From contig BQFW01000010.1 in NCBI GenBank assembly GCA_020891255.1, forward strand, positions 248,001 to 312,000: a DNA stretch of 64,000 bases. Direction: 5' to 3'. The position numbers and the translations under genes were made by a program. The notes beneath the pieces were generated by a model. That model was not told the DNA's origin and did not search any database. It saw only the letters and a list, made by a program, of their open reading frames with translations. Shown piece after piece: positions 1 through 64,000 of the stretch (position 1 is the first letter of the stretch; each line of letters starts with the position of its first letter). Origin of the DNA: Entomortierella parvispora E1425 (taxonomy: Eukaryota; Fungi; Mortierellomycota).

Positions 1-97
1 CCAGCCGAGTGAGCTCACGAATGGGCAGGTGCTGGCCCAGGAGATGCAAGAGCTCTGGCACAGCGAAGAATCGAACAATGGCGCTGTCTTGCTTCAT
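1..97 (-). CDS. F-box-like/LRR protein, array-1 copy 0 (5' end only, runs off the window)
   Basis: Reverse complement from ATG at 97 reads MKQDSAIVRFFAVPELLHLLGQHLPIRELTRL, matching the N-terminus of the four downstream paralogs. Not in the ORF track. Confidence 0.85.
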   Translation of the reverse strand, partial: MKQDSAIVRFFAVPELLHLLGQHLPIRELTRL

Positions 98-130
98 GGG
101 GAATGGGGAGGGATGATGCGTGCATGTTGG

Positions 131-236
131 ACGCGACAGGAATGAACGAGCTCACAACATGCAAGCGAATGTCCGTGAGATTTTTTTTTGGACGCGGCAC
201 GGAATAGGGGTGAGTGAATTGATAGGATTTGCGATC
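131..236 (-). promoter_or_regulatory. Upstream motif pair shared by array-1 genes (rCGCG and TTTGCGAyC on + strand); example for copy 0
   Basis: CGCG core at 131, 2296, 4348, 6651 and 8857 (about 30-45 nt from each ATG). TTTGCGAyC at 228, 2377, 4413 and 6696. Confidence 0.45.
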
Positions 237-435
237 AAAGAAGAATTTCTGTGGCGGCTGCAACGAGGCACAAGAGAGCGCCTCAGTCTTCCGGCTTCTG
301 GGCAACACCACAGGAAGAGAGAATGCACAAAGTGACCAACGGAGAAAAAAGCGAAAGACAAAGGCGACATCGACGATACATTGACAACGACCTCTGTATA
401 TTGCGAGGAGACCTTCTTCGAAGAATGACTATGTT

Positions 436-2259
436 TTACTGTGGATGGGGAACAGTCGAACTTTTTATAAACGAAAACGCCAGATTAGGGAGCTGCCTTT
501 TCAACATTCGCCAGCAGTGCATCGTGTTTAAAAACTTTCTCATCCAATCGATATCATCAGTCCTGAAAGTGAGGTCTACGAGCTGCGGCCAATGTTCTGA
601 AATAAAGTCAATCTCAGCCTCGCCCATTCGTGACCAAAAGTCATTCATCAACCGGAGACGCCTTAGTTTCTTCCAGCGAGTGAGATACCAAAGACATCCT
701 TCCGTATTCTGGAATGTCAGTAGGAGGTCTGGAAGTCGCATGAAACTCGTGAAACTCGAGGCGCCATAGCCAAGCGTCAAGTCCTCTAATGCCTCCAATT
801 GACCGATAGCCAGGTAAAATCGATTTACCTGCTCCCAATTCTGCTGCTTCGCCTCTTCAGATGCTGTTGGATCTATCCCATACGCTGGATCCTTCATTTG
901 AACACAAAGCACTCTGAGCCCTCGACAGACCCATTCGCTGGGCCACTTGTCCAAGGGATAGCCACCAGGTGTTTTGTAACTCCAATTCATATTGAGAATT
1001 CGAAGTTTTTCAGAGCGCTGTACAAGCAAACCCAGTCCTGCCAAGTGTTGTCCGCCAACTTTAGACGACAGCACCCGCAGAGTCTGAAAATGGGGCTCGA
1101 GCGCTGATTCAATCTGGGTCCAGTCCAAAACACTGTCAGTCGCATCAAAGCTCTGCAAACCTGTCTCGACGACAGCGTCGCCAGCGTCGCCCTTGGATGC
1201 GCAACTCTCCAGAATTGTCTTCACCGCCAAGGTAATATAGCCGTCTCGTTGATAAGGTTGAGTATACCTGCAAACAGTAACACTCTTGATATTTGGACAC
1301 GAGGATTGTATAGCTTCTCGAAGGTCATTGCCAGTCTGTTGAACCCAGTCCACGGGTACGTCGAAATACGGCACGAATAGCGTTTCCAAGTCGTGAACGC
1401 AGTCCTTAAAGAAAGGTACCAAAAAATCGAGGGGCCATATCGTGCAAGGGAGTCGAAGCTTCCTGAGCTTATTCGATCTTTGATGCGGCAAACGGCCCTG
1501 TAGCTGGTCCAAGCATTGAGCAAAGAGCGTTCGCCAGACTTCACTTCCAATGGGATATGTCTCGTTCTGATTGGGTTCGAACTCGCACAACAGCGTGTCC
1601 AGATTCATAAGTTCAAGGCATCGCCCCACAACGACTAGGGATGATTGCAGAGATATGAAGATCTTTCTCTTCCTTGATATGGTTAACCGTTGAAGTCCTG
1701 GGAGCGAAAACGTGAGCGCGTTCATGAAGGCGTTCAGGTGTCTGGGTTCATACTCGAGTATATCGGCAGGAACGCTGAGACAGGTCAAGAATGACGTCTG
1801 CTGAAGAAGCATGATCAGTTGTTCATAGATATTCTTTGACCAGGCGATGGGTGGAAGCCTAGATGGTGTAGAGTCCGATTTGTCAACGACAAAGTGCAGA
1901 GAGCGAAGGCCAGAACCGGTGTGGTCGATTTTCGTTCCATACTGAGCGGCTTGACGGCAAGAGCGCAGTTCCTTGGAGAATTCCATCGCGATGTTCAAGG
2001 CCGACATGGTGTTAAGATCATTGTAAGAGAGATCCACGCATTGGATAAGATGAACTCTTTTCGAGAGTGATGGCGAGAGGGACATAGCACATGCTTTTTG
2101 TTGAGGGATGCTTCGCCAAAGAAATGGAGTAAACGTCTCAAAGTTTGCTCGGTTGGTGCGCACTAGTTGAGCAAGCTCACGAATGGGCAGGCTCTGGCCC
2201 AACAAATGTATGAGCTCCGGTATGGCGAAGAATCGGGCGATGGCGTTGTCCTGATCCAT
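436..2259 (-). CDS. F-box-like/LRR (RNI-like) protein, array-1 copy 1
   Basis: Intronless ORF. Probable start MDQDNAIARFFAIPEL at 2259, aligned with paralogs. LxxLxL repeats; C-terminal W.C.GLR.L and FWSRMG..E..F...HWPQL blocks. Confidence 0.85.
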   Translation of the reverse strand: MDQDNAIARFFAIPELIHLLGQSLPIRELAQLVRTNRANFETFTPFLWRSIPQQKACAMSLSPSLSKRVHLIQCVDLSYNDLNTMSALNIAMEFSKELRSCRQAAQYGTKIDHTGSGLRSLHFVVDKSDSTPSRLPPIAWSKNIYEQLIMLLQQTSFLTCLSVPADILEYEPRHLNAFMNALTFSLPGLQRLTISRKRKIFISLQSSLVVVGRCLELMNLDTLLCEFEPNQNETYPIGSEVWRTLFAQCLDQLQGRLPHQRSNKLRKLRLPCTIWPLDFLVPFFKDCVHDLETLFVPYFDVPVDWVQQTGNDLREAIQSSCPNIKSVTVCRYTQPYQRDGYITLAVKTILESCASKGDAGDAVVETGLQSFDATDSVLDWTQIESALEPHFQTLRVLSSKVGGQHLAGLGLLVQRSEKLRILNMNWSYKTPGGYPLDKWPSEWVCRGLRVLCVQMKDPAYGIDPTASEEAKQQNWEQVNRFYLAIGQLEALEDLTLGYGASSFTSFMRLPDLLLTFQNTEGCLWYLTRWKKLRRLRLMNDFWSRMGEAEIDFISEHWPQLVDLTFRTDDIDWMRKFLNTMHCWRMLKRQLPNLAFSFIKSSTVPHPQ

Positions 2260-2503
2260 GAGGGGAGGAAGTGAGAGATGGGGGCATGTCAATTGACGCG
2301 AGAAGAGCAAGCATCAAACGCGTTTTGGTGGTGGGAAAAAGAGTTTTGGTGGTGGGAAAAAGGGTGTCCTGTAGCATTTGCGATCGGAGGAAGTTTTTTT
2401 TTTTTTTTTGTGCCACCTTCTGATCTTAGAAGGCGGGCCCGCAAGAACGTCAGGAACACCATGCCATTGCTTTATTGTGTACTGTTTGATCGCCTGAAGT
2501 GCC

Positions 2504-4315
2504 CTAAGACTTTAGGATTGTAAATGTCAAATCAGGCAGCCGCCCCTTCAAAACTTGCCAGCAGTGCATATCTCTTATGAACTTCACCTGCCAGTCGACG
2601 TCGCTGGTCCTGAAGGTGATGTCCTTGAGCTGTGGCCAGTGCTCGGCCATAAATGTCACCTCAGCATGACCCATCCGCGACCAAAAATCATGCATCAGAC
2701 GAAGCCGGCGTAATCTTGTCCATCGAGTGAGATACCCAAGACACCCTTCCACGTTGCCGGATATCAGCATGAGGTCTGGAAGCCACAGATTGGCCCTAGT
2801 ATCCAAAGAGCCATAGCCGAGTGTGAGTTCCTCCAACGTCTCCAGCTGCCCAATAGCTTTGTAGAAGCGCTTCAAGTGATGCCATCTCTTCTGTCTCGCC
2901 TCTTTTGAAAGCGGAGGATGTTTCTCATGTGCTGGTTCAGCTATTTGAACACACAGCTTCCTGAGTCCTTGACATGCCCATGTATCCGGCCACTGTTCCA
3001 GGGGGTAGCCACCCGATATCTGGAAACACCAATTCATGTTGAGGACTTTGAGATTCTCACATCGTTGGACAAGCAGGCCCAATCCTGTAAAGTGTTGCCC
3101 GCCAAAATAGGAAGTCAGCTCCTCCAGGGTTTCTAGGTGGGGCTCAAGCGCCGATCCAATAGGATCCCAGTTCATGTCACCATTTATAAAAACAAGAGAA
3201 TGCAAACCTGTCTCAGTGCCAATCTTGTCTTTGGATGCGCAACCCTTGAGAACCGATTCCACCGCCAAGGCAAGAAAGTCACCTCGAGGGTATGCCTGAG
3301 TATAAGAGGGGACATTGACCTTTTTGATTCCTGGACACGAAGACTGCAGTGCTTTGCAAAGATCGTCGGACCTCCATTGACTGTTGTCTATGGACTCGTC
3401 GAAAAAGGGCACGCCCAGCGTTTCCAGGTCGTGGACACAATCCTCAAAAAACGGCACCAAGAAGTCAAGAGGCCATATCGTGCATGGCAGTTGAAGTATC
3501 TTGAGCTTATCCGAACGTCGATATGACAAACGTTCCCGAAGTTGATCCAAGGTATGAGCGAATAGATCCCTCCAGCGATCACCTCCAATGGGGTAGTCTT
3601 CCGTCTGCTTGGGCTCAAACTTGCAGCTTAGGGTGGTCAGATGTGGGAGTTCAAGGCATCGCTCCACAAGGACAAGAGATGACTCCAAGGAGACATAGTC
3701 TCCGCTATCCGTTGAAATCACGAGAGATTGCAGTCTCGGGAGCGAAAACGTGAGTGCGTTCAAGAAGCGATTCAGGTGTTTGGGCTCGTACCCAAGTACA
3801 TTGCTGGGGACGCTGAGATGAGTCAAAAAGGGTGTTTGATGAAGCAAAGCGATGGCCATTTCATTTATCTTTCTTGACCATTTGATACGTAGCGGACTCA
3901 TAGGGGACATGCTGACGGACAGAGCGGGCACATTATCGCCAGTAAAGGTCAGAAAGCGGAGACCACCCATACCAGAGTGACCATTTCCGTCGCCCGCTTG
4001 AGCGGCTTGGCGGCGACGGCGCAATTCCACAGAGTCTTCCATCGCACTAATCATAGCTTTAATGATCCCGTAATCAGAATCAGAGAGATCCATGGATTGA
4101 ATGAGGTGGACTCTTGTCGAGAGTAATGGCGATAGGGACACCTCACATGCCAGTTGGCGAGGGATGCTTTGCCAGAGAATCGGAGTAAACATCGCGTAGC
4201 TCGCTTTGTTGGTCCGCACCAGTTGAGAAAGCGTATGAATGGGGAGGTTCTGACCCAGGAGGTGTTGGAGCTCCGGTATGGCGAAGAACCGAGCCATGGC
4301 ACTGTCCTGTTCCAT
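2504..4315 (-). CDS. F-box-like/LRR protein, array-1 copy 2
   Basis: Start MEQDSAMARFFAIPEL at 4315. Shares LPCTIWPLDFLVPFF and FWSRMG..HWPQL blocks with its neighbours. Confidence 0.85.
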   Translation of the reverse strand: MEQDSAMARFFAIPELQHLLGQNLPIHTLSQLVRTNKASYAMFTPILWQSIPRQLACEVSLSPLLSTRVHLIQSMDLSDSDYGIIKAMISAMEDSVELRRRRQAAQAGDGNGHSGMGGLRFLTFTGDNVPALSVSMSPMSPLRIKWSRKINEMAIALLHQTPFLTHLSVPSNVLGYEPKHLNRFLNALTFSLPRLQSLVISTDSGDYVSLESSLVLVERCLELPHLTTLSCKFEPKQTEDYPIGGDRWRDLFAHTLDQLRERLSYRRSDKLKILQLPCTIWPLDFLVPFFEDCVHDLETLGVPFFDESIDNSQWRSDDLCKALQSSCPGIKKVNVPSYTQAYPRGDFLALAVESVLKGCASKDKIGTETGLHSLVFINGDMNWDPIGSALEPHLETLEELTSYFGGQHFTGLGLLVQRCENLKVLNMNWCFQISGGYPLEQWPDTWACQGLRKLCVQIAEPAHEKHPPLSKEARQKRWHHLKRFYKAIGQLETLEELTLGYGSLDTRANLWLPDLMLISGNVEGCLGYLTRWTRLRRLRLMHDFWSRMGHAEVTFMAEHWPQLKDITFRTSDVDWQVKFIRDMHCWQVLKGRLPDLTFTILKS

Positions 4316-4814
4316 GAGGAGAGAAGATGGGGAGGGATGAAGACAAGACGCGACAGTAATGAGACACAACGCGCCATGTCAGCGACGGAATAGGGGCGAG
4401 CGAAAAATAGCTTTTGCGACCAGAGGAAGAATTTTGTGTGATTGTGCCTTGCTTGTTGCCAGCGATGCAGCCTCACGCCCAGAGCGCGGGAACCCCTGGA
4501 CGGGACATGAATAAGAGGAAATGAAGAGCGAGGACAGGGCCAGAACACAAAGGAGGTGTACCTCTCATACCAATATGAGCCATGATATGGACATGCAAGT
4601 GGGGGGGGGGGGGGGTCTGGACGGTAAAATGGTCTGCAGTGAGGACCTGACTTGTTTGACGAAAAAGATCTATTTAACACACAGACTAACGTGGAAGACA
4701 ACTCTGGAGCCGAGGACTCTCTTGACCTCCTGACCCGTGAGGTACCAAGTATCAACTTTGAGATTGCAGCACAGAAACGCTGCGTGAGAACGCCAGACTC
4801 ACCAAGCCCATGTT

Positions 4815-6608
4815 TTATGTATGAAACACACTTTGGTTGTCTGCTGTCTGGTATGTAAACTCCAGGCCTGGCAATAATATCTTTTTTAGAAATTGCCAGC
4901 AGCGCATGGAATGTAAAAACTTTTTCATCCAAGCGAGATCATTGGTCCTGAATGTGATGTTCCTGAGCTGTGGCCAATGCTTGGCTATAAAATTCATCTC
5001 GGGCCCACCCATTCGTGACCAAAAGTCGTTCATCAACCGAAGATGCTTCAGCCTCTTCCAACAAGTTAGATACTCAAGACATCCTTTCTCGTCGTCCTTT
5101 GTCAGCAATAAATCTGGGAGCCACATATTTGACTTGCGGCCCACGGCGCCATAGCTAAGTGTCAAATCCTCTAATGCCTCCAATTGTCCGATAGCCTTGT
5201 AAAATCGCTCTTGGCGGTGCCAACTCTGCCGCCTTTCCAAATCAGGAGCTGGTGGATACATCAGATACGCTGGAACGGTCATTCGGATACATAGCTTTCT
5301 GAGTCCTTGACAAGCCCATACGCGCGGCCACCGGTCCAAGGGGTAGCCACCCTGTACTCTGCAGTGCCACTCCATGTCGAGAACCTCCAGATTTTTACAT
5401 TCCCGGACGATCTGGCCTAAATCTGCAAACTGTTCTCCGTTGACGTAAGACTTCAGTTCCCGCAAAGTTCGTAAATGAGGTTTCAGTGCTTTCCCGATCT
5501 GGATCCAGTCCAAACTATCGTCCACGATATTAAGAGACTGTAGGCCAGTCCCAGCACCAACGTCTTGTTCGGATCTAGATGTGCATCCATTAATAGCAGT
5601 TTTCACTGCTAACGTAATATAGTCGTCCCGAGGATACCTTTGAGCATACCTGGGGATGGTAAGACTCTTGATATTTGGACAAGAGGACCGCAAGGCTGCA
5701 GAAAGTTCATCGATCTCCCAAGCATCCCAGTCAAACTCATCGAAAAAAGGTACAGTCAGCTCCTCCAAGCCCTGGATGCAGTAAGTAAAGAACATTACTA
5801 AGAAATCGAGAGACCAGATTGTACATGGGAGTTGAAGCTTCTTGATTCGATTCGATCTTGCATGCGGCAAGCGATTTTGAAGATGAACCACGGTTTCAAC
5901 AAGGAGAGACGTCCACTCGTTACTTCCGATCGGGTAGTCCTCTGACACCCTGGGTTCGAACTGACAAACCAGCGAGATCAAATGTGGGAGTTCCAGACAA
6001 TGTTTGATTAGATCAAGCGACGCCTCCAGAGTGGGATAGTTGTGGTCATCCCCTGCCATCACGAAATGTTGAAGTCCAGGGACCGAAAATGTGAGCACAT
6101 TCCAAAAAGAGGCTAGGTTTTCGGGATCGTACTGGAGTATATCGCAGGGAACACTGAGTCGAGTCAAGAAAGGCGTTTGCTGAAGGAGCTTGATCAGTGG
6201 TTCATTTTCCTCTCTTGACCATTTTTTGTTCTGCGCGACATAGTTCAAAACACGTAGACCCATGCCAACGTGGCTGCCTACGATGCCCGCTTGAACAGCT
6301 TGACGGTGACGGCGTAGTTCCTTTGAGTTTTCCAACGCAATTTTCATAGACTCCGTGACGTCTGGCTCAGCAGAGGAGAGATCCATAGATTGAATGAGAT
6401 GGATTCTCTTTGCGAGAGCAGGCGAGAGGGAGACAAAATACGACAAACTGCAAGGGATGTCTCGCCAAAGGAATGGAGTGAAAAACACATTATTCTCTCG
6501 GTTGGTACGAACTAGCTGCGCGAGTTCACGAATGGAAAGCTGAAGGCCCAGGAGATGTAAGAGCTCTGGTATGGCTAGGAATCGAGCGATGGCGCTGTTT
6601 TGTTTCAT
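4815..6608 (-). CDS. F-box-like/LRR protein, array-1 copy 3
   Basis: Start MKQNSAIARFLAIPEL at 6608; same conserved blocks. Confidence 0.85.
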   Translation of the reverse strand: MKQNSAIARFLAIPELLHLLGLQLSIRELAQLVRTNRENNVFFTPFLWRDIPCSLSYFVSLSPALAKRIHLIQSMDLSSAEPDVTESMKIALENSKELRRHRQAVQAGIVGSHVGMGLRVLNYVAQNKKWSREENEPLIKLLQQTPFLTRLSVPCDILQYDPENLASFWNVLTFSVPGLQHFVMAGDDHNYPTLEASLDLIKHCLELPHLISLVCQFEPRVSEDYPIGSNEWTSLLVETVVHLQNRLPHARSNRIKKLQLPCTIWSLDFLVMFFTYCIQGLEELTVPFFDEFDWDAWEIDELSAALRSSCPNIKSLTIPRYAQRYPRDDYITLAVKTAINGCTSRSEQDVGAGTGLQSLNIVDDSLDWIQIGKALKPHLRTLRELKSYVNGEQFADLGQIVRECKNLEVLDMEWHCRVQGGYPLDRWPRVWACQGLRKLCIRMTVPAYLMYPPAPDLERRQSWHRQERFYKAIGQLEALEDLTLSYGAVGRKSNMWLPDLLLTKDDEKGCLEYLTCWKRLKHLRLMNDFWSRMGGPEMNFIAKHWPQLRNITFRTNDLAWMKKFLHSMRCWQFLKKILLPGLEFTYQTADNQSVFHT

Positions 6609-7074
6609 GATGAGAGAAGGTGAGGAATTAATGCATGTCTGTCGCGACCAACGCGCAATGTCAAGGCGCGAGAAATGGGTGAGGTTTGAGTAGCATTTGC
6701 GATCAGAGGAAGAATATTTTGTGCTGCCCTCGAGAGCGCCACCAATCTGCATGCAAGGACTGGCTGAGCAAGCCCACATATTGTCCAGGTACAGCGGATC
6801 AGTGTGCTTGCCTCTGCAATGCTATAAGATATTTACTCGGTGGAGATAAAGGCTCAATTGGATCAGCCTTGCATCGGACCCTTCGGATAGTGGTGACTCT
6901 TTGAGCTCTCGTTCAACTCCCCAACAATCGCGACGGCAGACATTAAGGCAAAAAAATGTCCTGGGAGAACCCTTTATCTAGAACAATTGAGGTAGCAGGT
7001 CGGCAGCATGCCGTGAAGCCACCATGGATGTCACACCCTTGTTTTATTGTACATGGTTTAGTGCTCAGAATGCT

Positions 7075-8829
7075 CTAAGACTTCAAGCATTTAAACACTA
7101 GGTTCGGCAATAGCCTAACTAGCGTTTGCCAGCAGTGCATAATATTCAAGAATTTCTCCATCCAAGGGACATCATCGGTCCGGAAAGTGATGCTCTCCAG
7201 CTGTGGCCAGTGCTTGGCCATAAACTTTATCTCCGGATCGCCCATTCGCGACCAAAAATCACTCCTCAAGCGAAGATGCCGCAATTTCTTCCAACGAGTC
7301 AGATCCGAAAGATACCCTTCCACTTCATTCGTCGGTAGCAAGAGATCCGTGATCCATATGTCGTCCCTAGTGTACGAGAATCCATAATCAAGCGTCAGGT
7401 CCTCCAATGCCTCCAATTGTTCGATGGCCTTGTAAAACTGCTTGAGGTGGTGCCGACTTAGCATTCCCACCTCATCTGAAGGGGCTGGAGACGTCCGGTG
7501 TGCCGGGATAGCCATTCGGACATTCAACTTTCTGAGTCCTTGACAAATCCAGATGTCCGGCCACCGCTCAAACGGGTAGCCACTTGTCCTGAAATGCCAC
7601 TCCATATCGAGGACCTTGAGATTTTTGCTCCGCCGGACGAGCTGGTCCAGTTCTGCAAACTGTTCTCGGTCACCATTAGATGTCAGCTCCCGCAAATTTT
7701 GTATATGGGGCTCAAGTAATGGTCCGATTTGGGTCCAGTCCAAACTACTGCTCGCAGCAACAAGGGACTGTAGACTAGTCCCAGCGCCAGTTCCGTTTGT
7801 GGGTGTACATGCCTCCAAAACTGTTTTCACCGCCAACGTAGCATAGTAATCCCACTCATAGCCACGAGAGTGCTTGGGTATGGCAATTTTCTTGATATTG
7901 GGACACGAGGACCGTAAGACTTCCCGAAGATCATCAATCTTGTACTCGCACCCTTCTGGAAAATCATGGAAAAGGGGTACACTCAACTCTTCCAAGTCAA
8001 GACCACAGTCCTCGAAGAACGGCACCAAAAAATCGGGGGGCCATATCATACATGGGAGTTGAAGCTTCCTGAGTTGATTCGACTTTTGATGTGGTAAACG
8101 TCCCTCAAGACGCTCCAAGGTGAGAGCAAAGAGCTCTTCCCACTCAGTTCCATGGAGATCCTGCTCTTCATCGAACTCCGAGGGCTCGAAGTTGCACACT
8201 AGGGAGACTAAATTTGGTAGTTCAAGGCATCGTGCAACAAGGTCAAGGGATAGCCCCAGGTGGGGAAATGCCTCCCCGTTCCCTTCCATGACAAAATGTT
8301 GAAGTCCTGGGACCGAAAGCGTCAGCGTATTATAAAACGACGTCAAGTATTGGGGACCGAACTCAAGCATTTTGCAGTGAACAGTGAGGCGAGACAAGAA
8401 GGGCGTTTGGAGAAGTGTGGTGACTTGGCTACTGAGCTCTGCTTTGTTGTGCAGCCTCACAAAGTTCAAAACGTGCAGACCCATGCCCACGTGGTTGCCT
8501 TCCGCGCTCGCCTGGGCAGATTGACGGCGACTGCATACTTTCTTTGAGTCTTTGAGGGCATCGATCAGAGACTTGATGACTCTGGAATCAACATCAGAGA
8601 GATCCATGGATTGAATGAGGTGGATTCTTTCCGTGAGCGCTGGCGAGCGGGAAACCCTATGTGACAACTTGCGAGGGATGTCACGCCAAAGAAAGGGGGT
8701 GAAAGTCGCATTGTTCTCTCTGTTGGTGCGCACTAGCCGAGCAAGTTGACCAACGGGCAGATGATGGCCCAGGAGATGTAAGAGCTCCGGAATGGCGAAG
8801 AATCGGGCGATGGCGCTGTCTTGTTCCAT
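7075..8829 (-). CDS. F-box-like/LRR protein, array-1 copy 4
   Basis: Start MEQDSAIARFFAIPEL at 8829; same conserved blocks. Confidence 0.85.
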   Translation of the reverse strand: MEQDSAIARFFAIPELLHLLGHHLPVGQLARLVRTNRENNATFTPFLWRDIPRKLSHRVSRSPALTERIHLIQSMDLSDVDSRVIKSLIDALKDSKKVCSRRQSAQASAEGNHVGMGLHVLNFVRLHNKAELSSQVTTLLQTPFLSRLTVHCKMLEFGPQYLTSFYNTLTLSVPGLQHFVMEGNGEAFPHLGLSLDLVARCLELPNLVSLVCNFEPSEFDEEQDLHGTEWEELFALTLERLEGRLPHQKSNQLRKLQLPCMIWPPDFLVPFFEDCGLDLEELSVPLFHDFPEGCEYKIDDLREVLRSSCPNIKKIAIPKHSRGYEWDYYATLAVKTVLEACTPTNGTGAGTSLQSLVAASSSLDWTQIGPLLEPHIQNLRELTSNGDREQFAELDQLVRRSKNLKVLDMEWHFRTSGYPFERWPDIWICQGLRKLNVRMAIPAHRTSPAPSDEVGMLSRHHLKQFYKAIEQLEALEDLTLDYGFSYTRDDIWITDLLLPTNEVEGYLSDLTRWKKLRHLRLRSDFWSRMGDPEIKFMAKHWPQLESITFRTDDVPWMEKFLNIMHCWQTLVRLLPNLVFKCLKS

Positions 8830-9877
8830 GAATGGTGAGGGATGGGTGCTTGTTGGGCGCGACAAGGATGAGCAAATCGCTGTTTGCTGATTGGTGTGCC
8901 TGAACGAGTCGCTCGCATGTCCTGCACCGCACGTGCAACGCCACCAATCTCATCCTTCAGAGGAGCAAAAAAAAAAAAAAAAAGGCAGATTATGAGACGC
9001 GATGTCACAGCTTGTTCTTGGGTCAAAGGCGTCGTGGACATTGCGACCCCAGTATTCCTTGTGCGGTGGACAGCTTGATCTTTTTTCTGCCAAACTTGCA
9101 CCAAAAAGAACAATACTGAAAGTAATATAATGCAGGCATCCTCCTGTCCTTTTTTTTTTCCTGCCCTCCTTGCTTTCACGTTTGCCGAGAAGGTCATTTC
9201 TGTGGTTTTCCGATCCCCTGGACCTCTTCCCTGCTATTCTGCGTTCTGTCATTCAGTTTTCCCATCCTTTTTCTGCACTCCTATTTTTGAGGATCCCTGT
9301 CAGATCGTTGCTCCTTCTACTGTTCACTCCGAGCCCTGCGTTCTATCATCAGATCCAACTTGCTTCTCCTCCTGCTCCCCCGTGTCTCGCTTTCATGAGC
9401 ATTTGACATTTAAAAGGCCCTCGCAGCCTCTTGTTTTTCCGTCTTGTCTTTCTCTTTTCTTCGACAATCTTTACTTTCCAAACCAACATCAAGTAAGTGC
9501 AGCAGGCCTCGTATGTCTCCTCTCCGCTTTCACTCTAGGTTCCCTGTGCTTGCTTAGCCATATGACCGGGATGCATGTTCATATCTTTACACTCATGATT
9601 TCTTTTTTTCTTTTTCGCTCACCTTTTTCACCAGAATTTTTGAAGTTACAATGCCCATCTCGTGCATCAGGCGGTTCTATTCGTACCTTAGGACTTCCGA
9701 GTATTCGAATCCTGAAAGCAAGGGTAAGTTACCCCCGCACTACCCATATCATTGCACTGGCTCAACATCAACGACAACAACAGTAGTAGTAAGCGACAGC
9801 TTCAAAAAAACAAAATGAACAACTTGCTAAGAGAATACTTTGATTCATCACAAAAAAAAAAAAAAAAAGTCAACATC

Positions 9878-10315
9878 ATGGACAACATCCAGTTCATTGA
9901 GAACGTTGCAGTGGCTCACGAGGATGACCGAAGGATCATTTTCGACCCCAATGTCATCCCCACGCACTTTAGTGGCAAGCACTACCTACACAATATCATC
10001 TACATCAAAGATAGTCGAACGTTCTTGGGAAACCACAAGCACTCTCAGGATATGATCTACTTCTCACCCAGTGGAGGCCTCATCATCTCCTTCGCTCTGG
10101 CGGGCCAAAGCAAAGTCTACGAGCTGAAGAGGGACTCCGTGGTCTTTATTCCAAAGGATATCTACTCGACCGTGCGGGGAGTCAAGGGATCCTCCATCTA
10201 CGGTTTTGGTAGCAAGCCATACAACGAATCGCGAACAGATGCCTCCGACCTGGAAACCAAGCAATTGTTAGAGTCGCTAATCAATGAAAGATTCGACTCT
10301 TTGGAGCAGTTGTAA
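9878..10315 (+). CDS. Small RmlC-like cupin-fold protein (sugar epimerase/ketoisomerase-like), 145 aa
   Basis: Intronless ORF from MDNIQF. Motifs HEDDRR, LGNHKH, VVFIPKD and KPYNE resemble the D.RG / RG.H.H / l.IP.g / Y pattern of RmlC/QdtA/CapF-type cupins (recognised by eye). Confidence 0.55.
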   Translation: MDNIQFIENVAVAHEDDRRIIFDPNVIPTHFSGKHYLHNIIYIKDSRTFLGNHKHSQDMIYFSPSGGLIISFALAGQSKVYELKRDSVVFIPKDIYSTVRGVKGSSIYGFGSKPYNESRTDASDLETKQLLESLINERFDSLEQL

Positions 10316-10568
10316 ACTCGCTCTTCATCATTTCAGACAGAGAGGCCGATGTGGTTAGGATGTTTGTTTCCAATTTGCTTACCTAATTCAACGCTCCTTC
10401 CTGAGTTGGCGTTCGGATATCTGGCTTCACTGAGAAGGCGCCGTAGACCTCAAGGGAACAATTCGAGCAAAATGAACTTCGCCGCAAGCAGCAAACAGCG
10501 GACTCTGTAGCACAAACCGAGAAGCCAAAACAAGCTCATTTTCTTTTGGCGCGTTGCACATCATTCTT

Positions 10569-12787
10569 TTATTGCAGCCCGAATCTATGAGGACTAGACG
10601 CACTGTCCAGGAGTATAGTGGGCGGGTCTGATTGTGCCATCATATGCAGCGCCAGGTTAAGCGTGTGTTTGGGTGACGATCCTTGACTGCAAAATTCGAA
10701 CAAAAATCAGTAAAGAGTGGGTTAGTCCCCATCTGACATTCTGCATGTCCAAATTCTGCTAGAAACAGGTGTAGTTACCTAACAGGACGCATGTCCCATT
10801 CGATCATCTTGTCGTAGATCTCGTCCACGTCCATCCAGACTCCCGGTAATGATGACTCGTCCACACTTTCTTCCCGACCAATACCTCCCTCAGAGACAGG
10901 CACAAACCTCAGCTCTCTGGCTCTCGTCAGCACTGCCAACGCGCTCTCACCCCAGGTCTGCCGACGATTGCCCACGGACGCTTTGGATCCACCGGGCCTC
11001 TTCATCAGAACACAGCTTGGAGACGCTGCAGAGACTAGAGATGCTTGACCACAGAGTCGTGGAGATGAAGGTGATGGTGGTCTCCAAAGGTCGCTTCCAA
11101 AATCAAAAATCCTAACAACACCATCATCTGCTCCAGTGACCAACATGCTGCAATCTGCATCGATCGCATTGACATTTGTAGGGTGGATCAACGATACTGG
11201 TGCTGGAGATCCATCTACTCCTTGTTCCCGATAGCCATCCGAATCTGGAGACTTTTCTACTAGAGAGGGAGCATGGCGTTCCCTGAATACAATCTTGACC
11301 GTCTGCAAGTATGAGGAAAGAAAGAAAGAAAGGGAAAAAAAAAAAAAAGTCAGTGATAGGCTCATTCGATCTCGTCGAAACATGGAGGGACATTCGACGG
11401 TTACAATCTCAAATACCTTATCACCAGAGCCGGTGAGCAACATGTTGTCCTGAAGTGTCAGGCATCGAATGCCACCATTATGACCTCCATATTGTCGAAG
11501 CAGAATAGGTTTCGTACCCCAGCTAAAGATTCTGACTTTGCCATCCTTTGATCCTGTAAAAATGACTCGTTTTGACTTGTCCACCTTCATGCACGAAAAG
11601 TCTTCCACGTTAGCATCGGCCAAACTGGTGATCAGCTCTCCAGTGTTGCGATCCCAAGTGTAGTACATGGCGCCGATGGTGGCTTCGATCGTCTTTTGAT
11701 TGAGAGTGACGGCCGTGCAAAGCTGAGGCGTGGCTCCCTGAAAAGTCCTGAGGACAGAGTAGTTGCCAATAGAAATGATCTTGACCACGCCGCTCACTGC
11801 GCCGATCGCCAAGTTCATGTCCTGGTCCAGATCCATGCACATGACCTGCTCGCCCAGATCAATGATCTTGATCGCCTTGAGGTAGGGAGCATTCTGCACC
11901 TGTCGCCACACGATGACCGTGCTGTCCTAGAAACAAAAAAGACAAACAACAGCGGGCTTAGAAAACAAATCGTCCATGATCGGATGCAAACAAACAGAAC
12001 GAAAAACGATCTCTGGAAAGATATCCAGCACCTGGCCACTTACCCACGATCCGCTGAGGAGATAGTCGCCCTGGACCGCCAGGCTCGAGACGCCCATCAT
12101 GTGCTGCTTCAGCGTCCGCAAGCACTTACCGGTGAGGGTGCACCACACCCGCATATGGCCTAGCCGGTCTCCCGTCACGACCCGACTGCCCTGGCGAAGC
12201 ACCTTGACACACAAGACCGCTTCCTCATGCCCTCGCAGTTCTCGAATCTGAGGTCGACCCGCAATCCATTCCCTCTGCAACAGCATGGACGTTTCAAAAA
12301 AGTCTCTCCAACTCTCCACCTGTCCTCGGGACAGTCTGGCAGAGGCAAAGGGGATACCCTGGCTAAACTTTTGGCTATTGCTGAGATTATTGTTGCTGGT
12401 GGGCTGATCGCCATTGGGGTCATTCAATTGATTGCTCTCAGTGATGCGCTGCTGGCTTTGAATGAGGGCCCGAGTCAACCCGGGCCGGGTGTCCAGAACT
12501 TGGTCCATGGGTATATACTGCGAGGGGGTTTTGGCAGTGGAGGAGGAAGAGGAGGGAGGGAGGGTGATGGTCTTGGGGAGGAAGCCATGGTGGCGACAGA
12601 GCTTGTACCAGAGAACGCCACCCTGCTGGAAGGTGAGGGCTCGCCAGTAACGACTGGCACGAGCCATGGCGGTCAGGGCCCTGTACGAGAGTCGAGAGAG
12701 GACGAGGAATGCAAGCTCTAGAGGGAGCTGCGAGAGTCTGTCATGGAGAGTGACCCGTCCTCTTGTGGACAAGGAAGCAGCAGCCAT
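10569..12787 (-). CDS. F-box/WD40 protein with C-terminal HARE-HTH-like domain (4 exons: 12787-12044, 11926-11417, 11302-10779, 10686-10569)
   Basis: F-box LSQLPLELAFLVLSRL..W; WD40 repeats (GHEEAVLCV, SGSW|DSTVIVW, GHNGGIRCL, TGSGDK|TVKI, TGADDGVVRIFD). GT-AG introns 11927-12043, 11303-11416 and 10687-10778 all restore the frame. Confidence 0.85.
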
Positions 12788-13092
12788 GAGCGAGGATAGG
12801 GAAGAGAGAGGAAGGAAGAGGAATGAAGAAGAAGGGGATGAAGCAAGCGAGTGCATGCATTCTCTCTCTCTCTGTCTGTCACCTCGAGAAAAGAGACCAA
12901 GCGCAGCCATTGCCGCCCCTTAACCGCTCCCTTTTGGTGGCAAACTGCATGCATTTATTTTCTTTATTTTCTTATCAGATTGTTTCTTTTTCAATCTCCT
13001 CCGTCGGGTCTGCTCTCTGTGGTCTCCTCGCCCTGCCACTCATTCTAGGGTCCTTCCCCGCTGCTTTATCTGTTTTATCTGTTTCATCTGTT

Positions 13093-14964
13093 TTATCGCA
13101 CAAGAGTGATCCTGCCCAGGGTCACCATCCGCAGACTTTCAGATTGCGACATGATAAACAAAAACAACTTGTGCCGAGCTTCTGCATCAAGAGGCTTGTA
13201 GTCTTCGTTCAACTTCCATGGCTCGATCAACTCTTCAAACTGTTGCCATGGGGCTCTCTCTGCATCACTGAACCCGATCAACTCTCCCTCATCCACCGAG
13301 TCTTCCTCTAGCACAAACGTTTGAAGTCTCTTGCAGACCCAGTCCGGGGTCACGGTGGTCACCGCGACCATGGCTGCACTGTGGGGATCCATGCTCTCGG
13401 ACTGTGGCATCCTCGGAGGATTTAAGAGCAACGTACGAGCGCCTTCCCAGGTCCAGAGCTGGGGCAAGTCAACAAACTTGGCCGTTTTGAGACGAGGACA
13501 GGATTGCATGATCCTTTGGATCTGTTGCATGCACTGAGAGGCTGATCCTCGATGACGGAGATGGACAGTGAGATGCTCCAACGTCGCAGCATGGACCAGA
13601 ATGCTGTCTGTGAACGATGCGTCATCGAATCCGTTTTCCAGCGTAATAATCAACGTACAAAGGGTTGATATTCTCCTTCTTGCTCCTTCTCTGCTCAAGT
13701 CGATCGGCCCCTTCCTTGGGGCCAACATCATCCCTGTATCCAACGGATGATCCTGCTGTTGGTCTCCTTGCTCCAGGTCAGCTTCTTCATCCTCCAGGGG
13801 GCGGGCGCAGTCTTCGATCAAGGATCGATATACCTCTGGCTCTGGGAAGTACCCAAAATCATGCATCATCGAATATCCTTCCTTGTACTGAAGCGCCTTC
13901 AATTTCGGACAAAATAACCTCAGCGTTTGAATCAGACCCTCCATATCCGGCTCCCTGTCGACTTCCAGCCTGATCGACTCGAGGTTGGGACACAGCCTCG
14001 GCAAGAACACTGCCGCCCTACTTTCGGTCCAGTCTAATCTCAACCCCAGCTCCTTGACCTGACTCAGGCACACACCTGCCCATGGGTCGTCTTGGAGTGG
14101 GAACTGTGAGTGATACCCTCCTGGCAGTAGCGCCGACAGTGAGGACATGGCAGCCGGTTTAGGCGAGATCTCAAACCCAGAGACAGACAGCACTCGCAAG
14201 CTCTGGAGCGTCTCCTGACACCCTGCAAGGATCTGAGCCAAGTCTTGGGTCGGCACATTCCACTCTGTCAAGCAAAGTTCCTGAAGATACGGCATAGACT
14301 TCATAGCCAGAAGCGGCTCTTCAGGGAGGTCATGCATTGGGATCCCGACGCCACCCTGTAGATGCAACTCCCGCAAGTGAGGTGCATTGGCCACCAAGAG
14401 CCGGGCCATCGTCTCTGTGGGTTTCATGTAGATGAAAAGTCCCAAAAGATTTCTCGGCATCGGTACTCGCACGCGTTGCAGAGCGGCGGTTGTCTCCTCT
14501 CCTACTACTTCCGTATATTCTTCCTTTTCTTTGTCTTCCTCGTCCTTGGAGGTAAAGATCAGACCTTGGTCTTCGGGGGCTCTGGCGTGCATGTACCGGC
14601 GAACCAGCGAAAAGTTCTTGACAAAGACCTCACGGTCCATGGTGGGGTTGCTGACTGGATCCATATCATGGTTAAAGTAGTAGTGCCAGAGATGGGGCAT
14701 GAAGACTTGGTGCCAGACTCGAGAAACACAGATGCAGCTCAGCATGATCTCGGGCTCAAACACCAAGAACCCTTCGAGTCCATTGTCGGTATCGACCCAC
14801 CGAAAGATGGGCAGTTCTCGCGCCACAAGGTCGAGGATCTCGGGATATTCCAGTGCGTGGACAGTGGTCCTGGTTTCCTTTTGTATTGACGCCGCTGAAA
14901 GCGCTGTGAGAGAGGATTCCAGTGCGTTGACAGTGGCTGTGTTTTCTTCCTGTATTGACGCCAT
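13093..14964 (-). CDS. F-box-like/LRR protein
   Basis: Intronless ORF, likely start MASIQEE at 14964. ALEYPEILDLVARELP..CICVSRVWHQVF F-box-like motif, LRR-like repeats, W.C..L near the C-terminus. Confidence 0.8.
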   Translation of the reverse strand: MASIQEENTATVNALESSLTALSAASIQKETRTTVHALEYPEILDLVARELPIFRWVDTDNGLEGFLVFEPEIMLSCICVSRVWHQVFMPHLWHYYFNHDMDPVSNPTMDREVFVKNFSLVRRYMHARAPEDQGLIFTSKDEEDKEKEEYTEVVGEETTAALQRVRVPMPRNLLGLFIYMKPTETMARLLVANAPHLRELHLQGGVGIPMHDLPEEPLLAMKSMPYLQELCLTEWNVPTQDLAQILAGCQETLQSLRVLSVSGFEISPKPAAMSSLSALLPGGYHSQFPLQDDPWAGVCLSQVKELGLRLDWTESRAAVFLPRLCPNLESIRLEVDREPDMEGLIQTLRLFCPKLKALQYKEGYSMMHDFGYFPEPEVYRSLIEDCARPLEDEEADLEQGDQQQDHPLDTGMMLAPRKGPIDLSREGARRRISTLCTLIITLENGFDDASFTDSILVHAATLEHLTVHLRHRGSASQCMQQIQRIMQSCPRLKTAKFVDLPQLWTWEGARTLLLNPPRMPQSESMDPHSAAMVAVTTVTPDWVCKRLQTFVLEEDSVDEGELIGFSDAERAPWQQFEELIEPWKLNEDYKPLDAEARHKLFLFIMSQSESLRMVTLGRITLVR

Positions 14965-15183
14965 TGCAAGGGCTGTGAAAGAGGAAAGGAGGGGATGGGT
15001 TGAAGGAGGAAACAAAGGAAGCGAAAAAAGGAAGAACAATAAAATGATTTTGCCATGCCCTTTTGCCCGCAAGGCCGCAGCCACACCAAGGGCAGTCCGT
15101 TTCTGTGAGCCCCCGCAGTAACCAAAGAGCAGGATGAACATTTGTGCGAGAAGCAGAGAATATTATTGCGAGTGTTGGCTATT

Positions 15184-18100
15184 CTAATTGTTGTCCTCTT
15201 CACTCCCTCGCTGAGGAAGGTTGGCCCGCCTCCGTCGCATGTCCTTCAGGATCGCATCCGCCATAAGCATCAGTTGGGAAAAGTCAAAGTGGAACAACTT
15301 TCCCCAGTACTTATTCTTGTACCATTCCAGAGCTGGGTAGCAAGGACTGTCGACACCATGGAAAATCCTGCTCACAACTCTAGGAGAATCAATCGCCATG
15401 CCCATACCAGTGCCTCCAGGACCACTTGCACCCGATTGTTGCGCCTGCTGCCATTGTTGGGACAGGAACACTTTGAGATCAATCTCCGCTGCAGATCGCC
15501 ACTGTCTCTGCATCTCCATGACGGTGGAGTTCTCATAAGTGTACAGTCTCAAGGTCTTATCACGAAGCTCTTTGTTGTCAGCGTCCATCCTGGGGTTTGC
15601 AAACAGCTCCTCCTCAGCATGGATACCTCCAATGCCTTCGCCAGACTGACGATCAAAGTACTCTTGGATACCACGTCGAAGCACAAGCTCGGCTTCAGTC
15701 ACTCCTTGAGATGGAGGTCGCTTGGATCTTGCGGCTGACCGCAGACGCGCCTCTACCTTGGCCTTTGCACGAGATTGAATATACGCGGGATCCACATCTT
15801 CATCGTATTCACTGCTCTCTGCACCAAGATCCTCGTCCTCTTGTTCAAAATCGTCCTCTTCGGCGACATAGAGTCCTTGCTGGAAGACTCCCTGTTCCTG
15901 CCAGGTCGGAGTTGCAACAGATCGGAAGAGCTCGTGGACTTGGTCCACCTTGGCAACACCTACACGTTCGACTGCACACATCTTCTTGTGCAGGCGATCG
16001 CTGAGGTCCTTGATAAAAATATCGTGATCATTCTCGTACTCGTCAGCGTTCCTTGAATCCTTGTGCACTCTTGCCTCTTCGTCCTCATCCACTGTGTTGC
16101 GAAGTCGACGTTGGATAATAATACGGGCTGCTGGAATACAGTCTGCTGGCTCCTTCAAGATCTGAACGCAGAGGGACGGCTCAGACATTTCAAAGACGGC
16201 CCACTTTTTGTACTTCCATCGCTGCAGTTCTTGAGTCAGCTCTGTAAACGAAATGTCCATCTGCTGACAGAGACTCATGGTGCTGCAACAGTAAGCCGCA
16301 GACAAAGTCGAGGTGTTTTTGCGCTTGTTGTTTCGCCCATAGGAGGAAGAGGCGCTGCTGGTTTGATATCCCGTCAACATGCCCTGCTTCAATATCATGT
16401 CCATCAATGGGAGTTCATCTGCCAACTGAGAAAGCGCGTCCGATTCCTTCAAAAACTTGACTGTGCACTTGGCCGAGACGGAGCCCATGACCTTGATCGA
16501 TTCGGACTCGTCTAGTTCGATATAACTCAAAAGAGTCGCCATGACCTCGCTCTTGATATCAAACTCCTGCATCGCCAAATCCTGTCGCACCACCACAATC
16601 CGGGGCTCATCCTGCTTTCCAAAATGAGTCGAGGGTGCAATTGCAACAATACTCGACGATGACATGATCAGATCTGTTGGCGAAGGTTGAGAAGACTTTG
16701 ATTTCACCGACAGTGCTCCAGCGTCGTTCCGTTTCCGTTTCTTGTTTCCAGTCTGCGAAAGATCGTCTGAGGATACATCGTCGGGACCACTGCAATCATC
16801 ATCCTGCACTCCTCTGGAACTCTTGCGTTTCTTGGCTTTAGCGGCTGCATTGAGTCTCTCTGTCAGGCTGGAGGAGGTGGTAGTCCGAGAAATAGATGCC
16901 GTTGTGCGGTGGGTGGTCCCAAGATCCTTTCTTGAGAACAGTTTCCTGACCAGCCTAAAGACCGAGCCATAATCCATCCCGTCCGCGTAAGCCCAGCTTC
17001 TCAATCGAAGGTAATCGTCCTTGACCAAAAACATATGACAAAAAGACTTCTTGCCATCACGACCCGAACGACCAATCTCCTGAATGTAGTTTTCAATGGA
17101 CTTTGGCATGCAAAAGTGGATCACACTCCGGATATTGGACTTGTTGAGACCCAGACCAAAAGCAATCGTGGCGCACAGAATTCGAATGCCTCCAGAGGAT
17201 TTTACGCCCTTCTTTTTGCCATCCTCATCCATTGCTCCTGTGGCAGCATCCTGAGAAAAGTACATGAATCGGCTCTGGATCCTTTGGCGATCCTCCGAAG
17301 ATTTACCAGCGTGGTAACTCTCTGCGCTAAAGTTTCGCACCCTCAGGAACGCCGACAGATCATCAGCCTCTTTTTTCTTCATCACGTAGATCAAGATGGA
17401 CTCCATACTTTCGAAACGAGGAGATTGCAGAAGGTTCAGGAGTGCAGTTTGGCGGTCTATTTCCAGTGAGACAGTCATGACCAAGTTCTCGCGAATCACA
17501 GGGCCGGACAAGACTCCATTCATGCGGTCAATATCCAGCATCTGACAGATGGAATCCTTTGTTCCCTCTGTAGCCGTTCCTGTCAATCCCAGCACACAAG
17601 GTGAGTTTAAATCCGTCTTCAAAACGTGGTTGAGGAGCAAGTAGGCTGGTCGGAAATTGTGAGACCATTCCGACATGCAGTGAACTTCATCCACGCAGAC
17701 GAAAGAGATTCTGGGAATAGCTCGTGTCCTCACAAGTCCAAGAAATGATGGCGTCTGCAGCTTTTCGGGCGAGATAAAGAGGATTTTGATCGTGTTGGAT
17801 GTAAGATTCTCCATAAAAGCCTTGAACTGTGCCGTCTATTTACAAAAAGAGGGGAGTAATGTTAGAGACCATATACCGAATTCGATCGCTTCTGAAGATT
17901 AATTTGAAGAGTAATTCAAAACTAAACCATAATACTTACTGTTTGCTCGATACTTGTCCAAGCTGCTCCCTTGAGTTCACGAGGCAAACACTTGACCTGA
18001 TCCTGCATTAAAGAGATCATGGGTGAAATGACGAGGGCCAGACTTGGAATTCCAAGTTTAGAAAAGATGTAAGCGGGAAGTTGGTACGAGAGCGACTTGC

Positions 18101-21100
18101 CACTTCCTACAATGGTCAACAAAACCAGCAGCTCGTTAAGATGTGGCTTTTACCATCAATATTCCAAAATCCTTGGCTCATTTTTTTCTTCTTCTTACCT
18201 GTGGGCAGGACAAGTAATGATGATTGTCCAGTGAGAACACGCTTGATAGCCTCGAACTGTCCATCTCTGAAAGCCGGATATCCCCAAACCTGGTGTAGAA
18301 CATGCTGAACGTTCACCCGGAACTCATTCGATCGCGAGTGATAGCCCTCAGCACCAACTGGATTCTCTTGCAGCTCCAGTTCCTTCACGAACTCTTCTGG
18401 ATCATTTCTGTCTCCAAATTGTTGCTGGGTATACTTGGGCGATATCGCAACCACATATGGGTCGTCTTCATCGTCCACATTTCCATACCATGGCAATCCA
18501 CTCTCACTGGGGCTCTCCAATACGATAACTTCATCTCTACCGAGCCCAGTGAGGTCCAGATTCGAGGGAATGCCGGTATCCTGCAAGTCTTTGTCGAACT
18601 CTTCACGCCATTGGTCGGGATCGAAGGCAGTTCTTCCTGTTGGTCCTGCTCCTGCTCCAAAGGCGCCTCTTTGACCAAATCGTCCTTTGCCAAAACCACC
18701 CTTTTTGAACCCTCCTCCACGCTGAAGGTTGTACGCTACAAAATTTCCATCGGGACCGCCTCCACTGTAGTTCGAACTCGGCTTTTTGGCACCCGCTCTT
18801 CCAGGCATCATCCTCCGGTCGCTTTTCACCATAGGCTTGTTGGAGTTTGCCCATCCAGAAGCCAGAGGATCGTTTGATTTAGGGCCTGCAAGATCTTTTT
18901 CCAGAGTTGCAGAACTGTCCGCCATTGCAGTTTCTTCCTCTGGTGCAACAGTGCTAGTGTCGGCTTCAATACATTCTGCAATGCCCTCCGAGATATAACC
19001 TTCCGAATTGGACACGGCAGTTGGAGCCTTTCTCCTGGATGCTCTGACGACTTTGGTGCTTTTTGCTTTCTCCGCCTTCCCCGCAGCCTTTTCCGCTCTA
19101 GTACTCGCCTTTGATTTCTCCTCCTTTTCCACGGACTTTTCAGAGGGAGCCACGGCAACTATTGACCAAACAAAAACAAAATATGAGTGACATTGTCTCC
19201 AACTCTACCAGTAGGTTCCAGCTTCAGCATATGGACGGTGAGTGACTTACTCTTATGAAGACGAGTGCTTCTCTTCTGGGTATATTTCTTCTTCGGGGCC
19301 GTGGTTGTCGTATTTGCCATGAATGGGTTATCTTCCTCCCCGCTAAATGGAGCATAGTCCACATCATATCCTAGATCGTCACCAAGCGCAGAATCTTCCT
19401 GAGAAAGACTGGCGGTCGCTGTAACCGCCTTTGATTGTGACCCTGATTCTGCTGTGGGTCTGCTGAGATCGGTATAAGTCGGTGCGTTTGGCTTGCCCTG
19501 CAAAAACTCCCTTTCAAACTGCTCGTCATCTTCCTGACTAGCCATGAACGGTGCAGGTTTTACCAGTCTTCGTCGATTATAAGAATTGAACCCTGCAGGG
19601 ACTCGCAAGAGACTGACATCAGATTGCGCACTCCCAGGGGTCGGAGGATTTGGCGTCGTTGGAGCAAAAGAGCTGCTGCCACCAGAAGGAGACAATAAAG
19701 AGGATCGCCTTGTACGTTGGGACGTAGGTGTTGTCCCTGAGATGGCTGTAAGGTATTGGAAACGATCTTCGCTCTCCTTTGTCTTCCTTCCTGGGGACAT
19801 GAATCCTGCACGGTTGATGACTTTGCGAGGAGAGACAAACTCGACCGCTTGCATGCCTGTTGGAGTCTTCATCAGAACAGGGCTTCCAGTGGGTGTTTGA
19901 CCGCCCCGCTGCTTGGTCGGTGTTCTCAAAAGAACGTCAGCTTTTGACGTTGCCCTTGTTGGAGTCCTCAAAAGGGCCTCAGTTTTTGACATGCCAGCCT
20001 TTTCCATGACAGGCGATAAAGCTCGGATTGTTCGGAAACTCATTGCTGGCGATTTGAAAGGAGAAGTTGCAGCGAAAGATGACCCTCGAGTGGGAGTGGT
20101 CGCCATTACATCTCGTGTGCGAGATCCCATAGTCGGCGTCTTGAAAACAGCATCCCTCGTCCTGGAGGGCATAGTCGGGGTTTTGAAGAGAGCGTCATCA
20201 TGGGTCCGTGACTCCTTGGTGGGGGTTCTCATAATCGCATCCCGCGTCCTAGAGGATTTGGTTGGGGTCTTTAACAGCTCTTGGGCCTTGCTTGATGATT
20301 CAAAAGATGAACTGGCTGCAGATGATCCTGCCCTCTTTTCTCCTGCTTGATACGCCTCGAACGCCTTTTTGCTCTTCTTGTAGTCCTTGTACATTTTGAC
20401 TTTTTGTGCATATGGATGAAATAAAAAATACATTAGTACAACGTTGAATTGAAAGTGATGCCACTGCAGTCCGGTCTCTTACCAAGGGAAGCGTCGCCAT
20501 TAATATCATCGACTTTAGGCTTTCTGCCCTGCGAAGCCTGGAACGAGTTCTCATAATCCTTGATCCTTTGCCGCAAGCTCTTGTAATCGTAATAACCCTT
20601 CCACTTTGATCCAGGCTCGCCCATTTCTTGAGACGGTGCAATATCGGAGTTCTGAGAGAATTTTTGGGAGAATTCATGGGAAGACATCTGAAGACTACCT
20701 GACGATTGTGTGCGAGTAAACTCTGATCGATGGGCCATGACTGTATGCTCCGGTTGATGGCTTGGTATCGTATGGTCGATCAAAGGTTGTGACATCGGGA
20801 TCCGTCTGAGAGAAAAGTTGCTCAGAGGTGAATGCATACCCCTTCCTGCCATGCTATCGTCCGCAAATGGATCCTCCTCCACTCGACGCCTTGTCTCCGA
20901 TTCATTGAAAAAGTCGGTCAGCTTTGGGGCGGATCTAGGTTTCCGTCTAGCAAGCGGCTGAGAAAAGGATGATCCTTCGGGTTCTGTTGTAGGGTGATCC
21001 AGAAAGGGGCTGTTTCCTTCGTCTATGAAATGACGCTCGACCAGCTTTCGCTGTTCCTCTCGCATCTCTGGTGTTGGGTCCAGAAAGGGACTCGCCTGAT

Positions 21101-21272
21101 CGCGGTCCGTCTCTGATACACGGGGGGACTGTCTCCAGCGTAGTCCTGCGGGCGGAGTGACCTGAGGCGGGAGTGAGGAACGACTCGAGGCCCTCCGTCT
21201 AGTACCAGGCGAGAATGGCGAGAAGGATGGCGACTTGAGGCCTCCAGGGGTTGTGTTGCCATCCCGGTCCAT
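15184..21272 (-). CDS. RECQL4: RECQL4-type ATP-dependent DNA helicase with Sld2/Drc1-like N-terminus (exons 21272-20483, 20399-19251, 19158-18199, 18106-17940, 17835-15184)
   Basis: Helicase motifs WGYPAFRDGQ, LPTG|GSGKSLSYQLP, VDEVHCMSEWSHNFRPAY, ATIAFGLGLNK, YIQEIGRSGRDG. N-terminal LRQRIKDYENSFQASQGRKPKVDDI and KKKYTQKRSTR resemble Sld2/RECQ4 N-terminal motifs. Four frame-restoring introns. Confidence 0.88.
20082..20280 (-). repeat. Coding tandem repeat of ~14-15 aa (xxKTPTxxSRTRDA) in RECQL4 exon 2
   Basis: LLKTPTKSSRTRDA / IMRTPTKESRTHDDA / LFKTPTMPSRTRDA / VFKTPTMGSRTRDV / MATTPTRG. Confidence 0.85.
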
Positions 21273-21683
21273 GCTGAGCAATGTCGCCGACAAGAGTCCG
21301 ACAGTTACAGGTGGGTGACAGGCAGAAGAGGAATGTTGGACCAAACTTGTGTCTTTCCCGAGTGGGCAGGTGGCGTGGGTATCGATGGTGAGAGAGAGGA
21401 CGGTCAAAAAGGGAAACGAATGTGAACCATGCACATGCCATTCACCGAGTTTGGTGACAGGGACGCGCTTCTCCTCTCAGCCACAACAAACAACCAAAAT
21501 CACGTGACTGATTTGTTCCCAAGGAGGATCGATGGCAAAGACGTCTTTTTGCCACCATTTTTTTTTTTTTTTTTTTTTTTTTTATCTCCTTTTCTATCTC
21601 CTCACCATCCTCTCCTCATTCCTGTCTTCCTTCCCATTCTCAACATCTCCACCACATATAACCCGTACCCCTACATACTTACG

Positions 21684-23519
21684 ATGCCTGCCATGACTCG
21701 AGCTCAAAAAAGACGCCTGGCGATCGAACCTCATGCATCCTCTATCTCTCTTCCTCCACAACACTTTGAGCAGCCCTCGCTTGTCTTGTTCATCCCCGAG
21801 ATTTTGTTCGAAATTGGAAAGCTCCTTGACAAAACCGAACTATGGTCCTGCTCTTTTGTCTGCTCCACTTGGCATTTGGTGTTATCGCCGTTTCTAGATT
21901 GGAAGGCGCTTGACAACTGCAGTCAATATCTGACCTCGATGAGTAGACGATACCATGACATCAAGAACCCGCACGATTACATGTACGAGTGGGCTCGAAG
22001 TGGCCTACATCTTGATCCACTCCTAGAAAGGGTTGCAAGGCCCAACGCATCCTTTAGTTTCCACTCATATCGATACACCCAGCTGTCCAATGACCACTTG
22101 GAGTACCACTGGTCCAAGGCGTACTCTCAGGAGTCAGAGGAAGTGAATGCACGGGCGGATGTGATCTGCATGATAGTTGAAAAGTCCAACAAGCTGACTC
22201 GCCTCAATCTCGATTTGAAGCAAAAGATGCCAGACTTGCCTCGATATCAATGTCGCTGGACAGAGTCCTTGCAACCTCAAATAACCGACGAGCCAGAAAG
22301 ACAATCTTGTAGCAACTCCAATACACCCCGCATCGGCCGAGGATCCAAACTTGATCTACCAATCTCAATGGGTCGTCAACGGAACCCAAATCCAAGATGG
22401 CCCTTGCTCACATATGTTTCTCTACAACGATGCTACCTGGAGTACAATTTCTTCAGCATTCTCCTCGGGAACGCCCCCGCGCTTGAAGCGTTCTCATTGG
22501 CGAAAGTTGTCTTCTCTGAGCCCGATTCAGCACATCTAGCTCTGCTTCCTGGAGTTTCACAGACTGGTCCAATACTTCATGATGAGCAGGAAGAATCTTC
22601 TACAGAATGGGAAACAAACATCAATATGAAGGCATCTGTCATTAGCTCGATGCATCTTAAGGACGTTAAAGGACTACATTATACAGATGTGCTTGGGTTT
22701 GCAAGCAAGCTGCCCCGTCTCCTGCACTTTACCTGCGGTTGTGGAGAAACTACAGAAAAAAGTCCAAATGCCATATTGGACCAGGGGTCCTCGATTGTTT
22801 TTGATGGATTTCGACGTCTTTTTACAATTTACCTTGACCGATGTCCTCACCAATATGTCTTGGCGATCCTTAAGAATCCTCAAAACTACCTCTATGTGTT
22901 CAGCCTCTCTTCTTCACAAGTCAGCGAGTCATTGGTGCATGGCCTTAACAGGTCGATAGCCTCACATATCGGCGCATTGATCGTTTATTTTAATAACGTA
23001 GAGCTGATCAACGATGAACATGCATTCCACGTCTTGTTGTGCTCAGTTCGGTGTATTGATACTTTTAGCCTTAGAAGGGGAGTCATGATTTGTGACCCTA
23101 CCATCCTAGAACAATCACGATGGGTTTGCTCCAACCTCACACACTTTGCCGTCAAGCCCAAGTGCGACGGTGGCGGTCTGGACTATACAGCGGAGGAAGC
23201 GCAAGAAGCGTTCATGAAGCAAGTCGGGTCGCTCAAGAGAATCCAAGTTTTGGATTTTGAACCGGATAAAATAGAAGACGATTCGTTTGGATTCAAACCG
23301 GAGAAAAGTTTAAGTTTACTTGATGGCATGTCAGAGCTTGAAGATGTCAATCTGGGAGTTCAAGCAAACAAAAGAATGGACACTGTGCATGCTGATCAGA
23401 TGCTTAGAATGTGGCCCAAGTTGCGGAGACTCTACGGATTCCCGGAGAATACCGTCGCAGGAAACTACGTGAAGGGTCTTCAGTCTAAAGTCAGTGTGGG
23501 AAGACGTCGCATGGGGTGA
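21684..23519 (+). CDS. F-box-like/LRR protein
   Basis: Likely start MPAMTRAQKRR at 21684. LFIPEILFEIGKLLDKTELWSCSFVCSTWH F-box motif; WVCSNL near the C-terminus. Paralog at 63323. Confidence 0.82.
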   Translation: MPAMTRAQKRRLAIEPHASSISLPPQHFEQPSLVLFIPEILFEIGKLLDKTELWSCSFVCSTWHLVLSPFLDWKALDNCSQYLTSMSRRYHDIKNPHDYMYEWARSGLHLDPLLERVARPNASFSFHSYRYTQLSNDHLEYHWSKAYSQESEEVNARADVICMIVEKSNKLTRLNLDLKQKMPDLPRYQCRWTESLQPQITDEPERQSCSNSNTPRIGRGSKLDLPISMGRQRNPNPRWPLLTYVSLQRCYLEYNFFSILLGNAPALEAFSLAKVVFSEPDSAHLALLPGVSQTGPILHDEQEESSTEWETNINMKASVISSMHLKDVKGLHYTDVLGFASKLPRLLHFTCGCGETTEKSPNAILDQGSSIVFDGFRRLFTIYLDRCPHQYVLAILKNPQNYLYVFSLSSSQVSESLVHGLNRSIASHIGALIVYFNNVELINDEHAFHVLLCSVRCIDTFSLRRGVMICDPTILEQSRWVCSNLTHFAVKPKCDGGGLDYTAEEAQEAFMKQVGSLKRIQVLDFEPDKIEDDSFGFKPEKSLSLLDGMSELEDVNLGVQANKRMDTVHADQMLRMWPKLRRLYGFPENTVAGNYVKGLQSKVSVGRRRMG

Positions 23520-23869
23520 CTGAGCACACCAATTGCTGATAAAGCGATGAAGCGTGGATACCTTCAGGATAGGCAGGAGACTCGAAATGCACCCCTGTCA
23601 AAGCACCGAGTGTCAAACGGCAGTTAGATCTCGGAAGGAAATAAAAGCTCAGACACCCACCTAGTTCTAGTAGAAAAAGAAGGATAAGTCTACATGTGCT
23701 TCATGGACGAGAAAAAAGGCAAGATACCATGAAGGAATGGTGGGTGACAAAAAAGGACACGGGCTGGACAAAATCGCGGTGCTTTGCCTTGGCGAACTCT
23801 AAAAAAAAAAAGAAAAAAAAAAGCGCACGCGTCCTTTCCGTACCTGAATTTTTGCGCCCTCCATTCATT

Positions 23870-25210
23870 CCTCTCTTTACCCCACTATACACCCTGTCTA
23901 ACGAACATTTCGAAATACGCCTTCAAGTTGCAGACTACTTGACCTTGTCTGATTTGTGCTCCTATGCACTCGTCTGCAAGCAATGGAACGACTCCTTCAT
24001 ATGTCTGCTCTACAATGATAGCAACCATCTGAACTCCAGTCTGTTGGCATCCAGCGCCACTTGTCCATGCTCGCCTGGTGAGATTCTCCATGGGAGACCC
24101 TGTAGTTAACATTCTCCTGGCAGGACCCGCAACCGATGTTCAACAACTGGTCGTGACGGGTGGAAAGGGGACCAAGCCTCGCTTCCTTTAAACTGGAGAT
24201 CTTCATCGCAGAAGAACCCCGAAATTTCTGTACTCCATTACCGTTTGACGGCACGCGATACCTTGGAAGAAACGGCGTCTCTATGCCCCAATTTGCGAGA
24301 GCTTGCGCTCAGTAACCACTATTTTCGAAGGAATGGTTGGCCATCGTTCTGGAACATTTGTCAAGAATTGAAACGTCTGCACCTCACGTTCAGCTATATT
24401 CCGGTATTTCCACCCTAAGTGTCGGAGGGTGAGTTCCTGCCCATGATGCGACGTTTGGCCTTGAGCTATGTACCTTGCGCACTCAGGATCAATTGATGCT
24501 CCTGTACGCGTGTTGCAACCTCGAGACCCTAACCTGGGTCTTAAGTATCACTCCCAACGAAGAAACCGGCATACAGTTGAAAGCCTACATAACTCATTCA
24601 GAGTCTCAGTGGACTTCGAGAGATCAATATCATGGTGCCACACATTATGCCCGGTAACTTGATCGGATCGAATTGGACTCGTACGTTCATAGGAGGCCTC
24701 ACTTCCTCGACATTGTCGCAGTTGTTTGACAGCGAAGAAAGAGCGCTTGACAGAAAGGAGGGGTTAGTGAAAGAACTACTGCTGAAACAGTATGGGTCAT
24801 TCGCCATTTGGATATTGAAGGCTGGACGGTGGCGACGCATGAGGACAATCACTTCATCTTGACATCATGCTCGAGGTTGAAGATATTCAGTACACCGAAT
24901 ACAAAATCGGACAAAAGTCCGCTTCCAATGAGGATACTCTGGGAGCACTCGGCCTGCATTCAACGTCCAGATTAGAGCCTCTTGCTGGGTTGGGTCTGCA
25001 CCCGACTTTCCAAAATCGAGATCGTGGTCGTTCATTAATCGCCCGAGAAAAGTCGAACCATGTTTGACCAGCTCTGTAGTATCAAAACTTGAACGTATTT
25101 CTCTGTACCGGGATGGATCCGGCCTGAACCCAAAGTTAATCCAGTGGGACGATGAAGCTTCCGCAAAATATCGGCATGCCAGTGACAAAAAATTCATCCG
25201 AAAATAGCTC
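23870..25210 (+). pseudogene. Decayed F-box/LRR gene
   Basis: FEIRLQVADYLTLSDLCSYALVCKQWNDSF F-box with no ATG. Later LRR-like fragments (LYACCNLETL, ILTSCSRLKIF, MFDQLCSIKT*) lie in different frames and contain stops. Confidence 0.7.
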
Positions 25211-25434
25211 ATGGATGACGCAGCTTTGGCCATGGTTGGAACTATTCCCCTTGGAATGATACTATACTACTGAATAAAATAAATTGGGTCGCACTCCGAA
25301 ATGACCGGTTCTCTGGAGCATTGAATTAGGTACAGAGACAGATACCCCTCAGAAATCGACCAGAAAACTTGTCATGCAGCAACTCAATGATGAATGCCAT
25401 TTGATTATGTTTTACTAGAGTTGGAAAGCAATAA

Positions 25435-28158
<2,724 letters not shown>

Positions 28159-28438
28159 TTCATAAGGGCAAAAAGGTTAGAACATGCATGAAAACGTAAT
28201 GGCAAGAGATGTGCATTGAAGCATTTCCAGCGTTTGGAACACGAACCTGCATCGTGCTTGGTTTAACGGAGGTGATTCCGTACGGAAGTTTAAGATCCTC
28301 GCCCATGCTGGCCGGTTGTTCCTGTTCTGATCGAATGAATGGTTGTTTGCATGCAGAGTGCTCTTGACCCCTTCTGGCTGTGCTCTGAAATTGGTCAATG
28401 ACAATCTACACCCTTAATTTATTCCCCTTACGCTCGAA

Positions 28439-29560
28439 ATGCGCGAGTGTCCCCTGTTTGCCCCAAAGATCCTTTTTCTTGTTGCTTTCCACCACGACCT
28501 CTCCAGTCTAGCAAACCCTTTCGAGAACCTACGCGAGAACGTTTCACTTTTCCCATATTTTGAGAATACGACTTGGGAGTACACGCGGGATTTCGAGTTC
28601 TTCCAGCAATCCCTTTAAAACAAACCCAAGGCCCTTGTATCAACGATCGAGCACCACCGACGATTTTCCTGCGCTTCCCTCGAGCTCAATGGCAGGATAC
28701 TCCACCCCAACATGATGACTGTCATGAAAGGTCCATAACCCTCCTCGTACTCTCCCTGGACGGTTCGCGGACTACCTCTTCCGCATCGAGGCCATCGAGA
28801 ACGTTGATGATGATCAGCAGACGGTGAACATGTGGAGGGAGAAAAACAAAAGGTTCAAAAAAAATATTCTAAACAAGAAGAGGGACCACAATACGAAATT
28901 GAGAAAGAGATTAAGGAGGAGAGTATCTTGGAAACATATGACTACAGGGGTAAAGACAGGATGGGAAGGACAACATCCGAAGATCTGAATTGAAGGTACT
29001 GGAAACTCCTAGTAGGCAGTTCCGCAATGGACGACTGTGGATATAATCTGATGGCATTAGGTACTACCATTGAAGGAACTCAAGGACAGACAAAGGCCAG
29101 CGAAGGGGGGCTTCAGCAGAACGGTGCTGTCAGGACTCCAATTTTACCCATGGGCTTGGATTCAATGATCAAAATGCCCTTGATGGTAAAGGCCGCCTCA
29201 AAGAGAACGGACAGGGATGCAGGCGCGAAAGGAAGAGACGGCGATGCAACAATGGGCTAAGGCCCAAGATCGAAGGAGGCAAAGCCAAAGACCAGCCTGG
29301 GCGCAATGATCCAAAAGATGCACCACCGGAGAGGAATTGGGGTCAAAGAAGAGAAACAAATACAGATGCGGGCCATCGCCCGTTGATACAAGCACAAGTT
29401 CATCCGCAGATAGATCGATTGCCTGCAGAGCAGGCGATCCACATCACAATGTCGCCAACGGCCATGTTCAACAGGCCTTGGAGTGGGGTTTGGGCTTTGT
29501 TCATTTCAGACTGGACCGTGCACAAGGAGACCAAAAAGAAAAAAAAGAAAGAAATCAGCG
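28439..29560 (+). pseudogene. Decayed coding-like remnant of unknown family crossing the left boundary of the inverted repeat
   Basis: ATG at 28439 is open for 59 codons, then TAA, more coding-like sequence and frameshifts (..YLFRIEAIENVDDD..). Family not recognised. Confidence 0.3.
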
Positions 29561-30178
29561 AAACAACAGCGGGCGGGCTCAAAATGGGCGAAGCACGTTT
29601 TCCCCTGGCGTTCTCGCGCATATGTTGCCCTCTTCTCGTCTTTCTCATGCCTCCGTCTCTCAATGCCTGGCCTGCATTCTCTGCATCTCTCCATTCCACC
29701 ATCCATTCTCCATCACCCCTCTCTCTCTCTCTCTCTCATCCAGGGACACCAGCCTCCATTCACTCCATCTCATTCCTTCATTCATTTGCTCAGTGCAGGC
29801 ATCTCTCGACTCATATGCCATTGGCGCGTTTGACAGCACTAATTCAGAGCAGACCACTTGCGTCCAAGAGGGCTGATATCCTTTACAATTGCCACCATGC
29901 CCACCGTTCAATTCAACGAGATCATTCACACACAAAGTCAACGTCAGTACGCGGGACAAAGGATCTGATGTTTGTTTTTATCATCTAAATTAGTCCATTA
30001 TTTTGTCAGAATTAAAGAGAGAAAACAAGAATTTTAATAGAGTGCTTTGAAAGGGAGTGCTATGGAAGGGAAGAGAGTACTTTGGAAGGGAGGAGAGTGC
30101 TGTGGAAGTGGAAAAGATAAGAAAAATGTAAGTTTCAAAGAAAAAAAATGGTTTGTGGAAGGGATAAAGTGAGTTGGC

Positions 30179-30340
30179 GTACCAAGTCCCCCGATGTTTG
30201 TTATAGATGCTGACGACTGCGTGCCATCACCACATCCCATCGGGATCATGGATTTGTGGAAGAAACAAAGAGCAGTACCAAGTCCCCGATGTTCGCTGAC
30301 GACTCTGAGCCATCACCTCATCACATCGGCATCATGGATC
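30179..30340. repeat. Degenerate two-copy tandem repeat (period ~96 bp) inside the arm, mirrored in the right arm
   Basis: gtaccaagtccc(c)cgatgtt...gctgacgact..gccatcacc..catcgg.atcatggat at 30179 and 30275. Confidence 0.85.
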
Positions 30341-30716
30341 ACCGCCCGACTATCCTAACTACACTAGGGCTAAACTAACTAGTCTAGAAGCGAAGGAAGG
30401 GGGACGGAAGAAAAGGAAGTTTTCTCTCTTGATTCTTGTTTCTTGAATTCTTGTTTCTTGTTTCTTGGATGGGGGGCTCAAGACCAAAGAGGGCAGGGAG
30501 GCAACTGCATTTGGGAGGCAGGCTATGATCAAGCCGAGGAGGCCAGGTGGTCTTGAGGGCCAAGGTCAAGTCCGAAGAGTCAGACAACCTTGAGGCCGAG
30601 GCTTGGGCCGGAGCGGGCAGGCGGGCAAGGGGGCTTGTGGCCGCGGCAGGTCTTGAGGGCCGAGGTCAAGCCATGAGAAGGCAGACAACTTTGAGGACGA
30701 GCCTTGAACTTGAAAA

Positions 30717-30883
30717 GGCAGGCAAGTTTGTGGCCAAAGACTTGAAAAGGGCAGGCAAGTTTGCGGCCAAAGACTTGAAAAGGGCAGGCAGGTTTGCGGC
30801 CAAAGACTTGGAAGGGCAGGCAGGTTTGCGGCCAGAGTCTTGGAAGGGCAGGCAGGTTTGCGGCCAGAGTCTTGGAAGGGCAG
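30717..30883. repeat. Minisatellite of five 32-33 bp units (ggcaggcargtttgyggccararwcttgraa(a)g), mirrored at ~31853-32019
   Basis: Units start at 30717, 30750, 30783, 30815 and 30847 (33, 33, 32, 32, 32 bp). Confidence 0.92.
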
Positions 30884-31402
30884 TAAAGGTGGGCCAGGAG
30901 ATCAAGACCATTGGGACCGGGGCCAAGGAGGGCAGGACCGAAGTTGAAAAGCCGATGTCGTTGGACCGGAGACATTTGTTGCTGGCCGAGGGGAGGATGG
31001 CAGCATGGTGGTACGTGCTTGGTGTGCTTAGTGTGCTTAGTGTGCTTTGTGTGTGTGGAAGGGGAGTGAGGAAGAAATGAAGGATGAGGAGCAAAAAAAA
31101 GAGGGGAACCATGGAGGGTATTTGTATGAAAGTGGATTCATCTCTCTGCTATCGCCTATCGACTGCGGTCTCAGATGTGCGATGCGATAGCGAGATAGCG
31201 ACATGGCGACATGAGGGAGGGATGACATTGATTGGTCTAAGGATAAGGTAACGGAGGAACGATGCTGTCGCAAAGGAAGGAAGGATGGCGATTGGCCTGT
31301 CGAAACATGTGAAAGAGGAGAAAAGCGAGCGAGCAGATGTTAACTTTTGGGTGTGGAGCGAAAATAAGAGAACTGACTGCGCGTGGACGCGAGATGAGAC
31401 GT

Positions 31403-31501
31403 GCCATTTTGCCATGGAGGATGAAAATAAGGGAAGTGGCCACGCGTGAACGGGCCATTTTTGCATGGAGGATGAAAATAAGGTGGCAGATGGCGACGCG
31501 T
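31403..31501. repeat. Two 30-bp direct repeats in the palindrome spacer, each followed by ACGCGT
   Basis: gccattttgccatggaggatgaaaataagg (31403) and gccatttttgcatggaggatgaaaataagg (31454); ACGCGT at 31442 and 31496. Confidence 0.85.
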
Positions 31502-31591
31502 TTTCGCTTTTTTTTTTAAAAATTTGGTGAAATTCTGAAAAACAATGATGGCTTGGCGGATGTAAACAAAACAACGGCCCATCCGAACAAT

Positions 31592-33973
31592 CCCACTTTC
31601 ATACTTTCATACAAATACCCTCCATGGTTCCCCTCTTTTTTTTGCTCCTCATCCTTCGTTTCTTCCTCACTCCCCTTCCACACACACAAAGCACACTAAG
31701 CACACTAAGCACACCAAGCACGTACCACCATGCTGCCATCCTCCCCTCGGCCAGCAACAAATGTCTCCGGTCCAACGACATCGGCTTTTCAACTTCGGTC
31801 CTGCCCTCCTTGGCCCCGGTCCCAATGGTCTTGATCTCCTGGCCCACCTTTACTGCCCTTCCAAGACTCTGGCCGCAAACCTGCCTGCCCTTCCAAGACT
31901 CTGGCCGCAAACCTGCCTGCCCTTCCAAGTCTTTGGCCGCAAACCTGCCTGCCCTTTTCAAGTCTTTGGCCGCAAACTTGCCTGCCCTTTTCAAGTCTTT
32001 GGCCACAAACTTGCCTGCCTTTTCAAGTTCAAGGCTCGTCCTCAAAGTTGTCTGCCTTCTCATGGCTTGACCTCGGCCCTCAAGACCTGCCGCGGCCACA
32101 AGCCCCCTTGCCCGCCTGCCCGCTCCGGCCCAAGCCTCGGCCTCAAGGTTGTCTGACTCTTCGGACTTGACCTTGGCCCTCAAGACCACCTGGCCTCCTC
32201 GGCTTGATCATAGCCTGCCTCCCAAATGCAGTTGCCTCCCTGCCCTCTTTGGTCTTGAGCCCCCATCCAAGAAACAAGAAACAAGAATTCAAGAAACAAG
32301 AATCAAGAGAGAAAACTTCCTTTTCTTCCGTCCCCCTTCCTTCGCTTCTAGACTAGTTAGTTTAGCCCTAGTGTAGTTAGGATAGTCGGGCGGTGATCCA
32401 TGATGCCGATGTGATGAGGTGATGGCTCAGAGTCGTCAGCGAACATCGGGGACTTGGTACTGCTCTTTGTTTCTTCCACAAATCCATGATCCCGATGGGA
32501 TGTGGTGATGGCACGCAGTCGTCAGCATCTATAACAAACATCGGGGGACTTGGTACGCCAACTCACTTTATCCCTTCCACAAACCATTTTTTTTCTTTGA
32601 AACTTACATTTTCTTATCTTTTCCACTTCCACAGCACTCTCCTCCCTTCCAAAGTACTCTCTTCCCTTCCATAGCACTCCCTTTCAAAGCACTCTATTAA
32701 AATTCTTGTTTTCTCTCTTTAATTCTGACAAAATAATGGACTAATTTAGATGATAAAAACAAACATCAGATCCTTTGTCCCGCGTACTGACGTTGACTTT
32801 GTGTGTGAATGATCTCGTTGAATTGAACGGTGGGCATGGTGGCAATTGTAAAGGATATCAGCCCTCTTGGACGCAAGTGGTCTGCTCTGAATTAGTGCTG
32901 TCAAACGCGCCAATGGCATATGAGTCGAGAGATGCCTGCACTGAGCAAATGAATGAAGGAATGAGATGGAGTGAATGGAGGCTGGTGTCCCTGGATGAGA
33001 GAGAGAGAGAGGGGTGATGGAGAATGGATGGTGGAATGGAGAGATGCAGAGAATGCAGGCCAGGCATTGAGAGACGGAGGCATGAGAAAGACGAGAAGAG
33101 GGCAACATATGCGCGAGAACGCCAGGGGAAAACGTGCTTCGCCCATTTTGAGCCCGCCCGCTGTTGTTTCGCTGATTTCTTTCTTTTTTTTCTTTTTGGT
33201 CTCCTTGTGCACGGTCCAGTCTGAAATGAACAAAGCCCAAACCCCACTCCAAGGCCTGTTGAACATGGCCGTTGGCGACATTGTGATGTGGATCGCCTGC
33301 TCTGCAGGCAATCGATCTATCTGCGGATGAACTTGTGCTTGTATCAACGGGCGATGGCCCGCATCTGTATTTGTTTCTCTTCTTTGACCCCAATTCCTCT
33401 CCGGTGGTGCATCTTTTGGATCATTGCGCCCAGGCTGGTCTTTGGCTTTGCCTCCTTCGATCTTGGGCCTTAGCCCATTGTTGCATCGCCGTCTCTTCCT
33501 TTCGCGCCTGCATCCCTGTCCGTTCTCTTTGAGGCGGCCTTTACCATCAAGGGCATTTTGATCATTGAATCCAAGCCCATGGGTAAAATTGGAGTCCTGA
33601 CAGCACCGTTCTGCTGAAGCCCCCCTTCGCTGGCCTTTGTCTGTCCTTGAGTTCCTTCAATGGTAGTACCTAATGCCATCAGATTATATCCACAGTCGTC
33701 CATTGCGGAACTGCCTACTAGGAGTTTCCAGTACCTTCAATTCAGATCTTCGGATGTTGTCCTTCCCATCCTGTCTTTATCCCTGTAGTCATATGTTTCC
33801 AAGATACTCTCCTCCTTAATCTCTTTCTCAATTTCGTATTGTGGTCCCTCTTCTTGTTTAGAATGATCTTCTTGGACGTTTTGTTTTTCTCCCTCCACAT
33901 GTTCACCGTCTGCTAATCATCATCAACGTTCTCGATGGCCTCGATGCGGAAGCGGTAACCCGCGAACCGTCCA
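31592..33973. repeat. Right arm of ~2.4 kb inverted repeat
   Basis: Near-identical to the left arm. Differences are scattered substitutions, homopolymer/(CT)n length changes and an 8-bp duplication at the inner end; mismatches increase in the outer ~150 bp. Confidence 0.97.
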
Positions 33974-34150
33974 AGGAGTATGAAGCTGGTGGACCCTTCG
34001 AGGGTCAACACGTGTGCGAGTGTGTCGAAGTCTGGACTAAAAATTTATTTTTTGCATTCTGTTTGGTTCGGGGACCATCCGAAAATAAGAAAATAATGAC
34101 CCAAAGCAGGCCTAAAAATTATAATATACGCTTGATTGTTGGTATAGATC

Positions 34151-34903
34151 TCAGTCTTGGGTGCGGTACCATAGTATCCTGTCCCAAGTCCTGTTGTCGT
34201 CAGATAAAGTTTTCTCCTTGGCAGCGCTCGCTCCTACATCGCCTCCGAAATAGCTAAGAACGATCTCCATAACTCGGGGCTCAGCCAGGCTGCCTCTTAG
34301 GGTCGCTACTTCTGGGATTTCCGCTAATGGCGGAAAGCTCACTTTCCACTCGCCTATGTTACGATAAGAATATATAGTTGTGTTGTAGAAAAAGGAACTT
34401 TTGGTCTTTGTCTCCTTCCAAGGAGCCGAATGGTCTTCACACTTGTCGATTGAATTCCTGTCTCGGCAGAGTCGACATCTCCGGATGGTCCAGCTCCAAT
34501 TGATCAATTCCCCAACGTGCTCGACCCCCGTCGCTGAGGAGATGGTGTGAAGCCTCTGAAGGACTGGCAACGGTAGGTGGGATCTGTTTGGCTCTTGGAA
34601 GTTTGAGAGTCGGAAACAGACCTCGCAGAGATGACGGCTTATAACGCAGATATACACCATATAACTCTTAAAGTGGGCTTGTCCTCGGAGAAGGCGAAGT
34701 GGTTTCATGTCCGGATGGGTGAACTCATAGATTTGTTTCCAGAAAGGTAAGGAGCCAATGATGAGGTGAAGGGTTCGGCTGACTCTGGAGAGGCGCGAGA
34801 GCTGGGAGGGATAGAGTCGCGCAAAGATCATTAGCCATATCTCGGGAGGGATTTGCTTATCGACACACTGCCTCTGTCGTTGACTGAAGTCGTCCGCGGA
34901 CAT
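34151..34903 (-). CDS. F-box + CxxC..CxxC protein, array-2 copy A (most divergent)
   Basis: Start MSADDFSQ. IPPEIWLMIFARLYPSQLSRLSRVS F-box; HLCEVC and WTIRRCRLCR; FGGDVG..AAK..TWDRILWY tail. Confidence 0.85.
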   Translation of the reverse strand: MSADDFSQRQRQCVDKQIPPEIWLMIFARLYPSQLSRLSRVSRTLHLIIGSLPFWKQIYEFTHPDMKPLRLLRGQAHFKSYMVYICVISRHLCEVCFRLSNFQEPNRSHLPLPVLQRLHTISSATGVEHVGELINWSWTIRRCRLCRDRNSIDKCEDHSAPWKETKTKSSFFYNTTIYSYRNIGEWKVSFPPLAEIPEVATLRGSLAEPRVMEIVLSYFGGDVGASAAKEKTLSDDNRTWDRILWYRTQD

Positions 34904-35246
34904 TCTCCTGTTGGTGAGTGAGGTCGAGATGCAGGGGGAAGGAGGGAGGGAGAAAGGGGCATGGGTTGTGGGAACAATTGATTGCCAAGCCTCCCGCACA
35001 TTCCCACCCATGTGACGTCGTTGTGACGCAAAGGAAAAATGGGATGTGTGCCGTTGAAAAATGGCGAAATGGCCTGGGTCGATCTGTGATCGTTTCATGG
35101 TCAGCAGGGAAGGGATGGAGGATCCAAAGCGGTCTTTTGGGCTCGTTCTCTTCACTCGTGTCTCTCTTTCTCTCTCTCTCTTTGTCTCTCTCTTTCTCTA
35201 CAACTCCCTCTTTTAGTCACAGACACACTCCCATCCATCCACAATC

Positions 35247-37201
<1,955 letters not shown>

Positions 37202-37274
37202 TAGTGTACATGTACTTCAATACTTGAACGTCCTCATCAACAAAAATGAAAAATAAAAAATTGGGAACATCCCC

Positions 37275-37593
37275 TCAATCTTGGTCCTCATACCACAAAA
37301 TCCTGGACCATTTTTTTGCGCCGTATTTCTTCGTTTCGTATTCTGCAGCCTCGAATCTGGCGGGTCCGCCCAAATGCTTGTTCTCATCAACGATAACATC
37401 GTACTAGCTGGTAACGCCAGTTGCTAGACCTGTCAGGGCAAAAAGTCGAGTCCAGATGGGCAGAGAGGCAACGACGGAGAAGAAGTGCTGACGCGTGAGA
37501 GGCGCGACAATTGAGATGGGTATAGATCCGAAAAGATCCTTCCCCAAAGCTCCACCGGGAGATGCTTTCGGTTGATATCCGTCTCGCCGACAT
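37275..37593 (-). pseudogene. Array-2 copy B, frameshifted and internally deleted
   Basis: Frameshifted F-box N-terminus joined almost directly to the tail KHLGGPARFEAAEYETKKYGAKKWSRILWYEDQD*; the zinc-finger core is missing. Confidence 0.8.
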
Positions 37594-37911
37594 GAGAGTC
37601 CGGGAAAGGAGTGGGGATAAGGGTTGATTTGTTGGATGAGGAGGAAGAAAAGTCAATACTTCTAAAGAAGCAATTTACACCAATGGGCTGTATCAATATT
37701 GGGCTATGTGATGTGATGTTCGCTTTAATCTGCTTGCGTTCTGTTCTTTCGAAACTCGACTTTGAATGCTCTCATCGACACCATGGGGCCTGCCATTCTA
37801 CACTCCATTTTTTTTTTTTTTCAGAGATAGCTTCATTCGTGATATTTAGGTGACTCCTATATGACGGAAGAAAGGAAAGCCCCCAATACGATGCTTGCGA
37901 GGGGGTGTTCT

Positions 37912-38631
37912 TCACTCTTGGACCTGATACCATAACATTCTGGACCAAGTTTTTTCATCATAGGTCCTCGTCGGTTTCCTCGCAGCCTCGACACCTGCAG
38001 GGCCGCCAAGACTCTTATTCAAATGCTTCAACACATTTTCTCTCTTATCATTACTCTTCAGCCCCTCGCTTTTGGTAACTAACAGTTGGGGGTATTCGTG
38101 TACCCATTCGTACCTCCTCTCATCCATGTGAGGAGGGAAATAATTCGGGGGCGAAGTATCGAATGTGGCCGTCGAGGTCTCGTTGCGACATTCAAGGCAC
38201 ATTCGGATCCTCCAATCGAGGTTAATCCTGTTACCCACAAGACGGTGCTTTTGGCCTCTGCCATCCGTGATATTCGTTGTTACCACTGGAATTCTAGGTA
38301 GTTTGATCAAGACCGGCATCGGCAACTTGGCTGCGTGAGTTTGTTGGAAGGGTATCAATTTTTGGCACGACTCGCAAAAATGTAAACTAACGGCGCACAT
38401 ATAGACCATGCAACTAGCAGATGCAGACCGTCCTTTAAGGACTCGGAGCTCTCGATCGGGATGAGTCAATGCAAAAAGCTGGATCCAGATGTTCAACGAA
38501 GCGACGATAGAGTAGAAGGTCTTGCTAACGAGTGAGAGGCGAGAAAGTTGAGACGGGTATAGATTGGAAAAGACCTCGCTCCAGATCTCGGCAGGGATAC
38601 GCTTGTCCTCAAGTAACTGGGTCGCCGACAT
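37912..38631 (-). CDS. F-box + CxxC..CxxC protein, array-2 copy C
   Basis: Intact 239-aa ORF with HFCESC, WRIRMCLECR and LGGPAGVEAA..TWSRMLWYQ. Confidence 0.9.
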   Translation of the reverse strand: MSATQLLEDKRIPAEIWSEVFSNLYPSQLSRLSLVSKTFYSIVASLNIWIQLFALTHPDRELRVLKGRSASASCMVYMCAVSLHFCESCQKLIPFQQTHAAKLPMPVLIKLPRIPVVTTNITDGRGQKHRLVGNRINLDWRIRMCLECRNETSTATFDTSPPNYFPPHMDERRYEWVHEYPQLLVTKSEGLKSNDKRENVLKHLNKSLGGPAGVEAARKPTRTYDEKTWSRMLWYQVQE

Positions 38632-38921
38632 GGAACTGAAGAAAAGGATTGGGAGTAAGGGTTGATTTTTTGGATGTTAGAGAGGGAGAGTGAAGTCGAC
38701 AGAAGGAAGGTTTTTTTTTTTTTTTTTTTTGTAATTTATTTTCCAATGGGCTGTGTTTTTGTTGTGCTTCTACCGCTTCTACCGCGGGATTAACAGCCAC
38801 TGGAGCGAATGGCCAACAAAGATGACAATGCTCCTTATTCACGGTATCTGGGTGGTTTCAGAAGGAAGAGAAGGACTGACAAGAGCCTCACTCATATTCG
38901 ATCGTAACGAGGGGGCACTCT

Positions 38922-39646
38922 TCAGTCTTGGCCCTGATACCATAAAATCCTTCGCTGAGTTTTTTTCATCATAGGTACTCGTCGATTTGTTTGCAGCCTC
39001 GACACCCACAGAGCCGCCAAGATTCTTCTTCAAATGACTTCACACTTCTCCATTTGTATAATAGCCATTTCAGCCCACGACCTCCAATCAACTGTAGCTG
39101 AGGGTAGAGGGTCACCCAATAATGATGATTCTTGTCATCCATACCTAGGGAGGAATATGCAGGTGGCAAAGTATCAGCTGCAGCCGTCGAACTCTCGTCG
39201 CGACATCCAAGACACATTCGAATCCTCCAGTCGATGTTAATCCTGTTGCCTGCAAGACGCTGATTTCCACTTTCACCGTTCGTAACATTCGTTGCTATCA
39301 CTGGAGTTCTAGGTAATGTGACCAAAACGGGCATAGGCAACTTGGCTGCGTGAGTTTCTCCGAAGGGTATCAGTTTTTGGCACGACTCGCAAAAGTGTAG
39401 GCTAAAGGCACACATATAGAGCATGCAGCAAGCGGACGCAGATCGTCTTGAAAGACTCGGAGCTCTTGCTTGGGGTGTGTCAGTGCAAAAGAGCCGAGAC
39501 CAGGTGGGCAAAGAGGCGACAATGGAGTAGAAGGTCCTGCTGATAAGTGAGAGGCGGGACAACTGAGAGGGATATAGATCTGAAAAGATCCTCTCCCAAA
39601 TCTCGACAGGAATACGCCCGTAATTTGATATCCGTTTTGCGGTCAT
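38922..39646 (-). pseudogene. Array-2 copy D, C-terminal frameshifts and stop
   Basis: Intact to YPQL. The tail (SHLKKNLGGSVGVEAA; RILWYQGQD) is recoverable only by frame changes, with an in-frame TGA and an A7 homopolymer shift. Sequencing error is not excluded. Confidence 0.65.
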
Positions 39647-39904
39647 GAAGGGAAGGGGAAGCGGTGAGAGAAAAAAAAAAATTAAATTTTGCTCCGCCAT
39701 GGTCTCTTTTGTTCCGCTTCCAGTCTTGCAGTCTGCGTCTTCGAATCCTGACCTCAAATCTTGCCACCTGTGAGCAACAACTTTTATCCATTCTACCTCG
39801 CTCGGAGCGATCTCTTGCTGTTGAACGTGAACTACCTTTACTTCATTGGTGGTACCTGGATGGTTTCTATAGGGAAGGAGAGAAGGAAAGAGACTGGATG
39901 CTCT

Positions 39905-40635
39905 TCAGTTTTGACCCTGATACCATAACATTCTGAACCCAGTTTTATCATCATAAAAGCGTGTCGGGTTCCTCGTAGCCTTGACACCTACAGGGCCGCC
40001 AAGATATCTGTACATATACTCCAAAACTTCTGCTTCTTTCTTCAAAAAAACTGTGTCGGCGTTAAGGCGAAGATGTTTGTAACACAGCTGATCTCACTTT
40101 TCCATTGAACGCTGTGTTGATTTGTCTAAAGACTGCGCCTCCCAGGGTGGTAGCGACTCGAGGGCCACAGCTGTCGAGGTCTCGTCGCGACACTTCAAAC
40201 ACTTTCGAATCCTCCAGTTGAGGTTCATCCAGTTACCCACGAGACCCTGGTTTCCATCTGTACCTCCTGTATTAGACGCCATTGCCGCCGGAGTGCTAGG
40301 CAATGTTGTTACCAAGACTGGCAGTGGGAGTTTGGCCGAGTGTTCTTGTCGGAAGGGAATCAATTTCTCGCAGGCTTCACAAAAGTGCAAACTAACAGCA
40401 CACATATACAACATGTAGCAATTGGACTTCGATCGTCCTTGAAGCACTCGAAGATCCTTTTTGGGATGCGTTATCTCAAAGAGTCGATACCAGATAGGCA
40501 AAGAGGAGACGATAGAGTACAAGGTCTTGCTGACGATGGAAGGTCGCGACAGCTGTGACGGATAGAGATGGAAAATATTCTTTCCCAGACCTCGACAGGT
40601 ACATGCTTCTCGTTTGATATCCTTCTTGCCGACAT
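39905..40635 (-). pseudogene. Array-2 copy E, multiple frameshifts
   Basis: 1-nt deletion in the F-box (TCC ATC TCT vs TCC GAT CTC). The core ORF 40094-40522 stops early; the tail YLGGPVGVKAT..RMLWYQGQN is in another frame. Confidence 0.75.
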
Positions 40636-40945
40636 GGGAGTGTGGAAAAGGAATGGAGGTGAGGGTTGGTTGGTTGGAGAGGAGGGAAGAAAAGTCGACA
40701 GCGAGGAAACAAGTTGATTTTGGGCGGTGCCTTGCTTTTTTTTTTTTTTTTTTTGTGCCTGCTGAAACTTCGCAGGCCGCTTTTGTGGAAAAGGAAGGAT
40801 GAAGTTCGCCCCGCCCGTTTTATTCTTTCGAATTTCAAAATGATACACCTTGGGTGGTAACATGGTTCAGATTTCCGGAGAGCGATTTCCTGGTCCCGTG
40901 TCGATCGATCGAGGGTAGAGCAGTGAGCAACAGCGTGGCGGGACT

Positions 40946-41683
40946 TTATTCCTGTGTTTGGTACCACACGATCCTGGACCAAGTTTTTGCGTCATAGTGC
41001 CGAACTGGATTCTTGCCTGCCTCGACACCGGCAGGACCGCCCAGATTTTTGTGCATGAACCCCACCACAGTGGCTTTGTTGATCCATGTGGCCGAGCTCC
41101 AGTATCTGCGAATGTCTGTTTGGATCAGCTGAGGGTAGACGATTTCCCAATTGCTCAAAGCACGGTTGGTGGCCCTGTCGGGAGACAGATCGCGCGGTGG
41201 TATGGACTCGAGGGAATCTGCTGAAGAGGTAGGGTCCCGACAATGAAAGCACTTTCGAATCCGCCAATCAATGTTGATCATGTTGCCCACAACATTCCGA
41301 CGGTCCACTCTGCCGCGTGTGAGGGTCGTCGTTTGAATGGGTGTTTTAGGTAAGGTGACCAAGACGGGCATGGGCAGCCTGGCCGAGCAATCCTGTTGGA
41401 AAGGCAGCAACTTTTCGCACGACTCGCAAAAGTGCAAACTGATGGCGCACATGTAGATCATGCAGCAAGCGGACGCAGACCGTCCTCGGAGAATCCGGAG
41501 TTCCTTTCCCGGGTGTGTTGATGCAAAGAGTCGAGTCCAGATGGGCAACGACGAGACAACGTCGTAAAAGGTCCTGCTGACGAGAGAGAGGCGTGCGAGT
41601 TGAGATGGGTATAAGTTGGAAAAGACATTTTCCCAGACCTCGGCAGGCACAGTCCTGTCCATTGATATCCGCTTTGCTGGCAT
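40946..41683 (-). CDS. F-box + CxxC..CxxC protein, array-2 copy F
   Basis: Intact 245-aa ORF with the family motifs. Confidence 0.9.
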   Translation of the reverse strand: MPAKRISMDRTVPAEVWENVFSNLYPSQLARLSLVSRTFYDVVSSLPIWTRLFASTHPGKELRILRGRSASACCMIYMCAISLHFCESCEKLLPFQQDCSARLPMPVLVTLPKTPIQTTTLTRGRVDRRNVVGNMINIDWRIRKCFHCRDPTSSADSLESIPPRDLSPDRATNRALSNWEIVYPQLIQTDIRRYWSSATWINKATVVGFMHKNLGGPAGVEAGKNPVRHYDAKTWSRIVWYQTQE

Positions 41684-42021
41684 AGTGAGTGAAGGAGATG
41701 TTTGAACTGATTACTGTTTTGAGAAAAAGGAGGAAAGAGGAAGTCAACAGGAGAAAAAGAGGCATTTTTTTTTCCCAGTTATGCTGTGCTCTCACCTCAT
41801 GCTTGTCTCTGAGCCACAAGATCTAAACTTTTTAATTCTGTTATGTACGCCCTCAAGGACTTTAGATCTCGCTCCTGTTGCAGATCCAAATAGAGCTCTT
41901 TGACGGGTGCAGCAGGGTGGGCTTCCAAGGGAAAGAAGAAAAAACATGACACGTTTTTATTTTCGTGTCCCCCTTTTTTTCGTTTGTTGCTCAGTCAATG
42001 GTGCAACGGACGAGACGGTCT

Positions 42022-42753
42022 TCAGTCCTGCTCCTGGTACCACACGATTCTAGACCAGGTTATTGCATCGTACTTGCTAATCAAGTATTTGGCAGCCTCA
42101 ACGCCAACTGGGCCACCAAGATGTTGGTTCAAATGACTTATCACAGTTGATCTCGTACCCCAGCCAGTTCTCCTCATGTCTGGATGAGCGCTGATAAGCA
42201 ACAGTTGAGGGAAAGTCCTTTGCCATTCGTAAAGGGAGGTCCCCCAGGTCATGTCGAGGCTAATGGGCGGCAAAGACTCGGGGGCTTCAGCTGTCGAGGT
42301 ATCGTTTCGACATCCAAGACACATTCGAATCCGCCATTTGAAGTTTATCCTGCCACCTACAAGATTCTGGCTGCCAATGCTGCTGCTTGTGATGGTTGTC
42401 GTTACCAATGGACTTGTAGGCAGGGTTACCAAGACTGGCAACGGAAGCTTCCCTGGGTGTTGTTGTCTGAAAGGCGTCAACCTTTGACATGACTCGCAAA
42501 AGTGTAAGCTAATGGCGCACATATAGAGCATGCAACAGGCAGATGCAGACCGTTCAGACAGCACTCGAAGTTCCTTATTGGGGTGCGTTAATGCAAAGAG
42601 TCGAGTCCATATGGGCAGAGAGGCGACAATCGAATAAAAAGTCTTACTGACGAGAGAGAGGCGCGACAGTTGAGATGGATACAGATATGAGAAGATCTGT
42701 TCCCAAACCTCGGCGGGGACATGCTTGTCGTTTGATATCCTGTTTGCTGTCAT
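42022..42753 (-). CDS. F-box + CxxC..CxxC protein, array-2 copy G
   Basis: Intact 243-aa ORF with the family motifs. Confidence 0.9.
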   Translation of the reverse strand: MTANRISNDKHVPAEVWEQIFSYLYPSQLSRLSLVSKTFYSIVASLPIWTRLFALTHPNKELRVLSERSASACCMLYMCAISLHFCESCQRLTPFRQQHPGKLPLPVLVTLPTSPLVTTTITSSSIGSQNLVGGRINFKWRIRMCLGCRNDTSTAEAPESLPPISLDMTWGTSLYEWQRTFPQLLLISAHPDMRRTGWGTRSTVISHLNQHLGGPVGVEAAKYLISKYDAITWSRIVWYQEQD

Positions 42754-43052
42754 GGAGGGAGAGAGGGAAGGGGCTTCGAGAGATTGCTGGTTTTTTTTTT
42801 TTCAAAAGGGGGAGAAGGCGAAGGAAGGGGGAAAAGTGATTTTTTATTTTATTTGTGCTTTGTTTCTTCGTTCTTGCACGCAGTCTGTGGCTCAAACCCG
42901 AAGCAGAGAGAGAGTGCTACCGTGGGAATATCCCCTGCTGCAATGGTTCAGTTGGGGTCAGCGCATCTTCGACTCTTCGTGCCTTTCTGTGCCCTTGGCA
43001 ACATGGCCCCCATAGTCAGCGGTCAATCTCCGTTGTAGTGAACGAGATGCCT

Positions 43053-43787
43053 TCAGTCCTGGCACTGGTACCATACTATCCTGGACCAGGTTTTAGCATC
43101 GAATTTCTGAATTGGGAGCTTTGCAACCTCGAGGCCGATAGGGCCGCCGAACTGTTTCTTCATAAAAATCTTCAGTTGTGATACCTTGACCCGACCAGAC
43201 AGACCCGAGTCGCGAGCATGCTTGATATATCTCAACTCAGGATAGATGAACTCCCAATCGTGAAACCCTCGTCCCGAATCCCCATCATCGTAGGGCTCAT
43301 CAGGTGGCAAGGACTCGGGGGCTACATATGTCGAAGTAGCATCCCGGCATGCAAGGCACTTTCGAATCCGCCAATTGAGATTGATCATGTTGCCCACGAT
43401 ATTCCCGCTGTCCACTTTGCCTGTGGTGATAGTCGTCCTAACTGGGGTGCTGGGCAGTGTGACCAAAACTGGCAACGGCAGCTTGGCAGAGTGTTCTTGT
43501 CGGAAGGGTATCAACTTTTGACATGCCTCACAAAAGTGCAAACTGATGGCGCACATATAGATCATGCAACAAGTGGACGAGGACCGTCCTTGAAGGAGCC
43601 GGAGCGCCTTGTTGGGGTGGGTCAACTCAAAGAGTCGAATCCAGATAGGCAACGAAGCGACGATGGCATAGAAGGTCTTGCTGACGCGTGAGAGGCGGGA
43701 CAGTTGAGACGGGTACAGATCCGAAAAGATCTTTTCCCAGATCTCGACAGGGACACGCTTGTCGTTGGAGAATCGTTTTCCTGTCAT
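43053..43787 (-). CDS. F-box + CxxC..CxxC protein, array-2 copy H
   Basis: Start MTGKRFS at 43787; intact. Confidence 0.9.
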   Translation of the reverse strand: MTGKRFSNDKRVPVEIWEKIFSDLYPSQLSRLSRVSKTFYAIVASLPIWIRLFELTHPNKALRLLQGRSSSTCCMIYMCAISLHFCEACQKLIPFRQEHSAKLPLPVLVTLPSTPVRTTITTGKVDSGNIVGNMINLNWRIRKCLACRDATSTYVAPESLPPDEPYDDGDSGRGFHDWEFIYPELRYIKHARDSGLSGRVKVSQLKIFMKKQFGGPIGLEVAKLPIQKFDAKTWSRIVWYQCQD

Positions 43788-44074
43788 GCAAAAAAGAAAC
43801 AGTCGCAGTGAGGGAAGCGAGGGAAGTGTAAGGAAGCAAAACACGTTTCTTTTTTCCTTCTGTGCCTCGAATTTTGTCTGCCTAAGCCTTCAGTGCAGGA
43901 AAGCGCCTGGAAAGGGTTTGAAGCTGGTTTCGGTTGGGAAGAAAAGGAGGCTTTTGAGAAGAATGATTTTCGTGGGTTTTATGAGAGCGCGTCAATCGAT
44001 CGACGGTTTCAGCAAATGAGGGTGAACCACATGTCCCCAGGGGGCACAATCGCAACAACGAACGGGATGTGTCC

Positions 44075-44705
44075 TCAATCTTGGTCCTGATACCATAGAC
44101 TACGATCCTGGACCAAGTTTTTGCTCCGTAATTTTGTGTCGAGTACCTGGCAACCGCAACACCGACAGGGCCACCAATATGTTTGTTCAAGTGGCTTATT
44201 ACCATTGACCTCGAGTCCTAGCCTCCACCACTCACGAATTGAGCCCTGATAAGCATCAATTGAGGGTAAGTCTGTTGCCATGTGGAAAATGGAGGTCACT
44301 GGGCAGCAGAGACTCAGGGCTTTACACATTCGAGTCCGCCATTTAAAGTTTATCCTGCCACTCACAAGATAATGGCCGCCACCTCTGCTGCTTGTGATAG
44401 TTGTCGTCACAACTGGACTTTTAGGCAGGGTTACCAAGACTGGCAATGGAGGCATTCCCGCGTGCTTTTGTTTCAAGGGCGTCAACCTTTGACATGACTC
44501 GCAAAGGTGTAAACTAATGGCGCACATATAGAGCATACAACAGGTAGATGCAGACCGAATGGGCAGAGGCGACAGCCGAATAAAAAGTCTTGCTGACGAG
44601 AGAGAGGTTGCGACAGCTGAGATGGATACAGATAAGAGAAGATCTGTTCCAAAACCCCGGCAGGGATACGCTTGTCGTTTGGTATAATAGCCGAATTGCT
44701 GTTAG
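44075..44705 (-). pseudogene. Array-2 copy I (G-like), start lost, frameshifted, with deletions
   Basis: No ATG at the homologous position; frameshift in LSRLS; deletion of the THP..RS linker; second CxxC broken (RMCKALS). Confidence 0.8.
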
Positions 44706-44913
44706 GAGAGAGAAAGGGAAGGGGCTTCGAGTGTTTGCTGCTTTTTATTTAATAAGTGATTTTTTATTGCGCTTTGGTTCTTCTTACACGCAGTCTGTGC
44801 CACCGTGGTAATAATATCCTCCGCTGCAATAGTTCAATTGCGATCTGCACATCTGACTCGTGTCTTCATGTGCCCTTGGCAACATGGCCCCCATGATCGG
44901 CGGTCAATCTCCG

Positions 44914-45657
44914 TTAGTCTTGGCACTGGTACCATAATATCCTGGTCCAGGTTTTTGCATCGTAGTCGCGAATTGAGCTCTTTGCAGCTTCAACGCCTAC
45001 TGGGCCACCAAGTTGTCCGTTCATATAGCTTATCAATTGTGGTTCTAGAATCTGCCTAGTCAGGCACACATTGTTGATATCCACTACAATGTTGGTATAT
45101 TTTAATTGAGGATACGTCCTCATCCAATCTTCAAGCCTCCATAGTGTAGTCTCATTTCGGTAAGGCCCCGCAGGTGGCAAGCACTCGGGGACTACATATG
45201 TTGAAGTAGCATCCCGGCATCCAAGGCACTTTCGAATCCGCCAATTGAGATTGATCATGTTGCCCACGATATTCCCGCTGTCCACTTTGCCTGTGGTGAT
45301 AGTCGTCCTAACTGGGGTGCTGGGCAGTGTGACCAAAACTGGCAACGGCAGCTTGGCAGAGTGTTCTTGTCGGAAGGGTATCAACTTTTGACATGCCTCA
45401 CAAAAGTGCAAACTGATGGCGCACATATAGATCATGCAACAAATGGACGAGGACCGTCCTTGAAGGAGCCGGAGCGCCTTGTTGGGGTGGGTCAACTCAA
45501 AGAGTCGAATCCAGATAGGCAACGAAGCGACGATGGCATAGAGAGTCTTGCTGACGCGTGAGAGGCGGGACAGTTGAGACGGGTACAGATCCGAAAAGAT
45601 CTTTTCCCAGATCTCTACAGGGACACGCTTGTCGTTGGATAACCGTTTTCCTGTCAT
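44914..45657 (-). CDS. F-box + CxxC..CxxC protein, array-2 copy J (H-like)
   Basis: Start MTGKRLS at 45657; intact. Six differences from H in the first 162 aa. Confidence 0.9.
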   Translation of the reverse strand: MTGKRLSNDKRVPVEIWEKIFSDLYPSQLSRLSRVSKTLYAIVASLPIWIRLFELTHPNKALRLLQGRSSSICCMIYMCAISLHFCEACQKLIPFRQEHSAKLPLPVLVTLPSTPVRTTITTGKVDSGNIVGNMINLNWRIRKCLGCRDATSTYVVPECLPPAGPYRNETTLWRLEDWMRTYPQLKYTNIVVDINNVCLTRQILEPQLISYMNGQLGGPVGVEAAKSSIRDYDAKTWTRILWYQCQD

Positions 45658-45892
45658 GTGAAGAACAAAGAGTCGCAACGAGGGAAGGTCCGGAAACAAA
45701 AAAAAGTGCTTTTTTTTCCTGCTGCGCCACTTGTTCACAGAGCCAGGAACCAGTTATTTGGGTTTGATGAAAAAAAAAAAAAAAAAAAAAAAAAACGCGT
45801 GGTTTTTACTTTTTAGGAGAGCGTGTCCATCGATCAACAGTTTAAACAAAAAAGGGTGAACCGCGTAAGTCCACGACGAACGAGATGCATGT

Positions 45893-46130
45893 TCAATCCT
45901 GGTCCTGATAGTATACGAACCTGGACCAAGTTTTAGCATCGTACTTTTGTGTCGAGTTCTTGGCAGCCAGGACGCCGACAGGGCCGCCGCCAAAATATCG
46001 TTCCATAGACCTCATGACAGTTGATTTTGAAAGGATGGTATTCGAGGGCATTTCAGCCAGGTCCCTGACATGAATCACTACAATCAAAACCAAACTTGGA
46101 GAAACAGGATGTGGATCTTGGAGGCATGGC
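45893..46130 (-). pseudogene. Array-2 copy K, 3' fragment only
   Basis: MERYFGGGPVGVLAAKNSTQKYDAKTWSRFVYYQDQD* with no F-box or zinc finger upstream. Confidence 0.75.
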
Positions 46131-46389
46131 GCCAGAAGCAAGATCACTTCTCCTCTCTCCTGACTCCACTGTCTTTATTTCAGGCTCCCCATCAGAGTCT
46201 CTCGCCATTGTCCCTCCCGCCTCTCCCCACGCCCTCTCCCCACGCCCTCTTAACACCACCATCCTTACCTCCATTCCTCCTCGAGTATCTTACGTGACAT
46301 TAGCGCTTCTCGAAAGCAAAGACGATCGCAGTTCAAGTGAAATTTATTAATTTAGAACGACAGCCGATCCGTTCACCTCAAAGATGACA

Positions 46390-46536
46390 CTACTGGTTTG
46401 CGCATGTTTTCTGTTCGTGGGCTACGTACTCATTATATTCATTTGCTACATAACTTGTTGAGCCGCACTCTGCCTGGTCAAAGCAAGCCACCATTTCCCT
46501 CAGAAGTGGGCAGGCACAAGCGTCGGTTAAGGATCA
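46390..46536 (-). pseudogene. Decayed paralog of the small Cys-rich secreted protein
   Basis: TDACACPLLREMVACFDQAECGSTSYVANEYNEYVAHEQKTCANQ* aligns with 47292-47567. It is preceded by an in-frame TGA (46534-46536). Flanking non-coding DNA is also duplicated. Confidence 0.7.
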
Positions 46537-46637
46537 GCAAGCAGGAGCATTTTAAGGAGGGAGACGTCCAGTGACGACAGATGTCGTGGGGCGGGCAACC
46601 TGAAGAGGGGGAATCCGAGGGGAAGTGGACCTGAAGG

Positions 46638-46670
<33 letters not shown>

Positions 46671-47291
46671 TCGTCAAGAAACCGCACAGAAATCAATGAA
46701 CCCGGAGACACCGGGTATGAAAATCAAAGGCAGCACCGATGGCAGAGACTGCCTAAGAGACAACTAAGTGGTCATCGAGCGGGGAACTAATGAAATAGAA
46801 CTATCAGAAGCACTTCTCTCTTGCAAATGTGGTGTCAACTCTCAACAACGTCAATGAGCATCTTCGTAGCAGCAATCTCATGATGGAGAGCTACCATTTC
46901 CTCCGTCTAGTATATGTGAAACATTCAATCCTGGGATGTGATGGTGTTAAAAGTACTACAGAGATAAGAAGAAGAAAAAAAGAAAATAAAATGGTGCCAA
47001 AATGGAGCAGGGCATGGATCTTGCGGGTACTTGCCGATAGGAAGATCACAGATCCTTTCCATTGATGCTGTTGTCTTTGTTCATGCCCTTCATTAAAGTC
47101 CCACACCAATGGCTGCCCTCCCCACGCGCTTTGTCATCTCAGCCCTTATTACTCATTCCTCTTCGAGCATCCATATGAAACGCTGGCTCTTCTCGAAAGC
47201 AAAGACAAACCGTCAGCCAGCCTTCTACAGATGGCAGGCAGAGCGAAATTTATTTATAACGACAGCCTATCCGTTCACCCCAACGAGAACA

Positions 47292-47567
47292 CTATTCACT
47301 TGCGCACGCTGTGTTTTTCAGCTCTAAGACTTCAGCATATTCAGTTTTTTCAGAGCTTGTTGGGCCGCAGTCTGCCTTGTCATAGCAAACCACCATGTCC
47401 TTCAGAAGTGGACAGGAACAAGCGTTCGTTGGGCAACGGTCGAGATCGCTTTCTATTTGCTCTCTGCAATCTTTGACACTCGAAGTGGAGCACGCTGCCT
47501 CCACCAAGCTGAAGACGATTAGCACCGACAATCCCACGCAAGTAAGAAGACGCCTGGATGTAACCAT
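47292..47567 (-). CDS. Small secreted cysteine-rich protein (91 aa, 8 Cys, CFEM-like spacing)
   Basis: Hydrophobic leader MVTSRRLLTCVGLSVLIVFSLVEA; mature C-x7-C-x10-C-x4-C-x-C-x8-C-x5-C-x20-C. Confidence 0.8.
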   Translation of the reverse strand: MVTSRRLLTCVGLSVLIVFSLVEAACSTSSVKDCREQIESDLDRCPTNACSCPLLKDMVVCYDKADCGPTSSEKTEYAEVLELKNTACASE

Positions 47568-48221
47568 TCTGTGATGAGTGGATGGAAGAGGAGGCAAGAA
47601 AGTAACGGAGGCGTTAGTGCTTACGTCTGAAATATAATGAGTGGGTGGCAAGGCAATTAGTCGAGTTCTCACTTTGGTGGACGTGTGGGATTTCCGACTA
47701 GCCCAAAAACGAGAGATGCCTAAGATCAAGGAGAAAATTCAAGGGGAGAGCCAAGGGATACAAAACAACATCAAGGGATGACAAAGATCTGCGAGTGGGA
47801 ACATCAAAAGGAGGGAAAGGGCCACTGGATGCTAGAAACATTGAGGGCAGGATAAAAATGATCGAGGGATACGAGGAGAAGTGTGACTAAGGGGAAAAGA
47901 GGGGCACGCCTAGGAACTACATGAAATCAATGAACCTGGTTGAGATACCGGGTATGAAAATCGAAGGTAATACCGGTGGCAGAGACTGGTCACCGGGCGG
48001 CAAACTAATGAAAAGGCAGCTATCAAGCCAGAGTCAAAGCTGCTTCAGCTGAAAGAGCCCTTTCCATTACAGCTGTATTCTCAACTCTCAACAAAGTCAA
48101 TGAGCATCCGCATGGTTGTGGTAGCAGTCTTAAAACGGATATCCATCCACTTCGTATTGGTATATTGGGTATACATGGAGCGATAGCAACCATAAATTCT
48201 ATGACCCGCTAAGTATATATG

Positions 48222-50216
48222 CTAATCATCTCGATCGTCTCCCATGTCGCCATGGCTCACCCAGATACAATGGACTTCTGGTCTCTGCTGCTGAAGTGAT
48301 CGGGTCAGATCCTCGCCTACATCGAACGCATCGTCGCTTCCAAACTCCACGTGGTTCAGTTTCGGATGTCGCGCCTTGTTGGCCAACTCTGCCACAACAG
48401 CCTGGTCCAGGATAGAGTGAGTGAACCAGACACTGATGGATTCAAGATTTGAGGGCCGGCGGGCCACGCCCAACTGAGTAGGATCTTCGTTGGCTGAATC
48501 GTCCATATCCTCGTCTGCTGAAGAGACGCCAGCATTGTCGGAGGTTGAATTTCCGCGGACTGGTGTTGGGACCAGGGCACTAGAGTGGGAGGAATGAGAC
48601 GAAGCAGACCAACCTGAGCCAGAAGACGTTCCACGGAAAGTACCGAGAGGATAGTCGGCGACCGAATGACCCTTGGGAGGCCGTCCAACTTCCACACCTT
48701 CCAAGTGTTGTAGCATCCTGAGTATGTGGGAAGACCTGATAAGATCCCGATGCGACTGCGTTGCGTGAAGATCAATGATCTTCAGTCCCGGACAGAGTTT
48801 TGCGAGTTTTCGTAGGAAGGAGCCACGGAGTGGGTTGCCTTGCCAACATTGCGTCAGATGCACTTCGGTGAGATAAGGCAAAGAGTGCTGAGCCATCGCC
48901 AAGAGATACTGAGGTGGGAGAGTGCAGTTTGTAAAATGAATGGATTTGATTCCTGACTGAGCCTGCTGATTAGATGATGGAACGCTCGTCACAGTGACGG
49001 GTGTCTGCAGAGTCGGATTGGATATAGCAGCGGCATTCATTCCTGGGACCGGAGGCACTGGAGGTAGTGTAGCATTTGCATTCCCGTCAGCTGCTGATGG
49101 ATTTAAAGTGCTCATGTTTAGAAACGAAGGTGGACGAGGTGCCTGCACCTCCGATACTCCATGACCATCTCTACCGTCCGGGATCTGGTTCTGATAGCTT
49201 TTGAGGTCGAATTTTGGAGGTAGTGGCCTTAAATCTGTCGCTGCGCCCAAGACCGACACTGGGTGGAATCCTGAGAACCAAAGCTTCTCCAGTTTTGGGC
49301 AAGAGCTTGCCAATAGTCGCAGTAACCTTCCGCTTTGTGATGTGCTGGATGCCATGATGGTCTCATCGTCCGCAGGATCTAATCCAGCTTTGGGCTTTGT
49401 AGTGGTGTTGTAGGGGTCCAAGCTGAGTGACTGCGAGTGCGAATGAGATCGTTTTTCGGTGAATGATCCAGAGGACTGGGAAGCGAGGGTATTCGTAGAT
49501 GCAAAAGACGGTGAAAGGTGTAGTGCTGTTCTTTGTTGTAGTGGGTCATCATCATCTCTTCCTGCCGAGGCTATGACCCCCCTGAGCCAAAGGTCTTCTG
49601 TCGGAATAGCTGACTGGATGGAGAACGATCGGAGTTCCGTGCAGCAAGGAATCACCTCCATGAGATCCTGGATCATGTCGGCGCTTGACAACGATACGTG
49701 AAGAGAGTGGATCATGGCGTGATAAGGCAGCAGCGTCGGCCATGGATACGAGTTTCTCCGCCTCATTCCTGATGGCTGTTCTTGTTCTCCTTGTACGGTA
49801 ATCATAGGGTTTGAATTCAGCCCTGAAGATGAAGATAATGACGTGTCTATTGCTGCATTCAAATCGACGGTAGCAGGTGGGTCGCTGATGGTGGTCTGCA
49901 CGCTCTTTGTGATCAAAAAGACTATCCTGTTGGAGTTGGCCGAATACTGGACATCCTCCCACAGCTTTGCGGCGCAGATATGCGCCCAGGTCCAGTTGAG
50001 GGTCATCACCTTGACGAGCTCGCGATTATCGAGATAGTTGACAATAAGATGGATGATTTCAGGCGGCACGGACGTTCCCCCAGGGTTGGCCATAGTTGCT
50101 TGCGGTAGGAGCTGTTGTGATATGGTCGTCTGCTGGAACTGGAGCGGGTCCTGAGTTGGAGGCGGCGGCGCGATTGTCCCGCCTGTTGAGTGCATGAGGT
50201 CCGAGATGATGTTCAT
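48222..50216 (-). CDS. F-box-like/LRR protein with Ser/Pro-rich insertions
   Basis: Likely start MNIISD at 50216. VPPEIIHLIVNYLDNRELVKVMTLNWTWAHICAAKLW F-box; CPKLEKL and CPGLKII LRR-like units. Confidence 0.8.
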   Translation of the reverse strand: MNIISDLMHSTGGTIAPPPPTQDPLQFQQTTISQQLLPQATMANPGGTSVPPEIIHLIVNYLDNRELVKVMTLNWTWAHICAAKLWEDVQYSANSNRIVFLITKSVQTTISDPPATVDLNAAIDTSLSSSSGLNSNPMITVQGEQEQPSGMRRRNSYPWPTLLPYHAMIHSLHVSLSSADMIQDLMEVIPCCTELRSFSIQSAIPTEDLWLRGVIASAGRDDDDPLQQRTALHLSPSFASTNTLASQSSGSFTEKRSHSHSQSLSLDPYNTTTKPKAGLDPADDETIMASSTSQSGRLLRLLASSCPKLEKLWFSGFHPVSVLGAATDLRPLPPKFDLKSYQNQIPDGRDGHGVSEVQAPRPPSFLNMSTLNPSAADGNANATLPPVPPVPGMNAAAISNPTLQTPVTVTSVPSSNQQAQSGIKSIHFTNCTLPPQYLLAMAQHSLPYLTEVHLTQCWQGNPLRGSFLRKLAKLCPGLKIIDLHATQSHRDLIRSSHILRMLQHLEGVEVGRPPKGHSVADYPLGTFRGTSSGSGWSASSHSSHSSALVPTPVRGNSTSDNAGVSSADEDMDDSANEDPTQLGVARRPSNLESISVWFTHSILDQAVVAELANKARHPKLNHVEFGSDDAFDVGEDLTRSLQQQRPEVHCIWVSHGDMGDDRDD

Positions 50217-50568
50217 CCTTGGAGTGATGCAGTTGGAAAAAAAGGGGAGAAAGAGACTTGAGAGAATGACGAGAGAATGACGAGAGAAAAAGAAGAGGAG
50301 AAAGAAGGAGGGAGCGAGCGTGAGAAGGAACGGTGTTTTCTTGCTCGATCGCGTGCCGGGCATGCAGCAGTTTTAATGAAGAGACCAAAAGAAAGAAAGA
50401 ATTAGTCGCACGTGATCTGAATTCACTTTTTGGTGGCAACAGGAGTTGAAATTGAAGTGCCGATCCCGATCCCAACGGATTCTCCGATCCCAGCTAGCCA
50501 GACAGAAAGAGAACAAGGGCTCTGACCACTTTTTGTTCCTTCTCTTCTCCTCACATCACTTCCCCACT

Positions 50569-52024
50569 ATGGTGCGTAGATCATATCCATCCATCCATCC
50601 ATCCGTCCATCTATCCATCCAACTCTTTACCCTTCCAGCGATCCAATCTGAACACCCTTCCTGCTGCTCTTTCGAATCTGTCCAAAATGCCACTCTCCAC
50701 AGAATCTACACTCTTTGATTTTCCTCCATTCAGCTCTTCAATCTGATCTGATCTGATCTGATTAGAGCCAAATCTCCAAATCCCCTGAATTCAGTCTCAA
50801 TGCACAAAATCAGCTTTGCCCCCTCCTTCTCAAACTAACATTCATCTTTTTTCTCCTCTTCAGTCTCACCGCAAGTTTGAGAGACCACGCCACGGTTCCC
50901 TCGGGTTTCTTCCCCGTAAGCGCGCTGCCCGCCACAGAGGAAAGGCCAAGTCCTTCCCCAAGGATGATGCCTCCAAGCCCGTCCACTTGACTGCCTTCAT
51001 GGGTTACAAGGCCGGTATGACCCACGTTGTCCGTGACTTGGACCGTCCCGGTTCCAAGATGCACAAGAAGGAGATTGTTGAGGCCGTTACCATTATCGAG
51101 ACTCCCCCCATGGTCGTCGTCGGTGTTGTCGGATACGTTGAGACCCCAAGAGGACTCCGTTCCCTGACCACCGTCTGGGCCGAGCATTTGTCCGAGGAGT
51201 TGCGTCGTCGCTTCTACAAGAACTGGTACCGCTCCAAGAAAAAGGCCTTCACCAAGTACGCCAAGCAGCACTCCAACGGTGCCAAGCCCGTTCTCCGCGA
51301 GCTCGAGCGTATCAAGAAGTACTGCTCCGTCGTCCGTGTCATTGCCCACACTCAGGTCCGCAAGGCCAAGATTGGTCAGAAGAAGGCTCACGTTATGGAG
51401 GTTCAGTTGAACGGTGGATCCGTTGCTGACAAGGTCAACTTTGCCTACGAGCACTTTGAGAAGACCGTCGACATCAACTCGGTCTTGGAGCAGGATGAGA
51501 TGATCGATGTTATTGCCGTCACCAAGGGTCACGGTTTCGAGGGTGTCACCCATCGTTGGGGCACCAAGAAGTTGCCTCGCAAGACCCACAAGGGTCTCCG
51601 CAAGGTTGCTTGTATTGGAGCTTGGCATCCTTCCCGAGTCATGTACTCGGTTCCCCGTGCTGGTCAGAACGGTTACCATCACCGTACTGAGGTCAACAAG
51701 AAGATCTACCGCATCGGAAAGGGCGAGGACAAGTCCAACGCCAAGACCGAGTACGATTTGACCGAGAAGCCCATTACTCCCCTCGGTGGCTTCCCCCACT
51801 ACGGTATCGTCAACGAGGACTTTGTCATGATCAAGGGATGCTGCGCTGGTACCCGCAAGCGCGTCGTCACTCTCCGCAAGTCCCTCTTGGTCCACACCAA
51901 GCGCTCTGCTTTGGAGAACGTCCAGCTCAAGTTCATCGATACCTCCTCCAAGTTCGGACACGGTCGCTTCCAGACTCGCGAGGAGCGCCAGCAGTTCCAG
52001 GGTACCCTCAAGCGGGACCTTTAA
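50569..52024 (+). CDS. RPL3: 60S ribosomal protein L3 (exon 1 = ATG only, 50569-50571; exon 2 = 50864-52024)
   Basis: M|[29 protein letters not shown]; intron gtgcgt..ctaac..cag; strongly biased codon use. Confidence 0.98.
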
Positions 52025-54088
52025 AAAGTTCCTTTTGGACTTCTGCATGTACTCCCACTCTTTGCATCTGCACTTGTAAAATAAAAACACTTAAAAAACC
52101 CCCCCCCCCCCCCAAATATATCTTTGACCTATGGTGTCATTAGGCGGACTTGTCTAGGATTGAATGGACGCGTCTGGTAAGCACAGGAGTTGAGTTTTTC
52201 TCCAGCGATCCAGAGACCATTCTTCTTTTGGTCAAGCCTCGGGTTCGACCGACAATCCTCAAAGTCCGTCTGTCGGTTTGCCTCAAAATGACCAAAGAGA
52301 CAAACATTGTGAGCGAATAATGACCATGACACCAATGCTTGAACGCGTTTGACTTTGAATTTTATTTTTCTCTTTGGCTCTTCCTCCTCGCTCACCCATA
52401 TCAGGTGGCGACCGATACAAACAAAAACAAAATGGATAGAACCCAGACCTGCCATCCTCAGGTCCCGATTGTTGCACAGAGGGTCCATGGGCCCGCACCG
52501 AGGGCAAGGCACAGACAAGAGGGGGACCGAACCCCAGGACAAGTGTCATTTCTTGTCTTTTTTTCTTTTTTTTTTTTGTTGACGCTTGACAACATGTTGG
52601 CATGGTTGGCTGGGCATGAATGCACTGTTGCACTTTCGTTTTCATGCTTTCATGCAGTTGACCGCAGCATGCACTTTGGACTTTGGCTCTCTGCTTGGGC
52701 GTATGTTGATTTGTTTATTTATTTTTTGGTCCAAGGGGACCCTTTGTCCACTTGTGCGCCCAACCTCTTTGTCTTCCATCTTCCTTGCACCGTGCGGGTT
52801 TGTTGGAGTGGACAGTCCTTTTCCTCCTTCCTTGTCCTCCTTTTTTCAGCTCTTCTTTGTCTTTCTTTCCCCCGCCCCTTCAAAAAAACTGAGTCGTGGT
52901 TGAGTAGTCTTTGTGGAATTGGTTGAAAGGGCGAAGTCTGTCTGTCTGGCGAAGCAAAGAAGGCGATGCGGAATATTTTTTTCTTGTTTGCCAAGATTTC
53001 CCCTTTTGGCAGACATTGGAAGTGGACGTATGCAGTCTGTGCCGAGAATTGAATGGAAAATGCGACCCATCGATGAGCCCCATTGAAATGTTACGGCCGG
53101 CTTCACCAAATGCATCAACTTCGCACCCACGAAATAAGAATGGATAAACAAACCGCCCAAGAAGAGGCCGCCTCAAGGATTCAATTGTCCTTCTGGACAA
53201 CAGGTCCTTTTGGTCTCTGACCCAAAAAAAAAGCGTCCGTGGTCCAACCAAACAAAATGAAGCCAAAAAGTAAACCAACGGCGACCACATCAACAATGCT
53301 GCAGAGTGATCGCTGCAGGACAGTGCAGAAGCTTGACAGACTAACGACAACAAGCAAGACAGCATGGGTGCAGGAGTGAGGTTGAATGGATTCAGAGAGA
53401 ACAAGGCGTGCCCATACCCCGACAAACAAGACCTTCACCATCCGAACCCCCCTCGGTCCTCCTCATCATCGGCCCACCACATTGAGGCGCTGCGTCTGAG
53501 CCATGGGCACTGTGCTCGGAGACAGCTGAGAACCCCGACCATCCGAGGAGAACGAGCAAGAAACCCACATATCCCCCCGGTCCTCTCTTGCCCCTCGACC
53601 GTCCCTCCTCTCCCTTTAACTACTCTTGGACCCCCACCCTTCTCTCTTCTCCTCTCTCTTTTTTTCTTTCCTTCTTTCTTATTTCTCCACAACATCCTCT
53701 TCCCCTGCAAATCCAACCCCAACCCCCTTGCACCACCTCAACCATTTGATACCCTCATCCACCCAGACTCCACCTCAAGGACACATCATCTGCAGTAAGT
53801 TGCTTTTCATTTCTAGGCACCGTATCTATCAGTAATACATCAACTCAGTAGATGCCTTCATCCCTTCGCTTTCGCACTGCCAACACCAAGTGGAACGCGA
53901 CAGATAGAGCCTTAGCGTTGTTCATGAACACGAACATCGTGTTAATCATTTTAAACTTTTTTTTTCTTGCATGGTCGTCCCCCTCTGCAGGCGATTTCTC
54001 GGTACAAGAAAACCACATCCTAGTCGCACACACCCAACAAACTTTTTTTCCCCCTTTCATTCTTTCCTGATCCTTCATCATCGACACC

Positions 54089-55085
54089 ATGAGCCGCGTT
54101 CGATATGGATACCTATCCCGTAAGGAAATGGAGCTTGACTGAATAACCTTTGCGCATATCTACTGCTTGCTTCCGAGTTAAACTAACACAGGATATTACC
54201 TTTTCTACCATATTCTTTAGGAGAGTACGCCGACAGACACATGGGCGCGTTCAGACTGAACAAACCACCTATGTTTGAGCAAGTCTCGATGGCGGTCCAT
54301 CAAGGAAACCACTGCTTTGCTTTGATTGGCAAGCGGTCTGAAATCCACAAGTGGTTGACGGAGGTCCACCCAGAGATGACGGTCAGCGTCACAGAGACCT
54401 TTGACTGGCGAAAGGACTCTCCCTATGCGGGATTGTTCAAGGTTACGGTTCGATCCGTCCATGTTGGCTACCGATTCTTCTACCTCATGTAAGCAGATTG
54501 CATGGCTATGGAACAATTCTCGGTAATGAGTTGAAGCGCCAATCTGCTAATAGAACGAAAAACTATGGCATAGGTTCGGAAAGAAGTTGACCAGCAAACT
54601 GTTGGTCGAGTTCTCGCCTTGGGATGGTAAAGCCAAACCTGGTGAACCCATGCCCCTGGAGCGAGATGACATTGATGCCATCCCCTTGTCTGGTGAATCC
54701 ATACTTGTCAAGTCTGGATCAACGATGGCCGAGGGTAAGTTTTTCGTTTCAAGTGGATGAGAGTCCCATAGGTCAACTTGTAAAAAAATCTCACTGTGTT
54801 CCGTTGAACTCTTTTCCTCCAATTTCTGAATTGTTTTTGATAGTCTCTGAGAAACTGAAAACGAAGCGCAAGGTCATGGACACGGCTGGAGGAGTCAAGG
54901 TCATGGGGGTGAGGTTGGAGCGCGCCTCGACTTTTTCGTCTGTCCATAAACCAAAATCGGATCATGCGGTGACACCGGGGACTGGACAATCTGCACGGTC
55001 GTCCATGGATGAAAAGACGGGTGACGAGCGAAAGAGAAGGGCCTCTTCGTTCTCGTTGTCAAAGATTCTCTCACGAGAGCACTAA
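54089..55085 (+). CDS. Hypothetical 233-aa protein (exons 54089-54119, 54221-54488, 54574-54734, 54844-55085)
   Basis: Three gtaag donors with AG acceptors (ctaac/ctaat branch motifs in introns 1-2) join into one 702-nt frame: MSRVRYGYLSREYADRHMGAF..YRFFYLMFGKKLTSK..STMAEVSEKLK..REH*. Confidence 0.7.
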
Positions 55086-56145
55086 GTGATTTTTTTTCTG
55101 TGTTAACCGCGTATCGTAGTTTAGTATTTCTATCCCTTCGTTTTGTACTCTCTTCTTTCCCGCTTGTCCCAAGATTGCTTACTGTCGTACTCACAGCAAA
55201 AGTATTTCTCCTTACCATTTCGATTATAGCATACTTTTTTCTTTTTGCCGTTGCACCCTGCACGCCTCATAATCCATGATCCCAATCCATCGCAATTGAG
55301 CATTTGATATGATCAAATAAATGATTTTTGGTCATGTAAAAACAGCTTGCACAGACAGCATCGATTTGAACCAAGAACCCATTTGGTTACACTTCAGGAT
55401 ACAAACAACACAGACAGCTTGTCCCTCCGTTCAGCAAAACAGAGTCTGCGGGGGTTTTTTTTCTTGTACCTTTTCCGTTTGTGTCATATGCATGTCCTCG
55501 AGGCAACAAAAATGACACCCACGATCAACATTTGGATTTGTAGAGTTTTTGTTCGCGAACAGAATTTCCGGCGATAGCGACGCTCAAAAGGGCGATGACG
55601 ACCAACAGATATTGAAACTCCATTTCACAGTGCAGGGTCGGGTGGGTGGTGATGGGCAGAGAAATGAAAAGTTCGAGAAAACGAAAGGTGTGAAAGAGGC
55701 ATTATTCAGCTGAACTAAGGGTCAAGGACAAGTCTGTGGGAGTCGAGATACAATATCTCGTTCTCGAACGCGCGAACGCGCGACCAAGCACAGCGTTTTA
55801 AAGGTGGCTTATCTCGACAAGAAATGTGACTTCTCCATCCTATAAACAACTGTGACTGTTGCATTTTTTTCTTTTTTTTTCCTTCTCCTACTAGCGCATC
55901 CAGGGCAAGACAGACCCACAGCGCCCAGCTGGCTTTCCTGTGGTGCGACTGCGGACAACCTTCCACTTTTCTTTTTGTTCGAATCCTACCTTTTTCTCCT
56001 TCCTCTTCGGCCATTTGTCATCCTCCTTTGTCATCTCGTCTCATTTGTCCTCTTGTCGTGTCCTTCATCTCTCTGTCTCCATCCATTCTCTTCCTTCCTT
56101 CATTGCACCCCCATACCTTTCTTCACCCCCGTCAATTCATATACA

Positions 56146-57817
56146 ATGGAGTACAGACCCGAGCTCACCACACAGCAGATGTAAGTCGTCATTGCATGCT
56201 TGCATTCAGCCCATGCTTCTCTCAGCGCAAGGAACCTGCCGCAGCCGAGGCAATCTCTAAACTGATGGGCTAACAATGAACCTACTACCTCGATGCCCTC
56301 ATAGTCTGTGCTGCTCATGCGGAACCACCATCCCCCCCAACCCCACCAACATGTGCATCAACTGTATTCGCAACCAGGTTGATATCACTGAGGGTATTCC
56401 CAAGCATGCCACTATTTGCTTCTGCCGTAACTGCGACCGTTACTTGCAGCCCCCCATGCTCTGGGTTGCCTGTCAGCTCGAGTCCAGAGAGTTGTTGGCT
56501 CTGTGCTTAAAGAAGTTGAAGGGTTTGAACAAGGTCCGTTTGGTCGATGCTGGATTCATCTGGACAGAGCCTCACTCAAAACGTATCAAGCTCAAGTTGA
56601 CGATCCAGAAGGAGGTCTTCACATCAACCATCTTGCAGCAGATCTTTGAGGTCGAGTTTGTGGTCTCTCACCAACAGTGCGATGACTGTGCCAAGGTCAT
56701 GGCGCAGAACACATGGAAGGCTATGGTCCAGGTCCGTCAAAAGGTCGATCACAAGCGTACTTTCTTGTACCTGGAACAGTTGATCATCAAGCACAGCGCC
56801 CACAAGGATACCATCAACATCAAGGAGTGCAAGGACGGTCTGGATTTCTACTATGCTTCGCGTTCGCATGCGCTCAAGATGGTCGAGTTCTTGTCCGCAA
56901 TTACCCCCTTGAAGAGCAAAGCTTCCGAGCAGTTGATCTCTACCGATATTCACTCTGGTACCTCCAACTACAAGTTCTCGTACTCTGTGGAGTTGGTCCC
57001 CATCTGCAAGGACGATCTCATTTGCTTGCCTCCCAAGATTGCCAAGGCTCTCGGTAACATCAGCCCCTTGGTCATCTGCTACCGTATCGGAAACTCGATC
57101 CACGTCATGGATGTCAACTCTTTGGCTGTTTCGGAAGTCTCGACGACGGCTTACTGGCGTACACCTTTCCAGGCCTTGGCCTCTGTGAAGCAATTGGTCG
57201 AGTACTACGTCTTGGATGTTGAGCCTTGCGGACCTGTCCGTGGCAAGTACGTTTTGGCAGATATTCAGATTGCCCGTTCCCAGGATGTCGGTCGCAACAA
57301 CACCACCTACTTTGCTCGCTCTCACCTCGGAGGTATTTTGAACCCCGGCGACAGTGTCTTGGGTTACGATATCGCCTCTTCCAACTTCAACAACGACTCT
57401 TTTGATTTGCTTCACCGTGGATCCCTTCCCGATGTGATCTTGATCAAGAAGGCCTACCCCGCCCACCGTAAGCGCAACAAGGGACGTAACTGGGAGCTTC
57501 GCAAGCTTCAGATGGAGGAGGAGGAGATGGCTCCCCGCAAGCAGGATCAGGAGCGTATCGAGCAAGATTATGAGATGTTCTTGCGTGATCTTGAGGAAGA
57601 TCCCGAGCTTCGTTCGACCGTCAACTTGTACAAGGCCGACAAGGTCAAGAAGCAGGATGATATGGCTATGGTGGAGGAGACTGACTCTGATTTCGATGAG
57701 GATGAGGGCTTCCCTGAGATTCAGTTGGACGAGTTGCTCGATAACTTGAAGTTGGACGATGGACCCGACAACGAGTTTGATGATGACGAGGAGAACGACG
57801 ATATGATGATGGATTAA
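56146..57817 (+). CDS. NMD3: 60S ribosomal export protein NMD3 (exons 56146-56180, 56305-57817)
   Basis: LCCSCGTTIPPNPTNMCINC, CRNCDRYLQPP, ELLALCLKKLKGL, VRLVDAGFIWTEPHSKRIK; acidic tail. Confidence 0.96.
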
Positions 57818-58171
57818 GGAAACCAGGGAAAAGAAAAAAAAAAGAGTTTTTTTTTATTTTTCTGTTCTATGTTTCCAGGAACCTGGAGCACACAAAAGAA
57901 AAAAAAAAAGACCCTTCCTTCGTTCTTGATTGATGGAGGTGGGTCAAACGATATCATTTATCATTTCCATAGTTTTCTCTTTCCTTTTTTTGTATTTGTA
58001 GACGAACCTCCAATTCCCTCACTTTATTACCTCATATCCATTTTTCTTTGTCATCTTTCACAATCCATCCCATCTATACTTCAAAAGACCAAAAAAGTAT
58101 AAAAATTGCATTTTATTATCACTCAAGTTTCTTGTCGATCATTTTTGCACCTACCGGTTGGGTATCATTGC

Positions 58172-60871
58172 TTACCACCAGTCATAGTCAAAGTACTTGG
58201 GCATGTTCTCATCAGGTATGCCTGATTCCGTCAAAAGATCCTCGTAGTGACTCCGAGTGTCGTAACTCATCCCAAAGCCGCGGTCGGTCCAGAATCGATC
58301 CTTGTATTTTTCAACGTTGTGAACGACCGCAGTGTTGACATCAAACGCAGGCCAATGCCTCTGAATCCATAGCATCTCCTCCTCACCACTCAGAGTCGAC
58401 CTACCCTTCCTGGTCGACCGGACCCTCTGAAGCCGGTTCAGATCCTGCAAGTGATCCAGCCCGCCCGCGAGATCCAGGGTCAGCCCTTGAAAGAGCCTGT
58501 CCGGAAACGGAAGATGGTCATCCGGGTCAATGTCCTCGGGTGCTATAAACTCTTTTCCATTGTCGTAATTGTCCATTCCAAACGACAACTCGACCAGATC
58601 CTGCAATCGACTGAACTGTCGCTCCAGAATCTGGTGCTCGATCGCCCGACTTTTTTCCGGGATCGTCCTCATTGTTCTCCAGCCGGGAGTCCAATTCGCA
58701 CAAGGCCAATTGTCGTTGTCGTCCTGGGGTCCTGTTTCTTGGTGAGGCAAGTACGGAAATAAAGGCGGGAAGGTGGGAGGAGAGACAATGGGCTGCAGGC
58801 CTGGGCGGACCGGTGGAGGGAACTGTGGCCATTGTCGGAGGCCCGCTTTAGGAATCCCGCCAATCATGCATTTGAAGGACCTCAATCCCTCACAGACCCA
58901 CTTGCTTTTCAAGATATCAGAGGCCATCAAAAAGTAGTATTCGAACCTTTGACCTCTGGGAGCAAATGTTGGTAGGGCATCAAAACGCTTCAGGTTCGGA
59001 GCCATCGACAGCAAGGCCTGGATCCATTCACTCGAGAACCCCTCACAGTTGACCAGGCGCAAATTCTCGAGCGTTGTCGCGTGCTCCAATACAGATTTCA
59101 TTGTCCACGGTCCTAGGGCCCCGGCGCAATCTTGCAGTCCCAAGGTCTTCCAGCCCTTGGGGCCTGCGCATCGGCTGATAAAAAGCGAGAAGGTCTCATC
59201 CTCGAGGTAAATCGGTGCTTTGATGAAGAGGTTGAGCTCCTCCAGCAATGAGTGGATGTACCCTTTCTTCTTTTGATGCTGTAGGATCGCATGGAGGATC
59301 TTGATATCAGGTCGAGGCCCCACAATAGAAAGGACTCTCAGTTGACTCAACACTGTCCCAGTTTTCGGGGCAGGTGCAGGTCCAGGCAGGACGAGCTGCG
59401 TGATCCAATCTTGGATCTCTTTCCATTTATCCTCCTTTATATTCCAGTCGGACGGCCAACGCACATGGTAGCCCTCTACTCCATTTTCGAATCCCTGGAT
59501 CTTGAGTTCTTCCAGCGCCTGACAGGATTGGAGGGCCGCCACCAAGACTCGGACCTGATCCTCGATCGTTCCACGGAGGGCAAGGTTGGCCATGGAGAGG
59601 ATCAATCGTTTTAGATTCTTTCGAGATCGATCCAGGATTTGGAGCAGAGCTCGAGCATTGACGGGCGTAAAGATCCGATTGTTTAGTCTGAGGAAGGGTT
59701 TTCGGGAAATGGAGGTGTAGGGCTTTCTTAAGGTCAGTGGAGGGATTGCATTCACCGTGACACCAATAGGATCAGGAACAACGGTCGCTGGAACGACTGA
59801 CGAGCTGGCACTATCTGTGGGAAGAGGTGCAGTCAGCGAAGGGTGATTCAAAGCTGTTGACGTTGAGGCCTCTATAGCGAGCGATGTTGTTCCTGTTCTT
59901 GCTATCGAAGCTACTGATGTGGATGTTGTGATCGGTATTGTTATCGTAGAGACTGCTGCTGTGTTTGTAGGCAGCTGAGGATCTGCTGGGGGAAGTAAAG
60001 GTGGAAGAGTGCTACCACCAGTGGTTAGAGGTCGTATGCCCGTCACCAAGGCGGCTGGGGGTCCTGAAAAGCCATGTCCTGGAGGAGCACCAACAAAGTT
60101 AGGAACAGGAGGACGAAAGCCAGGCGGAAGAAAAGCCTGAAGTGCAGAGGGAATAGGAGGGCGAATAACTGAGGGAGGGAAACCTGTAGGGAATCCTGGA
60201 GGAGGAGGGGAAAATACAGGAGGAGGAGGACGGAATCCAGGAGGAGGGCCGTATCCAGGAGGAGGAGGAAGAGGGCGAGTAGGGCACAAAGGACGAACAC
60301 CAAGCAGGGTCCTGGGTGCCAATCGATGGGAGTATGCCTTCAGTGAAGGATCTCCTGTCAAATCGACCTGAAGTTCTGTGAGATGGAGCAAAGGAGGAAG
60401 GTTTGAGCGGGTTATATCGGGGGAACCGCCCTGAGGTCCACCTTGGGTTGTTTCCTTGTCATGAGTGTCTGTATTCTCAAGGGAGGGAGAGGGAGACGAT
60501 GGTGGACCTTGGTAAAAAAGGTCTAGAACACTAGAGTATTGGACATTCAAAACTCGGATCCGATAGATGTTGCGTTGTAGCAGTGACTCGAGAGAAGGGG
60601 TCGGATCAGTCGGTTGATCCTGTACGTTCTCACTGTTGCCATCTCCATCACTCACAGGCTGGTACTGAGGCCAAGAGCTGTAAGCGCCCATGAAGGAATA
60701 AAACACGTCTGAACAAGAATCGTAATCGCTGATATCAACCGAGTGCCAGATAAGGTCATTGATGGCGTTGTGCCAGGCCTTGTTGACGAGGACACAGCGC
60801 GTCAGGTCTTTCTGCGAAAGATAAAGGCCAATCTCCAGTAGGACCTCAGGCGGAAGATTTGTAGAGGGCAT
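58172..60871 (-). CDS. F-box/LRR protein with long Pro-rich insertion
   Basis: Start MPSTNLPPEVLLEIGLYLSQKDLTRCVLVNKAWH; LRRs; WVCEGL near the C-terminus. Confidence 0.85.
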   Translation of the reverse strand: MPSTNLPPEVLLEIGLYLSQKDLTRCVLVNKAWHNAINDLIWHSVDISDYDSCSDVFYSFMGAYSSWPQYQPVSDGDGNSENVQDQPTDPTPSLESLLQRNIYRIRVLNVQYSSVLDLFYQGPPSSPSPSLENTDTHDKETTQGGPQGGSPDITRSNLPPLLHLTELQVDLTGDPSLKAYSHRLAPRTLLGVRPLCPTRPLPPPPGYGPPPGFRPPPPVFSPPPPGFPTGFPPSVIRPPIPSALQAFLPPGFRPPVPNFVGAPPGHGFSGPPAALVTGIRPLTTGGSTLPPLLPPADPQLPTNTAAVSTITIPITTSTSVASIARTGTTSLAIEASTSTALNHPSLTAPLPTDSASSSVVPATVVPDPIGVTVNAIPPLTLRKPYTSISRKPFLRLNNRIFTPVNARALLQILDRSRKNLKRLILSMANLALRGTIEDQVRVLVAALQSCQALEELKIQGFENGVEGYHVRWPSDWNIKEDKWKEIQDWITQLVLPGPAPAPKTGTVLSQLRVLSIVGPRPDIKILHAILQHQKKKGYIHSLLEELNLFIKAPIYLEDETFSLFISRCAGPKGWKTLGLQDCAGALGPWTMKSVLEHATTLENLRLVNCEGFSSEWIQALLSMAPNLKRFDALPTFAPRGQRFEYYFLMASDILKSKWVCEGLRSFKCMIGGIPKAGLRQWPQFPPPVRPGLQPIVSPPTFPPLFPYLPHQETGPQDDNDNWPCANWTPGWRTMRTIPEKSRAIEHQILERQFSRLQDLVELSFGMDNYDNGKEFIAPEDIDPDDHLPFPDRLFQGLTLDLAGGLDHLQDLNRLQRVRSTRKGRSTLSGEEEMLWIQRHWPAFDVNTAVVHNVEKYKDRFWTDRGFGMSYDTRSHYEDLLTESGIPDENMPKYFDYDWW

Positions 60872-61315
60872 GTCGTTTTTTGTCGTAGGTGTTGTTGTGG
60901 ATGGGTGAATTATCGCGAAAGAAAAAGAGAAAATAAAAGGAAACAACAAAAAAACACAAAAAGTGATGTCTCTCCTAGAGGGCGCAGCTCCTTTTTTCGT
61001 TTTTCTTTTTTGGCCGCGCTCTGAGCACTGAACTTTGATTTCCTGTAGATCACAATTGCAGCGCCACCTGCCGTCTTCTCCTTGCCCCAGTCTCCCTTCT
61101 ACGCGACATTCACGGCGAAGTTTGCGTAATGTGCTAGAGATTGCCAAACCGTCTAACTTTCTACTCAACAGGTTGGGTGAGAATCACACCCTTTATTTTT
61201 CTTTACTCAATATGTACATGGAGTTTCTGACATCGCATGCCAGGGCAGGAGGACGAAATCCTCTTTTGTAGATGTTCATTCAAGACGCCTTCACTTCTTG
61301 ACTGGAAGGCGTGCG

Positions 61316-62827
61316 CTAGTACAGCCTCGAGAATCTGATCCCTGTTTGGTCCAGATTCGTAAAGAGGCTCAAATGACACTTGATCGCAAGGTATACAGGA
61401 AACTGACCAGCAAACATATCCATGATGGCTTCCAGCGAGTAGACCCCTGTGAATAAGCGTTCCGTCATGAGAGGAAACCACGCATCGTACGGATCCACAA
61501 AGTTCACTTGCATATACTCCAAGTCCCGACAGACCCAAGGCTTCAGGCTCAATTCTCGGCTGCCATCTGCAGGATGTTTCTGAAAAGGATCACATCGAAA
61601 CAGATGCCGGGCCCGTACCATCACAGCGCCACCCCTGAATACCCGAAGCTTCCTGAAGTGACCGAGAAGATCAAGAACCATCGTTGTCAAATCCTGTTCA
61701 TCAGGCGCCGAATGTTCAATGATCAGCTCCTCCAAGGTTCCCGCGAGGATGTCTTTGCCCCTCAGAACAGCACCCAGGACTTGCTCGCCATTGATCCCTC
61801 CGTTGATCTCATAATAGCTCGAGTATATATGAAGACATCGGAGTGCCATCCACCGATCTTGAGCACGCCCTGTTGAAATCGAGCTCGGCATAAACAATGC
61901 TGCCTGTGATGGATCCGTTGGCATTTCCAAACCAAGCAAATAACGAAGCTCGTTCATCTGTATCCAGTGACCACCCAGTTGTAAATCCTTGAGTCGTGGG
62001 CAATATCGTCGTATGGTATGGGCGAGTTCCTGACATCCTGTCGAGATCGATAGTCGAAGTAAAGGCCGTTCGCTGCTCTTGATCAGCAGTTGTTCAAGGT
62101 AGGGACTTGACTCTACAATAGACACCAGGGGGTAGACGTTGAAATCGCGGGTTATTAACCCGAAGCTCCGTAACCTGTAGCTTGTTCTCTTGTTCTCCCT
62201 CTCCTTATCCCAGTCTCTGATACATCTTGGCAGAGAACTGGCACTTCCATCCGTGGGGCGCGTCTCCTGAATGACGTGTAGTTCCCGCAAGGTCGGAATC
62301 CGGTCCAAGATGAACTCGATGGCGAAAAGCTCAAAAGAGCAGCACTCAAGGGACAGAAAGCGAAGGCTTGAGAGCGTAGAGACCACCTGAAGGGTTCTTT
62401 CGGGTAGGGTGGGCACATTGCCTAGTAGGAGGTTCAATCGTCTCAGTGAAGTCCTATGGGTGTGGAGGACAGAGAGCATCCAATCCGCAGAATCCCCCTG
62501 GATCTTTGGCGACGTAAAGGCGGTCAGGTTCCGTAGGTGCATGAGACGACTGAAAACTGGACAGAATAAAGGGCACTCGAGCACGCGAACAAAGACCTGG
62601 TAGCGCGGGAGGGCTCGCACAAAGGCTCTCTTTTCAAAGAGTTCGGGCTGGATGGAGCGCCAGAGGTGAGATGCAAATGGGCGGAGCCAGCACTTGGCGA
62701 CCGCGCATCCATTGGCGAGGTCGGACCTGGGAAGAAAAGCGGCAATCAGAGACAAGATCTCGGGCGTGTCCAGGGGATGTATGTCGGACATTGCACCTTT
62801 GCCGCGAAGAGATGGAATCATGGCCAT
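61316..62827 (-). CDS. F-box-like/LRR protein
   Basis: HPLDTPEILSLIAAFLPRSDLANGCAVAKCW motif; LRRs; PWVCRDL. Confidence 0.82.
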   Translation of the reverse strand: MAMIPSLRGKGAMSDIHPLDTPEILSLIAAFLPRSDLANGCAVAKCWLRPFASHLWRSIQPELFEKRAFVRALPRYQVFVRVLECPLFCPVFSRLMHLRNLTAFTSPKIQGDSADWMLSVLHTHRTSLRRLNLLLGNVPTLPERTLQVVSTLSSLRFLSLECCSFELFAIEFILDRIPTLRELHVIQETRPTDGSASSLPRCIRDWDKERENKRTSYRLRSFGLITRDFNVYPLVSIVESSPYLEQLLIKSSERPLLRLSISTGCQELAHTIRRYCPRLKDLQLGGHWIQMNELRYLLGLEMPTDPSQAALFMPSSISTGRAQDRWMALRCLHIYSSYYEINGGINGEQVLGAVLRGKDILAGTLEELIIEHSAPDEQDLTTMVLDLLGHFRKLRVFRGGAVMVRARHLFRCDPFQKHPADGSRELSLKPWVCRDLEYMQVNFVDPYDAWFPLMTERLFTGVYSLEAIMDMFAGQFPVYLAIKCHLSLFTNLDQTGIRFSRLY

Positions 62828-63322
62828 GGATGAACGAGGAAAGAATGAGATTGGATCCGACGCAGTCAAGGTGGTGAGAGATATCTCCTTTTTATCCTCT
62901 TCCCGTCTCACATGCAGTGTTTGCAGCAAATAGCGCCTTGGCCCCTGGGGCAAAAACGCTCTCAGTCCGTGTCACCACACTGCACGACAATTGTTGTTGC
63001 CCATGGGCTCAACCCAACCAGGAAATCCGCGATGACAAAACCTCAAAGCCAGATGTTTGCTCGTCGTTCACTCTGCTTCTCAGTCTTTTTTTTTTTTTGA
63101 GTGGATGGAGTATGTCCTGCCATGTCCCACCCCTCACTTTTCTTGGAGCTCCTGTCCTCCCACGCATCAAGGTGCACGTGATGGCAAAAACCCCTTTTGT
63201 TTTTTGCCACCGTCAACTTTTTTTTCCCTCCCTTCTCTTCTTATTTCTTCATCCTTCTCTCATATCATTCTCCAATATTCAAAAAGTCATCACAATCCGT
63301 CCTTAACCCTTCGCAACCAACC

Positions 63323-64000
63323 ATGCACATTATATCTCGAGACGCAAAAAGACGTTTGGTCGCCGATGACCACACTACCACACTCTCTCTTCTTCCACAG
63401 CATCCTCAGCAGCCGCCAAGTGTCCTATTCCTGCCAGAGGTCTTGTTCCAAGTTGGCACACTTATGGACTATGCTGAACTTTGGTCCTGCTCTCTTGTTT
63501 GCTCCAAATGGCATTCAACATTCTCGCCGTTCTTGGACTGGATGGCGATTGGCGACTTCATGTGGTATATGAGTAGAAACAAACATAGGTGCAACGCTAA
63601 CTCTTGCGCATGTACAGACGAAAATCGTGACCGGTGGTGTCCTCAAGGAAGCGATTTTATCAATACGCTCATTCAAAGGGTTACCAAACCCGATGCCGCC
63701 TTTGGGTTTCACAGCTCTCGAAACAGCGAGTTGTTCTTTGCGCGCCTGGACTACATTGAACCCCACCCCGACTCTCCTACCCCGAGCTCAACACCAACTC
63801 TTCGAATCGATTCCATCTGTTTGCTAGCAGAAAAATCCAAAGGTTTGGAACGACTCTCTCTGAACATGAGGCAAAAACTGGATGTTCAGACAGATCAACA
63901 GCAATGTCAGTGGTCACGGGACTTGCGCGATCAAACGGACATGGAGGTTTCGAAGGAGAGTAGTTCTTCAAAGAAGGCTGAAAGTGATTCCAAATCGTGT
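63323..64000 (+). CDS. F-box-like protein, paralog of 21684 (5' part, runs off the window)
   Basis: MHIISRDAKRRLV..LFLPEVLFQVGTLMDYAELWSCSLVCSKWH..SPFLDW..ICLLAEKSKGLERLSL; open to 64000. Absent from the ORF track because it has no stop. Confidence 0.85.
   Translation, partial: MHIISRDAKRRLVADDHTTTLSLLPQHPQQPPSVLFLPEVLFQVGTLMDYAELWSCSLVCSKWHSTFSPFLDWMAIGDFMWYMSRNKHRCNANSCACTDENRDRWCPQGSDFINTLIQRVTKPDAAFGFHSSRNSELFFARLDYIEPHPDSPTPSSTPTLRIDSICLLAEKSKGLERLSLNMRQKLDVQTDQQQCQWSRDLRDQTDMEVSKESSSSKKAESDSKSC

Follow-up and report, generated by a model that had tools for sequence, protein, structure and literature searches.

The human and primate Y/X-chromosome palindromes P1–P8 are large palindromes whose arms are kept alike through arm-to-arm gene conversion. 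Their kilobase arms flank a unique spacer and exceed 99.9% identity for the greater part of their length; in paralogous or older palindromes, the arms cluster according to locus, and differences gather at the arm boundary. These palindromes range in size from tens of kilobases up to megabases, harbour testis genes, and for the most part each form a single locus. A second described system is that of the FB-type foldback elements (i.e., Drosophila FB, Galileo, and plant FARE/SoFT), present in many copies, in which long inverted arms partly composed of tandem sub-repeats surround a short non-coding middle, and which have conserved outer termini, target-site duplications and an internal variable part. 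Finally, the centromeres of Komagataella phaffii (PMC5010909) and Candida tropicalis (PMC7292649) consist of ~2-kb inverted repeats around a short central core, with recombination between the repeats; there is one per chromosome, to which CenH3 binds. In K. phaffii, each chromosome has exactly one such inverted-repeat centromere, and these are mutually unrelated in sequence (PMC5010909).

The locus described here is a palindrome of 5.2 kb within a window of 64,000 nucleotides from Entomortierella parvispora E1425 (contig BQFW01000010.1, hereafter C10). It shares the above-mentioned arm identity, unique spacer, grouping by locus and boundary-bound differences with P1–P8, but its arms are only 2.4 kb long, hold no coding gene, include a small conserved core and belong to a dispersed family of 17 loci. 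Like the FB-type elements, it exists in many copies, and its long arms contain tandem sub-repeats and enclose a short non-coding middle, whereas its family displays a conserved centre and internal core, variable outer ends, co-travelling flanks and no duplication of the target site. The likeness to the yeast centromeres lies in the inverted repeats, the short core and the recombination between the repeats, while the family has many loci on one contig and is absent from most others. The main parts of the window palindrome are as follows:

28752–31133, plus strand: left arm, 2382 bp
31134–31602, no strand: asymmetric spacer, 469 bp by strict identity
31603–33978, minus strand: right arm, 2376 bp
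28710–28950, no strand: eroding outer edge of the left arm, with 11 of the 12 substitutions and then ~70% identity out to 28710 (mirror 33780–34013)
30708–30883, no strand: tandem array of 32–33 bp in 5.4 copies (mirror 31853–32028)

Repeat searching and alignment of one arm to the reverse complement of the other (BLAST and MAFFT) yielded an arm-to-arm identity of 99.2%, which bears out the ~5.2-kb quasi-palindrome with near-identical inverted arms of ~2.4 kb proposed in a first-pass annotation of the same DNA. The ~455 bp given there for the spacer was a fair estimate, since the spacer shortens to ~450 bp (31140–31589) once an 8-bp TTCATACT duplication is permitted. The few substitutions and short-repeat length changes that it had seen between the arms amounted to 12 substitutions (three of which adjoin another, with BLAST tallying 11 mismatched columns) and three indels in short repeats (one of CTCT at 29719, the other two in an A-run at 30122 and in a G-run at 30471), and T31078 was indeed aligned opposite G31658. 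Moreover, mismatches had been noted to mount towards the outer edge and fade into the flanks; the outer 200 bp (28756–28950) in fact carried 11 of the 12 substitutions (binomial P = 1.6e-11 under uniform spread), leaving a single one in the inner 2.18 kb, and weak homology between the arms (72%) ran outward to ~28710/34013, where it ended. Each arm further contained tandem sub-repeat arrays of 20, 7/15, 32–33, and 9 bp.

A genome-wide search for other copies, suggested in the first-pass annotation, revealed dispersed copies at 17 loci, with 27 arm cores in total. The family comprised 10 palindromic and six single-arm loci, plus fragments, on three contigs: at least 14 loci on C1 (all within 650 kb, C1:150–800 kb), three on C10 and one on C6, with none found elsewhere. 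Distant kinship of the 30708–30883 array and the inner arm was additionally detected with other palindromes on C5, C6, and C7. This multi-copy nature had been overlooked in the first-pass annotation. The part of the arm common to other loci, the part specific to the window locus and the flanking genes were delineated as follows:

29457–31133, plus strand: family arm common to other loci, its outer and inner parts differing in conservation
28725–29456, plus strand: outer module X, with a counterpart in the right arm (mirror 33274–34005) and absent from all other family loci
28514–28732, plus strand: F-box/LRR gene fragment in the left flank (interrupted by an in-frame stop and corresponding to residues 163–236 of a paralogue of 391 aa)
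34151–35155, minus strand: first F-box gene of the neighbouring array in the right flank, its 3′ end ~140 bp from the arm

Between loci, the outer part of the family arm (29457–29998) was 65–81% alike and the inner part (29998–31133) ~85–97%. All palindromic loci had their inner junctions in common, along with a homologous spacer (the one in the window having homologues at nine other loci, with two spacer subtypes in the family), indicating that the palindrome arose only once. Every single-arm copy ended at the junction between spacer and right arm.

Because module X is present in both of its arms, the window locus has arms longer than those of any other family member. The only other relative of this module was a 67% DNA paralogue at C13:2465425–2466102, where a search with two forward-frame ORFs of the module gave no protein-level match, and it had no homology to the segment that replaces it at the family copy near C1:298 kb. 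The F-box/LRR fragment in the left flank broke off exactly at the start of the palindrome and did not resume on its right side; at the C1:298 kb copy, an intact F-box/LRR gene was present.

In a maximum-likelihood tree of the arms from nine palindromic loci, arms grouped by locus and not by side: partner arms were sisters at seven of the nine loci (99–100% support), on a star-like backbone. Since partner arms are sisters despite the single origin of the palindrome, arm-to-arm gene conversion within each locus is indicated by these comparisons, as the first-pass annotation had surmised from the window alone; the homologous palindromes elsewhere have the same junctions and spacer, yet their arms group by locus. 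That the arms keep overwriting each other likewise accounts for partner arms being 93–100% alike, compared to ~85–93% for arms of different loci. In older family members, arm differences lay at both ends, around a conserved core, and the window locus was the most homogenised of all. Near-identical arms around a unique spacer, grouping by locus and divergence confined to the boundary, by which gene-converting palindromes are recognised, were all found here.

The best explanation, to which we assign a probability of roughly 0.65 as a whole, is that the window palindrome belongs to an old, low-copy, non-coding family, within which it is either young or was recently homogenised, and that the unit ancestral to this family already had palindromic form (i.e., arm, ~0.45-kb spacer, and inverted arm). 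The palindrome arose a single time, the arms at each locus are copied onto each other, and copies have flanking modules in common; the family probably multiplied mainly through segmental duplication. At the window locus, conversion extends over the arms except for their outer ~240 bp; there, differences accumulate and the boundary erodes. This palindrome adjoins the truncated F-box/LRR pseudogene and has gained the locus-specific module X in both arms. Nevertheless, the star-like tree would also suit a burst of transposition by some mechanism, and the presence of module X in both arms fits less easily; its outer 200 bp are 7% diverged, more than the 3% that separates the window locus from its closest relative, where X is missing.

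No Pfam domain was found in nine ORFs of the arms, spacer and edges, in line with the earlier statement that no intact gene is evident. However, that statement had overlooked one CDS in the NCBI annotation:

31761–32156, plus strand: orphan CDS of 131 aa (mirror ORF at 30580–30975, minus strand)

This CDS passes through the 32/33-bp repeat in three frames, one after the other, and yielded no relatives by exact look-up or homologue search; it is probably spurious and not a real protein. A signal-peptide-like ORF did not keep its ATG across family copies. Protein coding in the arms was consequently rejected, given the lack of Pfam domains, the orphan status of the annotated ORF, and the frame shifts in the repeat.

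The most conserved part of the arms was a ~280-bp core, situated as follows:

30150–30430, minus strand: core of the left arm, two tandem units of ~90–100 nt, each a hairpin
32305–32585, plus strand: core of the right arm, with a T8 run at 32587–32594 on the plus (outward) strand

In the left arm, the core is likewise followed by T8 on the outward (minus) strand, at 30141–30148. The core was 92–100% identical across all 27 copies, compared to ~85–93% for the rest of the arm (π of 0.033 vs. 0.112, i.e., about one quarter of the substitutions), and this difference persisted in the most decayed copy (C1:799496; 2.2% vs. 18.8%). We infer that the core is under constraint, although gene conversion between loci or a local mutational cold spot could also keep the copies alike. 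As a best guess, the core is either a protein-binding element or a small non-coding RNA, read away from the centre as far as the T8 run. On that guess, the palindrome would be a mirrored pair of these units, each proof-reading the other through conversion.

The core may be an undescribed RNA gene. In its fuller form, this possible but tentative reading takes the two halves of the palindrome as mirrored genes for a so far undescribed small RNA of ~280 nt, non-coding and transcribed outward to T8, with RNA polymerase III as a possible enzyme; on this view, the repeats would constitute a multigene family in which the palindrome keeps two copies identical, an equally tentative extension that overlaps the best explanation. 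Apart from the conservation of the core, this would be consistent with the T-run directly after it on the outward strand, kept in 22 of 22 aligned copies, and with the consensus fold, which was more stable on the outward strand (–67.6 kcal/mol, with 11 wobble-compatible changes that keep a pair and seven changes that break one) than on the opposite strand (–54.8 kcal/mol, with six kept and 17 broken). On the other hand, compensatory base changes were absent among the aligned copies, the z-score of the single-sequence fold was only –1.4, and no Rfam family was matched, all of which also weighs on the core part of the best explanation. Specifically, Rfam 15 gave no match at E ≤ 1 over window positions 27000–36000, and at E ≤ 10 one chance match only (E = 1.1; 16.7 bits vs. 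a gathering score of 80). Inspection by eye disclosed no TATA box, A/B box or E-box upstream of the core, and no consistent set of C/D or H/ACA snoRNA boxes on either of its strands. Moreover, the truncated fragment C1:568908–569168 still holds the core at 97%, which is unexpected under selection on an expressed gene. A tRNA search of the window palindrome found none, and a tRNA, SINE or known RNA was rejected on this search and that of Rfam. A metagenome scan with the core motif returned zero matches, in data where this fungus may be unrepresented. We give low weight to the core being a plus-strand intron: its splice-like signals (GTAAGT at 30128 and CTAAC..TAG at 30355–30387) are conserved, but the plus strand folds poorly (z = +1.1) and the would-be exons are indel-ridden repeats.

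Read-through of the palindrome could also produce a 2.4-kb dsRNA, from which Dicer would generate siRNAs silencing roughly 25 other family arms. Near-perfect 2.4-kb arms around a short loop make such a hairpin-RNA locus structurally possible, the 3′ end of the neighbouring F-box gene faces the right arm from ~140 bp away, and in Mucor, a related fungus, repeats are subject to silencing by RNAi (bioRxiv 10.1101/706580). The T8 runs in the arms would terminate transcription by polymerase III while leaving polymerase II unaffected, and are therefore neutral in this respect. We nevertheless consider a hairpin-RNA role unlikely: outside the family, no gene in the genome matched the arms (the sole extra match being the 67% non-coding paralogue of X), so arms derived from a target gene were not found, and the conserved core is left without account. 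It is conceivable, albeit doubtful, that either the core represents an undescribed, lineage-specific family of small-RNA genes (27 copies, read outward to T8, with pairing serving as proof-reading by conversion) or the palindromes give rise to hairpin RNAs by which their own family is kept in check via RNAi.

As to how the family spread, the first-pass annotation had considered a non-autonomous foldback element, which would depend for its movement on a transposase supplied in trans from another locus. The dispersed copies that this calls for do exist, their tree is star-like, and palindromes of distant kinship occur on C5, C6, and C7; the arms are long, inverted and rich in tandem sub-repeats (20, 7, 32–33, and 9 bp), and the centre is short and non-coding. 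However, the outer ends of seven palindromes compared lay at non-homologous family positions without a terminal motif, and no direct repeat was present at any pair of ends examined. No family copy contained a transposase or any coding centre, so that the earlier report of neither transposase nor clear target-site duplication holds for the window palindrome and its relatives alike. The youngest relative (C10:360884–364652; 97%) has asymmetric ends, at window positions 29503 and 29388, the conserved part of the arms is internal instead of terminal, and the single-arm copies all stop at one and the same junction. Furthermore, kilobases of flank, including modules Y and Z, are common to copies: those at C1:183 kb and C1:305 kb have 2.5 kb in common at 89% identity, and those at C10:603 kb and C1:801 kb have 1.5 kb at 93%. 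Of the features that mark foldback elements, only the sub-repeat arms were encountered, and not the conserved termini, target-site duplications, unrelated flanks or autonomous relative, making this a quite improbable reading. Shared flanks, variable outer ends, the lack of target-site duplications and the asymmetric youngest copy together point to segmental duplication rather than cut-and-paste transposition as the main way in which the family multiplied, in F-box/NLR-rich, rearrangement-prone regions of three contigs. RIP-like mutation was considered separately and rejected (transition/transversion ratio of 1.5, no CpA bias).

An assembly or fold-back read artefact deserves mention since the E1425 assembly was built from Nanopore reads (PMC8759367), which can hold fold-back chimeras. 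It is highly improbable and can be set aside because the asymmetric 469-bp spacer is homologous to those of nine other loci and the arms differ by 12 substitutions and three indels in a non-random pattern; moreover, older palindromic relatives have the same junctions with arms 89–99% alike. An inverted-repeat centromere of the Komagataella or Candida tropicalis type, also put forward in the first-pass annotation, resembles the locus in shape (~2-kb inverted repeats around a short core; PMC5010909) but has a next to negligible probability, because the 17 related loci are not spread one per chromosome (at least 14 on C1, three on C10, and none on most contigs), while the GC content is ordinary and genes lie 140–600 bp from the palindrome in a gene-to-gene gap of only ~5.9 kb.

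For a fungal group whose centromeres are unknown, a tempting centromere reading is thereby removed, and for the genome annotation, the 131-aa CDS can be marked as a probable tandem-repeat artefact. In addition, a small, apparently constrained and unannotated element is flagged in 27 copies. Ten homologous palindromes of one shared origin provide a clean internal control for concerted evolution, and the comparisons made with them indicate that, in a Mortierella-type fungus, palindromes of kilobase size evolve in concert, like the palindromes of animal sex chromosomes.

The inverted repeat reported by the first-pass annotation was recovered at this locus, as the four collinear inverted segments returned by a repeat search combine into two arms at 28752-31133 and 31603-33978, and BLAST comparison of an arm with the reverse complement of its partner gave 99.2% identity over 2383 columns. 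The spacer measures 469 bp under strict identity (or ~450 bp if 6-7 extra arm bases are admitted across an 8-bp duplication), and its segment 31399-31483 contains two 34-nt direct repeats (ACGTGCCATTTTGCCATGGAGGATGAAAATAAGG) spaced 51 bp. Global alignment of the arms revealed 12 substitutions, among which the previously noted T31078 opposite G31658, and three short-repeat length changes. The mismatches had been described as rising towards the outer edge, and 11 of the 12 substitutions were indeed located within 28756-28950 (P = 1.6e-11 if uniformly spread), with a single substitution separating the two arms across the inner 2.18 kb. Past 28752/33978, an arm likeness of ~70% persists to roughly 28710/34013. 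Because the substitutions cluster at the outer edge and are followed by this ~70% zone, identity drops stepwise in the outward direction, i.e., from 99.95% to 93% to ~70% to none.

Features of the palindrome and its left flank (window positions)
28514-28732, plus strand: F-box/LRR gene fragment in the left flank, 58% identical at the amino acid level to a 391-aa paralogue (residues 163-236)
28725-29456, mirrored at 33274-34005: module X, an outer segment of both arms, at this locus only
29719: CTCT length change between the arms (global alignment)
30122: A-run length change between the arms (global alignment)
30471: G-run length change between the arms (global alignment)
30150-30430, mirrored at 32305-32585: conserved core within each arm
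31761-32156, plus strand, mirrored at 30580-30975, minus strand: orphan 131-aa CDS of the NCBI annotation, present in NCBI/UniRef

The genome-wide search for copies that the first-pass annotation had proposed was carried out with the arm plus spacer over 38.9 Mb on 20 contigs, and found dispersed copies (73 matches) on the E1425 contigs, which were subsequently chained into four classes of loci.

Loci of the repeat family, and three further palindromes (C, contig)
Palindromic loci (n = 10): this locus; C10:360884-364652; C6:287.4 kb; C1:153.9, 222.1, 299.1, 383.2, 479.1, 497.0 and 658.6 kb
Single-arm loci, left arm kept (n = 6): C10:601.8 kb; C1:611.4, 672.6, 799.5, 187.6 and 245.6 kb
Core-bearing fragment (n = 1): C1:568.9 kb
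Fragments without core (n = 2): C1:381.4 and 409.8 kb
Three further near-perfect palindromes: C6:770755-773990; C7:2119256-2121999+; C5:1103410-1105999+

No other family locus has arms as long as those here. At all palindromic loci the inner arm ends are identical (window 31133 and 31603) and the spacers are homologous, falling into two subtypes; the 34-nt direct repeats are kept in the type-A spacers elsewhere in the family, whereas a deletion has removed them from type B. The single-arm loci comprise the whole spacer in four of six cases and just its first ~100 bp in two, and four of them end at most ~30 bp from the expected start of the right arm. Together, these common inner arm ends, homologous spacers and single-arm stops indicate that the palindrome arose once and was then copied. 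The inner arm at 30531-31227 (junction included) is the sole part common to the three further palindromes (61-64%), whose arms of 1.1-1.3 kb are 91-99.9% alike and surround spacers of 160-560 bp, and of which those on C6 and C5 are 86% alike. The family and these three palindromes seem to belong to a deeper superfamily whose members have their centre in common.

Given a single origin, plain divergence would be expected to bring the left arms of different loci together against the right arms. No such grouping was found. Instead, a maximum-likelihood tree placed partner arms as sisters in 7/9 testable palindromic loci (bootstrap 99-100%, on a star-like backbone), and partner arms were 93-100% identical versus ~85-93% for arms across loci. 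This locus-wise grouping supports the idea that the family arms evolve in concert through arm-to-arm gene conversion, and provides a firmer footing for that earlier proposal than the divergence gradient alone. Moreover, the likeness between this locus and C10:360 kb is 97%, yet only one inner-arm substitution is found here, so homogenisation has gone on after the last duplication. In older family members, the arm differences flank the conserved core on both sides and follow no simple outward gradient.

The outer ends of the inverted repeats lie at different, non-homologous family positions at every locus, and neither a terminal motif nor a target-site duplication is present at them; the youngest relative (C10:360884-364652), for example, ends asymmetrically, at window positions 29503 and 29388. 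Flanking sequence, moreover, is common to different family copies. Module Z (~1.6 kb) forms the outward continuation of the arm at 10 loci, beyond which C1:183-186 kb and C1:305-307.5 kb have another 2.5 kb in common (89%), while C10:603.5 kb and C1:801.2 kb have 1.5 kb in common (93%), and a piece of F-box/LRR gene is situated on the same side at this locus and at C1:298 kb. A coding centre is absent from every family copy, the arm ORFs matched no Pfam families, and no RIP-like mutation bias was found. This pattern is not that of a classical transposon but that of segmental duplication and rearrangement, within a compartment where F-box, LRR, NACHT and HEAT-repeat genes abound.

A second module (Y) is poly(A)-ended, adjoins the arm at 6 loci and is found outside the family as well; it is a dispersed repeat, located at C1:152806-153750 and ~18 other places. 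Its 27-nt poly(A) tract lies directly at the family arm (junction ...A27 CAG / AAATGAA), and module Y resembles a retroposon 3′ end, as if a retroposon had inserted into an ancestral copy and then been co-duplicated. At C1:222122, a family palindrome cuts off a NACHT-type P-loop gene (C1:221447-222172), paralogues of which occur at C1:240.7, 472 and 491 kb and at C6:282 kb. The first 800 kb of C1 are dense in NACHT/HEAT genes, F-box/LRR genes and family repeats.

The window, C10:248001-312000, has an ordinary GC content (~50%). To the left of the palindrome lies an intron-containing minus-strand gene (26.5-28.16 kb, start near 28158), which we take, from its first exons as judged by eye, to resemble a U2-snRNP-associated SURP-motif protein, and to the right an 11-copy F-box array, the first gene of which ends at 34151, ~140 bp off the arm. 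The F-box/LRR fragment in the left flank (intact paralogue at C1:297709-298881) carries an in-frame stop and is truncated at the exact edge of the arm. Since no continuation of this gene was found beyond the opposite side, the palindrome is not a simple insertion. Module X, which is missing at all other family loci, begins on the left exactly at the end of the F-box/LRR fragment, and its eroded right copy extends to the same end. Its outer 200 bp are 7% diverged, versus 3% between this locus and its X-less relative. The only relative of X is a 67% DNA match on C13 (C13:2465425-2466102), and a search with two forward-frame ORFs gave no protein-level match. The annotated 131-aa protein has zero homologues among 5.8 billion proteins, and its CDS is probably a spurious annotation artefact, because it translates a 32/33-bp tandem repeat in three frames, one after the other.

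With regard to the roles suggested by the first-pass annotation, a hairpin/siRNA locus is possible in principle from the structure; the neighbouring F-box gene is directed into the right arm, and RNAi acts to silence repeats in Mucor (bioRxiv 10.1101/706580). The likeness to foldback transposons is one of shape, which fits, whereas the defining ends and target-site duplications of such elements do not. A centromere-like structure was rejected, since K. phaffii-type centromeres are mutually unrelated and single per chromosome (PMC5010909), in contrast to the many related loci on one contig here (at least 14 in 650 kb of C1, three on C10 and none on most contigs). An assembly artefact was rejected as well, given that the asymmetric spacer has homologues at other loci, the differences between the arms are patterned and older relatives exist. 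The locus is a genuine and well-behaved gene-converting palindrome, a member of a non-coding duplicon family.

The core was retrieved in 27 copies at 17 loci, with 92-100% identity across 27/27 copies. Its nucleotide diversity is 0.033 versus 0.112 elsewhere in the inner arm, departures from consensus are fourfold rarer in it, and the most decayed copy (C1:799496) has diverged by 2.2% within the core versus 18.8% outside. It consists of two tandem units of ~90-100 nt, in each of which an imperfect ~20-bp hairpin is possible. On the outward strand (i.e., reading away from the spacer), a T8 directly follows the core (30141-30148; mirror 32587-32594), and a T-run of at least 5 occurs in 22/22 aligned copies. 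The consensus fold reached -67.6 kcal/mol on the outward strand versus -54.8 on the opposite one, and variable stem positions kept pairing in 11 cases and broke it in 7 on the former, versus 6 kept and 17 broken on the latter.

From sequence, the core might be an undescribed small RNA or protein-binding element, a tentative reading to which we assign roughly one chance in three. However, an RNA gene is disfavoured by the lack of compensatory change, a single-sequence fold z-score of only -1.4, the absence of an Rfam family match or visible promoter motif, and the truncated fragment retaining the core equally well. Alternatively, conversion between loci, or a cold spot of mutation, could account for the likeness among cores. 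The core might also, with low probability, be an intron on the opposite strand, for which it is a candidate because conserved GTAAGT and CTAAC..TAG signals bracket it there, although it folds poorly on that strand. Be it a small RNA, a protein-binding element or otherwise, this constrained ~280-bp core is the sole part of the locus that could be new biology.
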